A stretch of DNA of 64,000 nt from Kiloniellaceae bacterium (GTDB lineage Bacteria; Pseudomonadota; Alphaproteobacteria; Kiloniellales; J153). The translations under genes and the position numbers were made by a program. Shown piece after piece: positions 1 through 64,000 of the stretch. Every line of letters starts with the position of its first letter. Positions within the stretch are counted from its first letter, which is position 1. The stretch covers positions 3,967 through 67,966 of the forward strand of contig JAJFGL010000040.1 in assembly GCA_021776135.1 (NCBI GenBank). Direction: 5' to 3'. The notes under the pieces are model-generated. The model was given only the letters and a program-made list of their open reading frames with translations, was not told the origin of the DNA and ran no database searches.

Positions 1-2897
1 GTGACATTCTCGAACACCAGATCGGCGCCGTCCGCCGGGCCGTCTTCGGCGTGAAGCGTGCCGTCGGTAAGCAAGACCGGCTCGCTATGGACGGCATTAA
101 GGCGCCGGGTCGCGCCCAGGGTGTCCGCCAACTGGCGGCCGATATCGGCGATTTCGGAGACCGGCAGGAAGGCCGCCATGGCAAGTAAGGTCAGCAAGGG
201 CAGATACAGCGGCGAGATCGTACCGGCGGCCGCCAAACCGCCCCCGGTCAAAACGATCGCCAATCCGCCCCAAGTGGTCATGACCTCGACCAGGACCGTC
301 TGCAGGGTGAGTTCCGAGAAAAACGGCAGGCGCACCGCGTGATGGTTCCGGGTCAAATCAAGGAAGGCTTGCCGGCGCGCGGCTTCTTGCTGAAACGCCA
401 AGATCTCGGTCAGCCCTTGAATGGTATCGACCGTGTGCGCGTTCAAGGCGCCGATCGCTTCGCGGTCCCGCGACGCCAAGCGATCGATGCGTTTGCGCAA
501 AAGAAAAGGCGAGACCGCCACGACCAGCAAGAACGGCAAAAGCGCGAGCGCCAGGCTGGGCGCGACCCAAGCGAGGCCAAGCATGGCCGCGCCCGGCACC
601 AGAACCGCCACGAAAGCGGGCGCGATGGTGTGGGCGAAGAAATACTCGACCAATTCCACATCGTGAGTCGCCATGGCGACCAGGTCGCCGGTCCGCCGCC
701 GCACCAGATAGGCCGGCGCCAAGCTATCCACCTTACGGAACAGATCGATGCGCATTTGCGTCAGCAGGCGAAAGGCCATGTCGTGGGCAACCCAGGATTC
801 CAGCCAGTGCAAAATACCGGCGGCCGGGGCCAGAACCACCAGGGCGGCGATGAAGGCGAAGGTGGGATCGCCGGTCTTGACCGCCGCCACCGCGAGCGCG
901 GACACCAAACCCACGGAAATAAAAGCCACGACCCGCGACACCCCAAGCAGGAAGGTCAGAGTCAAGCGCCCGCGCCAGGGCCGCACGAAACCCATCAATA
1001 ATCTAAGGGCGCCGGCCCAAGCGAGGCCGCTGGTGGCCAGAATATCGCTCTCGGAAACTGTGGCGTCCGACTCTTCTTCATGCGGCTCCACGGGCGCCAG
1101 AAGCGCGGCCGCTTCGGGGAAGCTCACCACCTCGCCTTGGGTTTCTTCCGCGATCCCGCGCGTGCGGTCCTTGGCCTGATCACCCATGAGCCGGTAATAG
1201 GCGCCCTGATTCGCCATCAGGGCGTCGTGACCGCCGCTCTCCACAACCCGGCCGTGACCGAGCACGAGAATGCGGTCGGCGCCGATAATGCTGGATAGCC
1301 GGTGCGCGAGTATCAAGGTCGTCCGCCCCACCATCAAGCGGTCGAGCGCTTCCTGAATCACCGCCTCGTTCTCGGCATCGACCGCCGAAAGGGCCTCATC
1401 CAGAATCAGGATCGGCGCGTCGCGCAGCAGGGCGCGGGCGATGGCGACCCTTTGCCGCTGCCCGCCCGATAGCTTGATGCCACGCTCCCCAACCACGCTT
1501 TTGTAACCCTGGGGCAGAGTCATGATGAAATCGTGCGCATTGGCGGCGCGCGCCGCCGCTTCCAGTTCGCCGTGAGAGGCGCTTGGCTTCCCCAGGCGCA
1601 GGTTCTCTTCGATGGTGCCGTGAAATAGGGTCGTGTCCTGATTGACGACCGCGAGCTGACTGCGTATTTGCGCGAAACTAAGATCGCGAAGATCGCGCCC
1701 GCCCAGGTAAATCCGGCCGGCTTGGGGATCGTAAAAGCGCAGCAGCAGACGCACGATCGACGACTTGCCGGACCCGCTCGACCCCACGATGCCGATACGC
1801 TCGCCGGCGGCGGCGGCGAAGTCCAGGCCCGTGTGGGTTTCGCCCCGGCCGCCGGGATAGGAGAAATGGACATCGCTGAACCTGACCGCCGCTTCGTCTT
1901 GGGGGGCGGCCGTTAAGTCCGCCCCATGACTGACATCGCGAACCGGGGGTTCTTGCTCAAAGAGGCTCAAAATTTTCCCGGCGGCGGCTTGCGCCAACAT
2001 GCCTTCGTGCAACATCGAACGCAGATCGCGCAGGGGCCGGAAGACCTCTATGCCCAGCATGAGGACGATAAGCAGCGCGCCCAGGGTCATCTGACCCTCG
2101 CTGACCCTGGCGGCGCCCAGACCTAGCGCCGCCGCCGCGCCTATGGCGATACCGGCGTCGGTAATGCCGCGCGACAGGGAATTGGTGGCCAGGACCATCA
2201 TGGTGGCGCGGAACAGGGCATGGGCCTTGTCGGCCAGAAGGCGCGCCCGCGCCGCGCTTTGCCCGAAGGCCTTGAGGGTCGCCAGGCCCTGAATGGAATC
2301 CAGGAACTCGGCCGCGAAGTCGCCGTAGGCGCGGGCGCGGGCCAGGGAATTGCGGGTGTCCATGTGGTGAAAGGCGGCCGGGGCGACCAGGGTGATTAGG
2401 GCGGCGGCCAGAAACACCGCCGCGACCGGCAGGTCGAGCCAGGCCACGAAGACGAAGATCAGAATAGGGCTGATGGCGGCGACGAACAACTGCGGCAGGT
2501 ACTTGCCGAAATAAACCTCCAGGTGTTCGACCCCATCGATCAGGGAGACCAGCACATCCCCGGTTCGGGTCAGGCCGAAAAACGCCGGCCCAAGTTCGAC
2601 AACCTTGTCGTAGAGCCGGGCCCGGAGAGTCACTTGCACCGCCGCCGCGGTCCTGTGGGCAACCATGAGCCGGGCGTATTCCAAACCGCCGCGTAAAATA
2701 ACAACCAGGGCGACCAGGGCGCCGCCCTCGGCCAGGTCACGCAGAGGCGCGCCGGAAAACACCAAGCCCAACAACCAGCCAAGCAAGGCCAGGCGCGCGA
2801 TTCCAAGCACCGTTGAAAGCAGGCCGAGCGCCACGGCGCCCCAGATGCGCCCGCGCACCCCGGCGGTGAAAATCCATAGCTTGGGATTGAAATACAT
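1..2897 (-). CDS. Fused tandem ABC exporter (TMD-NBD-TMD, second NBD starting at window edge; CydD/CydC-like); 3' end outside window
   Basis: Absent from the ORF track because there is no stop inside the window. Hand translation of the minus strand from ATG 2897 gives MYFNPKLWIFTAGVRG..., a TM-rich region, Walker A GSSGSGKSS, signature [15 protein letters not shown] and ILILDEA (about nt 1380-1480). It then continues without a stop into a second TM domain (RRRTGDLVAMATHDVELVEYF) and ends ...DLVFENV at nt 1. Confidence 0.8.
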   Translation of the reverse strand, partial: MYFNPKLWIFTAGVRGRIWGAVALGLLSTVLGIARLALLGWLLGLVFSGAPLRDLAEGGALVALVVILRGGLEYARLMVAHRTAAAVQVTLRARLYDKVVELGPAFFGLTRTGDVLVSLIDGVEHLEVYFGKYLPQLFVAAISPILIFVFVAWLDLPVAAVFLAAALITLVAPAAFHHMDTRNSLARARAYGDFAAEFLDSIQGLATLKAFGQSAARARLLADKAHALFRATMMVLATNSLSRGITDAGIAIGAAAALGLGAARVSEGQMTLGALLIVLMLGIEVFRPLRDLRSMLHEGMLAQAAAGKILSLFEQEPPVRDVSHGADLTAAPQDEAAVRFSDVHFSYPGGRGETHTGLDFAAAAGERIGIVGSSGSGKSSIVRLLLRFYDPQAGRIYLGGRDLRDLSFAQIRSQLAVVNQDTTLFHGTIEENLRLGKPSASHGELEAAARAANAHDFIMTLPQGYKSVVGERGIKLSGGQRQRVAIARALLRDAPILILDEALSAVDAENEAVIQEALDRLMVGRTTLILAHRLSSIIGADRILVLGHGRVVESGGHDALMANQGAYYRLMGDQAKDRTRGIAEETQGEVVSFPEAAALLAPVEPHEEESDATVSESDILATSGLAWAGALRLLMGFVRPWRGRLTLTFLLGVSRVVAFISVGLVSALAVAAVKTGDPTFAFIAALVVLAPAAGILHWLESWVAHDMAFRLLTQMRIDLFRKVDSLAPAYLVRRRTGDLVAMATHDVELVEYFFAHTIAPAFVAVLVPGAAMLGLAWVAPSLALALLPFLLVVAVSPFLLRKRIDRLASRDREAIGALNAHTVDTIQGLTEILAFQQEAARRQAFLDLTRNHHAVRLPFFSELTLQTVLVEVMTTWGGLAIVLTGGGLAAAGTISPLYLPLLTLLAMAAFLPVSEIADIGRQLADTLGATRRLNAVHSEPVLLTDGTLHAEDGPADGADLVFENV

Positions 2898-2996
2898 CGA
2901 CTTGCCGCCCTTTTTCTACGCCGCTGGCTTCACTGACCTCAAATTGAGCGAAGGATACGATTTTGCCACGATGGCGATATCCCTCGCTCCTTCCTT

Positions 2997-3080
2997 GTCA
3001 CCCTTGGGCTTGACCCGAGGGTCCATGGGAAAGCCAATCTCGCAACCCCGATGGATTGCCGGGTCAAGCCCGGCAATGAC
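2997..3080. repeat. Inverted pair of GTCAY-stem-GCTTGAC-stem hairpin repeats (2997-3028 forward, 3048-3080 reverse)
   Basis: The forward copy is gtcacCCTTGGgcttgacCCGAGGgtccatgg. The reverse copy is the reverse complement of ccgatggaTTGCCGGgtcaagCCCGGCAAtgac. Both share the scaffold of the copies at 11941, 39747 and 39898, but with different, mutually complementary stem bases. Confidence 0.7.
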
Positions 3081-3223
3081 GACTTGTCTGTGGTATCGGG
3101 CGCCGTTCCCGACCTTCAGAACCCTAGGTATAATCCAAACAAAAATGTATTCCGATCATAGATTTCTTATTCCGGCTAAACATTTTTGTTGATCCCTGGG
3201 CGGTGGCCGGTCATGCTGGGGCC

Positions 3224-4177
3224 ATGAATTGGGACGATTTACGCATGTTTCTGGCGGTCGCGCGGGCGGGCAATCTTTCCGCCGCCGCGCGCCGCCTCAA
3301 GGTCACCCAACCGACCGTGGGCCGGCGCCTGCGGGGTCTGGAAGATTCGCTGGGCGCGCGGCTGTTCGACCGCTTGCCGGAGGGTCTGGTGCCGACCGCG
3401 GCGGGGACCGAGTTATTGCCCTTGGCGGAAACCATGGAACGTTCGGCCTTGGCGGTTGACCGCCATCAGGCGAGCTTCACCCAAGACGCCAATGGCGTGG
3501 TCCGGGGCGTGGTCCGGATTTCGGTCTGGGAGACCATCGCGCAGTTCCTGACCGATCACCTGACGGTCCTGCGTGGCCGCCTGCCGGAGATCGAGATCGA
3601 ACTCGCGGTCACCCATGTCCAGGCCGACCTCATGCGCCGCGAGGCCGATCTCCTGATCCGCGAATGCCGGCCGGACAATCCCAACCTGATCGCCCGCAAG
3701 ATCGGCGCTTACAGCTTCGCGGTTTACGGCGCCCATGATTACGTCGCGGCCCATCCGGCGGCGCGCGGAGAGGCGCGCTATAGCCAGTGCGCCTGGGTCG
3801 GCTACGACGAGGAACATGCCTATTTCCTGAACCACACCTGGCTAGCGCCGCGCCTTCAAGGGCGGACACCGGCCATCCGGGTGAACAACGGCATCATTCT
3901 CCAGGACGCGGTGCGCAAGGGCGCCGGTCTGGGGGTTCTGCCCTGCGTCACCGCCGATCCCGACCGGGCCCTGGTGCGCCTGAGCCCGCCCCTGGACGAG
4001 ATTACCCGCGATCTGCACCTGGTCGTGCATCGAGACCTGCGCCGCTCCCCCGCCGTGCGCGCGGTCAGCACGGCCTTGGCGGATATCTTCAGAAGCGAAG
4101 CCGCGCGTCTTCAAGGGCAAGAGCCCTTTCCGGCCATACGGACCCATTCGATGGGCCAGATCCGTTCACTCGGCTAA
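3224..4177 (+). CDS. LysR-family transcriptional regulator
   Basis: ORF track 3203-4177. The N-terminal wHTH MNWDDLRMFLAVARAGNLSAAARRLKVTQPTVGRRL is typical of the LysR family. Start moved to ATG 3224. The last ~19 codons are encoded by repeat arm 4120-4151. Confidence 0.85.
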   Translation: MNWDDLRMFLAVARAGNLSAAARRLKVTQPTVGRRLRGLEDSLGARLFDRLPEGLVPTAAGTELLPLAETMERSALAVDRHQASFTQDANGVVRGVVRISVWETIAQFLTDHLTVLRGRLPEIEIELAVTHVQADLMRREADLLIRECRPDNPNLIARKIGAYSFAVYGAHDYVAAHPAARGEARYSQCAWVGYDEEHAYFLNHTWLAPRLQGRTPAIRVNNGIILQDAVRKGAGLGVLPCVTADPDRALVRLSPPLDEITRDLHLVVHRDLRRSPAVRAVSTALADIFRSEAARLQGQEPFPAIRTHSMGQIRSLG

Positions 4178-4383
4178 GCTGCGTCGCGCCGCGCGATGCG
4201 GTGCATCGGGCAAGCGGCGGAGCGACGCCGATGAGCGGATATGGCCCACCGCAGGCCGGTATTTCGCGCCCGCTGGACGTCGTTGCGGCCCACTTGCGGT
4301 CATTAAGACCGCGGCGCGACCTGCGCCTAGCCAGCAGACGCGAAATACCGGTCGAATGGGTCCGTATGGCCGGAAAGGGCTCT
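4120..4383. repeat. Perfect 32-bp inverted repeat (4120-4151 / 4352-4383) flanking a 200-bp core; MITE-like
   Basis: agagccctttccggccatacggacccattcga at 4120-4151 is the exact reverse complement of 4352-4383. A nested 13-bp inverted repeat is ccggtatttcgcg (4256-4268) / cgcgaaataccgg (4339-4351). A related solo copy lies at 44405-44450. Confidence 0.8.
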
Positions 4384-4432
4384 GGCCCCCGCGCCGCTTG
4401 CCAGGAGCATGGCCGGCAGTTAAGCCAACGCC

Positions 4433-6256
<1,824 letters not shown>

Positions 6257-6259
6257 ACC

Positions 6260-7837
6260 ATGACGGCCGAATATGAACGGCGGCGCAGCTTCGCCATTAT
6301 CTCGCACCCGGACGCGGGCAAGACCACCTTGACCGAAAAGCTGCTGCTGGCCGGGGGCGCGATCCATCTGGCCGGCAGCGTGAAAGCGCGCGGCGACAAA
6401 AGGCGCGCGCGTTCCGACTGGATGAAGATCGAGCAGGAACGCGGTATCTCGGTCACCTCCTCGGTCATGACCTTCGAGCACGCGGGCCTGATCTTCAATC
6501 TTCTCGACACCCCGGGCCATGAGGATTTCAGCGAGGATACCTACCGCACCCTGACCGCCGTCGATTCGGCGATCATGGTCATCGACGCGGCCAAGGGCAT
6601 CGAAAGCCAGACCCGCAAGTTGCTCGAGGTCTGCCGCTTGCGCGACATCCCGATCATGACTCTCATCAACAAGGTCGACCGGGAGGGCCGCGATACCTTC
6701 GAGCTGCTGGACGAGATTCAAGACTCCCTGGCTCTAGACATCGCCCCCATGGTCTGGCCCCTGGGCATGGGCGGTCAGTTCCACGGCTGCTACGACCTGG
6801 CGAACGACCGGCATTTGACCTCTAGCCAAGGCCCAAGCGGGGCCTTCGACAAGACCGTCCAGTGCAGCGGCATCGACGATAAATACCTGGACGACACGGT
6901 GCCCGCCCCGATTCTGGAGGTGGCGCGCGAGGGCATGGAACTGGCCCGCGCGGCCTATCCGGCCTTCGACCAGCAAGCCTATCTGGAAGGGCACTTGACC
7001 CCGGCGATCTTCGGCAGCGCCCTCAAGAACTACGGCATCGAGGCCCTAATCAACCTGATCGCCAAGCACGCGCCGCCGCCCCGGCCCAGCCCCGCCGACA
7101 AGCGCATCGTGCGGCCGGACGAAGACGCCGTCACCGGCTTCGTCTTCAAGGTCCAGGCCAACATGGACCCGAACCACCGCGACCGGGTCGCCTTCGTGCG
7201 CCTGTGTTCCGGCAACTTCAAACGCGGCATGAAACTGCGTCAGGTGCGCACCGGCAAGGACATGGTGGTTCACAGCCCGATCTTCTTCATGGCCCGCGAC
7301 CGGGAGATCGTGGACAGCGCCGGACCCGGCGACGTGATCGGGGTGCCCAACCACGGCACGGTCCGGGTCGGCGATACCTTCACCGAGGGCGAGGTCCTGC
7401 GCTTTACCGGCCTGCCCGCCTTCGCGCCGGAAATCCTGCGCCGCGTCCACCTGCCCGACACCACCCGCGCCAAGCAGTTGCACCGCGCCCTCGACGACCT
7501 GGCGGAGGAAGGCCTGGTTCAGGTTTTCAAGCCGAGCCTGGGGCCGCAATGGATCGTCGGCGTGGTCGGGGTGCTGCAGCTCGACGTTCTGGCGGCGCGG
7601 GCCAAGCAGGAATACCGGGTCGAGATCGTGTTCGAGGACACGCCCTTCGCCGTCGCCCGCTGGCTGCGCGCGAAGGACGAAAAAAGCCTCGAAGATTTCG
7701 TCAAGACCCACCCCTCATCGGTGGTACTGGACCGGGACCGAAGGCCGGTCTTCATGGCCCGCAACGATTGGGACCTGGACTACACCATGCGCAATAACGA
7801 AAACATCGCGTTCCTGAAAACCAAGGAACTGGAATAA
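6260..7837 (+). CDS. prfC: Peptide chain release factor 3
   Basis: 525 aa with GTPase motifs AIISHPDAGKTT and DTPGHEDF, and RF3-like overall sequence. Confidence 0.95.
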   Translation: MTAEYERRRSFAIISHPDAGKTTLTEKLLLAGGAIHLAGSVKARGDKRRARSDWMKIEQERGISVTSSVMTFEHAGLIFNLLDTPGHEDFSEDTYRTLTAVDSAIMVIDAAKGIESQTRKLLEVCRLRDIPIMTLINKVDREGRDTFELLDEIQDSLALDIAPMVWPLGMGGQFHGCYDLANDRHLTSSQGPSGAFDKTVQCSGIDDKYLDDTVPAPILEVAREGMELARAAYPAFDQQAYLEGHLTPAIFGSALKNYGIEALINLIAKHAPPPRPSPADKRIVRPDEDAVTGFVFKVQANMDPNHRDRVAFVRLCSGNFKRGMKLRQVRTGKDMVVHSPIFFMARDREIVDSAGPGDVIGVPNHGTVRVGDTFTEGEVLRFTGLPAFAPEILRRVHLPDTTRAKQLHRALDDLAEEGLVQVFKPSLGPQWIVGVVGVLQLDVLAARAKQEYRVEIVFEDTPFAVARWLRAKDEKSLEDFVKTHPSSVVLDRDRRPVFMARNDWDLDYTMRNNENIAFLKTKELE

Positions 7838-7844
7838 AGCCCCC

Positions 7845-8624
7845 TCACCCCCGGCGGGCGATCATGAGTTTTTTGATTTCGCCGATGGCCTGGGCCGGAT
7901 TGAGGCTCTTGGGGCAGGTCTTGGTGCAGTTCATGATGGTGTGGCAGCGATAGAGCCGGAAGGGGTCCTCCAGGTTGTCCAGGCGCTCGCCCGCCGCCTC
8001 GTCGCGGCTGTCGGCGATCCAGCGGTAAGCCTGCAAGAGGACCGCCGGGCCCAGGTATCGCTCGGCGTTCCACCAGTAGCTGGGGCAGGAGGTGGTGCAG
8101 GAGAAACACAAAATACATTCCCAGAGGCCGTCCAACTTTTCGCGGTCTTCTTGACTTTGCAGGCGCTCGCGCTCCGGCGCCGGGGTCGTGGTCTTGAGCC
8201 AGGGTTCGATCGAGGTGTACTGGGCGTAGGCCTGGGTCAGGTCCGGCACCAAGTCCTTGACCACCGGCATGTGGGGCAAGGGATAAACCTTGATGTCGCC
8301 GTTGACCTCGTCGATGAACTTGGTGCACGCCAGAGTGTTGGTGCCGTCGATGTTCATGGCGCAGGAACCGCACACGCCCTCGCGGCAGGAGCGGCGGAAG
8401 GTCAGGGTCGGGTCGATCTCGTTCTTGATCTTGATCAGGGCGTCCAGGACCATGGGCCCGCAGGTATCGAGATCGATTGTGTAAGTATCGACGCTGGGAT
8501 TATCCCCGCCGTCCGGGTCCCAGCGGTAAACCTTGAAATCGCGGGTCTTGGCCGCGCCCTCGGGCGCCGCATGGGTCTTGCCCCCGGTGACCCGTGAGTT
8601 CTTAGGCAGATTGAATTCGACCAT
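7845..8624 (-). CDS. sdhB: Succinate dehydrogenase iron-sulfur subunit
   Basis: 259 aa with Cys clusters [23 protein letters not shown] and [12 protein letters not shown], directly downstream of sdhA. Confidence 0.95.
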
Positions 8625-8670
8625 GTCTTTCGTTCTATCCTATCGCCTGAAGCTTGGTCTTATCCTTCGG

Positions 8671-8703
8671 CAAGCTCAGGATGAGGTCCTCATGTTGAGC
8701 TTG
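8671..8703. repeat. Imperfect 16-bp-stem palindrome in the sdhA-sdhB spacer
   Basis: caagctcaggatgagg t cctcatgttgagcttg pairs at 14 of 16 positions. It lies inside a 108-bp spacer that interrupts an otherwise tight operon. Confidence 0.5.
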
Positions 8704-8732
8704 TCGAAACACGAGGACCGGCGGTTAGCACC

Positions 8733-10517
8733 TCAATACACCCGCGCCTTGGGCGGGAAGGATTGGACTTCGTTGGTCATGGGCTGCAACTGCACGTCGC
8801 GGTAGCCGAAGGCGACCTTGCCGGTTTCGTCGCACCAGGCCAGGGTGTGCTTCATCCATTTTTTATCGTCCCGGTCGGGGAAATCCTCGCGCGCGTGGGC
8901 GCCGCGGCTTTCCTCGCGGTTCGCGGCCCCGGTCATGGTGACCAGGGACTGATACATGAGGTTGTCGAGCTCCAGGGTCTCGACCAGATCGGAATTCCAG
9001 ATCATGGAGCGGTCGCTGACCGAGACGTCGCCGCGCTGTTGCCAGATCGACTGAAGCTTCGCCACCCCTTCATCCAATGACTCGCCGGTGCGGAACACGG
9101 CGGCGTGGTCCTGCATGGCGCGCTGCATATCGTCGCGCAGGCGCGCGGTCGGGGTGCCGCCCTTGGCGTGGCGCATGGCGTCGAGACGGCTGAGCGCCAG
9201 CTCGTCCGCGTCGCCCGGCAGGGGCGCGTGCGCTTCGCCCGCCTTGACGATCTCGGCGCAGCGCTTGGCCGCCGCGCGCCCGAAGACCACCAGGTCGAGC
9301 AGGGAGTTGGAGCCCAGGCGGTTGGCGCCATGGACCGAGACGCAGGCCGCCTCCCCGGCCGCCATGAGGCCGGGCACCACGGTTTGTTTGCCGTCTTTCA
9401 GGGTCACCGCCTCGCCGGTATAGAGCGCCGGCACCCCGCCCATGTTGTAATGGCAGGTGGGCAGGACCGGGATCGGTTCCTTGGTCACCTCGACCCCGGC
9501 GAAGATGCGCGCGGATTCGGAAATGCCGGGCAGGCGTTTGTGAATCAGCTCGGGATCCAGATGTTCGATGTGCAGGTGGATGTGGTCCTTGCCCGCCCCG
9601 ACGCCGCGCCCTTCGCGAATCTCTAAGGTCATGGACCGGCTGACCACGTCGCGGCTGGCCAGATCCTTGGCGCTGGGCGCGTAGCGTTCCATGAAGCGCT
9701 CGCCCTCGGAATTGGTCAGGTAGCCGCCCTCGCCGCGCACGCCCTCGGTAATCAGGCAGCCGGCGCCGTAGATACCCGTGGGGTGGAACTGCACGAATTC
9801 CATGTCCTGAACCGGCAGACCGGCGCGCAAGGCCATGCCCGCGCCGTCGCCGGTGCAGGTGTGGGCCCCGGTGCAGGAAAAATAGGCCCGGCCGTAACCG
9901 CCGGTCGCCAGGATAACCATCTTGGCGCGGAAGCGGTGAATGGTGCCGTCGTCCAAATTCCAGGCCACCACGCCCCGGCAGGCGCCGTTTTCCATTATCA
10001 GATCGATGGCGAAATATTCGATAAAGAACTCGGCGTTGTTGCGCAGGCTTTGCTGATACAGGGTGTGCAGCATGGCGTGGCCGGTACGGTCGGCGGCGGC
10101 GCAGGTGCGCTGGGCGATGCCCTCCCCGAACTCGGTGGTCATGCCGCCGAAGGGGCGCTGATAGATCTTGCCCGCCTCGGTACGGCTGAAGGGCACGCCG
10201 TAGTGTTCCAGTTCGATGACCGCGGCCGGGGCCTCCTTGACCATATACTCGATCGCGTCCTGATCGCCGAGCCAGTCGGAACCCTTGACCGTGTCGTAGG
10301 CGTGCCAGCGCCAATCGTCCTTGCCCATATTGCCGAGGGAAGCGGATATCCCGCCCTGGGCCGCGACGGTATGGCTGCGGGTCGGGAACACCTTGGTGAC
10401 GCAGGCGGTCTTCAGGCCGGCCTCGGCCAGGCCCAGGGCGGCGCGCAAGCCCGCGCCCCCGGCGCCGACGACAACGACGTCGTGGGTGTGATCGACGATT
10501 TCGTAGGACTTGGTCAT
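8733..10517 (-). CDS. sdhA: Succinate dehydrogenase flavoprotein subunit
   Basis: 594 aa with the FAD fold [13 protein letters not shown] and the covalent-FAD His context [11 protein letters not shown]. Confidence 0.97.
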
Positions 10518-10538
10518 GTTTACCTTTAACCCGCGAAC

Positions 10539-10919
10539 CTAACCCGCGAAGAGAACCGAAAGCACCGCCAGCACGCCGGTCAGCGCCAGAACCAGGGCCA
10601 GGGCATTGACCGCCATGAGCAACGCGATCTTCGCGCCTTCATGGTGCAGGTAATCCTCGATCACCACCTGCAGGCCGAGCGCGGCGTGATAAAAGCCGGC
10701 GACGAGAAACAGAATCAACAACCCGGCGGCCAGGGGCGATCCCATCCATTCGCGCATGGTGAAGTAGTCCGCCCCGATCAAAGAAACCAGTGAGGCGGCG
10801 AACCAGATCGTCAAGGGCACCAGGGCTATGGAGGTCAGGCGCTGGTGCCACCAATGCCCAACGCCTTCGCGCGCCGCGCCCAGGCCCCGGACCCGCCCAA
10901 GGGGAGAGCGCAGGGACAT
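10539..10919 (-). CDS. sdhD: Succinate dehydrogenase membrane anchor subunit
   Basis: 126 aa with about 3 TM helices, located between sdhC and sdhA. Its start abuts the sdhC stop. Confidence 0.85.
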   Translation of the reverse strand: MSLRSPLGRVRGLGAAREGVGHWWHQRLTSIALVPLTIWFAASLVSLIGADYFTMREWMGSPLAAGLLILFLVAGFYHAALGLQVVIEDYLHHEGAKIALLMAVNALALVLALTGVLAVLSVLFAG

Positions 10920-11315
10920 CTAAACGCCCCCCCGCATGGCGTAACCGGCGATCCAGGCCGCCAGGGTCAAGACCACGGTGGCGGCCAGGACGGCCCAGCC
11001 GCTACGCTCGGCATCGGGAAGCGCGTAGCCATGGCCCGCATCCCAAAACAGGTGCCGTATGCCGTTGCAGAGGTGATAGAACAGGGCCAGGGTCCAGCCG
11101 AACAAGGCCAAGCGTCCGATCCAGGAGCCGATCAGGCCGCGCGCGTCCTCGAAAACCTCGGCCCCGGAGGCGGCGGCGGCCAGCCAATAGACGAGCAAAA
11201 TCGCGCCCAAGGCCAAGGCGACGCCGGTCAGGCGGTGGGTAATGGACAAAATCGAGGTCATCTGCGGGCGATAAACCTGCAAATGGGGAGACAAAGGCCG
11301 GTTCCGGGCGCTCAT
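10920..11315 (-). CDS. sdhC: Succinate dehydrogenase cytochrome b556 subunit
   Basis: ORF track 10920-11417. Start moved to ATG 11315 (MSARNRPLSPHLQVYRPQ), which is preceded by GGAGG with a 6-nt spacer. Confidence 0.85.
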   Translation of the reverse strand: MSARNRPLSPHLQVYRPQMTSILSITHRLTGVALALGAILLVYWLAAAASGAEVFEDARGLIGSWIGRLALFGWTLALFYHLCNGIRHLFWDAGHGYALPDAERSGWAVLAATVVLTLAAWIAGYAMRGGV

Positions 11316-11526
11316 AGTGTGCCTCCGTCGCGGCGGAAAAAAGGCGTCACAGCGAAAAATCCCCCCAATTCGCCAAGCACATGGCCCCGGTGTAAGTCGC
11401 GGCCCGGTATAAGTCAACGCATGGCATTAGGACATAAACTTGATCCCGCGGCTCTTAATTGTCTGTAACCGGGTTCGGGCTTAAGCTCCGCCGTCTTGAA
11501 AACTTTTCGAACTGGGGGGCCATGGT

Positions 11527-11913
11527 ATGTTTGGAAACGGAAAGTCCGGGCCGGCGGAAACCGGCGCCGCGCCCAAGCCGGCCGGCGGCAAGGTCCAGCA
11601 CTCGATCGTCACCCGCGAACTCACGGTCACCGGCGATATCGTCACCGGCGGCGATCTGACGGTCGAGGGCGCGGTTCACGGCAGCATCGCCTGCCGCACC
11701 CTGACCCTGGGCGGGACCCCCGACATCAAGGGCGACGTCAGGGCCGAAACCGTGCGCGTCTGCGGCGCCTTCTCCGGCACCATCGCCGCCAAGGAGGTCC
11801 ATCTGGTAAAATCGGCAGTCATGAGCGGCGATATCGCCTACAAGACCCTGATCATCGACGAGGGCGCCTCCTTCGAAGGCAAGGTCAAGCGCATGAAAGA
11901 CACGGGCGCCTGA
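11527..11913 (+). CDS. Bactofilin-family cytoskeletal protein
   Basis: 128 aa with a disordered N-terminus followed by beta-helix repeats (ELTVTGDIVTGGDLTVEGAVHGSIACRTLTLGGTPDIKGDVRAETVRVCGAFSGTI...), typical of DUF583/bactofilin. Confidence 0.85.
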   Translation: MFGNGKSGPAETGAAPKPAGGKVQHSIVTRELTVTGDIVTGGDLTVEGAVHGSIACRTLTLGGTPDIKGDVRAETVRVCGAFSGTIAAKEVHLVKSAVMSGDIAYKTLIIDEGASFEGKVKRMKDTGA

Positions 11914-11940
11914 GGCCATGGGGCCGATCTCCCTCTATTA

Positions 11941-11983
11941 GTCATACGCGGGCTTGACCCGCGTATCCATGGCCCTGGCAGGC
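11941..11983 (+). repeat. Hairpin repeat (GTCAT-ACGCGG-GCTTGAC-CCGCGT-ATCCATGG) with a shared 3' extension
   Basis: gtcatacgcgggcttgacccgcgtatccatggccctggcaggc is nearly identical over 43 nt to 39747-39789. Confidence 0.8.
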
Positions 11984-12029
11984 TCGAATCCGCCCACTTA
12001 AAATCCCCTCAGGCCCCCAAGCGTACCGC

Positions 12030-12061
12030 GTCGTCCCGGACCCCGATCCGGGATCTTCGGC
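12030..12061 (+). repeat. Hairpin repeat, CCCGG-stem subfamily
   Basis: gtcgtcccggaccccgatccgggatcttcggc. Compare 19040-19070, 19399-19428 and 19454-19485. Confidence 0.7.
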
Positions 12062-12073
12062 TTGGGTAGGTTT

Positions 12074-12165
12074 TTCACCACGAAGACGCGAAGACACTAA
12101 GAAGACGCGAAGAAACAAAAAACCCTTCTTCGCGCACCTTCGCGTCTTAGCGCCTTCGCGGTGAA
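12074..12165. repeat. Long imperfect palindromic repeat (ttcaccacgaag...cttcgcggtgaa family), copy A
   Basis: ttcaccacgaagacgcgaagacactaagaag ... cttcgcgtcttagcgccttcgcggtgaa. Related copies lie at 34156-34228 and 56041-56108. It sits between convergent genes. Confidence 0.7.
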
Positions 12166-12181
12166 GCTTCTTTTCTTCCCG

Positions 12182-13717
12182 TTACTTTATGCGGAAATGA
12201 TTCCTGACCGCCAGCAGGAACAGGAAAATCAGGACCGAGGACAGCAGCATTTGCACACCGCCCAGAAAGGAAATAAAGGGCGGAATCACGGGCGAGAACG
12301 ACCCAGGCAGGTCGCCCCACTTGGACTGACCTTCGGGGTAGATACCGTAGAGGCAACCGTAGACCTGGCTGAGCTTGCCGGTCGAATCGAGGCCGAAAAA
12401 AAGCAGGCCCTTACGCAGGGACAGTCCGAAGGCCGCCATCCAGGGCTCCCCCTCCCCGGCAAAGCAAGAAAGGTCCAATGTCGAGGTGCCGGCAAAAGTA
12501 AAGATGCGTGCGATGCTGCCACCAATACCTGGAAACACGTGAAAGGCGCGATCCAGGTGCTCGCCGAGGTAGAAGCCGGCAAATAGTGGGACGCTAGCGA
12601 CCCACCAAACGAAGGGCCGAACCAGGGAACCGCCGAAATCGGAAAACCATTCGTAAGGGTAGCTAAAAACACTGGGCCAGAAATTGCCCTCGGTCCAGCG
12701 CTCCGCCTTGATCTCACCCCGGAAGAACTTCAATTCACGCGTGTGATCGTGGCCTTGAATGGCGAGACGCTTTAGCGCCCGCCAGCGCGCGGCTAGGTCC
12801 GGTCCCGATTCAGAGCTTGCGGTGGAGGCAGTATTCATGCGCTCCAACTCGATACGGAGATTGTCGAGCCGGGGGGCTTCCTCGAAATGGGCCTGCTCGA
12901 ATTCCGGTACTTCATGGAACTCAGTTCCGGCAAGCGAAAAGGCGCGTTCGCCTCTTGAGGCGCTGAAGTCGGCACCTTTCAGAAACTCTGCATCTTGAAA
13001 GCTCGTGTAGCCTTTGAAGTGTGATTGCACGAACTTCGCATCGCTGTTGAAGACAGCCCATTTGAAGGTTGAATTACCTTCGAAGGTCACTAGGGAAAAC
13101 ACCAAGTAGTCCCCGAACTCCACCTGGTTGAAATCTGCACCGCCGTCAAACTTCGCTATCTCGAATACAGTGTAGTTCTTGAATTTAGCCGAGTTGAACT
13201 GCGCGTGGCTCATAAATTTCGCCCTGGTAAAGAGGACGAAGCCCTCGAACTCCGCCGCGATGAACAGCGCGTAGCCACCAAATTCTACGTCTGTGAAGTC
13301 AGCCCCGCCCTCGAATTCCGCATTGCTGAACGCTGCGGAGCCACCAAACTCAGCCTTATTGAACAGCGCGTTATCCATAAATTTCACATCGATGAAGGTC
13401 GCCCCGCCCTCGAATTTCGTCTCTGTAAAGTTAGCTCCACCTGGAAATTCGAACCCCAAAAAGTCAACTTCGTCTTTGAGCCTGCGCTGCGAGAAATCAG
13501 CTTTCGCCGCGTCGTGCCAATCTTGTGTTTCCTGGTTCCAATCACTTTTTCTCGCGCTATCCACCCAATCGCCCGCCGTCTTCAGCCTCTCGCGCTCCGC
13601 CAGCATTTCGGCGGCCCAGGCGTTCCAGGCGTCCTGGCCTTGCGCGTAGAGGGCGAGGGTTTCTTCTAGGTTCACGCGGGTTCCTCTCGGGTTTCGGCGC
13701 GGGCGTGCGTACAGCAT
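12182..13717 (-). CDS. Pentapeptide-repeat protein with C-terminal multi-TM domain
   Basis: 511 aa with a long run of 5-residue repeats (ANFTETKFEGGATFIDVKFMDNALFNKAEFGGSAAFSNAEFEGGADFTDVEFGG...), then a hydrophobic C-terminus with about 3 TM helices. An alternative GTG start at 13675 has an AGGA 6-7 nt upstream. The gene is visibly AT-richer than its neighbours. Confidence 0.85.
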   Translation of the reverse strand: MLYARPRRNPRGTRVNLEETLALYAQGQDAWNAWAAEMLAERERLKTAGDWVDSARKSDWNQETQDWHDAAKADFSQRRLKDEVDFLGFEFPGGANFTETKFEGGATFIDVKFMDNALFNKAEFGGSAAFSNAEFEGGADFTDVEFGGYALFIAAEFEGFVLFTRAKFMSHAQFNSAKFKNYTVFEIAKFDGGADFNQVEFGDYLVFSLVTFEGNSTFKWAVFNSDAKFVQSHFKGYTSFQDAEFLKGADFSASRGERAFSLAGTEFHEVPEFEQAHFEEAPRLDNLRIELERMNTASTASSESGPDLAARWRALKRLAIQGHDHTRELKFFRGEIKAERWTEGNFWPSVFSYPYEWFSDFGGSLVRPFVWWVASVPLFAGFYLGEHLDRAFHVFPGIGGSIARIFTFAGTSTLDLSCFAGEGEPWMAAFGLSLRKGLLFFGLDSTGKLSQVYGCLYGIYPEGQSKWGDLPGSFSPVIPPFISFLGGVQMLLSSVLIFLFLLAVRNHFRIK

Positions 13718-13785
13718 AGCGCGGCGGGGCGGGGGCGGATAGCGGGGGCTGGTGCGTGAAGGGCACCGACGCCTCTCGCCCCCGC

Positions 13786-13814
13786 TTGACCCATCCGCCC
13801 GCCGCGCTTATGTT
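13786..13814 (+). promoter_or_regulatory. Candidate sigma70-type promoter upstream of ffh
   Basis: TTGACC (13786-13791), a 17-nt spacer, then TATGTT (13809-13814), about 130 nt upstream of the ffh ATG. Confidence 0.35.
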
Positions 13815-13942
13815 CCGCCTCGTTCACGGGTAATTTCCTAAACGCCCGGCTCCCAAGTCCCGATTTATGGGGGGAGCTCCGCCGGTCCGCGAGTTTCGCG
13901 CGCCGGCGTGTTTTGCGTTTTGCGGTCGATATTAGGTGCGCG

Positions 13943-15316
13943 ATGTTCGATAGCCTGCAAGAACGCCTGGGCGATGTCCTCGGCAAGCTGACGCGCCGGG
14001 GGGCGCTGTCGGAGGCCGATGTGACGGCGGCCCTGCGCGAGGTTCGCGTGGCCTTGCTGGAGGCCGACGTGGCCCTGCCCGTGGTCAAGGACTTCGTCGA
14101 GAAGGTCCGCATTGAGGCGGTGGGCGAGAAGGTTCTGCGCTCGGTCGCCCCCGGCCAGATGGTCATCAAGATCGTCAACGACTGCCTGGTGGAGATGCTG
14201 GGCGCCGAGAGCGCCGGCCTGAATATCGACGTGCCGCCCCCGGCGGTGATCATGCTGGTCGGCCTGCAAGGCTCCGGCAAGACCACGTCCTGCGCCAAGA
14301 TCGGCCTGCGCCTGACCGCCAAGACCAAGAAGAAGGTTCTCATGGCCTCCCTCGACGTGCGCCGCCCGGCGGCGCAGGAGCAATTGAAGGTTCTGGGTAT
14401 CCAGGCCAATGTCCGCACCCTGGACATCGTGCCGGGCGAGCCCCCCGTCGCCATCGCCAAGCGCGCGGTGCGCACCGGGGCCCTGGAGGGCTTCGACGCG
14501 GTGCTGCTGGATACCGCCGGGCGCCTGGCCATCGACGAAGACATGATGAGCGAGGCCGCCGCCGTGCGCGACGCGGTCAAGCCCCACGAAACCCTGCTGG
14601 TCGCCGACGCCATGACCGGCCAGGACGCGGTCGCCGTGGCCGGGGGCTTTCACGGCAAAATCGGCCTGAGCGGCATCGTCCTGACCCGTGTGGACGGCGA
14701 CGCGCGGGGGGGCGCGGCCCTATCCATGCGCGCGGTCACCGGCTGCCCGATCAAACTCATGGGTGTGGGCGAAGGCCTCGACGCCCTGGAGGATTTCCAT
14801 CCCGAGCGTATCGCCTCGCGCATACTGGGCATGGGCGACGTGGTCTCCCTGGTGGAAAAAGCAACCGAGACCATCGAGGCCGAAGACGCCGAAAAACTCG
14901 CCAAGAAATTCCAAAAGGGCCAGTTCGACCTCGACGATCTGGGCCAGCAGCTCAAGCAAATGCTCAAGATGGGCGGCCTATCGGGCATGATGGATTTGCT
15001 GCCCGGCATGTCCAAGGGCCAGCAGGCGAAAATCAAGAACGCCAAGGTCGACGACGGCGCGATTCGGCGCCAGTTGGCCATGTTGTCGTCCATGACCCCC
15101 TTGGAGCGGCGGCGGCCAGAACTCATTAAGGCGAGCCGCAAGCAACGCATCGCCGCCGGGTCGGGTACCCAGGTTCAGGATCTCAACAAGCTTATGAAAC
15201 AGCACAAGGAAGCCAGCCGCATGATGAAGCGGGTCCGCAAGATGGGCCAAAAAGGCATGTTGCGCGGCGGCCTCGGAAGTCTTCTGCCCGGCAAGGGCGG
15301 CGGCTTTCCGCACTAG
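13943..15316 (+). CDS. ffh: Signal recognition particle protein Ffh
   Basis: ORF track 13913-15316. Start moved to MFDSLQERL (ATG 13943). It has GTPase motifs GLQGSGKTT and DTAGR, and a Met-rich M domain (MLKMGGLSGMMDLLPGM). Confidence 0.95.
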   Translation: MFDSLQERLGDVLGKLTRRGALSEADVTAALREVRVALLEADVALPVVKDFVEKVRIEAVGEKVLRSVAPGQMVIKIVNDCLVEMLGAESAGLNIDVPPPAVIMLVGLQGSGKTTSCAKIGLRLTAKTKKKVLMASLDVRRPAAQEQLKVLGIQANVRTLDIVPGEPPVAIAKRAVRTGALEGFDAVLLDTAGRLAIDEDMMSEAAAVRDAVKPHETLLVADAMTGQDAVAVAGGFHGKIGLSGIVLTRVDGDARGGAALSMRAVTGCPIKLMGVGEGLDALEDFHPERIASRILGMGDVVSLVEKATETIEAEDAEKLAKKFQKGQFDLDDLGQQLKQMLKMGGLSGMMDLLPGMSKGQQAKIKNAKVDDGAIRRQLAMLSSMTPLERRRPELIKASRKQRIAAGSGTQVQDLNKLMKQHKEASRMMKRVRKMGQKGMLRGGLGSLLPGKGGGFPH

Positions 15317-15364
15317 ATAATTTTCACCGACGGCAGACACCTCTAAGAAGGAACAAAGCAAACC

Positions 15365-15799
15365 ATGTCACTTAGAATCAGACTGGCCCGGGGCGGCGCC
15401 AAGAAGCGGCCCTTCTACCGGATCGTGGTCGCCGATTCGCGCAGCCCGCGCGATGGCCGCTTTATCGAGAAAATCGGCATCCACAATCCCATGGTCGCCA
15501 AGGATCATCCCGACCGCCTGCGCCTGGACGTAGAGCGGGCCAAGCATTGGCTGTCGGTCGGCGCCACGGCCAGCGACCGGGTCGGACGCTTCCTGGCGGC
15601 GGCCGATCTCATGCCCATGCCCAACCAAAAGCGCCAGACCGCGAAGCATCTGCCCAAGGCCAAGGCTCAGGAACGCGCCGCCGCCCTGGAAGAAGCCAAG
15701 AAAGCCGCCGCCGAAGCAGCAGCAGCCCCGGCGCCGGCCGAGGAGACCCCTCCTCCGGCTGAGGAAACCCCGGCGGAAGAAACGCCCGCCGAGGCTTAA
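15365..15799 (+). CDS. rpsP: 30S ribosomal protein S16 with an Ala/Glu/Pro-rich C-terminal extension
   Basis: The N-terminus [35 protein letters not shown] is canonical S16. At 144 aa it is longer than a typical S16. Confidence 0.95.
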
Positions 15800-15808
15800 G
15801 CCGCCGCC

Positions 15809-16360
15809 GTGGCCGCGAAGCGGGAACCGCCGGACCGGATTTGCCTGGGGGTCGTCGCGGGCGCCCATGGGGTGCGCGGCCTGGTGAAGATCAAGAGCTT
15901 CACCGAGACGCCGGGGGACATCCTTGCTTACGGCCCCTTGTCGGACGAGGCGGGGACGCGGCGTTTCGAGATCACGCTCAAGGGTCTGGCCAAGGGCGCG
16001 GTTCTGGCCGCCATCGCTGGGATCGGCGGCCGGGACGCGGCCCAGGCCCTGAAGGGCACGGGGTTGTATGTGGCGCGCGCGGCCTTGCCCGCGCCCGAGG
16101 ACGAGGAGGCGTACTACCACGCCGATCTGGTCGGCCTCAGGGCCGAAGACCGGGAGGGTGCGGCCCTTGGCCGGGTTACGGCGGTTCACAACTTCGGCGC
16201 CGGGGATATGCTGGAGATCGCGCGGGAAGACGGCGGGGAACTGCTGGTGCCCTTCACCAAGGCGGCGGTGCCGGAGGTCGATCTAGAGGCCGGACGCCTG
16301 ACCCTCGACCCCCCGGACGAGACCCTGGTTGAGAGCAGGGCGGAGAAGAACGATGACTGA
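15809..16360 (+). CDS. rimM: 16S rRNA processing protein RimM
   Basis: 183 aa with a GTG start, the motif [19 protein letters not shown], and a position between rpsP and trmD. Confidence 0.9.
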
Positions 16361-17111
16361 GCCCACTGGCCCCGCCTGGACGCCCACTGGCCCCGCCTGG
16401 ACGGCACGGGTTTTGACCCTGTTTCCGGAGATGTTTCCCGGCTTTCTGGGCTTCAGCCTGGCGGGAAAAGCGCTGGAAAAAGGGATTTGGGCGCTCGATG
16501 TTCTGGACATCCGGGACTTCGCGCGCGATAAACACCGCTCCGTCGACGATGCCCCCTTTGGGGGCGGGGCCGGAATGGTCATGCGGCCCGAGGTTCTGGA
16601 CGCGGCGCTCGAGGCAGCGCGCGGGCGGGAGGGCGGAAACGCCGGCCAAGCGGTTTATCTATCGCCCCGTGGGCGCCTGCTGGATCAGGCCCTGGTGCGG
16701 GACTTGGCGGCGGGGACGGGTATGACGCTGCTGTGCGGCCGCTACGAAGGCGTCGATCAGCGGGTCTTGGAGGCACGCGGGGTGGCCGAGGTGAGTATCG
16801 GCGACTATGTGCTTTCCGGGGGCGAGCCGGCGGCGCTGACATTGCTGGACGCCGTGGTGCGTCTCTTGCCCGGGGTTTTGGGCAACGAGGACAGCCCGGC
16901 GGAGGAGTCGTTCGAACGGGGATTGTTGGAACATCCCCACTACACCAGGCCCGCCGAGTGGCGCGGCCGCAAGGTGCCGGAGGTTCTGCTCTCCGGCCAC
17001 CACGATAACATCCGCGAATGGCGGAAAACGCAGTCGGAACAAGTCACGCGGGAACGCCGCCCGGATCTTTGGGCGCGCCGGTCCCGCACAAACGTTGAAG
17101 ACAAGGGATAA
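16353..17111 (+). CDS. trmD: tRNA (guanine37-N1)-methyltransferase TrmD
   Basis: ORF track 16329-17111. Likely start is ATG 16353, overlapping the rimM stop. Motifs include [10 protein letters not shown] and [11 protein letters not shown]. Confidence 0.93.
16362..16403 (+). repeat. Perfect 21-bp tandem duplication in the 5' end of trmD
   Basis: cccactggccccgcctggacg occurs twice (16362-16382 and 16383-16403). This duplicates the heptapeptide PTGPAWT. Confidence 0.9.
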
Positions 17112-17116
17112 AGACC

Positions 17117-17608
17117 ATGAATACGATCGAACGGCTCGACCAAGAGCAGATCGCGAAACTGACCGCCGGCAAGACCATGCCCGACTTCGCCCCCGGCGAT
17201 ACGGTCAAGGTCAACGTCAAGGTGGTCGAGGGCACCCGCGAGCGTCTTCAGGCCTATGAGGGCGTGTGTATCGCGCGCAAGAACCGGGGCCTGAATTCCT
17301 CCTTCACGGTGCGCAAGATTTCCTACAACGAAGGGGTGGAGCGTATCTTTCCGCTGTATTCCCCGATGATCGATTCGGTCGAGTTGGTCCGCCGGGGCGA
17401 CGTGCGCCGGGCCAAGCTCTATTACCTGCGCGGCCGGCGCGGTAAGTCGGCGCGGATCGCGGAAAAGACCACCGGCGCCGCCGGCAAGGCGGCCGCTTCC
17501 GAGCGGATCGAAGCCGCCGCCGCCAAGGCCAAGACCGCCAAGGAAGTCAAAGCCGCCAAGGCCGAAAAAGCGGAAAAGACGGCCAAGGCCAAGGCCGCCA
17601 AAGCTTGA
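17117..17608 (+). CDS. rplS: 50S ribosomal protein L19 with a Lys/Ala-rich C-terminal tail
   Basis: The protein has an L19 core ([35 protein letters not shown]) and the tail ...[30 protein letters not shown]. Confidence 0.95.
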
Positions 17609-17622
17609 CGTCAGGGGCCTCC

Positions 17623-19029
<1,407 letters not shown>

Positions 19030-19039
19030 GGTTTGGATC

Positions 19040-19070
19040 GTCATCCCGGCCTCAATCCGGGGTCTTCGGC
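19040..19070 (+). repeat. Hairpin repeat, CCCGG-stem subfamily (left flank of GIY-YIG ORF)
   Basis: gtcatcccggcctcaatccggggtcttcggc, located 11 nt after the leuC stop. Confidence 0.75.
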
Positions 19071-19102
19071 CCAACAGTCGAAAGCCGCTATAAACCGATG
19101 GC

Positions 19103-19398
19103 ATGGAGAAACGCTTCTACATTTACATCTCGCCAGCAAACCCCGCGGTTCGATCTACATCGGCGTAACGAGCGATCTGGTGCGGCGGGTTTGGCAACAC
19201 AAGGAAGGGGCGGCGGACAGTCATACGAAGCGGTACTGGATTAAACATCTCGTCTATTTCGAGGAACACGCGACGGCCGAGGCCGCCATTGGGCGGGAGA
19301 AGCAATTGAAAGGCTGGCGCCGGGCCTGGAAAGACGATTTGATTGAGGCTGGAAACCGCGATTGGCGGGACCTTTACGGCGATATCGCCAAGCCCTGA
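19103..19398 (+). pseudogene. GIY-YIG nuclease family (COG2827/UPF0213-like) small ORF, apparently frameshifted near the N-terminus
   Basis: ATG 19103 reads MEKRFYIYI and then falls out of frame. The track frame (19033-19398) reads ...LASKPRGSIYIGVTSDLVRRVWQHKEG...REKQLKGWRRAWK. One extra C at about 19129/19130 would give the canonical MEKRFYIYILASKPRGSIYIGVT. Confidence 0.6.
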
Positions 19399-19428
19399 GC
19401 GAAGATCCCGGATCAAGTCCGGGATGAC
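19399..19428 (-). repeat. Hairpin repeat, CCCGG-stem subfamily, inverted relative to 19040-19070 (right flank of GIY-YIG ORF)
   Basis: gcgaagatcccggatcaagtccgggatgac has the reverse complement gtcatcccggacttgatccgggatcttcgc. It starts 1 nt after the ORF stop. Confidence 0.75.
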
Positions 19429-19453
19429 GAAAGTTGAGTTGGTATACGCCCCC

Positions 19454-19485
19454 GTCACCCCGGACTTGATCCGGGGTCTTCGGGG
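19454..19485 (+). repeat. Hairpin repeat, CCCGG-stem subfamily
   Basis: gtcaccccggacttgatccggggtcttcgggg. Confidence 0.75.
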
Positions 19486-19540
19486 AAAACGAAGTGCGGG
19501 TGCGGCCCTTAAAGGGCGGGGCCTATCTGGGAGTAAAAAT

Positions 19541-20152
19541 ATGGATAAGTTCACCACTTTACGCGGGGTTGCCGCGCCCTTGCCGATGGTCAATGTCGAT
19601 ACCGACAAGATCATCCCCAAGCAGTTCCTGAAAACCATTGCCCGCACCGGCCTGTCCAAGGGCCTGTTCTACGAGATGCGCTTCGACGAGGACGGTAAGC
19701 CGAAAGAGGGTTTCGTTCTCGACCAGCCGGCCTATAAAAACGCGCAAATACTGGTCGCGGGCGATAATTTCGGCTGCGGGTCGTCGCGCGAACACGCGCC
19801 CTGGGCGTTGTTGGACGCCGGTATCCGCTGCATCGTCTCCACCGGCTTCGCCGATATTTTTTATAACAACTGCTTCAAGAACGGCATCCTGCCCATCGTC
19901 TTGCCGAAGGCGCAGGTCGATATGCTCATGGACGACGCCGGGCGCGGCGCCAATGCGATTCTGTCCATCGATCTGAAAGATCAGGTCATTACCGGCCCGG
20001 ACGGCGGCACGATTAGTTTCGAGGTCGATCCCTTCCGCAAGCATTGCCTGCTCAACGGCCTGGACGATATCGGCCTGACCCTGGAAAAGGCCGATAAAAT
20101 CGACGATTACGAGGCCAAGCAAAATCATAGCCAGCCTTGGCTGGCGGGGTAA
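19541..20152 (+). CDS. leuD: 3-isopropylmalate dehydratase small subunit
   Basis: ORF track 19343-20152. Start moved to [14 protein letters not shown] (ATG 19541), with GGGAG 8-12 nt upstream. The upstream part of the track ORF is repeat DNA. Confidence 0.95.
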
Positions 20153-20157
20153 AGATC

Positions 20158-21270
20158 ATGGCCGCGAATAAAAAGCTACTGGTTCTGCCGGGCGACGGCA
20201 TCGGGCCCGAGGTCATGGGCGAGGTCTCGCGGGTGGTCGAGTGGTTCGGCGACCGCCGGGCGCTGAAGTTCGAGACCGAGGAAGGCCTGGTCGGCGGCGC
20301 CGCCATCGACGCCCAAGGCACGCCCCTCGCCGACGCCACCATGGCCAAGGCCATGGACGCCGACGCGGTGCTGCTGGGCGCCGTCGGCGGACCCAAGTGG
20401 GATAACCTGCCCTTTGAACAAAAGCCGGAACGCGGCCTTCTGCGCCTTCGTAAGGACATGGCTTTGTTCGCTAATTTGCGGCCCGCCATCTGCTTCGACG
20501 CGCTGGTCGAGGCGTCCTCGCTCAAGGCTGAAATTGTCGCCGGCCTGGATATCATGATCCTGCGCGAACTGACCGGCGGGGTTTATTTCGGCACCCCGCG
20601 GGGCATCGAAACCCTGGCCGACGGCACCAGGCGCGGGATTAATACCCAGGTTTATACGACCCCTGAAATTCACCGGGTCGCCCGGGTCGGCTTTGAGCTG
20701 GCGCGCAAGCGGAGCAATAAATTGTGCTCGGTCGAGAAGGCGAATGTCATGGAATCGGGCGTGCTCTGGCGCGAGGAAGTGCAAAAACTGCATGACGCCG
20801 AGTACGGGGATGTCGAGCTGACGCATATGTACGCCGATAACTGCGCCATGCAGCTGGTGCGCGCGCCCAAGCAGTTCGACGTCATCGTCACCGACAACTT
20901 GTTCGGCGACATGCTCTCGGACCAGGCCGCCATGTTGACCGGCTCCCTGGGCATGTTGCCCTCGGCCTCCCTCGGCGATCCCGACGAGACCGGACGGCGC
21001 AAAGCGCTGTACGAGCCGGTCCACGGCACCGCCCCCGACATCGCCGGCCAGGGCCAGGCCAACCCCATCGCCTGCGTGCTCAGCTTCGCCATGATGCTGC
21101 GCTATTCCCTCGATCTGGGCGGCGAGGCCGATCTGGTGGAAACCGCCGTGCGCAACGTCCTGGCCAGCGGCAAACGCACCGCCGATATTGCCGCCCCGGG
21201 CGAGGCCGCGCTCTCGACCGCCGAAATGGGCGCCGCCGTCCTGGCTGAGTTGGAGACCCTGGGGGCCTGA
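20158..21270 (+). CDS. leuB: 3-isopropylmalate dehydrogenase
   Basis: Start at [19 protein letters not shown] (ATG 20158). It has the isocitrate/isopropylmalate dehydrogenase motif [26 protein letters not shown]. Confidence 0.95.
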
Positions 21271-21290
21271 GCGGCCCACGAAAGCGTTAA

Positions 21291-21319
21291 TTGACGCTTT
21301 ACATTGGGTTGCGTATGAT
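21291..21319 (+). promoter_or_regulatory. Near-consensus sigma70-type promoter
   Basis: TTGACG (21291-21296), a 17-nt spacer, then TATGAT (21314-21319), about 40 nt upstream of the small ORF start. Confidence 0.45.
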
Positions 21320-21356
21320 TCGCACCTTGCTTCAACAACAGAAAGGAGGTGATCCG

Positions 21357-21548
21357 GTGTCTAAATCATTGGCTACGATCGCATTTGCGTTCGGAATTTT
21401 GGTCATTGCATCCGGATCGGCCCAGGCCGGTGGCGGTTGCGGTGGTATTTCGCACGAGGCGCAGAGCGCGTCCCTGGAGACCCTAACCGCCTCCACGGGC
21501 ACGCCTTCTCTGCCCCAGACTCCGAAACCCGAGACCAAGACGAATTGA
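21357..21548 (+). CDS. Small secreted protein (63 aa), unknown function
   Basis: GTG 21357 is preceded by AAAGGAGGTGAT with a 7-nt spacer. A signal-peptide-like N-terminus (SKSLATIAFAFGILVIASGSAQA) is followed by GGGCGGISHEAQSA...TPKPETKTN. A strong terminator follows. The track ORF (21291-21548) is the same frame. Confidence 0.55.
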   Translation: MSKSLATIAFAFGILVIASGSAQAGGGCGGISHEAQSASLETLTASTGTPSLPQTPKPETKTN

Positions 21549-21577
21549 CCTCGGGGGTGCTTTTGCGATAAGTCGGG

Positions 21578-21610
21578 AAGGCCGCCCTAGAACGGGCGGC
21601 CTTTTCTTTT
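21578..21610. terminator. Rho-independent terminator (possibly bidirectional)
   Basis: The stem aaggccgccc / gggcggcctt has the loop tagaac and is followed by ttttctttt. It lies between convergent genes ending at 21548 and 21617. Confidence 0.7.
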
Positions 21611-21616
21611 GTAACC

Positions 21617-21946
21617 TTACTCCAGACCGTGCCGGCGCATCTCGGCGCCAAGGCGGCCGCTCAGCCAGAGGGCGAACATACGAAAGTCACTGAACAGGGA
21701 CCAATACGGATGAGAGAAGCTGGCCGGGCGGTTGCGCTCGATAAAGCTGTGGCCGCCCCAGGCAAATCCATAGCCGGCGATAACCGCGGCGGTGATAAAA
21801 CGCAGATCCGCTAGAATTACAGTGCACGCCAGGAAAACGATAGCCAAGCCCGTGCCGAGGAAATGCAGGTGGCGATTACCCGGCTTGCGATGATCGGCCA
21901 GATAGTCCGGCCAGAATTCGTTGTAGGTTTTGGCGCGGCGGTCCAT
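21617..21946 (-). CDS. DUF962 (Mpo1-like) membrane protein
   Basis: ORF track 21617-22030. Start moved to MDRRAKTYNEFWPDYLADHRKPGNRHLHFLGT (ATG 21944-21946). The family assignment is from memory of the YGL010w-like pattern. Confidence 0.65.
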   Translation of the reverse strand: MDRRAKTYNEFWPDYLADHRKPGNRHLHFLGTGLAIVFLACTVILADLRFITAAVIAGYGFAWGGHSFIERNRPASFSHPYWSLFSDFRMFALWLSGRLGAEMRRHGLE

Positions 21947-22048
21947 GGCGCGGTTCCATACGTAGCGTCTAACTTGTAAAGCGGCCCAGGGTGCCTTACT
22001 TGGCAGTCCCTGCCCGTTACCAGACAACATAAAGGGTGAGTTACGACC

Positions 22049-23065
22049 ATGGGATACAAAATTGCCGTCGTCGGCGCGACCGGCGCCGTGGGGCGCGAAG
22101 TGCTGACCACCTTGGCGGAGCGCGAATTTCCGGTCGACGAACTGGTGCCCCTGGCCTCGGAACGCTCGGCGGGTCAGGAGATTTCCTTCGGCGAAGACGA
22201 GGTCCTCAAGGTCCGCGACCTGTCCGGCTTCGATTTCAAGGGCACCGATATCGTGCTGTCCTCCCCCGGCGCCAAGGTCTCAGCGGAGTTTAGCCCGATC
22301 GCCGCGCGCGCCGGCGCGGTGGTCATCGACAACACCTCCCACTTCCGCATGGACCCGGATATCCCCTTGGTGGTGCCCGAGGTCAACCCGGACGCCTTGG
22401 CCGGTTACGGGCGCCGCAACATCGTCGCCAACCCCAATTGTTCGACCATACAGATGGTTGTCGCGCTCAAGCCCCTGCACGACATCGCGCCCATCGCGCG
22501 GATCGTAGTCGCGACTTATCAATCGGTCTCGGGCGGCGGTAAGGACAAGATGGACGAGCTGTTCAATCAAACCCGCGGCGTCTATGTCAACGAGCCGGTT
22601 AGGCCGGAACACTTCACCAAGCAGATCGCCTTCAACGTGATTCCCCACATCGACGTCTTCATGGAAGACGGCACGACCAAGGAAGAATGGAAGATGGCGG
22701 CCGAGACCAAGAAGATCCTCGACCCCGCCATCAAGGTCGCCGCGACCTGCGTGCGGGTGCCGGTCTTCATCGGCCACGCCGAGGCGATCCATATCGAGTT
22801 CGATTCCCCCATCGACGAAGACGAGGCGCGCGAGGCCCTGCGCGCTGCCCCTGGCGTGATCCTGATCGACCACCGCCACGACGAAGGCTACGTCACCCCG
22901 ATCGAATGCGTGGGCGAGGATGCGGTCTTCGTCAGCCGCCTGCGTACGGACCCGAGCGTCGAACACGGCCTAAGTATGTGGGTCGTTTCCGACAACCTGC
23001 GTAAGGGCGCCGCCCTGAACGCCGTGCAAATCGCGGAAAAACTGGTCGAGGAATATTTGGGTTAG
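22049..23065 (+). CDS. asd: Aspartate-semialdehyde dehydrogenase
   Basis: 338 aa with MGYKIAVVGATGAVGREVL and the active-site context NPNCSTIQMV. Confidence 0.95.
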   Translation: MGYKIAVVGATGAVGREVLTTLAEREFPVDELVPLASERSAGQEISFGEDEVLKVRDLSGFDFKGTDIVLSSPGAKVSAEFSPIAARAGAVVIDNTSHFRMDPDIPLVVPEVNPDALAGYGRRNIVANPNCSTIQMVVALKPLHDIAPIARIVVATYQSVSGGGKDKMDELFNQTRGVYVNEPVRPEHFTKQIAFNVIPHIDVFMEDGTTKEEWKMAAETKKILDPAIKVAATCVRVPVFIGHAEAIHIEFDSPIDEDEAREALRAAPGVILIDHRHDEGYVTPIECVGEDAVFVSRLRTDPSVEHGLSMWVVSDNLRKGAALNAVQIAEKLVEEYLG

Positions 23066-23094
23066 GCACACGCTAAAATGAGACAGTTAGATCG

Positions 23095-23988
23095 TTAAAT
23101 CTGTCCGCTGAATAACCTCTGGTGAGATTGTATGAGGCCGGCAAGTTTTCGCGAAACTAGTTTTATCGGTTTGCTATGGCGGTCATCATCGTGGCTCACA
23201 AGCCACTGGTCATGGCCCAGTTCGGCTATGACACCGGATGCACGCTCCAAGCCGGATTCCGCATCGCCTATGAAGCAAGGTAGAACGCAAAACCCAAATC
23301 CCGATAAGGCTACCTCTATCACCGTCTGAGCGGTGGAGCATTTTATCTGTGCGCTACGATGCAAATGCCGGTCTAACCAAACCGCGGACGGCGTCTTGGG
23401 GCCGGGGGGTGAGAAGGCTATCCACGGGCTGGCTTCGAAACGCCGTGCACCTGTAGTTTCAGAGTGATTGGCAATCAACGACTTGCGTCCATAGACCGCG
23501 AATTCCACGCGAACCAGCCGTTTTCCAGCCAAGCCCGGTGTTTCCGGTTTTCGGTTGCGTAGCCCGATATTGGCTTCTCTGCGCAGCAAGGCAGCAGTAG
23601 CTGTACCGGTCAAAATTTCAAGGGACAAGTTTTCTGTAACATCAATCAAGCCCGGCAAATGGCCGGCTATAAAAATGCTCGTCCAAGCGCCAGCCGCGAT
23701 TTTAACTACCGGATGCGGATCGACGGCTGAGCGCCAACGTTCGATACCAAGTATTCCCTGCTCAACGGCTTCCGCGAGATCGAGCAGTTCTTTGCCTGCG
23801 CCGGTCAGACCATACCCATCCCGGCGGCGAATAAACAACGAGAGCCCCAGCGCGCACTCCAGCGATATCATGCGCCGGCTTAAGGTGGGCGCGCTTAGCT
23901 GAGTCGTGGGCACGGCGCCCGCCAGCCCTCCGTTCCGGGCGACCGCTAAATATAGGCGGAGGTCATCCCAATTAAGTGTTTCATCCAT
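23095..23988 (-). CDS. LysR-family transcriptional regulator
   Basis: 297 aa with the N-terminus LNWDDLRLYLAVARNGGLAGAVPTTQLSAPTLSRRMISLE. It is divergent from the EEP gene and sits in an AT-richer patch. Confidence 0.85.
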   Translation of the reverse strand: MDETLNWDDLRLYLAVARNGGLAGAVPTTQLSAPTLSRRMISLECALGLSLFIRRRDGYGLTGAGKELLDLAEAVEQGILGIERWRSAVDPHPVVKIAAGAWTSIFIAGHLPGLIDVTENLSLEILTGTATAALLRREANIGLRNRKPETPGLAGKRLVRVEFAVYGRKSLIANHSETTGARRFEASPWIAFSPPGPKTPSAVWLDRHLHRSAQIKCSTAQTVIEVALSGFGFCVLPCFIGDAESGLERASGVIAELGHDQWLVSHDDDRHSKPIKLVSRKLAGLIQSHQRLFSGQI

Positions 23989-24158
23989 GAAACGTGCATT
24001 TTGAAAATATAGGTTGGTATTTTGCCATATTCATCGATCATATATCAAAAGATCCGTTAAGCGTTACAAATTTGAAACTTACCAAACGCAAGAAGTCTCT
24101 GAAAGAAGCAAGAAAGTCCATGACACCTATGTAGTGTGACATAACCGGAAGGTAGCCT

Positions 24159-24983
24159 ATGACCGTTCGAAGTAAAGAAGACGACCTTATAGGAACGCGG
24201 TTGAGGATTTTGACATGGAATATTTGGTGGCGCTTCGGGCCTTGGCAGGAGCGCCGGCCGGCCATTACCGCGACCCTAAAAAAGCACGACGCGGACGTCA
24301 TTGCCCTTCAGGAGGTCTGGGGCGATGAGACAACCAACTTAGCGCGCGAACTTGCTGACGAAATGGGATACCATCATGTGTTTGCCCCGAGCATGGAGAT
24401 TAGTGGCCTTGGACTTGGCAACGCTCTGTTATCACGCTGGCCAATTAAGCAGCATGATTCAACTTCGCTGTACGGCAAGAAAGAAACGGGCGAGGGCCGG
24501 GTTGCGATCTTCGCAGAGATTGAGGGTCCTCATGGTTCGATCCCCGCTTTTTGTACGCATTTAAATTGGAAATTCGAGCACAGTCACATTCGCCAGCGTC
24601 AGGTGAGTGACCTCGCCCGTTTTGTCGACAGCAAGCGCCCGTGGAATTTTCCGCCCATAGTGTGCGGCGATTTCAATGCCGATCCTGCATCGGATGAAAT
24701 CCGCATGCTGAAGGGGCTGACAACCTGCCCTGTCGAGGGACTTAGCTTTCACGATGCGTGGAGTGTGGCTGGCGGTACCGGGCCCGGAGTCACATGGGAC
24801 AACGCCAATCCCTATGTGGCCGTTGAATTGGAACCCGATCGCCGGATCGACTACATTTTCGTAGGTTGGCCCCAGGACCGTGGGACCGGCCACATCGTGG
24901 ATTGCAAAGTCGTTGGCAATAAACCCCTGGACGATGTCTGGCCCAGCGATCACCATGGAGTCTTGGCCGAACTGCGTTATTGA
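24159..24983 (+). CDS. Endonuclease/exonuclease/phosphatase (EEP) family protein
   Basis: 274 aa with LRILTWNIWW, DVIALQEVW, CGDFNA and a C-terminal WPSDHHGVLAELRY, all typical of the EEP fold. Confidence 0.8.
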   Translation: MTVRSKEDDLIGTRLRILTWNIWWRFGPWQERRPAITATLKKHDADVIALQEVWGDETTNLARELADEMGYHHVFAPSMEISGLGLGNALLSRWPIKQHDSTSLYGKKETGEGRVAIFAEIEGPHGSIPAFCTHLNWKFEHSHIRQRQVSDLARFVDSKRPWNFPPIVCGDFNADPASDEIRMLKGLTTCPVEGLSFHDAWSVAGGTGPGVTWDNANPYVAVELEPDRRIDYIFVGWPQDRGTGHIVDCKVVGNKPLDDVWPSDHHGVLAELRY

Positions 24984-25002
24984 TTGAATTAAGAGAACGT
25001 CC

Positions 25003-25974
25003 ATGACTGCCGTTGACTCCATCGCCGCGCGTTCCATTCAGGCGCGCCAGAGGATCCGGAACTTTGTCTATGAGACGCCGCTGATCCCCGCCAAGCAGCT
25101 GGGCCGGGAGAGCGGCACGGACCTGTATTTCAAGGCCGAGAATTTTCAGCTTACCGGGTCTTTCAAAGCGCGCGGGGCGGCGAGCAAGACGACCGCCCTG
25201 GGGCCGGGACGAGACTTGATTACCGCGTCTTCCGGCAACCATGGCATCGCCTGCGCCCATGCGGCATCCAAACTCGGACAAAGACTGACGGTTGTCTTGC
25301 CCGAGACGGTATCGCCGGCCAAGCGCGCGCGGATCGGCGCCTACGGCGTTGAGATTATCCTGCACGGCGCCGAGCCGAATTTGGCCGAGCTGCACGCGCA
25401 ACGACTGGCGGCGGCCCGCGACGGTTTGGTTTACGTTTCGCCCTATAACGACGCAGATGTCATGGCCGGCCAAGGGACTATAGGCCTTGAGTTATTGGAG
25501 CAAGCCGAAGACATCGGCAATATTTTCATCGCCATGGGCGGTGGCGGCCTGATTAGCGGCGTCGGCGCGGTGCTCAAGCACGCCAATCCAAAAATCAAGG
25601 TCTTCGGCGTCGCGGCCGAGAACTCGGCGGCTCTGGCCGCCTCCCTGAAAGCCGGGCGGATTGTCGAGACCGAACATTTCGATACCCTGGCGGACGGAAT
25701 CGCCGGCGGCGTCGATAACGATAGCCTGACCCTGCCTCTCGCCACCGTGCTCGTCGATGAGGTCATTACATGCAGCGAGATGGAAATCGCCCAAGCCTTG
25801 CGGCGCATGGCGCTCGAGGAAAATCAAATTGTCGAGGGCGCCGCCGCCTTGGCCCTGGCCGGATTTTTGAAAGCGGCGGAGCGCCTGCGCGATCAAGTGA
25901 GCATCGTGCTTCTATGCGGCGCCAACTACGACACCGCCAAGATTCTTCCCATCCTTTGCGGTACTAAGAAATAA
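25003..25974 (+). CDS. PLP-dependent threonine/serine dehydratase family protein
   Basis: 323 aa with the PLP-Lys motif FQLTGSFKARGA, SSGNHG and a Gly-rich loop MGGGGLISG. Confidence 0.85.
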   Translation: MTAVDSIAARSIQARQRIRNFVYETPLIPAKQLGRESGTDLYFKAENFQLTGSFKARGAASKTTALGPGRDLITASSGNHGIACAHAASKLGQRLTVVLPETVSPAKRARIGAYGVEIILHGAEPNLAELHAQRLAAARDGLVYVSPYNDADVMAGQGTIGLELLEQAEDIGNIFIAMGGGGLISGVGAVLKHANPKIKVFGVAAENSAALAASLKAGRIVETEHFDTLADGIAGGVDNDSLTLPLATVLVDEVITCSEMEIAQALRRMALEENQIVEGAAALALAGFLKAAERLRDQVSIVLLCGANYDTAKILPILCGTKK

Positions 25975-26213
25975 TCTCGTTCTTGACCCGTGCGGCGGCG
26001 GCCTCTTCGGTGTCGTGCGGCGCGTTTTCCTTGGCTTTGATGGCCGCGATGGAATCGGGCGTGACCCCTAAAATACGGCAAAGCAAGACCAGAAACGCCG
26101 TCAGAAAATTCCTAAAAAGCACGGCCATGCCCCTCTATTACGTAGTGACGAATATCCATTGCGGGAAGTCTAGCACGGCTCAACCCCGCCACCAAAACGC
26201 TAAGCTCAGGTGC

Positions 26214-26660
26214 TTAAATCAACAAATTGTTCAGGGCGTTGAGCAACGCAAAAACGGTGACAACAGCACAGCTAATTAGAATTACTTTGTTGGTTTTCTT
26301 ATTTGCCTTCGGTTGTTGTTTTTCCTTGCCCGGTAATTTGTCCTGTAATTTCTTCTTTCGCGTCCGGCGAACTCTCTCTAGGTATTTTTTGGTCTCGAAA
26401 TCCTTGACTCTTTTTTCGCGTGACGCGGACCAAGTGTAAATTAGCTTCTGGTTGAAAACATTCTGTTCATCGTCGTAGGCTTCATTGACGACCCTTATCG
26501 CGGAAAAACGCCGTGCCTGTTCCAAGTGAAAAGCCGCGGAAAGCGCCGCCGCCTTGTTCTGGAAACTGTCGATCCATAGCCAGTTATCATTTTTATAGAC
26601 GTGCAATTCGAACACCGACATGGATCGCGGCCGCCCAGATTTTTTGTGAAAAACCTGCAT
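26214..26660 (-). CDS. Hypothetical tail-anchored small protein (148 aa)
   Basis: ATG 26660 lies 9 nt after the DUF2336 stop, and an AGGAG overlaps that stop. The protein has an N-terminal ~85-aa domain, a Lys/Arg-rich linker (RVRRTRKKKLQDKLPGKEKQQPKANKKTNK) and one C-terminal TM helix. It is markedly AT-rich. I recognise no family. Confidence 0.6.
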   Translation of the reverse strand: MQVFHKKSGRPRSMSVFELHVYKNDNWLWIDSFQNKAAALSAAFHLEQARRFSAIRVVNEAYDDEQNVFNQKLIYTWSASREKRVKDFETKKYLERVRRTRKKKLQDKLPGKEKQQPKANKKTNKVILISCAVVTVFALLNALNNLLI

Positions 26661-26669
26661 GCGCGTCTC

Positions 26670-27932
26670 CTAGTCCTCGCTCCAGCCCACCAGACCCTCG
26701 AAGAATTCCAGCTGCCAGACCATCTCGTCCTCGCCCAGGGGGTAGCCGGTGCCGGCGCGGGGGTGGAGGACCTGATTGGGGGCGATGCCGCCCATGCGCA
26801 GTTGCAGCTGAACCGCGAAGCGCATGGAAACCTCGGCCTTCCAGGCGAGCGCGGTCACACCTTTGGCGCTGTGGGCCGAAAAGATATGTTCGACCAGGAC
26901 ATGGGGCATGCCCGCGCGCAAGGCGAGGCCGTGGCGCAGGAAATCGCGCTCGCCGGAATTCAGCGCCCGGCTCAGGGCCGCTTCGTCCAGCTTGCCGCTT
27001 TTATGCAGGCTCTTGGCTTTCGCGGCCGGGTCTTCGGCGGTCTTGCTTTTGGTATCCTCGTCCTTGAGGCGGCGGCGCACCTCCTTGGCCACCGCCTTGG
27101 CGGTTTTGCGGTCCAGGTCCTGGCGCGCCTGCAAGAGGGACAATAACGACCCGGCGACGAAACTGGCGAGCTTACGAACCGCGCCCAGGGGCAGCTTGGG
27201 ACGCAAGACCAAGGGTTTTTGCCAGGCCGTTACTTGAATCGCCCCCTCGACCAGTCCGTCCAGGGCGTCCTCGCGAATCTGGGCGCTATCGTTTTCCAGC
27301 AAGGCGGCGACGGCGCCCTGATCCTGGGTGGCGACGATGGCGTCGGCGATGCTCTCGCCAACGCCGTAGCGCCGCGAGATGGCGCGCAGTTGGCCCGCGC
27401 CGGAGCCCGCCTCGATAATCTCGATCAGGTCGCGGTCGCTCAGCAGGGGCGAAAATTCGAGAACCGGGCACGCGACCACCTCTTCGATGTCGCGGGCCAG
27501 TCTTTGAATGACCGCCGGGGGAACCTCGGCCACGTCTTTCAGGGTTTCGGCGATGATCTGTCGGACCCTGATCGCCTGATCCTGGGCCAGTATCCCAATC
27601 ACCTCGATCAGAATTTCCTGCGCCTGTTCCTGGCCGCTGGCGTCGAGTTCAGGCATGAGGTTCGCGATCTTGGCGGCCAGTTTACGGCGCACCTCCTCGT
27701 CGCGGTCGCGGGCCAGAATCAGGTCGGCCTGACGCGGTGTTTTTCTATTGGCGGCGATCCAGCCCCGGACCTCGGCCGAATCGTCCTCGGCCATGAAGTA
27801 GAGAACCTCGGGGCGGATATCCTCGCGCCGGGCAATGCCCGCGCGCACCTGCGGGTTCCTATCCTTGGCCAGTCGTTTCGATTCTTCGTAGCTTATGGGC
27901 GCTTCGGCGCCGGCCCGGACAGCCTGGGTCAT
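26670..27932 (-). CDS. DUF2336 domain protein (helical-repeat-like)
   Basis: 420 aa. The motif VVACPVLEFSPLLSDRDLIEIIEAG matches my recollection of DUF2336. Repeated D..EVR motifs occur at the N-terminus. The start overlaps the cyclase stop (ATGA). Confidence 0.65.
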   Translation of the reverse strand: MTQAVRAGAEAPISYEESKRLAKDRNPQVRAGIARREDIRPEVLYFMAEDDSAEVRGWIAANRKTPRQADLILARDRDEEVRRKLAAKIANLMPELDASGQEQAQEILIEVIGILAQDQAIRVRQIIAETLKDVAEVPPAVIQRLARDIEEVVACPVLEFSPLLSDRDLIEIIEAGSGAGQLRAISRRYGVGESIADAIVATQDQGAVAALLENDSAQIREDALDGLVEGAIQVTAWQKPLVLRPKLPLGAVRKLASFVAGSLLSLLQARQDLDRKTAKAVAKEVRRRLKDEDTKSKTAEDPAAKAKSLHKSGKLDEAALSRALNSGERDFLRHGLALRAGMPHVLVEHIFSAHSAKGVTALAWKAEVSMRFAVQLQLRMGGIAPNQVLHPRAGTGYPLGEDEMVWQLEFFEGLVGWSED

Positions 27933-29629
27933 GGCGTGTCCTCCACCGCCGCCGGGATCGACACCGCGACCGCCCCCTTACCCCGGCGCTTGACGCCGTA
28001 CATGGCCTGGTCGGCCCGCTCGACCGCCTCGGCCACGGATTCGGCGCCATCGGAGGTGCAAAAAGCGGCCCCGATCGAAAAGCCCAAGGGATGGCCGCTA
28101 TCGCCGGACAGATCCCGCAACACCGCCGCCGCTTGGCAAATTTCCCTGCCCTTGCTTTCGGCCGCCTCGGCGCCGATGTCCTCGACGAAAACCGCGAATT
28201 CGTCGCCGCCAAGGCGCGCCACCAGGTCGCGCCCACGGGTGCAGTCACGCAGTATCCGCGCGACCTCGCTCAGGGCCCGGTCGCCGCGTTTATGCCCATG
28301 GCGGTCGTTGACCGCCTTGAAATTATCCAAGTCGATAAAAAACAAGGCCGCGCCCCCGCGCCACGCCGCACGGCGGGAAAAACGCCGCTCCAGCTCCGCC
28401 AGAAAGCTGCGCCGGTTATGCAGGCCGGTCAGGGAATCCGTGGAGGATAGTTCTTCCAGTTCCTCCTGATGGGCCACTTGCCGGTTGGTAAGGCCGATTT
28501 GACCGGCGATCTCAGACAGGAGCGCGCGGTCCTCGCGGCTCCAAGGCTCCTCGCCGGGCGCCCGCCAAAGGCACAAGGCCCCGTTCCATGCTCGATCGAA
28601 ATGGGTCGCGCAGCCGAACAGAAATCCGCCGCCGGTTTCGATCGCGGCTTGGCTTTCGCCATCCCGCAGGCGCGCGATCAAGGCCTGCATCGGGTCCTCG
28701 CCGGGCATGTCGCCGTATTGGGCGGCGCGGATAATTTCGCCGCCGCGATCCAAGCGATAGACCGCCGCCCCCGCCGCCGGCAGCGCCGGCACGACCGCTC
28801 CGCAGGCCGCCGAGAGAACCCGCGCCGGCTCCATCTCCTCGCGCAGTATGCCAAGGATATGGGCCAGTAGGCGTTCCCGGTTCCGGTCGAGTGCCAGGCG
28901 CGTTTCATGGCGGCGTTCGGCGGTGATGTCGCGGCACAAACCGCGGGCGCCACGCCAAGCGCCTTCGCCATCGAACAACGGTAGCGCGGTCGCGAGCAAG
29001 CAGGCGGACTCGCCCGCGCGGTCCTTGATCCAAACTTCCATATCGCGCAAGGGCGCGCGTGCGGCGAAGGGCGAGTCCCCGCCCTGCATGACGCTATCGT
29101 CCAGGACCCCGGCCGCCGCACCGACCAGTTCGGCCGCGCTGTAGCCCAAGGCGCCCACTGAGGAGATAAAGGTGAAGCATCCGTGCGCGTCGGTCTCCCA
29201 GACGAAATCGCTGGCCGCCTCTACCAGATCCTTATAACGCTGCCGGGATTCGATCAGGGCCGCGCGTAAGGATCGCTCCAGGGTGATGTCGCGGGCCAGG
29301 ACCAGCACCTCCGCGCCCTCGCCCCAAGGCAGTATGGCGGCATCGAAGGCCAGCTCCGCCGCGCCCGCGCCCGGCGTGAGCATCAACGGATTGATTTGCC
29401 CGGGGCGGCCCTGAAGGGCGCCGGTGACCGCCTCGCGCAGGGCCGCGCCCGCCTCGGCGCGCAGCAGGGCGGCGATGGCCTCGCCGGCCGGGTTCGCATC
29501 GAGAATCGCGCCCTTCGGACCGGCGAGAAGGGCGGCGCCGGGAAAGCGGCTTAGCTCCGTTTCCATGCGGTTCGGCCCAGCCAACCCAAGCCCTCTTCCA
29601 TGGTCCCGCACGGCAGGCGATTGTCCCAT
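27929..29629 (-). CDS. PAS/GAF-containing diguanylate cyclase (GGDEF)
   Basis: 566 aa with a C-terminal LTGLHNRRSF...DLDNFKAVNDRHGH..GD...RLGGDEFAV. An RGRD I-site-like motif lies 5 residues before GGDEF. Upstream are PAS-like (DFVWETDAHGCFTFIS) and GAF-like regions. Confidence 0.9.
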   Translation of the reverse strand: MGQSPAVRDHGRGLGLAGPNRMETELSRFPGAALLAGPKGAILDANPAGEAIAALLRAEAGAALREAVTGALQGRPGQINPLMLTPGAGAAELAFDAAILPWGEGAEVLVLARDITLERSLRAALIESRQRYKDLVEAASDFVWETDAHGCFTFISSVGALGYSAAELVGAAAGVLDDSVMQGGDSPFAARAPLRDMEVWIKDRAGESACLLATALPLFDGEGAWRGARGLCRDITAERRHETRLALDRNRERLLAHILGILREEMEPARVLSAACGAVVPALPAAGAAVYRLDRGGEIIRAAQYGDMPGEDPMQALIARLRDGESQAAIETGGGFLFGCATHFDRAWNGALCLWRAPGEEPWSREDRALLSEIAGQIGLTNRQVAHQEELEELSSTDSLTGLHNRRSFLAELERRFSRRAAWRGGAALFFIDLDNFKAVNDRHGHKRGDRALSEVARILRDCTRGRDLVARLGGDEFAVFVEDIGAEAAESKGREICQAAAVLRDLSGDSGHPLGFSIGAAFCTSDGAESVAEAVERADQAMYGVKRRGKGAVAVSIPAAVEDTP

Positions 29630-29822
29630 TTACATTTCCTGACAGTCTGGTCTTCCCGGCGTCGGGATAGAATGCCTAGTTTGGCCTTAAGGGTGGCTTA
29701 AATCGTTATTTATCAGTCTCTTAAACCTTGGCATCCTGACCGAATTCGCGCCGGCGGGCGTTGACAGGCCGGGCCGTCCGGCGCATCTTCGCCAGGCATG
29801 AACCAGCGCGAGGAACACCCCC

Positions 29823-30677
29823 ATGACCGCCGCCCCTAGCGAGGCCCTCCAAGCCACAGTCGAGGCCGCTTGGGAGGCCCGCGACAGCATCACCCCAGCC
29901 ACCAAGGGCGAAATCCGCGAGGCCGTGGAAGCCGCCTTCGAGGGCCTGGACGCGGGCACCTTCCGGGTCGCGGAGAAAACCGCCCAGGGCTGGAAGATCA
30001 ATCAGTGGTTGAAACAGGCGGTGCTGCTGTCCTTCCGCCTGAACGACATGACCAGCATCCCCGGCGGGCCCGGCGATGGGACCACATGGTGGGACAAGGT
30101 GCCTAGCAAGTTCGCCGGCTGGGGCGAAAACCGTTTCCGCGACGCAGGCTTCCGCGCCGTGCCCAACTGCGTCGTGCGCCGCTCCGCCTATATCGCGCCG
30201 GGGGTGGTCTTGATGCCGAGCTTCGTCAATGTCGGCGCCTATGTGGATAGCGGCACCATGGTCGATACCTGGGTGACCATCGGCTCCTGCGCCCAGGTCG
30301 GGAAGAACTGCCATATCTCCGGCGGCGCCGGCATCGCCGGGGTGCTGGAGCCCCTGCAGGCCAATCCGGTCATCATTGAGGACAACTGCTTTATCGGCGC
30401 CCGGGCCGAGGTCGCGGAAGGGGTCATCGTCGAGACCGGATCGGTCCTGTCCATGGGCGTTTATATCGGCGCCTCCACTAGAATCGTCGACCGCGCCACG
30501 GGCGAAATCCATTTCGGCCGGGTGCCCGCGTACTCCGTGGTGGTATCGGGAACCATGCCGGGCAAGCCCTTTCCCGACGGCAGCCCAGGACCGGGCCTTT
30601 ACTGCGCCGTCATCGTCAAGAGGGTGGACGAAAAGACCCGCTCCAAAACCTCCATCAACGAACTGCTGCGCACCTGA
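29823..30677 (+). CDS. dapD: Tetrahydrodipicolinate N-succinyltransferase
   Basis: 284 aa with a hexapeptide-repeat region, a DapD-like N-terminus, and a position adjacent to dapE. Confidence 0.93.
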
Positions 30678-30682
30678 CCCCC

Positions 30683-31858
30683 ATGTCCCCGCCAACTAAT
30701 CTCGATCCGGTCGAGCTGACCCGCGCCCTGATCCGCTGTCCCAGCATCACGCCAAGGGAAGGCGGCGCGCTCGATCTGCTGGAAGGGGTCTTGCGCGATC
30801 TCGGCTTTAATTGTCAGCGGCTGAAGTATTCGCAGGACGGGACGCCCGATGTGGAGAACCTCTATGCCCGCCTGGGCGAAACCGGGCGCAACTTCTGCTA
30901 TGCCGGCCACACCGACGTAGTGCCGCCGGGCGATCCCGCCAGCTGGCGCGCCGATCCCTTCGCCGCCGAAATCCAGGACAACGTGCTGATCGGGCGCGGC
31001 GCGGTCGACATGAAGGGATCGATCGGCGCCTTCGTGGCCGCCCTGGCCGGATTCCTCAAGGCGCGCGGGGGGGCCTTCGGCGGCTCCATCAGCCTGCTGA
31101 TAACCGGCGACGAGGAAGGCCCGGCCATCAACGGCACCCGCAAGGTACTGGACTGGCTGCGCGAGCGGGGTGAGCGCCTGGACGCCTGCCTGGTTGGGGA
31201 GCCGACCAGCGACAAGCGCCTGGGCGACACCATCAAGATCGGCCGGCGCGGCAGCGTTAGCGGACACCTGGCCGTTCACGGCACCCAAGGTCACGTTGCC
31301 TATCCGCAACTGGCCGACAACCCGATCCACCGTCTGGTGCGTATGCTGGACGCGGTGACGCGAGAACCCCTGGACCAGGGCAGCGATCACTTCCCGCCCA
31401 GCGGTTTGCAAGTCACCAGCATCGATGTCGGCAATGCCACCGGCAATTTGATCCCGGCCAAGGCCCAGGCCAAGTTCAACGTGCGCTTCAACGACCGCCA
31501 CAGCGGCGGCAGCGTTATCGCCTGGCTGCGCGAGCGCTTCGACCGCGAAATCGAGCCCGGCCAGAACGCGCGCTACGACCTGGAAACCCGGATTAGCGGC
31601 GAGTCCTTCCTGTGCCCGCCGGGGCCCTTGAGCGCCCTGGCCGCCGCGGCCGTGGAAAGCATCACCGGCGCGGCGCCGGTCCTGGGCACCACCGGCGGCA
31701 CCTCCGACGCCCGCTTCATCAAGGACCACTGCCCGATTGTCGAACTGGGCCTCTTGAACGCGACCGCGCACCAGGTAGACGAACGGGTATCCCTGCAAGA
31801 CCTGCGCGGCTTGTGCGCCATTTACGGGGCCGTTCTCGACGGCTATTTCGCGCCTTGA
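30683..31858 (+). CDS. dapE: Succinyl-diaminopimelate desuccinylase
   Basis: 391 aa of the M20 family with LIRCPSITP, YAGHTDVVP and ITGDEEG. Confidence 0.93.
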   Translation: MSPPTNLDPVELTRALIRCPSITPREGGALDLLEGVLRDLGFNCQRLKYSQDGTPDVENLYARLGETGRNFCYAGHTDVVPPGDPASWRADPFAAEIQDNVLIGRGAVDMKGSIGAFVAALAGFLKARGGAFGGSISLLITGDEEGPAINGTRKVLDWLRERGERLDACLVGEPTSDKRLGDTIKIGRRGSVSGHLAVHGTQGHVAYPQLADNPIHRLVRMLDAVTREPLDQGSDHFPPSGLQVTSIDVGNATGNLIPAKAQAKFNVRFNDRHSGGSVIAWLRERFDREIEPGQNARYDLETRISGESFLCPPGPLSALAAAAVESITGAAPVLGTTGGTSDARFIKDHCPIVELGLLNATAHQVDERVSLQDLRGLCAIYGAVLDGYFAP

Positions 31859-31935
31859 CCCCGGCGCCAAGCTTTCGCGAAATCGTCTTCGGGCTTTACG
31901 GGGCCTGGCGCCTGGCGCTCCTCGACCGGGGCGGC

Positions 31936-32430
31936 ATGTCTTATTTCGACGACAGCGCCGAGGGCTTCTGGAAATCCTTTTACGCCGCCGCCCTGGTCGC
32001 GCCCGGCTATGTCATCCTGATCCTGCTCGACCCCGCCGAAGACGCCGGCGCCGGAGTCTTACGAAGCCTCGCGATCCACACCCTGGTCTACAGCCTTTCC
32101 TGGACCGTCTATCCGGTGATCGTGGTTCCGATTCTCGAATCCATGGGCCGGGAGAGTGCCTACATCCGCTTCATCGTCGCCTTCAATTGGGCCAAGGTGG
32201 TGCAGATGGCGCTATATCTGCCGGTTATCGTCATCGTCGCGGCCGAGGTTCTGCCCAGCGGCGCCACCAACCTCTTGAGCGGCGCCATGTACATCTTGTT
32301 GCTCGTCTACCAATGGGTCGTCACCCGCACCGCCCTGGACATAACACCCAAGGCCGCCGCCGGCCTGGTCGCTCTCGACTTCGCGGTCGGCGTGGTCCTA
32401 AGCGTGCTGGCGGCAAGCATGTTGCAATAG
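31936..32430 (+). CDS. Hypothetical integral membrane protein
   Basis: This is the same frame as track ORF 31612-32430, whose upstream part overlaps dapE. About 5 TM helices follow MSYFDDSAEGFWKSF. A TTG at 31855 overlapping the dapE stop is an alternative start. Confidence 0.55.
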   Translation: MSYFDDSAEGFWKSFYAAALVAPGYVILILLDPAEDAGAGVLRSLAIHTLVYSLSWTVYPVIVVPILESMGRESAYIRFIVAFNWAKVVQMALYLPVIVIVAAEVLPSGATNLLSGAMYILLLVYQWVVTRTALDITPKAAAGLVALDFAVGVVLSVLAASMLQ

Positions 32431-32517
32431 CATGGGTTAGGTTTAATCTAAAAGCGCTCAAGTCGGCAGGCAGTGAGTTAAATCGGTGTGTGCCACGATG
32501 ATCCTCAATCGCTACGC

Positions 32518-34122
32518 ATGGAGGGTGTTGTGGAAAGCAGAGCCAAGAGACGTCAGCCCCGGCGGCGGGGCAACCCCATCGAAGCCCGAATCAAAACCCG
32601 GCCTAATGCCTTTCATTTAGACCCGGGTACGGGCGCGAGCGGGGGCACGGGCGGGCGCGCGCATTTCGGATTTCTGGACGAAGCTGCGATCGAAAAACTT
32701 AAAGCCCGCGCCTTCGATCTGCTTGAAAACTACGGCGTCGTTTTCATTCATCCCCTGGCCACCGAGGCCCTGAAAAAAGCCGGAGCCACGCCGGGCAGCG
32801 GCGCCGACCGCCTGCGCCTACCGCGCCAAATGGTCGCCGAAGCCCTGGCGGCGACCCCGAAACAGGTCACGCTCCATGGCAAGAAACCCGCCCTCGATCT
32901 TCACCTGCCGCGCGGCGACGGCGGCTTCGTCATGCGGACAGGCACCGGCGCCCATGGCTACGTCGATCCCGAGACCGGGGTTTACCGCAACCTCGACCTC
33001 AAGGCCGTGGCCGAAATCGCCGCCGTGGCCAACGATCTAAACGAGGTTGGCTTTATCGCCCATCCCTTCGTCGCTGGGGTGCCGGAGATCACCGCCGACA
33101 TCCACGGCTTCGCCAAGCTGATCGCGCGCACGGAAAAACACGTCTGGATGCAACCCTACGCCAAGGAAAACGTCGAATACATGATTCGCCTGGCGGCCAT
33201 CGCAGCGGGCGGCGAGGCGGAACTGCGCAAGCGCCCCTTGGCGAGCATCATCACCTGTTCCTTCTCGCCCCTGGAATTCAAGTACATGGATACGGAGGTG
33301 ATTATCCAGGCCGGGCGCCTCGGCCTGCCGATCCATGCCTGCAGCCTGCCCTCCGCCGGCGGCACCGCGCCGCTATCGACCTCGGGCATGGTGCTCATGG
33401 CGGCGGCGGAAATACTGGCCATGACCACCGCCGCCCATGTGCTGGCGCCGGGCACGCCGGTCATCGCCACGCCGCTGATGTTCACCCTCGACATGCGAAC
33501 CGGCAGCGCCCTGCAATCCTGCGTCGAGTCCCTGCAAGCCGCGAACATGGCCATACAGGTTATGAAGCAGGGCTTCGGCATGATCGCCCATACCTACGGC
33601 TCCGGCTCCGACACCCCGGACGTGGAGGTGCAATCCATGGCCGAGCGCACGCTCATCACCCAGACCGTGGCCCTGTCGGGCGCCGATATCCTGGGCGGCG
33701 TCGGGCAGTTGGAGTGCGCCACCGTTTTCAGCCCGGTGCAGGCGGTGCTGGATGACGAGGTCGGGGCCATGATGCGGCAATTCATCCGCATGCCCGAAGT
33801 TAGCGACGAAAGCCTGAACTGGAACGAGGTATCGGCCATCAGAACCGGCGGCCATTTCCTCGACAGCACCCACACCCTGAACAAGTGCCGCGAGCAGTTT
33901 AGCCAAAGAGCCTTCCTGCGCCAGAACCGCGACGATTACGAGGCGGCGGAGCGCCGCGCCGCCTTCGAGCAAGCCCGCGACATGGCCCTAGCCTCGATCC
34001 GCAAGGCCGCGCCGGAAGGAATCTTGAGCGAAGACGCCAACAAGGAAATCGCCGAGCTAGTCGCCGCCGCCGACCGCCATATACTCGGTGAAGCGAATAA
34101 AGGCGCGGCGGCGGTTATTTGA
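32518..34122 (+). CDS. MttB-superfamily (trimethylamine methyltransferase-like) protein, non-pyrrolysine type
   Basis: ORF track 32488-34122 has no internal stop. An Arg-rich N-terminus (RAKRRQPRRRGN) and family-like blocks (GSGSDTPDVEVQSMAE, ADILGGVGQLE, GGHFLDSTHT) are present. The start is ambiguous: GTG 32488, ATG 32518, or GTG 32530 with GGAGGG upstream. Confidence 0.75.
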   Translation: MEGVVESRAKRRQPRRRGNPIEARIKTRPNAFHLDPGTGASGGTGGRAHFGFLDEAAIEKLKARAFDLLENYGVVFIHPLATEALKKAGATPGSGADRLRLPRQMVAEALAATPKQVTLHGKKPALDLHLPRGDGGFVMRTGTGAHGYVDPETGVYRNLDLKAVAEIAAVANDLNEVGFIAHPFVAGVPEITADIHGFAKLIARTEKHVWMQPYAKENVEYMIRLAAIAAGGEAELRKRPLASIITCSFSPLEFKYMDTEVIIQAGRLGLPIHACSLPSAGGTAPLSTSGMVLMAAAEILAMTTAAHVLAPGTPVIATPLMFTLDMRTGSALQSCVESLQAANMAIQVMKQGFGMIAHTYGSGSDTPDVEVQSMAERTLITQTVALSGADILGGVGQLECATVFSPVQAVLDDEVGAMMRQFIRMPEVSDESLNWNEVSAIRTGGHFLDSTHTLNKCREQFSQRAFLRQNRDDYEAAERRAAFEQARDMALASIRKAAPEGILSEDANKEIAELVAAADRHILGEANKGAAAVI

Positions 34123-34155
34123 TGGGGCGGCTTGGCCTGTTACCGAAAAACGATT

Positions 34156-34228
34156 TTCACCACGAAGGCACGAAGACACTAAGAAGAAATTCCTTCGCTT
34201 CTTTGTGTCTTCGTGCCTTCGTGGTGAA
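34156..34228. repeat. Palindromic repeat (ttcaccacgaaggcacgaagacac... family), copy B; likely also a terminator for the upstream gene
   Basis: ttcaccacgaaggcacgaagacactaagaag / cttctttgtgtcttcgtgccttcgtggtgaa form near-perfect ~30-bp arms. A T-run (34230-34238) follows. Confidence 0.8.
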
Positions 34229-34288
34229 TCCTTTTTTTGCCAGCCACCCAAACGACGCTAGACCAGTTAAACGCAAGGATCGCCGGTC

Positions 34289-34576
34289 ATGCTGAATGAA
34301 ATGTCCGAAGGTTTGGTAAGATACAGCACGTCGCCGACATTCACCCAGGACAGCGTGCCCGTCGCCTTGCGGAAGAATCACAAAACCAAAGCCGGGGTGT
34401 GGGCCAAGGCCGTCGTGACCCAAGGCTCGATCGATTATATTCTTGAAGAAACGCCGGAAGATTATCTAACCGTCAAGGCTGGCAACTTCGCTCTCATCGA
34501 ACCGGAAGTGCCGCACCATGTGCGCGTAACCGGCAAGGTGACGTTCCACCTTGAATTCTACCGGCGCGCCGAATGA
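34289..34576 (+). CDS. DUF1971 (YeaR/TehB-N-like) small protein
   Basis: 95 aa. The pattern HKTKAGVWAKAVVTQGSIDY...HHV...FHLEFYR matches my recollection of DUF1971. Confidence 0.65.
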   Translation: MLNEMSEGLVRYSTSPTFTQDSVPVALRKNHKTKAGVWAKAVVTQGSIDYILEETPEDYLTVKAGNFALIEPEVPHHVRVTGKVTFHLEFYRRAE

Positions 34577-34597
34577 GATATAGGGAGCCGCGCTTTC

Positions 34598-35299
34598 CTA
34601 TGAAAGCAGCCAGCCGCCGTCAACGTCGATGGTGGTGCCGGTGACGAAATCGTTTTGGATCATGAAGAGAATGGCCTGAGCCACCTCCTCGGCGGTACCG
34701 GCGCGGGGGATGACGTTGCCGCTGGTCATTTTTTCGTACAAGGCCGTGCGCGCCTCGCCTTCCGCCGCGACCATGGGGGTATCGATGGTCCCCGGCGACA
34801 CGACGTTCAAGCGCCGCGGCGCGATTTCCGGCGCCACGGCACGGACCAAGGCCTCGACCGCGCCGCCAACCGATGACAAGGCCACCTGCCCCGGCTTGCA
34901 TTTGCGCGCCGGGGCGCCGCTGACCAGCACGATCGACCCATTCCGGCTCATATGTTCGGCGCCAAGGCGCACGACATTCGCATAGCCCCAAAGCTTGTCG
35001 AAGGAAGCCTTGTAGCCATCCATATCCATCTCGAGGAAGGCGCCAAGGGACCGGGAGCCGCCAGTCGCCGCGCTGACCAAAATGTCGAAAGGCGCGCTTT
35101 CCTGAAACAACCGCGACAAGGCGGCGCGATCCAGGACGTCGCATTTCTTGAGGCTGACGCCGGGGATTTCGCCGGCTCTGCCCGGGTCGCGGCTGACCGC
35201 GGTGACCTCGGCGCCCAAGGCCGCGAGCTGTTTCGTGGCGGCAAGGCCAATGCCCGAGGTGCCGCCGATAACGATCGCTTTCTTGCCTGCTACATCCAT
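34598..35299 (-). CDS. SDR-family oxidoreductase
   Basis: ORF track 34598-35386. Start moved to MDVAGKKAIVIGGTSGIGLA (ATG 35299), which carries the Rossmann TGxxxGIG motif. Confidence 0.85.
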   Translation of the reverse strand: MDVAGKKAIVIGGTSGIGLAATKQLAALGAEVTAVSRDPGRAGEIPGVSLKKCDVLDRAALSRLFQESAPFDILVSAATGGSRSLGAFLEMDMDGYKASFDKLWGYANVVRLGAEHMSRNGSIVLVSGAPARKCKPGQVALSSVGGAVEALVRAVAPEIAPRRLNVVSPGTIDTPMVAAEGEARTALYEKMTSGNVIPRAGTAEEVAQAILFMIQNDFVTGTTIDVDGGWLLS

Positions 35300-35432
35300 G
35301 ATTTTAATCCGGCCTTCCCTATGTGAGCCTTCGAACTGGCATGAATGGTAACCGAACCGGCCGGAGCGGGAAACCGCGAAGCGCATGGCGGCCCGTTTCG
35401 AGCCGGTTCCAATCGCTTTACAGCCCCCGCCT

Positions 35433-36170
35433 TCAGTACTCCACGCCCAAGAAATACAGCCCCTCCGGCGGAGCGGTTGGACCGGCGGCGGCTCGGTCGC
35501 GCGCCGCCAGGGCGGCCGCCAAATCCTCGCGGGTCCACTTGCCCTCCCCCACCAGTTTCAGGGTGCCGGCAAGGATACGGACCTGATTATGCAGGAAGGA
35601 GCGGGCGCGCACGTCGATGGAAATAACCTCGCCCTGGCGCGTGACATCCAGGGCGTCGAGGGTTTTCACCGCGCTCTTGGCCTGGCACTCGCTGGCGCGG
35701 AAGCTGGTGAAATCATGGTGGCCGATAAGAACTTGCGCGGCCTCGTGCATGGCGGCGGCGTCCAGGGGCTGGGGCACAAACCAGGCCCGGCCCTTCTCCA
35801 GCGTCAGGGGCGCGCGCCGATTGACCATGCGGTAACGATAGGCCCGCCCCAAGGCCGAAAAGCGGGCGTGAAAATCGGGCGCCGCAGCTTGCGCCGAGAG
35901 CACGGCGACGGCGGCGGGACGCAGGTGGGCATTGAGGGCGTCGCGCAGGGTATCGGCGTTCACGTCCTTCGCCAGGTCGAAGCTGGCCACCTGACCCAGG
36001 GCATGAACCCCGGCGTCGGTGCGCCCGGCGGCGTGGACGGTCACCGCCTCCCCGCAAAATCCCTGGATGGCAGCTTCGAGCGCGGCCTGGACGCTGGGCC
36101 CGTTATCCTGGCGCTGCCAGCCGACGAAACCGGCGCCGTCGTATTCGAGCCTGAGCTTATAGCGGGTCAC
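35433..36170 (-). CDS. truA: tRNA pseudouridine(38-40) synthase
   Basis: 245 aa with [21 protein letters not shown] and the catalytic context [10 protein letters not shown]. Confidence 0.93.
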
Positions 36171-37120
36171 GGCGCTTCGGGAAGCCGCGTGCCCTCGGTC
36201 AGGGCGAAACCGCGCAGGAAATCCGCCGCCGCCATGGCTGCCTTGCCGGGGCGCTGCACCTGGGTCAATCGCAAGGCGCCATCGCCGCAGGCCAGGGTCA
36301 AGTCCGGCCCCAGGAACGTGCCCGGTTCCTGGCTCTGGTTAGACTCCACGACCTCGGCGGCCAGAACATTAATTGTAACGGCGCCCAAGTCCGCCCGCGC
36401 GCCGGGCCAGGGGGTAAAGGCGCGCACCTGGCGCTCCAGTTCTACGGCGGGCAGGCGCCAATCGAGGCGGCTCTCGGCCTTGCTCAGCTTGGCGGCGTAA
36501 GTCACGCCTTCGCTGGGTTGCGGGCGTTCCTCCAAGGTGCGCTTGGCGAGACCGCTCAAGGCCTCCAGAATCAAGCGCGCGCCCAGATCGGCGAGGCTGT
36601 CGTGCAGGCCGGCGGCGTCGGTGCCGGGCCCGATCGGAACGGCGCCGCGCAGCAGCATGGGGCCGGTATCCAGCCCCGCATCCATGCGCATGATGGTAAC
36701 CCCGGTTTCGCTATCGCCGGCCAGGATCGCGCGCTGGATCGGCGCCGCCCCGCGCCAGCGGGGCAGGAGGGAGGCATGTATATTGAGGCAGCCCAGGCGC
36801 GGCGCGGCCAGAAAAGCCTCGGGCAGAATCAGGCCATAGGCCACGACCACGGCGGCGTCGAGATTGAGCGCCGCGAAGGCCGCCTGTTCCTCCCGGTTTT
36901 TCAATGACGTGGGCGTGCGCAGGGGCCAGCCGCGTTCCTCGGCCAAGGCCTGCACCGGGGAGGGCCGGGGCTTGTGCCCGCGCCCGGCCGGGCGCGGCGG
37001 CTGGCTATATACAACCGCGATCTCGTGCCCGGCCCCGGCCAGAGCGCGCAAGGCGGGGGTCGCGAAATCGGGCGTGCCCATGAAGGCGAGGCGCAAGGGG
37101 GCGATGTTGGCTTGGCTCAT
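36167..37120 (-). CDS. fmt: Methionyl-tRNA formyltransferase
   Basis: ORF track 36167-37135. ATG 37120 gives [20 protein letters not shown]. The motif [18 protein letters not shown] is present. The 3' end overlaps the truA start. Confidence 0.93.
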
Positions 37121-37131
37121 ACGGCGGGCAC

Positions 37132-37674
37132 TCAAAGGACGTGGGCGGGATCCGCGTCCGTCACCTTATCGGACTTCTTGGCCTTGAGCAGCTTACGCAG
37201 GATCATGTTGCGCTTCAGGGCGCTGATATGGTCGACGAAAAGCACGCCGTCCAGGTGATCGAGCTCGTGCTGAATACAGGTCGCCAGCAGACCCTCGGCC
37301 GAGAGTTTACGGCGCTCGTTGTCCCGGTCCAGATAACTCAGCTCGATCGACGAGGGGCGAACCACCTCGGCATAGTGATCGGGCAGGGACAGGCAGCCTT
37401 CCTCGTAGGCCGCGTCCTCGCCGGAAACCCAGGTCAATTCCGGGTTGGCCAGGACATAGGGCCGGCGGTCCTCGCCCTCCTTGGATAGATCCAGGACTAC
37501 GAGCCGCTTCAGCACCCCGACCTGGGGCGCCGCTAGACCGATGCCCGGCGCCCGGTACATGGTCTCCAGCATGTCGTCCATAAGCTGGCGCAGTTCGTCG
37601 TCGACCCGCGCGACCGGCTTGGCGATCCGTTTCAAACGCGGGTCGGGGGCGGTGATGATGGGAAGCAGGGCCAT
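37132..37674 (-). CDS. def: Peptide deformylase
   Basis: 180 aa with motifs [13 protein letters not shown] and HELDH. Confidence 0.95.
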
Positions 37675-37692
37675 GGTCGGGGTCCGGCGCCT

Positions 37693-37944
37693 TTATTTCC
37701 GTCCGGGATTTAGGACTTTCTGCTTGCCCGTGCGAAGGATTGTCTTGATGGGGCCGCGTGACCTGCCGGACTTCTCGGCGATGGCGGCATCCTCGGCCTC
37801 GATATGATCGCGCGCGGGATCGTCGCCGTCGAGCCCGCCGAGCGCGGACACCGGCACCTTGCGGTTCGAGGTCCGCGACCCGTCCGCATAGACGACATCG
37901 AAAAGGACATGGCCTTTTTCAATCTTGGGTTTTCTGCGGGCCAA
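37693..37944 (-). CDS. Small basic hypothetical protein (83 aa) upstream of def
   Basis: A TTG start has GGAGA about 9 nt upstream. The gene lies 18 nt upstream of def on the same strand. I recognise no family, so coding status is uncertain. Confidence 0.4.
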   Translation of the reverse strand: MARRKPKIEKGHVLFDVVYADGSRTSNRKVPVSALGGLDGDDPARDHIEAEDAAIAEKSGRSRGPIKTILRTGKQKVLNPGRK

Positions 37945-38020
37945 GCCTCATATCTCCAAACGTGCCGATTTTCGAGCAAGAAATTGCGGGCCGCGGGGCC
38001 GCGGCCGCCTAATCGGTAGC

Positions 38021-38048
38021 CGGAAAGGGCGCCGGTTGCCCGGCGCCC
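38021..38048 (-). terminator. Candidate terminator hairpin downstream of cspA
   Basis: A 9-bp GC stem gggcgccgg / ccggcgccc has a 4-nt loop. On the minus strand it is followed by TTTCC. It starts about 25 nt after the cspA stop. Confidence 0.45.
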
Positions 38049-38073
38049 TCCGGGATAATTCGAGCCTTGGGGC

Positions 38074-38283
38074 TCAGACTTCTTTCAGATTCTCCGCCGA
38101 AGTCTTGCCGCGCTTGGGATCGCGCTGCTCTTCGAATGAAACTTTCTGACCTTCAGCCAAACCGCGCAAACCGGCGCGCTCGACCGCGGAAATGTGGACG
38201 AAAACGTCCGGTCCGCCGCCGTCCGGCTGAATGAACCCGTAACCCTTGGTGCTGTTGAACCACTTCACGGTGCCTTCGGGCAT
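38074..38283 (-). CDS. cspA: Cold-shock protein (CspA family)
   Basis: 69 aa with [18 protein letters not shown] (RNP1) and VFVHISA (RNP2). Confidence 0.95.
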
Positions 38284-38482
38284 CGCTGTCTCCTATCGCG
38301 TGATATGGCGGCGCGCACATGCGCGGCGCATCAGTCTGTGTCCCGGTGTAGCATCGGTCTGGACACCCGAGGGTGGATCACGTCAGCGGCCCGAAGCAGA
38401 ATGACCTGCGGAAAATGGAGCCTTTGGCGTGCCAATGCAAGGTTGTCGGCGCGTCCGGGCATGATAACTTGAAGGCTCAATC

Positions 38483-39625
38483 GTGGGATTCGGCCCGGTC
38501 ATGGACACGGTAGTGAGCATTTCGCTGATTCTGGCGGCCTTGGCGGTGGGGGCCGTGACGGCTTACCTGGTCCTTCGCGGGCGCCAGGGTGGGGGCGGCG
38601 AGATGGCGGCCCTGAGCGGCCGCCTGGCCCAGATGGCGGCCAGCCAGGCCGCGAGCCAGGCCCAGCTGGCAGAGAGCCTTCACGCCCAGGAACGCGCCGT
38701 CGGCAAGGCGCTGGAGGAACGCCTGGGCGATTTCTCCAAGCGCCTCGGCGAGCGCCTGCAGGAATCCTCGACCCAAAGCCAGAGCGCCCTCAGCGACCTG
38801 CGCGAACGCCTGGCGGTCATCGACAAGGCCCAAAGCAACCTCAAGGAGCTATCGAACCAGGTGGTCGGCCTGCAGGATATCCTGGGCAACAAGCAGGCGC
38901 GCGGCGCCTTCGGGGAAATTCAGCTGCGCGATATCGTGGAAATGACCCTGCCCCCCTCCGCCTATGCCTTTCAGGCGCCCCTGGGGGACAACCGGCGGGT
39001 CGATTGCCTGCTCCACCTGCCAAATCCGCCCGGTTCCATCGCCATCGATTCCAAGTTTCCCCTGGAAAGCTACCACGCCCTGCGCGAGGCCAAGGACGAA
39101 GCGGCCATCGCCCTGGCCCGCCGCGGCCTGACCCTGGCGGTGCGCAAGCACGTCCAGGACATCGCCGCCAAGTACATCGTGCCGGGGGAAACCGCCGAAT
39201 CGGCGCTGCTGTTCCTGCCCAGCGAAGCGGTCTATGCGGAACTGCACGCCAACTTCCGCAATGTGGTCGAGGAAAGCTACCGCGCGCGGGTCTGGATCGT
39301 CTCCCCGACCACCCTCATGGCGACCCTGAACACCGTGCGCGCGATATTGAAAGACGTGCGCATGCGCGAACAGGCCGGGGTGATCCAGACCGAGGTCGAG
39401 ATCCTCATGGGCGACGTCGCGCGCCTGGACGACCGGGTCGGCAAGCTGCAACGCCACTTCGACCAGGCCAGCGACGATGTGCGCCAGATCCGCATCTCCA
39501 CCGACAAGGTAACCAAGCGCGGCGAGCGCATCGCGGACCTGCAACTCGAGGACGAGGACGGCGAAACCGCGATTGAGGAAGAAGACCTGGCCCCGCCCCT
39601 GATAGCCCGGATCGGTGAAAATTAA
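38483..39625 (+). CDS. rmuC: DNA recombination protein RmuC
   Basis: 380 aa with an N-terminal TM helix, a coiled-coil region, and the RmuC core (VDCLLHLPNPPGSIAIDSKFPLESY, FLPSEAVYAE). Confidence 0.9.
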   Translation: MGFGPVMDTVVSISLILAALAVGAVTAYLVLRGRQGGGGEMAALSGRLAQMAASQAASQAQLAESLHAQERAVGKALEERLGDFSKRLGERLQESSTQSQSALSDLRERLAVIDKAQSNLKELSNQVVGLQDILGNKQARGAFGEIQLRDIVEMTLPPSAYAFQAPLGDNRRVDCLLHLPNPPGSIAIDSKFPLESYHALREAKDEAAIALARRGLTLAVRKHVQDIAAKYIVPGETAESALLFLPSEAVYAELHANFRNVVEESYRARVWIVSPTTLMATLNTVRAILKDVRMREQAGVIQTEVEILMGDVARLDDRVGKLQRHFDQASDDVRQIRISTDKVTKRGERIADLQLEDEDGETAIEEEDLAPPLIARIGEN

Positions 39626-39746
39626 TCGACAATTAGTTAATTATATAAAAATACACTAATAACAAGACCTTAGTTTCATTCTATCTCTCTTACGATTGAC
39701 CCCCTAGCGCCGAATTATTTTCTTAGGGATTAGCCCTCCTCACAAC

Positions 39747-39929
39747 GTCATACGCGGGCTTGATCCGCGTATCCATGGCCCTGGCAGGCACGTAACCATG
39801 CCTTGGCGTGCCATAGCCGCCGACCCCTGAAACATAAGCTTTTTTGTGTGCGGCAGTACGGAATAGCACATATTTTCGCAAACCCCCGCCATGACAACCA
39901 TGGATACGCGGATCAAGTCCGCGTATGAC
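39747..39929. repeat. MITE-like element: 32-bp inverted hairpin repeats (39747-39778 / 39898-39929, 31/32 match) around a 119-bp core
   Basis: The left arm is gtcatacgcgggcttgatccgcgtatccatgg. The right arm is the reverse complement of ccatggatacgcggatcaagtccgcgtatgac. The left arm plus 11 nt matches 11941-11983. The element is embedded in AT-rich DNA. Confidence 0.75.
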
Positions 39930-39963
39930 ACCGTAGAATATTAATTATAAATCAGTTAATCGC

Positions 39964-41409
39964 TCACTGACGAACCCGGACCCTATAGCTCAGCTTGGCC
40001 TCGCCCTTGGCCGGGATAGTTAGGGTCCAGGCGATCCGCGACGCGGTTTCGGCCTCGTGGGGGGCGCTTTCGCGCAGCAGGGTCCAGCCAGGCGGCATGT
40101 TTCCCCTCACCCGCACCTCGACCGCCGCGTTCTTGGCGTTACGCATCACGACCTCCTGCGCGGTCTCGTAGGCGCGCGGCGACAGGGTCTCGTAGGCGGT
40201 GCGCCGGGCCCGGCCGGTCACGTCGAAGGCCCGGCCCAGGGTCAATTCCAGGGTTTCGCCCTCGGGGGTGTGGGCAATCCGGTCCTCGCCGGCAAACACC
40301 GGCCCGCCGGGCGCCGGCTCGTAAATCCGCAGGATACCGCCGGGCAAGGGGCGCCCCAGGCCAGCGGCCTTGGTATTCTCGACCTCCAGGACTATCGCCG
40401 CCTGGACCGGACCGAGTTGGTCCGCGCCCCGGTAGGCGCTGACCAGCTCGTCAAAGCGGTAATGCCGGGTCACGGCCACGCTGGGGGCCTGGAACAGGGT
40501 CAGGAGCTTGGTCTCCCGATCGGCGAGATCGAGTGGCCGGTCATAGCTGTAGAGGTAACGGCCGCTCACCGCCTGCTGTACCGCCCCATCGTTGGCGGCA
40601 ACGGATTCCAGCGCCATAGCGCGCCTAAGCTGCTTGGGCCTGGCCGCCGCCACCCGGTTTACCGCGCCGGCGATCAGGCGCAGGGAGGCGCCCTCGAAGC
40701 CCAAACCGCTGGTATTGGCGAGGGTCGCCAGCGCGGTGAGGTCGAGCCGGTTTCCTTCAGGGTTTAGATTGGCCACATAATCGGCCCGCCAGGACACCCC
40801 CCCGGTGAGATAGCGTAGCGAGAGATCGCGCGGCCCGGCATGGGCGCTATCGACCAGGGCCAAGAGGGCCGGGTCTTGGCGCGTGCCCTTGGGCAGGGCG
40901 TCGAAGACGATGCGGCCCGGCACGGCGGTCTCTATCCGGTCCCCCAGGCGCAAGACCGGCCCGTCCTCGATCGACAGCAACTCGGCCTCGTGTATTGTTT
41001 CCGCACCGGTTTGGGGGTGTGTCCGTATCACCCGGACCTTGTGCCCGGCCGCGGCTTCCAGCAGTCCGCGGGGAGTCAGGGGGTCGAAGGCGAAGCCACG
41101 TTCCAAGACCCGCAGGCCATCGCCTTGCAGGACAACGGTTTCCGGCCGCAGGCTCGTGCCCACATCTTCGAGGACGAGGCGGACCCGCCCGGCGGGCAGC
41201 GCGACCCGGCGAACCTCGTCGATCAGGGCCAGATCCTGGCCATAGACGGTCAGAACCAGGGAGCTTCGCGCGCCGCGCCCGGCTTCCTGCTCGGCCACCT
41301 GCGCCAGGGCCAGGCCCGACAGGGCCAATATATACAAGGAGGCCAAGGCCGCGATTACGAAGACCCTGTTTTTATACACCCGGCCAAAACGTTTTCTCAT
41401 TTTTTTCAT
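39964..41409 (-). CDS. Secreted DUF4139-like protein
   Basis: 481 aa with a signal peptide (MKKMRKRFGRVYKNRVFVIAALASLYILALSGLALA). The block RYLTGGVSWRADYVANL resembles DUF4139/CHP02231 as I recall it. Confidence 0.6.
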   Translation of the reverse strand: MKKMRKRFGRVYKNRVFVIAALASLYILALSGLALAQVAEQEAGRGARSSLVLTVYGQDLALIDEVRRVALPAGRVRLVLEDVGTSLRPETVVLQGDGLRVLERGFAFDPLTPRGLLEAAAGHKVRVIRTHPQTGAETIHEAELLSIEDGPVLRLGDRIETAVPGRIVFDALPKGTRQDPALLALVDSAHAGPRDLSLRYLTGGVSWRADYVANLNPEGNRLDLTALATLANTSGLGFEGASLRLIAGAVNRVAAARPKQLRRAMALESVAANDGAVQQAVSGRYLYSYDRPLDLADRETKLLTLFQAPSVAVTRHYRFDELVSAYRGADQLGPVQAAIVLEVENTKAAGLGRPLPGGILRIYEPAPGGPVFAGEDRIAHTPEGETLELTLGRAFDVTGRARRTAYETLSPRAYETAQEVVMRNAKNAAVEVRVRGNMPPGWTLLRESAPHEAETASRIAWTLTIPAKGEAKLSYRVRVRQ

Positions 41410-41501
41410 GCCCCCGGCTCCTCCTCCGAATATCGCGGCAAACTGCCCGGCGGTCGTGTCCGGATCGCGGCAGGTTTTAGATCTCTTCTGGGCATGGAAT
41501 A

Positions 41502-42104
41502 TTAGGCTGGCCGCCGGGCTTTCAAGGCGGCGCTGAGGGTGCCGTCGTCCAGATAATCGAGCTCGCCGCCCACGGGCACCCCCTGGGCCAGGCGCGATAC
41601 CGCGACGCCGCTATCCACCAAGCGCTCGGCGATATAGTGCGCGGTGGTCTGGCCGTCGACGGTGGTGCTCAGGGCCAGGATAACTTCCGTGACCGCCGCC
41701 CCGGTACTGGACTCGGCCCGATCGATCAGAGCGCCGATATTCAGTTGCTCCGGCCCCCGGCCGTCGAGGGCCGAGAGGGTGCCGCCCAGAACATGATACA
41801 AGCCTTTGAAGGCGCCGCTACGCTCAATCGCCCAGAGGTCGGCGACGTCCTCGACCACGCAAATCAGCGCGTTATCGCGATCCGGCGCCCGGCAAACGGC
41901 GCAAGGGTCGCGGGTATCCAGGTTGCCGCAGACGTTACAGGTACGAATATTTTCCGCCGCCTGGCGCAAGGCGCCGGCCAGGGGCAGCATCAGGGTTTCC
42001 GGGCGCTTGATCATTTGCAACGCCGCCCGGCGCGCCGAGCGCGGCCCCAGGCCGGGCAGGCGGGCAAGCAGAAGAATCAAGCGGTCGATATCGCCGGCGG
42101 GCAT
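41502..42104 (-). CDS. recR: Recombination protein RecR
   Basis: Track ORF 41502-42515 is over-extended across ybaB. ATG 42104 gives [26 protein letters not shown], the Zn finger [16 protein letters not shown], and a Toprim region. Confidence 0.95.
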
Positions 42105-42121
42105 GGCTGAACTACGATGTT

Positions 42122-42445
42122 CTAGAACGGCAGCTTCATGCCGGCGGGCAGCTCGATGCCGCCGGTGACTTCGCGCATACGCTCGGCGACCTCGGCCTCG
42201 GCCTTGGCCTTGGCGTCGTTGGCGGCGGCGACGATCAAGTCTTCGAGAACCTCGACATCCTTGGGATCGGCCAGGGCCGGATCGATCTTGATCCCCTGCA
42301 TGACGCCCTTGCCGTTCATAGTGACCTCGACCATGCCGCCGCCCGAGGCGCCCTTGACCTCGGTCTCGGCGAGTTTTTCTTGCAGCTCCGCCATCTTGGC
42401 CTGCATTTCCTGGGCTTGCTTCATCATTTGCCCGATATTCTTCAT
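42122..42445 (-). CDS. ybaB: Nucleoid-associated protein YbaB/EbfC
   Basis: 107 aa beginning [26 protein letters not shown], located between dnaX and recR. Confidence 0.93.
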
Positions 42446-44190
42446 TCCGTTTCGTCTCCTTGGCCGATGGCGGGGGGCTCGGGGGCAGAGGGCGCTTGAG
42501 CGGGCGCGGTGGCATCGCGCAGGCGGGCGCCGGGAAAAGTCTTCATGACCGCCTGGACCAGCGGCTCGCGCAGCACGGCCTCGCGGTCCCGCGCCGCCAG
42601 ATCGCGGGCTTGATCGCGCAGGGTCGCCGTGCCCTCCGCCTGGACGATGGCCACGACCCAGCGTTGGCCGGTCGCCTCCTGGAGCACGCGGGTCAAATCG
42701 CCGGCGAAATTGCGTGGCGCGCGGGCGCTGGTGTTGATCTCGATCCGTCCCGGCTCGAAACGGACCAGATTGACATCGCCCGCCAGGTGATTGGCGAGGA
42801 TGGTCTCGCGCCGCTTTCGCAGAAGTGCCAGTACCTCTGCGAAGTCGGCGGGCGCGGGGGCAAGGTGGCTTCGCGGAGCGGCGGCTTCGATTCCAGGCGC
42901 CGGCGCCGGTTCCGGCGCCGCCAGTGCCGCCTTGGCCGCGCCGCCGCCGGCCCCCGGACCCGGTTCTTGGGCGGGGGTCTTGGCGGCCGCCGCCGGAGAA
43001 GCGCCTGGGGCTGGACCGCCTTCGCTCAGACGCGCGACCAGATCGGCCGGGCTCGGCAGATCGCTGGCATAGGCGAGGCGGATCAGGACCATCTCCGCGG
43101 CCCGCAGGGGCGAAGGCGCGCCGCGAACCTCCTCCAGGCCCTTCAACAAAATCTGCCAGGTACGGGTCAGCGCCGCCAGGGTCAAGGCCTCGGCCTGGGC
43201 CCTGCCGCGCACCCGCTCGGCCTCCGGCACCCCCTCCGCCTCCAGGGTCGCCGGGGCCAGCTTGCCCTTGGTCACCAAATGGGTCAGCTCCAAAAGATCC
43301 TGAAGCACGACCAGCGGATCGGCGCCCGCGTTATGCAAGTCGCCCAGAAGGCTGAGCGCCTCGGGCGCCTGGCCGCGTAATGTAGCCTCGAACAAATCCA
43401 AAACCTGGATACGGTCGGCGAGGCCCAGCATGGCGCGCACCTGGGTTTCCGTCACCCCGCCGTCGCCCAGGGCAATGGCTTGATCCAGCAACGACAGGCC
43501 GTCGCGCACCGATCCGTCGGCGGCGCGCGCGATAGCCGCCAGGGCTTGATCCTCGACCTCGATCCCTTCCGCCTTCGCCACCCACGCAAAATGTTTTTTC
43601 AGCACGTCTTGCCCGACCCGGCGCAAATCGAAACGCTGACACCGCGACAGCACGGTGACCGGCACCTTGCGGATTTCCGTGGTCGCGAAAATAAAGACGA
43701 CGTGCTCCGGCGGCTCTTCCAAGGTTTTGAGCAGGCCGTTGAAGGCCTGTTTAGAAAGCATGTGAACCTCGTCCACGATATAGACCTTCTTGCGCGCCTG
43801 AACCGGGCGGTAACGCACGCTTTCGATCAGTTCGCGGATGTCATCGATGCCGGTGCGGCTGGCGGCGTCCATCTCGATCACATCGACATGGCGGTCGGCG
43901 GCGATGGCGGTGCAGTTGGCGCAAACGCCGCACGGTTTGGGCGTCGCGCCGCCGGTGCCATCGGGCCCGATGCAGTTGAGGGCCCGGGCGACGATGCGCG
44001 CCGTGGTGGTTTTCCCGACCCCGCGCACGCCGGTCAGAATATAGGCCTGCGCCAGCCGGCCCGCGTCAATGGCATTGGTCAGAGTACGGACCAGGGCATC
44101 CTGGCCGATCAAATCCTCGAAACCGGCGGGCCGGTATTTGCGCGCCAGCACGCGGTAAGCTTCCTGGGCCTTGGCCGGCTGCTCGGTCAT
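42442..44190 (-). CDS. dnaX: DNA polymerase III subunit gamma/tau
   Basis: 582 aa with the AAA+ motif [11 protein letters not shown], the Zn module CGVCANC, and [10 protein letters not shown]. Confidence 0.95.
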
Positions 44191-44205
44191 TCGCGATCCT
44201 TGCGC

Positions 44206-44246
44206 GCGGCCTTTGGCCGCTAATTGCCCGCGCGGCCCTTGGCCGC
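44206..44246. repeat. Two tandem short hairpins between ffs and dnaX
   Basis: gcggcctttggccgc (44206-44220) and gcggcccttggccgc (44232-44246) sit in similar ~26-nt contexts. Confidence 0.55.
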
Positions 44247-44259
44247 TTATTACCCGGTT

Positions 44260-44365
44260 TTGGGTGGAGGATTGGACCGGCGACCCGAAAACATCTCGTT
44301 ACGGCTGCTTCCTTCCGGACCTGACCGGATTGGCGAGCGATCCGTCCGCGGCCAACCCTCCAAGG
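44260..44365 (-). ncRNA. ffs: Signal recognition particle RNA (4.5S/SRP RNA, small bacterial type)
   Basis: The minus strand reads GGAGGGUUGGCCGCGGACGGAUCGCUCGCCAAUCCGGUCAGGUCCGGAAGGAAGCAGCCGUAACGAGAUGUUUUCGGGUCGCCGGUCCAAUCCUCC. It contains the conserved domain IV motif GGUCAGGUCCGGAAGGAAGCAGCC, and its 5'/3' ends pair. The position upstream of dnaX-ybaB-recR is the conserved one. The ends are approximate. Confidence 0.8.
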
Positions 44366-44404
44366 CGATTATATCGGACATCCCCCAGGCCGGGGCAAGG
44401 GTCT

Positions 44405-44450
44405 AGAGCCCTTTCCGGTCGAATGGGTCCGTATGGTCGGAAAGGGCTCT
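44405..44450. repeat. Solo palindromic copy of the 4120/4352 repeat
   Basis: agagccctttccgg tcgaatgggtccgtatgg tcggaaagggctct has a 14-bp stem (one G-T pair). It includes the same tcgaatgggtccgtatgg core as 4352-4369. Confidence 0.75.
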
Positions 44451-44497
44451 AGCACGCCGATTGCGCGACCCGGCCCTATCGTGGCACGCTTAAAGCC

Positions 44498-45433
44498 ATG
44501 AAAGCAGATGTTCATCCCAGCCACCGCCCCGGCAATTTTTATAGCGGTGTCGATTTGAACCGCGCGGATTACTTGCGCCGCGATGGGTCCTGGCTCAGCG
44601 CGGCCCTGACCGACGAGACCGCGCGTTTCATTCCGGTTTGGCGCGGTTGCAGCCTGATCGAAACCGGAGTCAAGACCCGCGGCCTGTGGCTACGCGGCGC
44701 GGAAATCCAGGATCTGCCCGGATACGCGGAGGAAGCCGTATTCCTGGGCCAACACGGCGGGACCGCCTTGTTCGCCTTGGACCTATCGGGTTTGGAGACG
44801 CCCGAGAACGCCTTAACGATAAAGGGGCGCGGGGCGTTTCAAGACCTGCGCGCGGTTGGGCCGCTCCTGGCCCGCCAGGACGGCGCCATCCTGGCCTACG
44901 CGCGCGGCCTGCTGCATTGGCATAAACGCCACCGCTTCTGCGGCCTGTGCGGCAGCGCGACCGGGCTAAGCCAAGGCGGTCATGTGCGCGCCTGTTCCAA
45001 TAGCGCCTGCGGGGCCAACCATTTCCCGCGCACCGATCCGGCCGTCATCATGCTGATCCATGACGGCGACCGCTGCGTACTCGGCCGGCAAAAGACCTGG
45101 CCCGAGGGCATGCATTCGACCCTCGCCGGTTTCGTCGAACCGGGTGAAAGCCTGGAGGAAGCGGTCGCGCGCGAGGTTTACGAGGAGGTCGGCATCGCGG
45201 CCACGGAGGTGACCTATCATTCGTCTCAACCCTGGCCGTTCCCATCTTCGATCATGCTGGGGTTCCACGCCCAGGCCCGCCATGGGCCCCTAACCATCGA
45301 CACCCATGAAATCGGCGCCGCGCGCTGGTACACCCGCCAGGAGTTACGCACCTCGCCGGAGGACGAGACCTTCCGCCTGCCGCGCCGGGATTCCATCGCC
45401 TGGCGCTTGATCGAGGACTGGTTGGCTCTTTAG
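44498..45433 (+). CDS. nudC: NAD+ diphosphatase (NudC-type Nudix hydrolase)
   Basis: 311 aa with the Zn ribbon CGLCGS...CSNSACG and the Nudix box GFVEPGESLEEAVAREVYEEVGI. Confidence 0.85.
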   Translation: MKADVHPSHRPGNFYSGVDLNRADYLRRDGSWLSAALTDETARFIPVWRGCSLIETGVKTRGLWLRGAEIQDLPGYAEEAVFLGQHGGTALFALDLSGLETPENALTIKGRGAFQDLRAVGPLLARQDGAILAYARGLLHWHKRHRFCGLCGSATGLSQGGHVRACSNSACGANHFPRTDPAVIMLIHDGDRCVLGRQKTWPEGMHSTLAGFVEPGESLEEAVAREVYEEVGIAATEVTYHSSQPWPFPSSIMLGFHAQARHGPLTIDTHEIGAARWYTRQELRTSPEDETFRLPRRDSIAWRLIEDWLAL

Positions 45434-45445
45434 GGAGGGCTCAGT

Positions 45446-45820
45446 TCAGATCACGGAATGGAACAGGCCGACCGCCGCCAAGGAAAAAGCGGCCAGGCCC
45501 AATAACGGCGCCTCCAGGGTCGGGTGCAGGGAGACCGAGCGCTCGGTCTTCATCAGCACCCCCGTGGCGATCATAAGCGCGCCCATCAAGGACACCTCGG
45601 TCGCCCCCATGGTGAAGCCCATGATCGCGAAGGGTATGCCGAGGTTCTGTAGAAATACCGGAACCAGGGGCAGCGCCAGAAGGCGCCGCGTCTCGGGCCC
45701 CTCGACCACCAGCTTCCAGGCCAGAATGGTGGTCAGCCCGACGTAAAACAGGGTGCTTAGTGTCACCAGCAACCCAACCAGGCCCGCCGCTATCCCTGCC
45801 ATGATAATCATCCCTGTCAT
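45446..45820 (-). CDS. Hypothetical membrane protein (124 aa, ~4 TM)
   Basis: Hydrophobic throughout, with no recognisable family. An AT-rich 190-bp region lies upstream. Confidence 0.5.
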   Translation of the reverse strand: MTGMIIMAGIAAGLVGLLVTLSTLFYVGLTTILAWKLVVEGPETRRLLALPLVPVFLQNLGIPFAIMGFTMGATEVSLMGALMIATGVLMKTERSVSLHPTLEAPLLGLAAFSLAAVGLFHSVI

Positions 45821-46010
45821 AAGCTTTGTTTTGAGCTTGGACTTGGAAATTAACCTAATACTTTAGTTATAACCAAGTAACCGGCCCTTCATTTTGTTCT
45901 TGTCTGTATTTATGTACTATTTTTTCGTAAAAATCTACATTAATTTTGCCAATTCAACTCTAACAAACCCTGCCGTATTAACCATAAACCGAAAACCCGC
46001 GGCGGCCGGC

Positions 46011-46877
46011 CTAACCCTGACGGAAATCGCTGGCCTGATAGACGCCCAGAACCTTGACCTTCTTGGAAAAGAAACTCAATTCTTCCAGGGCTAGGCGGAC
46101 CATGCGCTGATCGGGATGACCCTCGATATCGGCATAGAACTGGGCGACCGTGAAATGGCCGTCCAGGATGTAGCTTTCCAGCTTGGTGATGTTGACGCCG
46201 TTGGTGGCGAAACCGCCCAGCGCCTTGTAAAGCGCCGCCGGCACGCTACGGACCCGGAATACCAGGGTGGTCAGAACCAGCCCTTGGCCGGGATCCGGAT
46301 CGACCGGATCCCGGGACATGACCAGGAACCGGGTGACGTTGTGGGCGGTATCGTGGATATCGCTTTTGAGTACCTCGAGACCGTAGATTTCGGCCGCCAG
46401 GGCCGAGGCGATGGCCGCCTGGCTCGCATCGCCCGCCCGCGCCACATCCGCCGCCGCGCCGGCGGTATCGGTGTGAACGGCCGGTTTCAGGCCGTTTTCG
46501 CGCAAAAATTTGCGGCACTGGGACAGCGCCTGCTGGTGGCTATGAACGCTTTCGATGGTGTCCAGGCTGGCGCCCTTGGGGGCGAGTAGCTGGTGATCGA
46601 CCCTCTGGAAATGCTCGGCGACGATATGCAGGCCGGATTCAGGCAGCAGGTGATGATTATCGGCGACCCGTCCGGCGGTCGAGTTCTCGACCGGGATCAT
46701 AGCCAGGGCCGCGCGCCCTTCGTGAACCGCCGCGAAGGCATCCTCGAAAGAGGCGCAGGACAAGGTCGTCATGTCCGGATACGCGGCCCGGCAGGCCATG
46801 TCGGAATAGGCGCCGGGGGCGCCTTGAAAGGCGATGACGTTGTCCGGCGCCTCGCTTGGATCGGCGGTCTTGGTCAT
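46011..46877 (-). CDS. pheA: Prephenate dehydratase
   Basis: 288 aa with IAFQGAPGAYSD, TRF(L)V, and a C-terminal ACT domain. Confidence 0.9.
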   Translation of the reverse strand: MTKTADPSEAPDNVIAFQGAPGAYSDMACRAAYPDMTTLSCASFEDAFAAVHEGRAALAMIPVENSTAGRVADNHHLLPESGLHIVAEHFQRVDHQLLAPKGASLDTIESVHSHQQALSQCRKFLRENGLKPAVHTDTAGAAADVARAGDASQAAIASALAAEIYGLEVLKSDIHDTAHNVTRFLVMSRDPVDPDPGQGLVLTTLVFRVRSVPAALYKALGGFATNGVNITKLESYILDGHFTVAQFYADIEGHPDQRMVRLALEELSFFSKKVKVLGVYQASDFRQG

Positions 46878-46894
46878 GGAATTAGACAGGCTCT

Positions 46895-47647
46895 TTATGG
46901 TCTCAAGGGCACGAAATCGGCGCGCACGCGCGCCAGATCGGCGGGAGTATCGATACCGAAGGGAACGGAGTCAACGAGCGCCACGTCGATCCGCATACCC
47001 GCCTCGAGGGCGCGCAGCTGCTCCAAGCGTTCGCGCCGCTCCAGGGCCGTGACGGGCAAGGCGACGAAACGCGCCAGGGCGGCGCGCCGGTAGGCGTAAA
47101 TGCCGATGTGATGATAGAGAGCTTGGTTAGAATCGCCGCTGTCCCAAGGCACCGGGGCGCGGCTGAAATACAGCGCGCGGGCGATTCTTGATGCCGGCGC
47201 CAAGGCCAGGACCGCTTTCACCACATTCGGGTTTTCACGCTCCGCCGGCTCGGTTATCTCAGCCGCCAGGGTCGCGATATCGACCGCCGGATTTTCCAGA
47301 GGCTTGAGCACCGCGCGTAACATGGCGGGATCGACGGTCGGCCAATCGCCTTGCAAGTTGACCACAATGTCGTGGCTGCCCGCCGGATCGATCGCCTCCA
47401 AGGCCTCGTAAATCCGGTCCGAACCGGACGGGTGATCGGGCCGGGTCAGGATCGCGCGGCCGCCGTGGTCCGCGACTGCGCTGGCGATCTCGGGCTCGGC
47501 GCAAGCCACGGCCACCGGGCCGATTTCGGCCGCCACCGCCCGGCGCAGAACCCAAACGATCATGGGGACGCCCTGAATGTCGGCCAGGGGCTTGCCCGGC
47601 AGGCGGCTGGCCCCCATACGGGCGGGGATAAGAACGATCGGCGACAT
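46895..47647 (-). CDS. kdsB: 3-deoxy-manno-octulosonate cytidylyltransferase
   Basis: 250 aa beginning MSPIVLIPARMGASRLPGKPLADI, with VNLQGD. Confidence 0.93.
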   Translation of the reverse strand: MSPIVLIPARMGASRLPGKPLADIQGVPMIVWVLRRAVAAEIGPVAVACAEPEIASAVADHGGRAILTRPDHPSGSDRIYEALEAIDPAGSHDIVVNLQGDWPTVDPAMLRAVLKPLENPAVDIATLAAEITEPAERENPNVVKAVLALAPASRIARALYFSRAPVPWDSGDSNQALYHHIGIYAYRRAALARFVALPVTALERRERLEQLRALEAGMRIDVALVDSVPFGIDTPADLARVRADFVPLRP

Positions 47648-47782
47648 GTCGGCCCCAGAAAAAGCTAGCGGCAGACTAACCCCGCGAAGCCGCCCGAAAA
47701 ACAGCTATGTTTCGCTCCCGTGTTGAACCGGGAGGTGTCCGGGGCTATGGTCCGGCCTCTAGAGCATGGTGGGGATGGGATC

Positions 47783-48325
47783 ATGGAAAGCCTGGAAGTA
47801 AATAAGATCGTTGGCGCGATCCTGACCGTCAGCGTGGTTGCCATGCTGTGCGGATTCATCGCCGAACTGATTTTCGCGGAAAACCACGGACAAACGCTCG
47901 CCTACGCCCTGGCGCCGGCCGAGGAGGCCGAGAGCACGGCCGGGACGGCTGCCCCCATGGTGGAAACGGTCGCCATGCTGCTGGCAGCCGCCGATGCGGG
48001 CAAGGGCATTTCCGTCGCCAAGAAATGCAGCGCCTGCCACACCTTCGACGAAGGCGGAAAAAAGAAAATCGGCCCCAACCTGTGGAACATCCTCAACCGG
48101 AACATCGCCTCCGACGGCGGCTTTTCCTATTCCAGCGCGCTTAAGGAAAAGGCGGGCGAGACTTGGTCATACGAGAGCCTGGACGCCTTCCTGGCCAAGC
48201 CCAAGGACTGGGCGAAGGGCACCAAGATGAGCTTCGCCGGCATCAAAAAACCCACGGAGCGCGCCGATTTGATCCTGTATCTGCGTTCCCTGAGCGGCGC
48301 CCCGGCCGCCCTGCCCGAGGGTTAA
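47783..48325 (+). CDS. Membrane-anchored class I c-type cytochrome (CycM-like)
   Basis: ORF track 47720-48325. ATG 47783 gives MESLEVNKIVGAILTVSVVAMLCGFIA (a TM anchor). The heme motif CSACH and a downstream Met (KGTKMSFAG) are present. Confidence 0.8.
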   Translation: MESLEVNKIVGAILTVSVVAMLCGFIAELIFAENHGQTLAYALAPAEEAESTAGTAAPMVETVAMLLAAADAGKGISVAKKCSACHTFDEGGKKKIGPNLWNILNRNIASDGGFSYSSALKEKAGETWSYESLDAFLAKPKDWAKGTKMSFAGIKKPTERADLILYLRSLSGAPAALPEG

Positions 48326-48368
48326 GGCCACGTCCTGCCCTGAGGAATTCATTGCCCTGGCGGGTCAC

Positions 48369-49118
48369 TTGGCCGAGACCGCGCGCGAGGTAGTTCAGCG
48401 CTACTTCCGCCAGCCCTTCGATATCGAGCATAAAGCCGACGAGACCCCGGTCACCATTGCCGACCGCGAGGCCGAAACCGCCATGCGCGGCATGATCGCC
48501 GAAACCTTTCCCAGCCACGGCATCATCGGCGAGGAACATGGCCGCGACCGGCCCGAGGCGGATTTCGTCTGGATCTTGGATCCCATCGACGGCACCAAGC
48601 GCTTCATTTCCGGACACCCGCAGTTCGGCACCCTGATCGGCCTGCTGCATCGGGGCCGGCCGATCCTGGGCGTCATCGACATGCCGGTCATGGACGAACG
48701 CTGGCTCGGCGCCGCCGGCCATCCCACCACCCATACGGACAGCCAAGGCACGCGCGAGGTCCGGGTGCGCGCCTGCGCGGCCCTGGCCGAGGCCACCTTG
48801 TTCGCGACCTCGCCCCATATGTTCGCCGGCACGGATTTCACCGCTTTCGAGCGGGTCCGCACCCGCGCCGGCATGCCGCTATATGGCACCGAGTGCTACG
48901 GCTACGGCCTGTTGGCCAGCGGCTTCGCCGACCTGGCGATTGAGGCCGACATGGGCATCTACGACTATCTGCCCCTGGTTCCGGTCGTCGAAGGCGCCGA
49001 GGGCGCCATGACCGACTGGGCAGGCGCGCCGCTGGGGCTCGAGTCCGACGGCCGGGTCATAGCGGCTGGTGACCCGCGCTGCCACGCCGCCGCCCTGGCC
49101 CTCTTGACCGGGCCCTAA
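48369..49118 (+). CDS. Inositol monophosphatase family protein (histidinol-phosphatase HisN-like)
   Basis: 249 aa with motifs GEEHG and WILDPIDGT. TTG 48369 is the only canonical-type start in frame after the stop at 48291. The true start may be a non-canonical codon upstream. Confidence 0.8.
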   Translation: MAETAREVVQRYFRQPFDIEHKADETPVTIADREAETAMRGMIAETFPSHGIIGEEHGRDRPEADFVWILDPIDGTKRFISGHPQFGTLIGLLHRGRPILGVIDMPVMDERWLGAAGHPTTHTDSQGTREVRVRACAALAEATLFATSPHMFAGTDFTAFERVRTRAGMPLYGTECYGYGLLASGFADLAIEADMGIYDYLPLVPVVEGAEGAMTDWAGAPLGLESDGRVIAAGDPRCHAAALALLTGP

Positions 49119-49204
49119 AGGCGCATCACATGGACTTGAGCGTCCTATTAGAGCCCTTGGCGCGGCGCGGATACATCTGTTTATAGTCGCGCGTCGCCGT
49201 TTGC

Positions 49205-51187
49205 GTGCAGGTCTTCATGCGCCCTTCCCTCGTCGTTTTGAGTGTTGTCCTGGTCGGCATGGCCTTGCCTGCGCGGGCCGTGGAGACGCCAAAGGCCGAG
49301 GGCGAGGTCCGCGTCGCCCATGGCATCGCCATGCATGGCGCGCCCAAATACGGGCCGGATTTCACCCACTTCGATTATCTCAACCCCGATGCCCCCAAGG
49401 GCGGCACCTTGCGCCAAGCGGCCAAGGGCGGATTCGACAGCTTCAATCCCTACATCGCCAAGGGAAACGCGGCCGCCGGTCTGGAATATCTTTTCGAGAC
49501 GCTTCTGACCAGCAGCGCCGACGAGGCTTTCACCGAATACGGCTTGATCTCCGAGACCGTCGAATGGCCCGAGGACCGGTCCTGGGTCGCCTTCGTCCTG
49601 CGGCCGGAGGCCCGCTGGCACGACGGTAAGCCCATCACGGTCGAGGACGTGATCTTTTCGCTGGAACTGCTCAAGGCCAAGGGCCATCCTCAACTTCGTT
49701 TTTACTATCAAAGCGTGGTCAAGGCGGAGAAGACCGGCCCGCGCGGCGTTCGCTTCAGTTTCTCGGCCGGCGATAACCGGGAGCTGCCGCTGATCGTCGG
49801 ACAGATGCCGATCCTGCCCAAGCATTACTGGGAAACGCGCGAATTTGAAAAGACGACCCTGGAACCGCCCCTGGGCAGCGGGCCCTATAAAATCACCGAT
49901 TTCGAGCCCGGCCGCCATATCGTCTATGAAAGGGTCGAGGATTATTGGGGCCGGGACCTGGCGGTCAATCGCGGCAGGTACAACTTCGACCGGCTGCGCA
50001 CCGATTACTACCGCGACGACACTGTCATCCGGCAGGCCCTGAAGGCCGGCAACATCGACTTCCGGGCTGAGAACCAAGCCAAGGCCTGGGCCTTGGATTA
50101 CGATGTTCCCGCCGTGCGGGACGGACGGCTCAAGAAGGACAAATTCGAACACCGGCGCCCGACCGGCATGCAGGCCTTCACCATGAACGCCCGGCGGGCG
50201 GTGTTCCAAGACCGCCTGGTACGCCGGGCCTTGGCCTTCGCCTTCGATTTCGATTGGAGCAACCGAAACCTGTTCTTCAGTCAGTACACACGCACCCAGA
50301 GTTATTTTTCGAACTCGGAATTAGCCGCGACCGGCCTGCCCGGCCCCGCCGAGTTGAAAATTCTTGAACCCTATCGCGGCCGCATCCCGGACGAGGTCTT
50401 CACCAAGGAATACTGGGCGCCGGAAACCGGCGGCACCGGTTGGCCACGCGATAATCTGGCCCAGGCCTTCGAGCTGCTGGCCGAGGCCGGCTGGGTCGTG
50501 CGCGATTTGAAGCTTGTGAACGCCGAAACCGGCGCGCCCATGAAATTCGAAATTCTTCTGATCTCGCCCGCCTTCGAGCGCATCGTCCTGCCCTTCAAGC
50601 GCAACCTGAACCGCCTGGGCATCGAGGTCTCGGTGCGCCTGGTCGACACCGCGCAATACATCAATCGGGTGCGCAGCTTCGACTTCGACATGATCGTCGG
50701 CGGCTGGGGCCAATCGGAATCGCCGGGCAACGAGCAAAGAGACTACTGGACGGCGGCCTCGGCCGATACCGACGGCAGCCGAAATTATGCCGGGATCGAA
50801 AACCCCGCGATCGATGCCCTTGTCGAGCAAATCATTTCGGCGCCGGACCGCGAAAGCCTGATCGCGACCACCCGGGCGCTCGACCGGGTTCTGCTATGGG
50901 GCCACTACGTGATCCCGAATTGGCACATTCGCTTCGACCGGATCTTGTATTGGGACAAGTTCGGCAAGCCGCCGGCGCCGCCCCGGCGCGGCACCAGCAT
51001 CGACTACTGGTGGATGGACCCGGCCAAGGCGCGCGCCCTGGCCGCGCGCGGAACCGTCGAACCGGAGTTGGCCAAGAGCGGCGGCGATGGCGGCTTGAGC
51101 ACGGCGGCGACCGTGCTTATCGCTGGGTTGCTGATATTTTTCGGCTATTTGAGCCTGCGCCGTCTGCGCGGCCCCAAGGCGGGATAA
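49205..51187 (+). CDS. yejA: ABC transporter substrate-binding protein, family 5 (YejA-like)
   Basis: 660 aa with a signal peptide, an SBP_bac_5-like sequence, and a C-terminal hydrophobic tail. It is first in a yejABEF-type operon. Confidence 0.8.
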
Positions 51188-51194
51188 GAGGTCC

Positions 51195-52307
51195 ATGCTA
51201 GCCTACATCGTGCGCCGCCTGTTGCTGATCGTGCCGACCCTGCTGGGCATCATGACCATCAACTTCGTGATTATCCAGGCCGCGCCGGGCGGGCCGGTCG
51301 AGCAATTGATCTCACAGATTACCGGCGAGGGCGCGGCGGCCACCGAGCGCGTGACCCGCGCGGGCACCGGCGAACTTGTCGGCGAAGCGGCCACGGGCGG
51401 CGGAAAAGGCACGGGCACGACCGGCAAGTATCGCGGCGCCCAGGGCCTAGACCCGGAATTCATCGCCGAAATCGAAAAGATGTACGGCTTCGACAAGCCG
51501 CCGCACGAACGCTTCCTGAAGATGCTGGGCGACTATGCCGTCTTCGATTTCGGCGACAGCTTTTTCCGCGACGAAAAGGTGATCGATCTGGTGATCGACA
51601 AGCTGCCCGTTTCGATCTCGCTCGGCCTCTGGACCACGCTGCTGGTTTATCTTATTTCGATTCCCCTCGGTATCGCCAAGGCGACGCGCGACGGCTCGCG
51701 CTTCGACGTCTGGACCAGCGGCGTCGTTATCGTCGGCAACGCCATCCCCGGTTTTCTCTTTGCCGTGCTGCTTATCGTCGTCTTCGCGGGCGGCAGTTAC
51801 TTCGACTGGTTTCCCTTGCGCGGCCTGACCTCGGAAAACTGGGCGGAGCTCGCCTGGCCGGCCAGGATCGCGGATTATTTCTGGCACCTGACCCTGCCGA
51901 TCCTGGCCCTGGTGATCGGCGGTTTCGCGGGCCTGACCATGCTGACGAAAAATTCCTTTTTGGAACAGATCGGCCAGCAGTACGTAATCACCGCCCGCGC
52001 CAAGGGCCTGAGCGAGCGCCGGGTTCTCTACGGCCATGTATTTAGAAACGCCATGCTGATCGTGATCGCCGGCTTCCCCAGCGCCTTCATCGGCATACTT
52101 TTCACCGGCGCGCTTCTGGTCGAGGTCATCTTCTCGCTCGACGGCTTGGGTCTGCTCGGCTTCGAGGCGGCCATCAACCGCGACTATCCGGTCATGTTCG
52201 CCAGCCTTTATTTCTTCTCGCTTCTGGGCCTGATCATGAACCTGGTCACCGACCTGACCTACACCCTGGTCGATCCGCGCATAGATTTCGAGGCCCTGGA
52301 CCGGTGA
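51195..52307 (+). CDS. yejB: ABC transporter permease (YejB-like)
   Basis: 370 aa of the BPD_transp_1 type with an oligopeptide-permease-like N-terminus ([19 protein letters not shown]). Confidence 0.85.
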
Positions 52308-53434
52308 ACAGCACGCCGCACCCGAAACCGGACCGCTTTCTCGGTCTGCGCATCTCGCCGCTGACGCGCCGGCGCCTGCGGAACTTCCGCGGCAACCGGC
52401 GCGGGTTTTGGTCGCTGTGGGTTTTTCTGGGCCTGTTTCTATTCAGTCTCGGCGCCGAATTCATCGCCAACGACAAGCCGGTGCTCATTGTCTATGACGG
52501 CGCGATCTATACGCCGATTTTCAAGGCCTATCCCGAGACAACCTTCGGCGGCAGCTTCAAGACCGAGGCCGATTACCGCGATCCCTTCGTGGCCGGCATG
52601 ATCGGGGCCCATGGCTGGATGATCTGGCCGCCGGTGCGCTACAACCACCGCACGGTCGCCTGGGACTTGCCCAACCCCGCGCCCTCGCGGCCCGACGCCG
52701 AACACTGGCTGGGCACCGACGATCAGGCCCGCGACGTGAGCGCCCGGCTGATTTACGGCTTCCGTATCTCGATTCTCTTCGGCCTGACCCTGACCCTGTT
52801 CAGCAGCCTAGTCGGCGTGACGGCGGGCGCGGTGCAGGGCTATTTCGGCGGTTGGATCGATCTTCTGTTCCAGCGCTTCATGGAGGTCTGGTCCGGCCTG
52901 CCGGTGCTTTTTCTCCTGATTATCCTGGCCAGCGTCGTCGAACCGAATTTCTGGTGGCTGCTGGGCATCATGCTGATGTTTTCCTGGATGAGCCTGGTCG
53001 GCGTCGTGCGGGCCGAGTTCCTGCGGGTGCGCAATTTCGATTACGTGCGCGCGGCGCGCGCCCTGGGGGTTTCGGATTTTGTCATCATGTTCCGCCACGC
53101 CCTGCCGAACGCCATGGTTGCGACCCTGACCTTTTTACCCTTCGTGCTTTCCGGCTCGATCACGACCTTGACCGCGCTCGATTTCATCGGCTTCGGTCTG
53201 CCGCCCGGCTCGGCCTCGCTCGGGGAACTCTTGGCGCAGGGGAAAGCGAACCTGCAGGCGCCCTGGCTGGGCCTGACCGGGTTCTTCACCATCGCGCTCA
53301 TGTTGAGCCTGCTAGTCTTCATCGGCGAGGCGGTGCGCGACGCTTTCGATCCGCGCAAGCTTTTCGCCGGCGAAACGCCCCAGGCTGAACACGCGGCCGA
53401 GACCCTAACGCTAAGCGAAGGAGGCAAGGCATGA
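52304..53434 (+). CDS. yejE: ABC transporter permease (YejE-like)
   Basis: 376 aa. Its start overlaps the yejB stop. Permease motifs are present. Confidence 0.85.
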
Positions 53435-55059
53435 GCGAGGTCTTGCTCAAGATCGATAACCTGGGCACCCGTTTCGACGTGCCGGGCCGCCCCGTCGACG
53501 CGGTCAAGGGCGCCTCATTCGAGATCCCTAAGGGTGGCTCCCTGGCCCTGGTCGGGGAAAGCGGCTCCGGCAAGTCGGTCACCGCGCTCTCGATCATGCA
53601 GTTGTTGCCCTATCCCCTGGCGCGCCACCCGGCGGGCTCGATCCTCTTCAAGGGCCGGGAATTGATCGGCGCCCCGCGCCAGATCATGCGCGAGGTGCGC
53701 GGCAACGAGATTTCCATGATCTTTCAGGAGCCCATGACCTCGCTCAACCCGCTGCACTCGGTTGAAAAGCAGATCAACGAGACCTTGATCCTGCACAAGG
53801 GCCTGGACAATGCGGGCGCGCGGCGGCGGACCCTGGAGCTTCTGGACCTGGTCGGCATTCCCGATGCGGTGAAGCGCTTGGGCGCCTACCCCCACGAGTT
53901 GTCGGGCGGCCAGCGCCAGCGGGTCATGATCGCCATGGCCCTGGCCAACGAGCCCGACCTGCTGATCGCCGACGAACCGACCACGGCCCTGGACGTGACC
54001 ATTCAGGCGCAAATCCTGAAACTGCTGAAAGAACTGCAAAGCGAATTCGGCATGGCCTTGCTGCTGATTACCCACGACCTGGGGATCGTGCGCAAGATGG
54101 CGGACGTCGTTTGCGTCATGACCGGCGGCGAGGTCGTCGAACAAGGCGAGGTTAAGGGCATCTTCGAGGCGCCCCAGCACGCCTATACCCAGAAACTGCT
54201 GGCCGCCGAACCCAGCGGCGCCCCGCTGACGGCGGACCCCCAGGCCCCCGTGATCATGTCGGGGACGGACATCAAGGTTCATTTCCCGATCAAGAAGGGC
54301 CTACTCAAGCGCACCGTCGATGTGGTGCGCGCGGTCGACCGCATCGACCTGGAGGTGCGCGAGGGGCACACCCTGGGTGTGGTCGGCGAAAGCGGCTCCG
54401 GCAAGACCACCCTGGGCCTAGCGCTCTTGCGCCTGACCGCCAGCCTGGGCGGCATCCGCTTTGGCGGACAAGATATACAAGGCTTGAAATCGGGCGCACT
54501 TCGGCCCCTGCGCCGGGAAATGCAGATCGTCTTTCAAGACCCCTATGGGTCGCTCAGCCCGCGCTTGTCCATCGGCCAGATTATCGAGGAGGGCCTCAAG
54601 GTCCACGGCCTGGGCGGCAACGAAACAGCGCGCGAGGAGATGATTATCGAGGCCCTGAAGGAAGTCGGCCTGGACCCGGAAGGCCGGCACCGCTACCCGC
54701 ACGAATTCTCCGGCGGCCAGCGCCAGCGGGTGGCCATCGCCCGGGCCATGGTCCTGAAGCCCCGCTTCCTGGTTTTGGACGAGCCGACCTCGGCCCTCGA
54801 CATGTCGGTCCAGGCGCAGATCGTCGATCTGCTGCGCGACCTTCAGACCCGGCACAAGCTGGCCTATCTTTTTATCAGCCACGATTTGCGTGTGGTCCGG
54901 GCCCTGGCCAGCGAGGTCATGGTCATGCGCGACGGCCGGGTGGTCGAACAGGGCCCGGCGGAACGCATCTTCGACGCGCCCGAGCATCCCTACACCAAGG
55001 CCCTCATGAAAGCGGCCTTCGAGCTGGAAGCGGTGGACGGCGACGTGGTGCGGATGTAG
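53431..55059 (+). CDS. yejF: ABC transporter ATP-binding protein with duplicated ATPase (YejF-like)
   Basis: 542 aa with two Walker A motifs (GESGSGKS twice) and two signature motifs ([18 protein letters not shown]). Confidence 0.88.
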
Positions 55060-55068
55060 GAAGGGGCC

Positions 55069-55998
55069 ATGACCCTGATCCTCAAAACCGACATTTACCG
55101 CGGCACAGCTTGGCACGACGCCTTCGCGCGCTATTTACCCGATGTGCCGGTGCGCGAATGGTCCGAGCCCGGCGATCCAAACGATATCGAGTACGCCCTG
55201 GTCTGGGCGCCGGAGAAGGGCGCCCTGGCCAAGTTCCCCAACTTGAAGGCGATCTTTTCCGTGGGTGCCGGTTTCGATCACCTGACCTCGGACCCGGACC
55301 TGCCAAAGGGCGTGCCCATCGTGCGCATGGTCGAGCCGGGGCTGACCGCCGGCATGATCGAATTCGTGGTCATGAGCGCGTTGTATCATCACCGCTTCAT
55401 GCTCGACTACGCGGCGCAGCAGCGCGACAAGGTCTGGCGCGAGATCGAGCAGATCCCAACCTCGCGCCGCCGGGCCGGTATTCTGGGCCTGGGTGTGCTG
55501 GGCAGCGCCTGCGCGGAAATGCTTCGGGACTTCGGCTTCCCCGTCGCGGGCTGGAGCCGGAGCCACAAGGACATCGCCGGCGTCGAATCCTTCCACGGCG
55601 CCGACGGTCTGATCCCGTTCTTGAACCGTAGCGACATCCTGGTCTGCCTCTTGCCCCTGACCCCCGAGACCGAGGACATCTTGAATGCCGAGGCCTTCGC
55701 CGCCCTGCCGCGCGGCGCGGCGCTGATAAGTGCGGGACGCGGCAAGTCCGTGGTCGAGGCCGACCTGCTGGCGGCGCTCGATTCAGGCCAACTCGGCGGC
55801 GCGACCCTGGACGTTTACCGGCAAGAACCCCTGCCGCCCGATAGCCCGTTGTGGAGCCACCCGCGCATCGTCGCGGTGCCCCACATCGCCAGCATGACCA
55901 TCGCCGAAACCGCCGCCGAGGCCGTGGCCGCGAACATCCGCCGCATCCAGGCCGGGCAAGACCCCGAACACATGGTCGACCTGAAACGCGGGTATTAG
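55069..55998 (+). CDS. D-2-hydroxyacid dehydrogenase (glyoxylate/hydroxypyruvate reductase A-like)
   Basis: 309 aa with the NAD fold GILGLGVLG and a GhrA-like N-terminus (DIEYALVWAP). Confidence 0.8.
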   Translation: MTLILKTDIYRGTAWHDAFARYLPDVPVREWSEPGDPNDIEYALVWAPEKGALAKFPNLKAIFSVGAGFDHLTSDPDLPKGVPIVRMVEPGLTAGMIEFVVMSALYHHRFMLDYAAQQRDKVWREIEQIPTSRRRAGILGLGVLGSACAEMLRDFGFPVAGWSRSHKDIAGVESFHGADGLIPFLNRSDILVCLLPLTPETEDILNAEAFAALPRGAALISAGRGKSVVEADLLAALDSGQLGGATLDVYRQEPLPPDSPLWSHPRIVAVPHIASMTIAETAAEAVAANIRRIQAGQDPEHMVDLKRGY

Positions 55999-56040
55999 GA
56001 GTCTGAGACGTCGCGGCGGAACCGCGGTGAAATATCCGAT

Positions 56041-56108
56041 TACCGCGAAGGCAGAAAGACAGGAAGAAGTTCTATAAGTTTCTTCGTGTCTTTGTGCCTT
56101 CGCGGTTA
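56041..56108. repeat. Palindromic repeat (accgcgaaggca.aaagaca... family), copy C
   Basis: taccgcgaaggcagaaagacaggaagaag / tttcttcgtgtctttgtgccttcgcggtta, located between convergent genes. Confidence 0.7.
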
Positions 56109-56119
56109 GAAAATTTCTC

Positions 56120-56473
56120 TCACAGCTCCACCGCCACCTTGGCCGCCAAATCGCCGAATTCGCGCAAAAAAACCGAGCCCTTGACCGTGCGTTGAATCAG
56201 GACGCTGCGTTTGTCTTGGTGATCGCGCTTGCGGCGCGCCAGATCATGGCGGCCCAGGCGGTCCAGGGCCCGGGTCACCGCCGGCTTCGACATGTTCAAT
56301 TCGGCCGCCAGTCCGCGCACGGTGTGCGGCGGCGGTGTGAGGTAGACATGCAGGAGAAGCGCGAACTGCCGCGCGGTCAGGTCCGGCTGCCCACCGCCCA
56401 GGGCCGCCGCCATGACCCCGTGCCACAAGGCCAGCATCTTGTCCGGCGCCGGAGAGAACGCCGTCCCGCTCAT
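56120..56473 (-). CDS. MarR-family transcriptional regulator
   Basis: 117 aa with a wHTH region (VRGLAAELNMSKPAVTRALDRLGRHDLARRKRDHQDKR). It overlaps the 3' end of the upstream aminopeptidase gene. Confidence 0.8.
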   Translation of the reverse strand: MSGTAFSPAPDKMLALWHGVMAAALGGGQPDLTARQFALLLHVYLTPPPHTVRGLAAELNMSKPAVTRALDRLGRHDLARRKRDHQDKRSVLIQRTVKGSVFLREFGDLAAKVAVEL

Positions 56474-57885
56474 GGCGCCCGCTTGGACCGCGTGGCCAGC
56501 TCCGCGATCAGCGCATAAACGGCGCGTAAGGCCATGGCCTCGCCGCCCTCGGGCCGTCCGGGCGCGGACTTGGTATTCCAGGCCATGATATCGAAATGCA
56601 GCCAGGGCGTGGTGGGGCGCACAAACTCCGCCAGGAACAGGGCTGCGACGATAGCGCCGCCGTAAGCATCGCCGGATATGTTATTGAGGTCGGCGACCTT
56701 GCTGTCGAGGCCGGCCCGGTAGGGGGCGTACAAGGGCAGACGCCAAACCGGATCGTCCTCGGCAAGCCCATGGGCGCTCATGGCGGCCGCGATCCTGTCA
56801 TCATTGCAGAACATGGCCGGCAAGGCGGGCCCCAGGGCAACCCGCGCGGCCCCGGTCAGGGTCGCGAAATCGACAATGAGATCGGGGTTATCGCTATCGG
56901 CTTCGCACAGGGCGTCGGCCAGCACCAGGCGCCCTTCGGCGTCGGTGTTGCCAACCTCGACGCTCAGGCCCTTGCGGGTCGCGATCACGTCCGAGGGCCG
57001 GAAGGCGTCGCCCGACACGCTGTTTTCGACCGCCGGGATCAGAACCCTCAGGCGCAGCGGCAGCTTGGCGGCCATGATCATGTGGGCCAAGCCCAGAACG
57101 TGGGCGGCGCCGCCCATGTCCTTTTTCATCAATCTCATGCCGGCGGCGGACTTGAGATCGAGGCCGCCTGAATCGAAGCAAACCCCTTTACCAACCAGGG
57201 TCACGCGCGGACCGGCGCGGCCCCAGTGCGCATCGATCAGGCACGGCGCCCGTTCGCTGGCCCGGCCGACCGCGTGAACCGCCGGATAGTTCCTGCTCAG
57301 AAGCGCGTCGCCTGAGATCGCGCTGGCGCTGCCCTTATAATGGCGGAACACCTCAAGCGCCGCCTCGGCCAGTTCGGCCGGACCCAGATCGCAAGCCGGG
57401 GTGTTGATTAAATCGCGGACCAGAAATATGGCCTCGCAGGTCCGCGTGACCGCCGCACGGTCCGCCCCCTTGGGCCAGACCAGGGCGGCGAAATCTTGCT
57501 CCGCCTTACGATAACGGTCGAACACATAGGTTCCAAGCGCCCAGCCCAAGGCGGCACGGGTAGCCCCGGCGGTATCGAACGCGGCGTCGAGCACGAAGCA
57601 GGCGGCGCGCGAGTTTCTTTTCGCCATGGCCGCGAGCGTGGACGGCAGGGCCGCATAGGACCAGATCGTATCCTTCGGATCGATCCCGGCCAGAACCTGG
57701 GTCAGGGCCCCGCCCTCGCTGGGAAGCGGGCAAACGGTGCCGGGGGCGGCGGTAAAGCCGGTATTCTTGACCCATTCCACGCAGGGCCGCGGTTGCCCGG
57801 CGAGCCAAACCTTCAACTCGTCCTTGGACAAGGGCGTCAACAACAACGCGCCGGCACGGGCGCGCTCCAAAAGATACTTGGTCAT
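56470..57885 (-). CDS. M17 leucyl aminopeptidase family protein
   Basis: ORF track 56470-57957. Start moved to MTKYLLERAR (ATG 57885). Motifs VGKGVCFDSGGLDLK and NTDAEGRLVLAD are present. Confidence 0.85.
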   Translation of the reverse strand: MTKYLLERARAGALLLTPLSKDELKVWLAGQPRPCVEWVKNTGFTAAPGTVCPLPSEGGALTQVLAGIDPKDTIWSYAALPSTLAAMAKRNSRAACFVLDAAFDTAGATRAALGWALGTYVFDRYRKAEQDFAALVWPKGADRAAVTRTCEAIFLVRDLINTPACDLGPAELAEAALEVFRHYKGSASAISGDALLSRNYPAVHAVGRASERAPCLIDAHWGRAGPRVTLVGKGVCFDSGGLDLKSAAGMRLMKKDMGGAAHVLGLAHMIMAAKLPLRLRVLIPAVENSVSGDAFRPSDVIATRKGLSVEVGNTDAEGRLVLADALCEADSDNPDLIVDFATLTGAARVALGPALPAMFCNDDRIAAAMSAHGLAEDDPVWRLPLYAPYRAGLDSKVADLNNISGDAYGGAIVAALFLAEFVRPTTPWLHFDIMAWNTKSAPGRPEGGEAMALRAVYALIAELATRSKRAP

Positions 57886-58002
57886 GCCGCTTGAGATTCC
57901 CCTGGACGGTTCAAAAATATATTGCTGGGAGAATAGGCGGGTCAGCGCCGAAGACAAGGCGGCAAAATCCGGCGGCGGAAATCACCCGCCATGGGCCAAG
58001 AC

Positions 58003-61000
58003 TTATTTTTGACCGGCAAGGCCGTCGATATCGGCGAGAAGATCGTCGAGCGCCGCCGCCGCGTCTTCACCGAGGCCGGCGCCGCCGTCGCTGTCTTGAC
58101 TATTATCTTCAGTGTTTCCGGCCTGGTATCTGGCCTCCGTATGGGTCCAAAACGCGATTCTTTCGAATAAGAGGTTCTGGCAGATCGGTTTCGAAATGAA
58201 ATCGCTCATCCCGGCTTGAAGGCATTTTTCCCGATCTTCCCCCATGACTGCCGCCGTGACGGCGATGATCGGCACTTCGGCGGCCTTTCCCGGCATGAGG
58301 CGAATACGGCGCGTCGCCTCAAGTCCGTTCAATTCCGGCATGTGCATGTCCATAAGAACCAGGTCGTAGGCATGCTCCCCCACTGCCTTGACCGCTTCCC
58401 GGCCGTTGTTCGCGAGATCGACCGTATGACCGGCGCCGCGCAGCATGGTGTCCAATAAGAGTTGGTTGACCATGTTATCCTCAGCCACAAGGATATGCAG
58501 GATCCGGCGCCGCAACGCGGGAGTTGCAGCTTGCAGTACCGCGCTGACGGCCGGCGGCAAATCCACACCTAATAAATACCCAAGAGACTTCAGCACGGCG
58601 TTTCGGTGCAGGGGCCTGGGCAAGGCCGCATCGAAACCCAACTCCCGCGCCTGTTTATGAGAAAGCACCAGACCCGAAGACGATGACAATGCCAGCTTGA
58701 GACTATCGTAGCGGGCATCGGCGCGAATACGCCGCCCCAGTTCCTCGCCGCCCATATCCGGCATGGCATGGTCGACGATGGCGATATCGAAAGGTATTTG
58801 CGTAGCGGCCTCCGCCAGCGCCGTCAAGGCCGCTTCGGCGCCGGTAACGACCGTCACCTCCGCCCCCAGCATCTCAAGATACTGATGGCAGACATCGCGG
58901 TTGATAGGATTGCCGCCAACCACTAAGGCGCGCCGCCCGCGCAGAATATTCCGGATCTTGATCAGGGTTCCCTTGCCGGCAATCTTTTGTTTAGTTAACG
59001 CGACCGTGAACCGGAAAACGCTGCCTTCGTCGGGCCGGCTGGAAACGCCGATCTCGCCGCTCATGAGTCCGACGAGCTGCTTGCAGATGGCGAGTCCCAG
59101 GCCGGTGCCGCCGTATTTTCGTGTCGTCGACACATCCCCCTGGCTGAATTTATCGAACAGAGTCTTCTGCTCTTCCGCACCGATACCTATGCCGGTATCG
59201 GTGATTTTAAAACCAAGAATGACGCCGCTTCCGGATTCTGACTCCAAAGACACTTCAATCTTAACTCCACCTTCTTCGGTGAACTTGATTGCATTGCCCG
59301 CTAGATTGAGAAGAACCTGGCGTATTCGCCCCGGGTCGCCGATCAGGCTCATGGGCACGTCCGGCCCGACAAAAAATGCCAGCTCGATCGCTTTGTCGTG
59401 GGCGGCGGAAGCAAGTAGCTGAACTATGGCATCGACCACTTGAGACAAATCGAATGCCACCGAATCGAGCTTCAGTTTTCCGGCCTCGATCTTGGAGTAA
59501 TCCAGGATATCGTTGATGACCGTGAGCAGGTGGCGGCCAGATTGCCCAATTATGGAAATGAATTCGGCATAACTTTCATTGCCGATTGGGCCAAGCGATT
59601 CGCGCTCGATAAGGTCCGCAAAACCGAGCATCCCGTTCAAAGGTGTGCGCAGTTCGTGGCTCATGTTGGCGAGGAATTCGGATTTGGCCGCGGCCGCCGA
59701 CATGGCGGCATCACGCGCGGCCGCAAGGGATTTCGCCTGCTTAACCAATTCCCCTGCTTGCGCCTCGATGCGCGCCTGCGCCTCCTGTGCGTCGACGACC
59801 ATGTTTTTGAGTGTCGATTCGCGTTCCTTAAGCTCGGTGATATCGCGGATAACCGCGGTAAATTTCCGTTCGCCCGTAATGGCCATCTCGCTGATCGCAA
59901 GATGCATTGGGAAAGTACTTCCATCGGCGCGCTTTCCCTCGACATCGCGGCCGATACCGATAATCTTTTTATGGCCGGTTTTTAGATAGCTTTGAATATA
60001 GGTGTCGTGATTTTCTTGGTTCTCCCCCATCATCAGGAGGCTGACGTTCTTACCAATCACGTCGCTGGCCCGATACCCAAACTGACCTTCAGCCGCGGGA
60101 TTGAATAACGTGATCCGTCCCCGGCTATCCGTGACGATGATACTATCTACAACGGTGGTTACGATTCCCTGCAATAACGCATCGCGCTTTTCGATTTCGG
60201 CGGCGTTACGTTTTCGCTCGGTGATGTCTGTATAGGTTGTTAAAAATCCGCCTTCAGGCATGGGCACGCCGCGCACTTCTATGATAGTGCCCGAAGGCCG
60301 GATACGTTCGAAGCAATGGGCTTCGAATCTTCGGGCCTGATGGACGCGTTCTTTAACTAGGCGCGATACGTCGCCTTCTCCATACTCCCCGCGCTCCGCA
60401 TTGAATCGGATGATTCTCTCATAACCTAGACCGGTTTCGATAATGGCTTGCGGTAGTTCAAGTAAATCCACGAAGGTTTTGTTGAAAGCAACAAGCTCAA
60501 GATCGGAATCGAACACACTTAGCCCGGCGGGAAAATTTTCGATTGTGGCGACCAAAATTTTACTGGTCGCGCGAATGTGCGCTTCGCGTTCTTCCGACTG
60601 ACGAACCATCGTGTACATACTTAAAAGAAGGCCGATAAGCACGAGGACGTAACTGACGTTTTTCAGCAGATGCGCGGCGTCGAATTCCAAATCGAACAGC
60701 CTATCCGAAAACGACATGTATACGGCTTGACTCAGGAAACCAACTATCAGGGATAAGACAAGCCAGTGCTCGAAGGCATCGTTTCGCCATGCCCCCTTGC
60801 GCAAGTAGCCGACGAGCGCCACCAGGAACAGGGCCGCGGGCACGAATTCTTCCGGCCTGTGGAAAATTATTTCGTCATAGTAAGCCCGCGGCTGGGGAAC
60901 GAAGACGAAAAACAGGAAACTCAATACCGTCAGTACGCCTGCGGCCAGATACACTGTATTCTCGCCTATCCGCCCCTCCGCACCGAGGCGTTGCTCGCGC

Positions 61001-61398
61001 TTCCAAGCCAGCCATGACAGACATAAGAGCGCCGACAAGAATAGCCGCGAGGCGACCCAAGACCATGGGATCAAGGATCCCAGGTCCGAAGGCAGATAGG
61101 GCGCGAAGAACGCCGAGGTCACAACCGCGTGGTAACCGTCAAGCAAGGCGGTGCCTAGAAACCCGGTGCCGATAAAAAGGAAGGTGTTGTTCTTCTTGGC
61201 GTAGAAACGCACCAAGGCCATGGCGCCAACCGCCAGCGCCAGGAGGAAGGCGAGTCCCTCCATGAGGGTGTGAAGCGGCGCGCCGCCTTGCCACTTGGCG
61301 CCGCGCATGACCGCGTAACTCAAGACCAGGCCGCCGCCGACAGCCCAATAGACGAAGGCCCGGCGTCTGGCCTCGGTTTCCATGGGGAATACGTTCAT
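58003..61398 (-). CDS. Hybrid sensor histidine kinase: MASE3-like membrane domain, PAS, FixL-like heme-PAS, HisKA/HATPase, two receiver domains
   Basis: 1131 aa with about 7-8 TM helices at the N-terminus. The PAS domain at about aa 405-525 has ENHDTYIQSY...IIGIGRDVEGKRADGSTFPMHLAISEM. The H-box is SHELRTPLN. The REC domains include FDIAIVDHAMPDM and DLVLMDMHMPELNG. Confidence 0.9.
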   Translation of the reverse strand: MNVFPMETEARRRAFVYWAVGGGLVLSYAVMRGAKWQGGAPLHTLMEGLAFLLALAVGAMALVRFYAKKNNTFLFIGTGFLGTALLDGYHAVVTSAFFAPYLPSDLGSLIPWSWVASRLFLSALLCLSWLAWKREQRLGAEGRIGENTVYLAAGVLTVLSFLFFVFVPQPRAYYDEIIFHRPEEFVPAALFLVALVGYLRKGAWRNDAFEHWLVLSLIVGFLSQAVYMSFSDRLFDLEFDAAHLLKNVSYVLVLIGLLLSMYTMVRQSEEREAHIRATSKILVATIENFPAGLSVFDSDLELVAFNKTFVDLLELPQAIIETGLGYERIIRFNAERGEYGEGDVSRLVKERVHQARRFEAHCFERIRPSGTIIEVRGVPMPEGGFLTTYTDITERKRNAAEIEKRDALLQGIVTTVVDSIIVTDSRGRITLFNPAAEGQFGYRASDVIGKNVSLLMMGENQENHDTYIQSYLKTGHKKIIGIGRDVEGKRADGSTFPMHLAISEMAITGERKFTAVIRDITELKERESTLKNMVVDAQEAQARIEAQAGELVKQAKSLAAARDAAMSAAAAKSEFLANMSHELRTPLNGMLGFADLIERESLGPIGNESYAEFISIIGQSGRHLLTVINDILDYSKIEAGKLKLDSVAFDLSQVVDAIVQLLASAAHDKAIELAFFVGPDVPMSLIGDPGRIRQVLLNLAGNAIKFTEEGGVKIEVSLESESGSGVILGFKITDTGIGIGAEEQKTLFDKFSQGDVSTTRKYGGTGLGLAICKQLVGLMSGEIGVSSRPDEGSVFRFTVALTKQKIAGKGTLIKIRNILRGRRALVVGGNPINRDVCHQYLEMLGAEVTVVTGAEAALTALAEAATQIPFDIAIVDHAMPDMGGEELGRRIRADARYDSLKLALSSSSGLVLSHKQARELGFDAALPRPLHRNAVLKSLGYLLGVDLPPAVSAVLQAATPALRRRILHILVAEDNMVNQLLLDTMLRGAGHTVDLANNGREAVKAVGEHAYDLVLMDMHMPELNGLEATRRIRLMPGKAAEVPIIAVTAAVMGEDREKCLQAGMSDFISKPICQNLLFERIAFWTHTEARYQAGNTEDNSQDSDGGAGLGEDAAAALDDLLADIDGLAGQK

Positions 61399-61580
61399 GA
61401 CGCCGGCAAGACTCCGCGGGTTTCGGTTGGGGGTTTGGCGGCAATGCTACTTATGCGTGTATTAATACTAAATGAATATCCATATGATGGTATTTCTGGC
61501 GGCGTCCGGCCTTGACCGGGTAGGACAGCCAAGTCCTAATCCGCTTCGCCGCGCCCTCACTCGACGCCAAGGAAGCAAAG

Positions 61581-62237
61581 ATGGCCGATTTCACCCTGGT
61601 TCTGGGTAACAAGGCTTATTCGTCCTGGTCCCTGCGCGCCTGGCTGATCGCCAGGCAGTGCGGCGCGCCCTTCGAGGAGATTGTCATCCCCCTCGACCGG
61701 CCCGAAACCAAGGCTGAAATCGGGCGCCAAACCCCGGCGGGCCGGGTTCCGGTGCTACGCGCCGGGGAATTGACCGTGTGGGATACCCTGGCCATCGCGG
61801 AATACATGAACGAATGCTTCCCGGCGGCTGGGCTGTGGCCGGCGGACCCGGCGGCGCGGGCGGCCGCCCGCTCGGTCGTGGCGGAGATGCACGCGGGCTT
61901 CCCGGCCTTGCGCCGGCGCCTGCCCATGGATTTGAAGCGCGCCCAGGGTCCCAGGGGCGGCGCGGCGCGCGATCCGGAACTAGAGGCCGACATCGCGCGA
62001 ATCCAAACCCTCTGGACAGCTTGCCGGACCCAATTCGGGCAAGGCGGCGGCTTTCTTTTCGGGGATTTCGGCGCCGCCGACGCTTTTTTCGCGCCCGTCG
62101 TCACCCGCTTCGTCACCTACCGGGTGGCCTTGAGCGAAACCGCCGCCGCTTACCGCGACGCCGTGATGTCCTGGCCGGCCATGGGCGATTGGATCGCGGC
62201 GGCGAAGACCGAGCCTTGGATTATCGCGGACCTTTAA
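61581..62237 (+). CDS. Glutathione S-transferase family protein
   Basis: 218 aa beginning FTLVLGNKAYSSWSLRAWL, with VPVL....VWDTLAIAEY. Confidence 0.85.
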   Translation: MADFTLVLGNKAYSSWSLRAWLIARQCGAPFEEIVIPLDRPETKAEIGRQTPAGRVPVLRAGELTVWDTLAIAEYMNECFPAAGLWPADPAARAAARSVVAEMHAGFPALRRRLPMDLKRAQGPRGGAARDPELEADIARIQTLWTACRTQFGQGGGFLFGDFGAADAFFAPVVTRFVTYRVALSETAAAYRDAVMSWPAMGDWIAAAKTEPWIIADL

Positions 62238-63046
62238 GTACTAGCCACCTCGATGGCCTGCCCAAAATCGACCCCTTGGATGCTGGCCCGACCGACAAGT
62301 TTTTTGGTCAAGTCGTTCGCGGCCTTGGCCCAGGCAAGCTGTTCCAGCTTCTCCTTGATCTGGGCTTTCACGCTATCGAAGGGCAGGAGCGCCCCTTCGG
62401 CTTTTTCATCCATGCGGATGACATGAAAGCCGAAGCTGGTTTCCACCGCTTCGGGATGCACCTCCCCGGCGGGGAGAGTTTCCATGACCGCTTCGAATTC
62501 GGGCACAAGATCGCCGCTTCCGACTTGACCCAAGGCGCCGCCATTTTCCCTGGACGGGCAGTCCGAGTTGGCTTTCGCGATCCTGGCGAAGGCCTTGGGA
62601 TCCTTGGCCAGGGCCGCGAGCGCGGCCTCCGCGTTTTCTTTGGCCGTCTGCCGGGCCACTTTATCGTCCGGGCGGGCGGCGAAAAGGATATGCGCGGGCT
62701 GGAATAAATCGGGCGCCCGGAAAGTTTCCGGGCTGTTATCGTAGAGGGCCTTGCAGGCAGCTTCGCTAACTTCCCGCGGTTCGATCTCTTGCTCCAGCAA
62801 GGCGCGGATCAGGGCCTCCTCGGCGGTTTCCCAGATATCGTCCGCCATAGCTTGGGGATCGCTTTCGATCCCAAGCCGCTTCGCCTCCTGCAACAAAAGT
62901 GCCCGCACGACCATGGCTTTCGCGGCCGCCCGCCATGCCAGGCCGGGCTTGCCCGCCGGCACCTTGTGATTCTGCGCCTCGGCGGCGATGACCGCCGAGG
63001 CAATGGGCTCCCCATTCACGGCCACATCGGGGAATAAGGGTTTCAC
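62234..63046 (-). CDS. PpiC/parvulin-type peptidyl-prolyl isomerase associated with the nar cluster
   Basis: ORF track 62234-63094. GTG 63046 is preceded by AGGAGG inside the end of narI. The C-terminal parvulin block is GGALGQVGSGDLVPEFEAV...ETSFGFHVIRM. Confidence 0.8.
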   Translation of the reverse strand: MKPLFPDVAVNGEPIASAVIAAEAQNHKVPAGKPGLAWRAAAKAMVVRALLLQEAKRLGIESDPQAMADDIWETAEEALIRALLEQEIEPREVSEAACKALYDNSPETFRAPDLFQPAHILFAARPDDKVARQTAKENAEAALAALAKDPKAFARIAKANSDCPSRENGGALGQVGSGDLVPEFEAVMETLPAGEVHPEAVETSFGFHVIRMDEKAEGALLPFDSVKAQIKEKLEQLAWAKAANDLTKKLVGRASIQGVDFGQAIEVAST

Positions 63047-63047
63047 G

Positions 63048-63749
63048 TCAAACCTCCTGACCCTTGATCTGGCTTTGCTTGCGGGTGCGCACAATCTGAT
63101 AACCGGGACGCCAGAGGTAACGCACGGGGAACGAGAGCATGTGAACCAGCCGGGTGAAGGGGAACAGCACGAAGATCGTCAGGCCGAGCGCGATGTGCGC
63201 CTTGAAGACGATATTCGCCCCTTCGATATAACTCGCGGCCTGGCTGTCGAGGGTGAATATACCATTGGCCCAGGCCATGAGCTTGGCCATTTCCGCTCCG
63301 TCGAGATGCTGGAAACTGATCGGAACCGTGGCCAGGCCGAGGATCAGTTGCAAGATCAGGATCAGGATGATGCCGGTATCGGCGGGGGTCGAGCGGGCCC
63401 GCACCCGCGGATCGGTCAGGCGGCGGTGGGCCAGCATGACGCCCCCGATCAAGGCGATAACGCCGGCTATCCCGCCGCCGACGGCGGCCATGACCTGCTT
63501 GAGCCCGTGGCCGACGCCCAAGGCGTCAAAGACCTCGATGGGGATCAGCAGACCGAAGAGGTGGCCCGCGAAAATGATCAAGACCCCGACATGGAACAGG
63601 ATCGAACCCATGATCAATTGCCTGCGGCGCAGCAATTGGCTGGAGCTCGATTTCCAAGTGAAGGGGTCGCGTTCGTAGCGCGCGATCGACCCGAGGACCA
63701 ATACGCTTAGCGCGATGTAAGGATAGGTTCCGAAAAGAAATTCGTGCAT
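63048..63749 (-). CDS. narI: Respiratory nitrate reductase gamma subunit
   Basis: 233 aa beginning MHEFLFGTYPYIALSVLVLGSIARYERDPFTWKSSSSQ, with heme-ligand His residues in the TM helices. Confidence 0.93.
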   Translation of the reverse strand: MHEFLFGTYPYIALSVLVLGSIARYERDPFTWKSSSSQLLRRRQLIMGSILFHVGVLIIFAGHLFGLLIPIEVFDALGVGHGLKQVMAAVGGGIAGVIALIGGVMLAHRRLTDPRVRARSTPADTGIILILILQLILGLATVPISFQHLDGAEMAKLMAWANGIFTLDSQAASYIEGANIVFKAHIALGLTIFVLFPFTRLVHMLSFPVRYLWRPGYQIVRTRKQSQIKGQEV

Positions 63750-63758
63750 GATCGCCCC

Positions 63759-64000
63759 CTAGATGTTGCCGGCTTCGGCGTTGGCCGGCCGCGCCTTGGG
63801 TGGATGAGGGTCCATTTCCGCCAGCAAGTCCCTGGTGACCGGGCATCCGGCGTTCGGGTCGGGGCCGAAGGTGACCTCGGCTTCTTCCCAGACCTCGTCG
63901 AGGGCTTTCAAATCCTCGGGGTCATCGTCTTGCACCGACAGAAGCTCTTGCACCATCTCGCTTGAGGCTTCCACGCCCGCGACTTCCGCCAGGGCGGCCA
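63759..64000 (-). CDS. narJ: Nitrate reductase molybdenum cofactor assembly chaperone, C-terminal part (5' end outside window)
   Basis: The frame is open to the window edge. It has an acidic C-terminus (DDDPEDLKALDEVWEEAEVTFG) and sits immediately upstream of narI. Confidence 0.75.
   Translation of the reverse strand, partial: AALAEVAGVEASSEMVQELLSVQDDDPEDLKALDEVWEEAEVTFGPDPNAGCPVTRDLLAEMDPHPPKARPANAEAGNI

Follow-up and report, generated by a model that had tools for sequence, protein, structure and literature searches.

YfiBNR and SiaABCD are cyclase systems with dedicated accessory proteins; in these, the operon of the cyclase also encodes its partner proteins, and control is exerted by direct binding or modification. 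PleD, WspR, DgcB, and other RxxD GGDEF cyclases have in common the GGDEF domain, its active-site motif, and an I-site. On the side of the partner considered here, the sole studied relative in the DUF2336 family is SpbR (CC2323) of Caulobacter crescentus, which has effects on chromosome segregation and on the development of the poles. SpbR is a substrate of ClpXP that binds the adaptor RcdA 1:1, and non-dimorphic Caulobacterales have lost it together with c-di-GMP regulators. A stabilised variant, SpbR-DD, has been described, which implies a ClpXP tail of the C-terminal Ala-Ala type. Because SpbR is a characterised member, the original prediction is outdated in stating that no function has been assigned to DUF2336. 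We know of no study of a cyclase/DUF2336 pair.

The window (the whole stretch of 64,000 nucleotides of a Kiloniellaceae bacterium that was analysed) contains such a pair, followed by a small gene. All three genes are on the minus strand, with the sizes and positions originally described: a PAS-PAS-(GAF)-GGDEF diguanylate cyclase (27929..29629, 566 aa, with Pfam and NCBIfam domain matches), a DUF2336 (SpbR-family) protein (26670..27932, 420 aa, matching PF10098), and a small tail-anchored protein (26214..26660, longest ORF of 148 aa). The cyclase stop and the DUF2336 start overlap in an ATGA (27929..27932, minus strand), as had been claimed, which suggests translational coupling. The 9 nt from the DUF2336 TAG to the next ATG, and the AGGAG overlapping that stop, are also there. 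No convincing terminator was found between or after the three genes, the counts of predicted promoters and terminators not exceeding those of shuffled sequences, and no Rfam RNA family occurs in positions 20000–36000. Long open frames across the cyclase and DUF2336 genes had suggested fusions of the two; these were rejected, since the two do not share a reading frame and open frames of such length are usual in GC-rich DNA.

The order of the first two genes is strikingly stable. The cyclase ortholog lies directly upstream of the DUF2336 ortholog in 28 of 28 relatives and in 79 of 79 GTDB loci, including those of Pelagibius, Denitrobaculum, Thalassospira, Dongia, and Telmatospirillum, these counts (~107 related loci in all) being of loci with enough upstream sequence. 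Among more distant alphaproteobacterial orthologs of DUF2336, the cyclase is adjacent in 24 of 39; the other 15 lack an adjacent cyclase, and hence the DUF2336 partner can have a cyclase-independent role. All 30 loci first examined have a stop/start overlap of either −4 (NTGA) or −1 (TGATG/TAATG), as do most of those added later, and the overlap is kept from 92% down to ~30% protein identity. The trees of the two proteins mirror each other (r = 0.90; partial r = 0.81 when controlling for dapD; permutation p = 0.001). Adjacent genes share a local history, from which this mirror-tree signal could partly stem. About one in three of the 301 alphaproteobacterial genomes sampled has the module. These data support a conserved two-gene module with predicted translational coupling. 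To judge from gene order, the pair is old and extends across many alphaproteobacteria, and the conserved unit is a two-gene operon of cyclase and DUF2336, with the third gene outside the ancestral module.

The GGDEF domain of the cyclase is unambiguous (PF00990, 135.1 bits for a cut-off of 23.8; TIGR00254, 132.1 bits for a cut-off of 37.4). Of the PAS-GAF-GGDEF architecture previously proposed, PAS (with PAS_4) and GGDEF exceed the Pfam cut-offs, whereas GAF remains sub-threshold (16–18 bits versus 22–29), with weak matches to GAF/PHY structures in the PDB. The stretch RGRD-LVARL-GGDEF occupies residues 465–478, with GGDEF at residue 474 and RGRD five residues before it; thus the intact GGDEF and the RxxD-type I-site that had been read from the sequence are confirmed, and both are invariant in ~30 cyclase orthologs. 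Profile matches include solved cyclases such as PleD and WspR. The protein is a soluble predicted diguanylate cyclase, with active site and I-site intact. Unlike the receiver-input cyclases of the PleD/WspR/DgcB group, it has a PAS-PAS-(GAF) input and a putatively co-translated helical-repeat partner. Its gene shares an operon with that of the partner, as in YfiBNR and SiaABCD; in contrast with these, the partner is an unrelated, predicted cytoplasmic HEAT/ARM-like solenoid, and its control of the cyclase is presumed.

The DUF2336 protein matches PF10098 with 174.6 bits (gathering score 34.6), and has a weak HEAT match as well. It scores 172 bits against the NCBIfam model of SpbR (NF052659), under the 400-bit cut-off, and is therefore no equivalog. 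Its gene has a dN/dS of 0.07 relative to the closest relative. The AlphaFold2 model (pLDDT 84.6) contains 25 helices, and its best Foldseek matches are designed armadillo repeats, PP2A PR65, and beta-catenin; the probability is 1.00 for armadillo/PR65, at TM scores of only 0.3–0.4 and 14–18% identity. The protein is thus predicted to be an all-helical HEAT/ARM-like solenoid, in agreement with the helical-repeat appearance remarked upon earlier. The PP2A scaffold PR65/A and the armadillo scaffolds, its best structural matches, hold an enzyme and its regulators, and although this likeness is at the level of the fold and implies no common descent, a scaffold role for DUF2336 would fit the predicted solenoid and is supported by the model. 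With SpbR it shares the DUF2336 domain, a similar size, an all-helical structure, and the restriction to alphaproteobacteria. It stands apart from SpbR by an identity of ~30% with the true SpbR copies in its own genome, by an extra N-terminal repeat region, and by the lack of the C-terminal Ala-Ala (it ends in -GWSED).

These true SpbR equivalogs form a tandem DUF2336 pair (454 and 452 bits) that, unlike the window gene, is not encoded behind a cyclase. Elsewhere in the same genome, one DUF2336 paralog overlaps a DivJ/PdhS-like PAS kinase gene by 4 nt, and one is divergent from a CpdR-like receiver. Among relatives, 24 of 61 genes downstream of DUF2336 paralogs code for PAS-HisKA-HATPase kinases, and six distant DUF2336 orthologs follow zapE; the genes upstream of the paralogs are heterogeneous and give no signal. 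None of the paralogs surveyed is coupled to GGDEF or EAL. The linkage to GGDEF genes, for which a survey of PF10098 had been suggested, is therefore a property of this one orthogroup and not of the family, since the paralogs are linked to kinases, a receiver, or ZapE.

Upstream of the cyclase there is a perfect CtrA-type box, TTAAGGGTGGCTTAA (TTAA-N7-TTAA, 29687..29701, unstranded), 58–72 nt from the cyclase ATG, within the spacer that separates this gene from the divergent dapD. This conserved box is new relative to the original prediction. The genome (3.96 Mb) has 37 perfect sites, all intergenic, and four of them precede units containing DUF2336, the SpbR equivalogs also having perfect boxes. 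A perfect box is found in 57 of 94 non-redundant orthologous promoters, where it is invariant within an otherwise diverged spacer; the spacer with the box is common to divergent dapD in many genomes, and the box persists at loci without an adjacent dapD. At 11 control loci (PAS_5/small-gene pairs) there is no perfect CtrA-type box. A CtrA ortholog is encoded in the genome, with 70% identity to the CtrA query. The genes beside the other 33 perfect boxes are mixed (motA, maf, bactofilin, mreC, lpxC, and others), with no clear enrichment among them and no clean regulon signature. The box, its conservation, and the encoded CtrA together show that the operon has a conserved candidate site at the position of a CtrA-dependent promoter. 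CtrA apparently switches the pair on, its binding being presumed from the consensus.

The small third gene has a different history. Its product has one C-terminal hydrophobic helix (residues 126–144, mean Kyte-Doolittle 2.27) and no Pfam or NCBIfam family, in keeping with the single TM helix and lack of recognisable domains originally noted. The AlphaFold2 model (pLDDT 91.9) consists of a bb-a-bb N-domain, a basic helix, and the C-terminal TM helix, and has no fold match in the PDB (best E of 0.47). The protein family comprises 49 clusters, found by exhaustive search, as a word-based search gave a single homolog. Because all 48 other representatives begin at Met14 of the window protein, the true start is probably the ATG at 26621, giving 135 aa and a distance of 48 nt from the DUF2336 stop. 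Hence, the tight linkage proposed for all three genes stands for cyclase and DUF2336, with their overlap and conserved adjacency, but is doubtful for the third. The small gene has a GC content of 0.45, compared with 0.65–0.68 in the two upstream genes, and a GC3 of 0.56. By tblastn over the syntenic relatives, it is found only in a close relative, L006 (dN/dS of 0.35, with an in-frame 12-nt indel), and is absent from the others, including three genomes of the same genus; a profile search found it in none of 13 other genomes of the host's taxonomic family. Elsewhere, the family is unlinked to the pair and lies behind a stand-alone PAS_5 gene. The ORF is a genuine gene, of low GC and fast-evolving, and it is probably a recently acquired passenger that occupies the operon's 3′ end in the window species and one close relative. 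The absence of the 148-aa ORF from all syntenic relatives except L006 refutes the conserved three-gene unit.

It is therefore very improbable that, as was proposed, the small tail-anchored protein holds all three proteins together in a complex at the membrane. Such a complex would account for the common strand, for spacings of just 9–48 nt with no terminator-like site between genes, and for the fact that the small-protein family normally lies behind a gene for a PAS protein, the cyclase having PAS domains; yet a gene of foreign composition that is missing from the other syntenic loci and from 13/13 further genomes of the family, and whose copies elsewhere are unlinked to the pair, is not conserved with the pair, and the anchoring is not supported. 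A link through proteolysis is also improbable: DUF2336 would be an SpbR-like ClpXP/RcdA cargo tying the cyclase to cell-cycle-timed degradation. There is the precedent of SpbR, and an Ala-Ala ending is seen in three paralogs of this genome, the two SpbR equivalogs (-VAA and -IAA) and one further copy (-DAA), but the C-terminus of the window protein reads -WSED and those of its orthologs read -LAG, -LSA, or -DAE, so that none has the Ala-Ala tail, and the score is 172 bits where an SpbR equivalog requires 400.

The conserved coupling to an active-looking cyclase and the co-loss of SpbR with c-di-GMP regulators in Caulobacterales could also be expected if DUF2336 were a receptor or effector that binds the c-di-GMP made by the neighbouring cyclase and relays the signal. 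This is rather unlikely, as Pfam gives the protein just DUF2336 and a weak HEAT match, with no known c-di-GMP-binding domain or motif family, the genes coupled to the sister subfamilies encode kinases, a receiver, and ZapE instead of c-di-GMP enzymes, and 15/39 distant orthologs have no adjacent cyclase. Pfam and NCBIfam searches of both DUF2336 and the small protein for known c-di-GMP receptor domains (PilZ, MshEN, degenerate GGDEF/EAL, and others) found none, and with paralogs not coupled to GGDEF/EAL the effector role originally suggested for DUF2336 finds no support. The two genes might be adjacent only for expression in one CtrA-type regulon, their products never touching. The conserved box and the operon structure speak for this, and some lineages do keep DUF2336 alone; we consider this unlikely, given that the overlap persists from 92% to ~30% protein identity, that cyclase and DUF2336 co-evolve more closely than with the neighbour dapD, and that the fold predicted for DUF2336 is of a protein-binding scaffold type.

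The best reading, which we hold with moderate confidence, is that of a cyclase timed by CtrA and served by a protein-binding adaptor of its own, encoded by a two-gene operon to which the third gene is not ancestral. CtrA would activate the pair in the motile phase or at one particular stage of the cell cycle. The DUF2336 protein would bind the cyclase at about 1:1, probably through the PAS-containing N-terminal half of the latter, and may set where or when it is active, so that c-di-GMP synthesis would be local and timed. The published 1:1 binding of SpbR to RcdA and its co-loss with c-di-GMP regulators count as precedent for an adaptor. More tentatively, the DUF2336/SpbR family may be a general class of CtrA-regulon adaptors, with subfamilies each dedicated to one enzyme (this cyclase, the DivJ/PdhS-like kinase, the CpdR-like receiver, or ZapE) and gating it in space or time; the window pair would then be the device by which the cell cycle and c-di-GMP synthesis are coupled beyond Caulobacter.

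To our knowledge, little has been established on how c-di-GMP is tied to the CtrA cell-cycle circuit in alphaproteobacteria other than Caulobacter. The module joins an active-looking cyclase, a member of the SpbR family, and a conserved CtrA-type box, and its cultured carriers include Thalassospira (T. xianhensis), Pelagibius (P. litoralis), Dongia (D. mobilis), and Denitrobaculum. If the adaptor reading is true, it would give a function to DUF2336, a widespread domain of unknown function, and a new type of protein partner to diguanylate cyclases.

The three minus-strand genes of the window, which comes from a Kiloniellaceae MAG, are laid out as originally predicted. The cyclase ORF (27929–29629, 566 aa) and the DUF2336 ORF (26670–27932, 420 aa) share an ATGA at 27929–27932, in which the one ends and the other starts. 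The ATG of the small third ORF (26214–26660, 148 aa) lies 9 nt after the DUF2336 TAG, and an AGGAG spans this stop. The PAS-GAF-GGDEF architecture proposed for the cyclase holds for PAS and GGDEF (135 bits for the latter), which are above cut-off, and is doubtful for GAF, a weak, sub-threshold match. The GGDEF motif and the RxxD-type I-site (RGRD, five residues upstream of GGDEF) are intact, as had been read, and the protein is a typical GGDEF-family cyclase. The DUF2336 ORF matches its family with 174.6 bits and has a weak HEAT match. The small protein has indeed no match in searches of domain and family models and a single C-terminal hydrophobic helix.

The cyclase and DUF2336 genes closely co-occur. 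A full-length cyclase homolog is directly upstream of the DUF2336 ortholog in all 28 relatives holding the ortholog, across five families of the order. Stop and start overlap by 4 nt (NTGA) or 1 nt (TGATG/TAATG) in 30/30 loci, i.e., these relatives, the window, and L006, the locus of a close relative with the same three genes. A GTDB scan with one genome per species gives at least 574 relatives; among the best 80, the cyclase is present in all 79 loci with enough upstream DNA. Named carriers include Pelagibius litoralis, Denitrobaculum tricleocarpae, Thalassospira xianhensis, Dongia mobilis, and Telmatospirillum. In three of the 79 loci (L065, L072, L083) two tandem DUF2336 copies follow the cyclase, a lineage-specific duplication of the partner. 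The usual ancestral flanks of the pair are dapE-dapD (divergent) and argB (convergent). A full-length ortholog is found in about 105 of 301 evenly drawn alphaproteobacterial genomes, and the cyclase is still upstream of 24 of the 39 distant orthologs with enough flank. Six of the 39 (L192, L194, L196, L199, L200, L201) are instead directly behind zapE, the gene of a cell division ATPase, several with a 4-nt stop/start overlap, and others adjoin a HAD nucleotidase or dapD. At L222 (1962–2669), DUF2336 is preceded by a truncated cyclase, of which the N-terminal 235 residues, the PAS part, are left and the GAF-GGDEF part is lost. GGDEF and RxxD are invariant among about 30 cyclase orthologs. The distance matrices of the two proteins correlate with r = 0.90, and with a partial r of 0.81 once the dapD signal is removed (permutation p = 0.001). 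The conserved unit is the two-gene pair, without the third gene; of the coupled three-gene operon originally proposed, the overlap of the first two genes stands and the third gene is lineage-specific.

Linkage of DUF2336 genes to GGDEF or EAL genes, suggested as a check, is found in this orthogroup and not among its paralogs. At 60 paralog loci of relatives, none of the 61 downstream neighbours is a GGDEF or EAL protein; the GGDEF linkage is therefore specific to the orthogroup of the window. PAS histidine kinases make up 24/61 of these neighbours, many overlapping, and the upstream neighbours are heterogeneous. The family had been thought to lack an assigned function, which is not the case, Caulobacter SpbR (NCBIfam NF052659) being a studied member. 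The genome itself has five DUF2336 genes. A tandem pair codes for true SpbR equivalogs (454 and 452 bits; C-termini -VAA and -IAA). Another paralog (310 bits, -DAA) is transcribed divergently to a CpdR-like receiver gene, and a fourth, of 384 aa and 168 bits (L115, contig C67, 5285–7899), has a 4-nt overlap with the next gene downstream, for a PAS-HisKA-HATPase kinase most similar in its core to PdhS and DivJ. An Hpt-receiver protein is found near this last pair.

The third gene is a real gene: relative to its one close homolog, in L006, it shows a dN/dS of 0.35 (0.18 and 0.07 for the two upstream genes) and an in-frame 12-nt indel. Its GC content is 0.45, versus 0.65–0.68 for these two genes. 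By tblastn, the other syntenic loci lack it, three same-genus genomes included. With a profile of the protein family, copies are detected in 23 of 61 relatives, each at a large distance from the cyclase pair; 13 further genomes of the window's taxonomic family have no copy. It is thus a lineage-specific addition, outside the ancestral module; the original prediction had named absence from syntenic relatives as evidence against itself, and the small protein is therefore lost as part of a conserved module. In 10/10 loci of relatives (within L180–L190) it lies directly 3′ of a stand-alone PAS_5 (PF07310) gene of 150–177 aa, an arrangement that suggests a so far undescribed unit of two genes, one for a soluble PAS protein and one for a partner anchored in the membrane. 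The only PAS_5 homolog in the window's genome is distant and located elsewhere. An exhaustive search gives 49 family clusters of common architecture, all starting at Met14 of the query; the predicted ATG exists, and the true start is probably Met14. In the AlphaFold2 model (pLDDT 91.9), a bb-a-bb domain is followed by a long basic helix and a TM helix, a fold with no match in the PDB. The gene lies in a lower-GC patch (0.44–0.60; 23095–26660) between asd and the DUF2336 gene, with a LysR regulator, an EEP-fold hydrolase, and a PLP dehydratase; most relatives have the convergent argB there. Next to it, 3′, a minus-strand ORF of 52–54 codons (25964–26128), conserved and called as a gene in L006, may code for a genuine small hydrophobic protein.

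A CtrA-type box, TTAAGGGTGGCTTAA, is found at 29687–29701, 58–72 nt before the cyclase start codon. Just 37 perfect TTAA-N7-TTAA sites occur in the genome, which amounts to 0.0035 per 380 bp, and every one of them is intergenic. Four precede DUF2336-containing units: the cyclase operon (window 29687), both SpbR equivalogs (C4:62130, C4:63456), and the divergent receiver/DUF2336 pair (C26:49183). The site of the fifth DUF2336 unit deviates from the consensus at one position. The other boxes neighbour a mixed set of genes (motA, maf, bactofilin, mreC, lpxC, and others). Among 94 non-redundant orthologous promoters, 57 have a box without mismatch between −40 and −280, in most cases at about −70 to −130, including loci without dapD as neighbour, and in alignments the box is invariant inside an otherwise diverged spacer. 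Control loci have none (0/11). The genome encodes a CtrA ortholog 70% identical to that of Caulobacter.

The AlphaFold2 model of the DUF2336 protein is a 25-helix solenoid (pLDDT 84.6), which among PDB structures most closely resembles designed armadillo repeats, the PP2A PR65 scaffold, and beta-catenin; sequence profiles reach just the HEAT repeats of PR65 and a leucine-rich-repeat-variant protein. This predicted scaffold fold is established along with the conserved overlapping operon, the intact catalytic site and I-site, the co-evolution, and the conserved box, and we infer that the partner binds the cyclase, probably at its PAS-containing N-terminal half. A DUF2336 protein acting as c-di-GMP receptor would also fit a place behind a cyclase, and is less well supported: domain models match just DUF2336 and, weakly, HEAT, sister subfamilies are coupled to kinases, a receiver, and ZapE, and 15 of the 39 distant orthologs have no cyclase next to them. 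Co-regulation without contact would fit the common promoter; it sits less well with the correlated distances. A role as SpbR-like proteolysis cargo is suggested by the precedent of SpbR, but the window protein fails the equivalog test (172 bits, cut-off 400) and ends in -WSED, without the Ala-Ala tail of SpbR, which leaves this reading, too, with less support. A three-protein membrane complex, anchored by the small protein, is also less well supported, the gene of this protein being lineage-specific and of foreign composition.

The papers found to mention DUF2336 or Caulobacter SpbR do not describe a cyclase-DUF2336 pairing. Overall, co-translation with signalling or division enzymes is a recurrent trait of the DUF2336 family, and the module is classed as a cyclase with a dedicated helical-repeat putative adaptor under a CtrA-type promoter. 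In such a module, CtrA would time the expression of the operon and the DUF2336 partner, by binding the cyclase, would control its activity, place, or stability.
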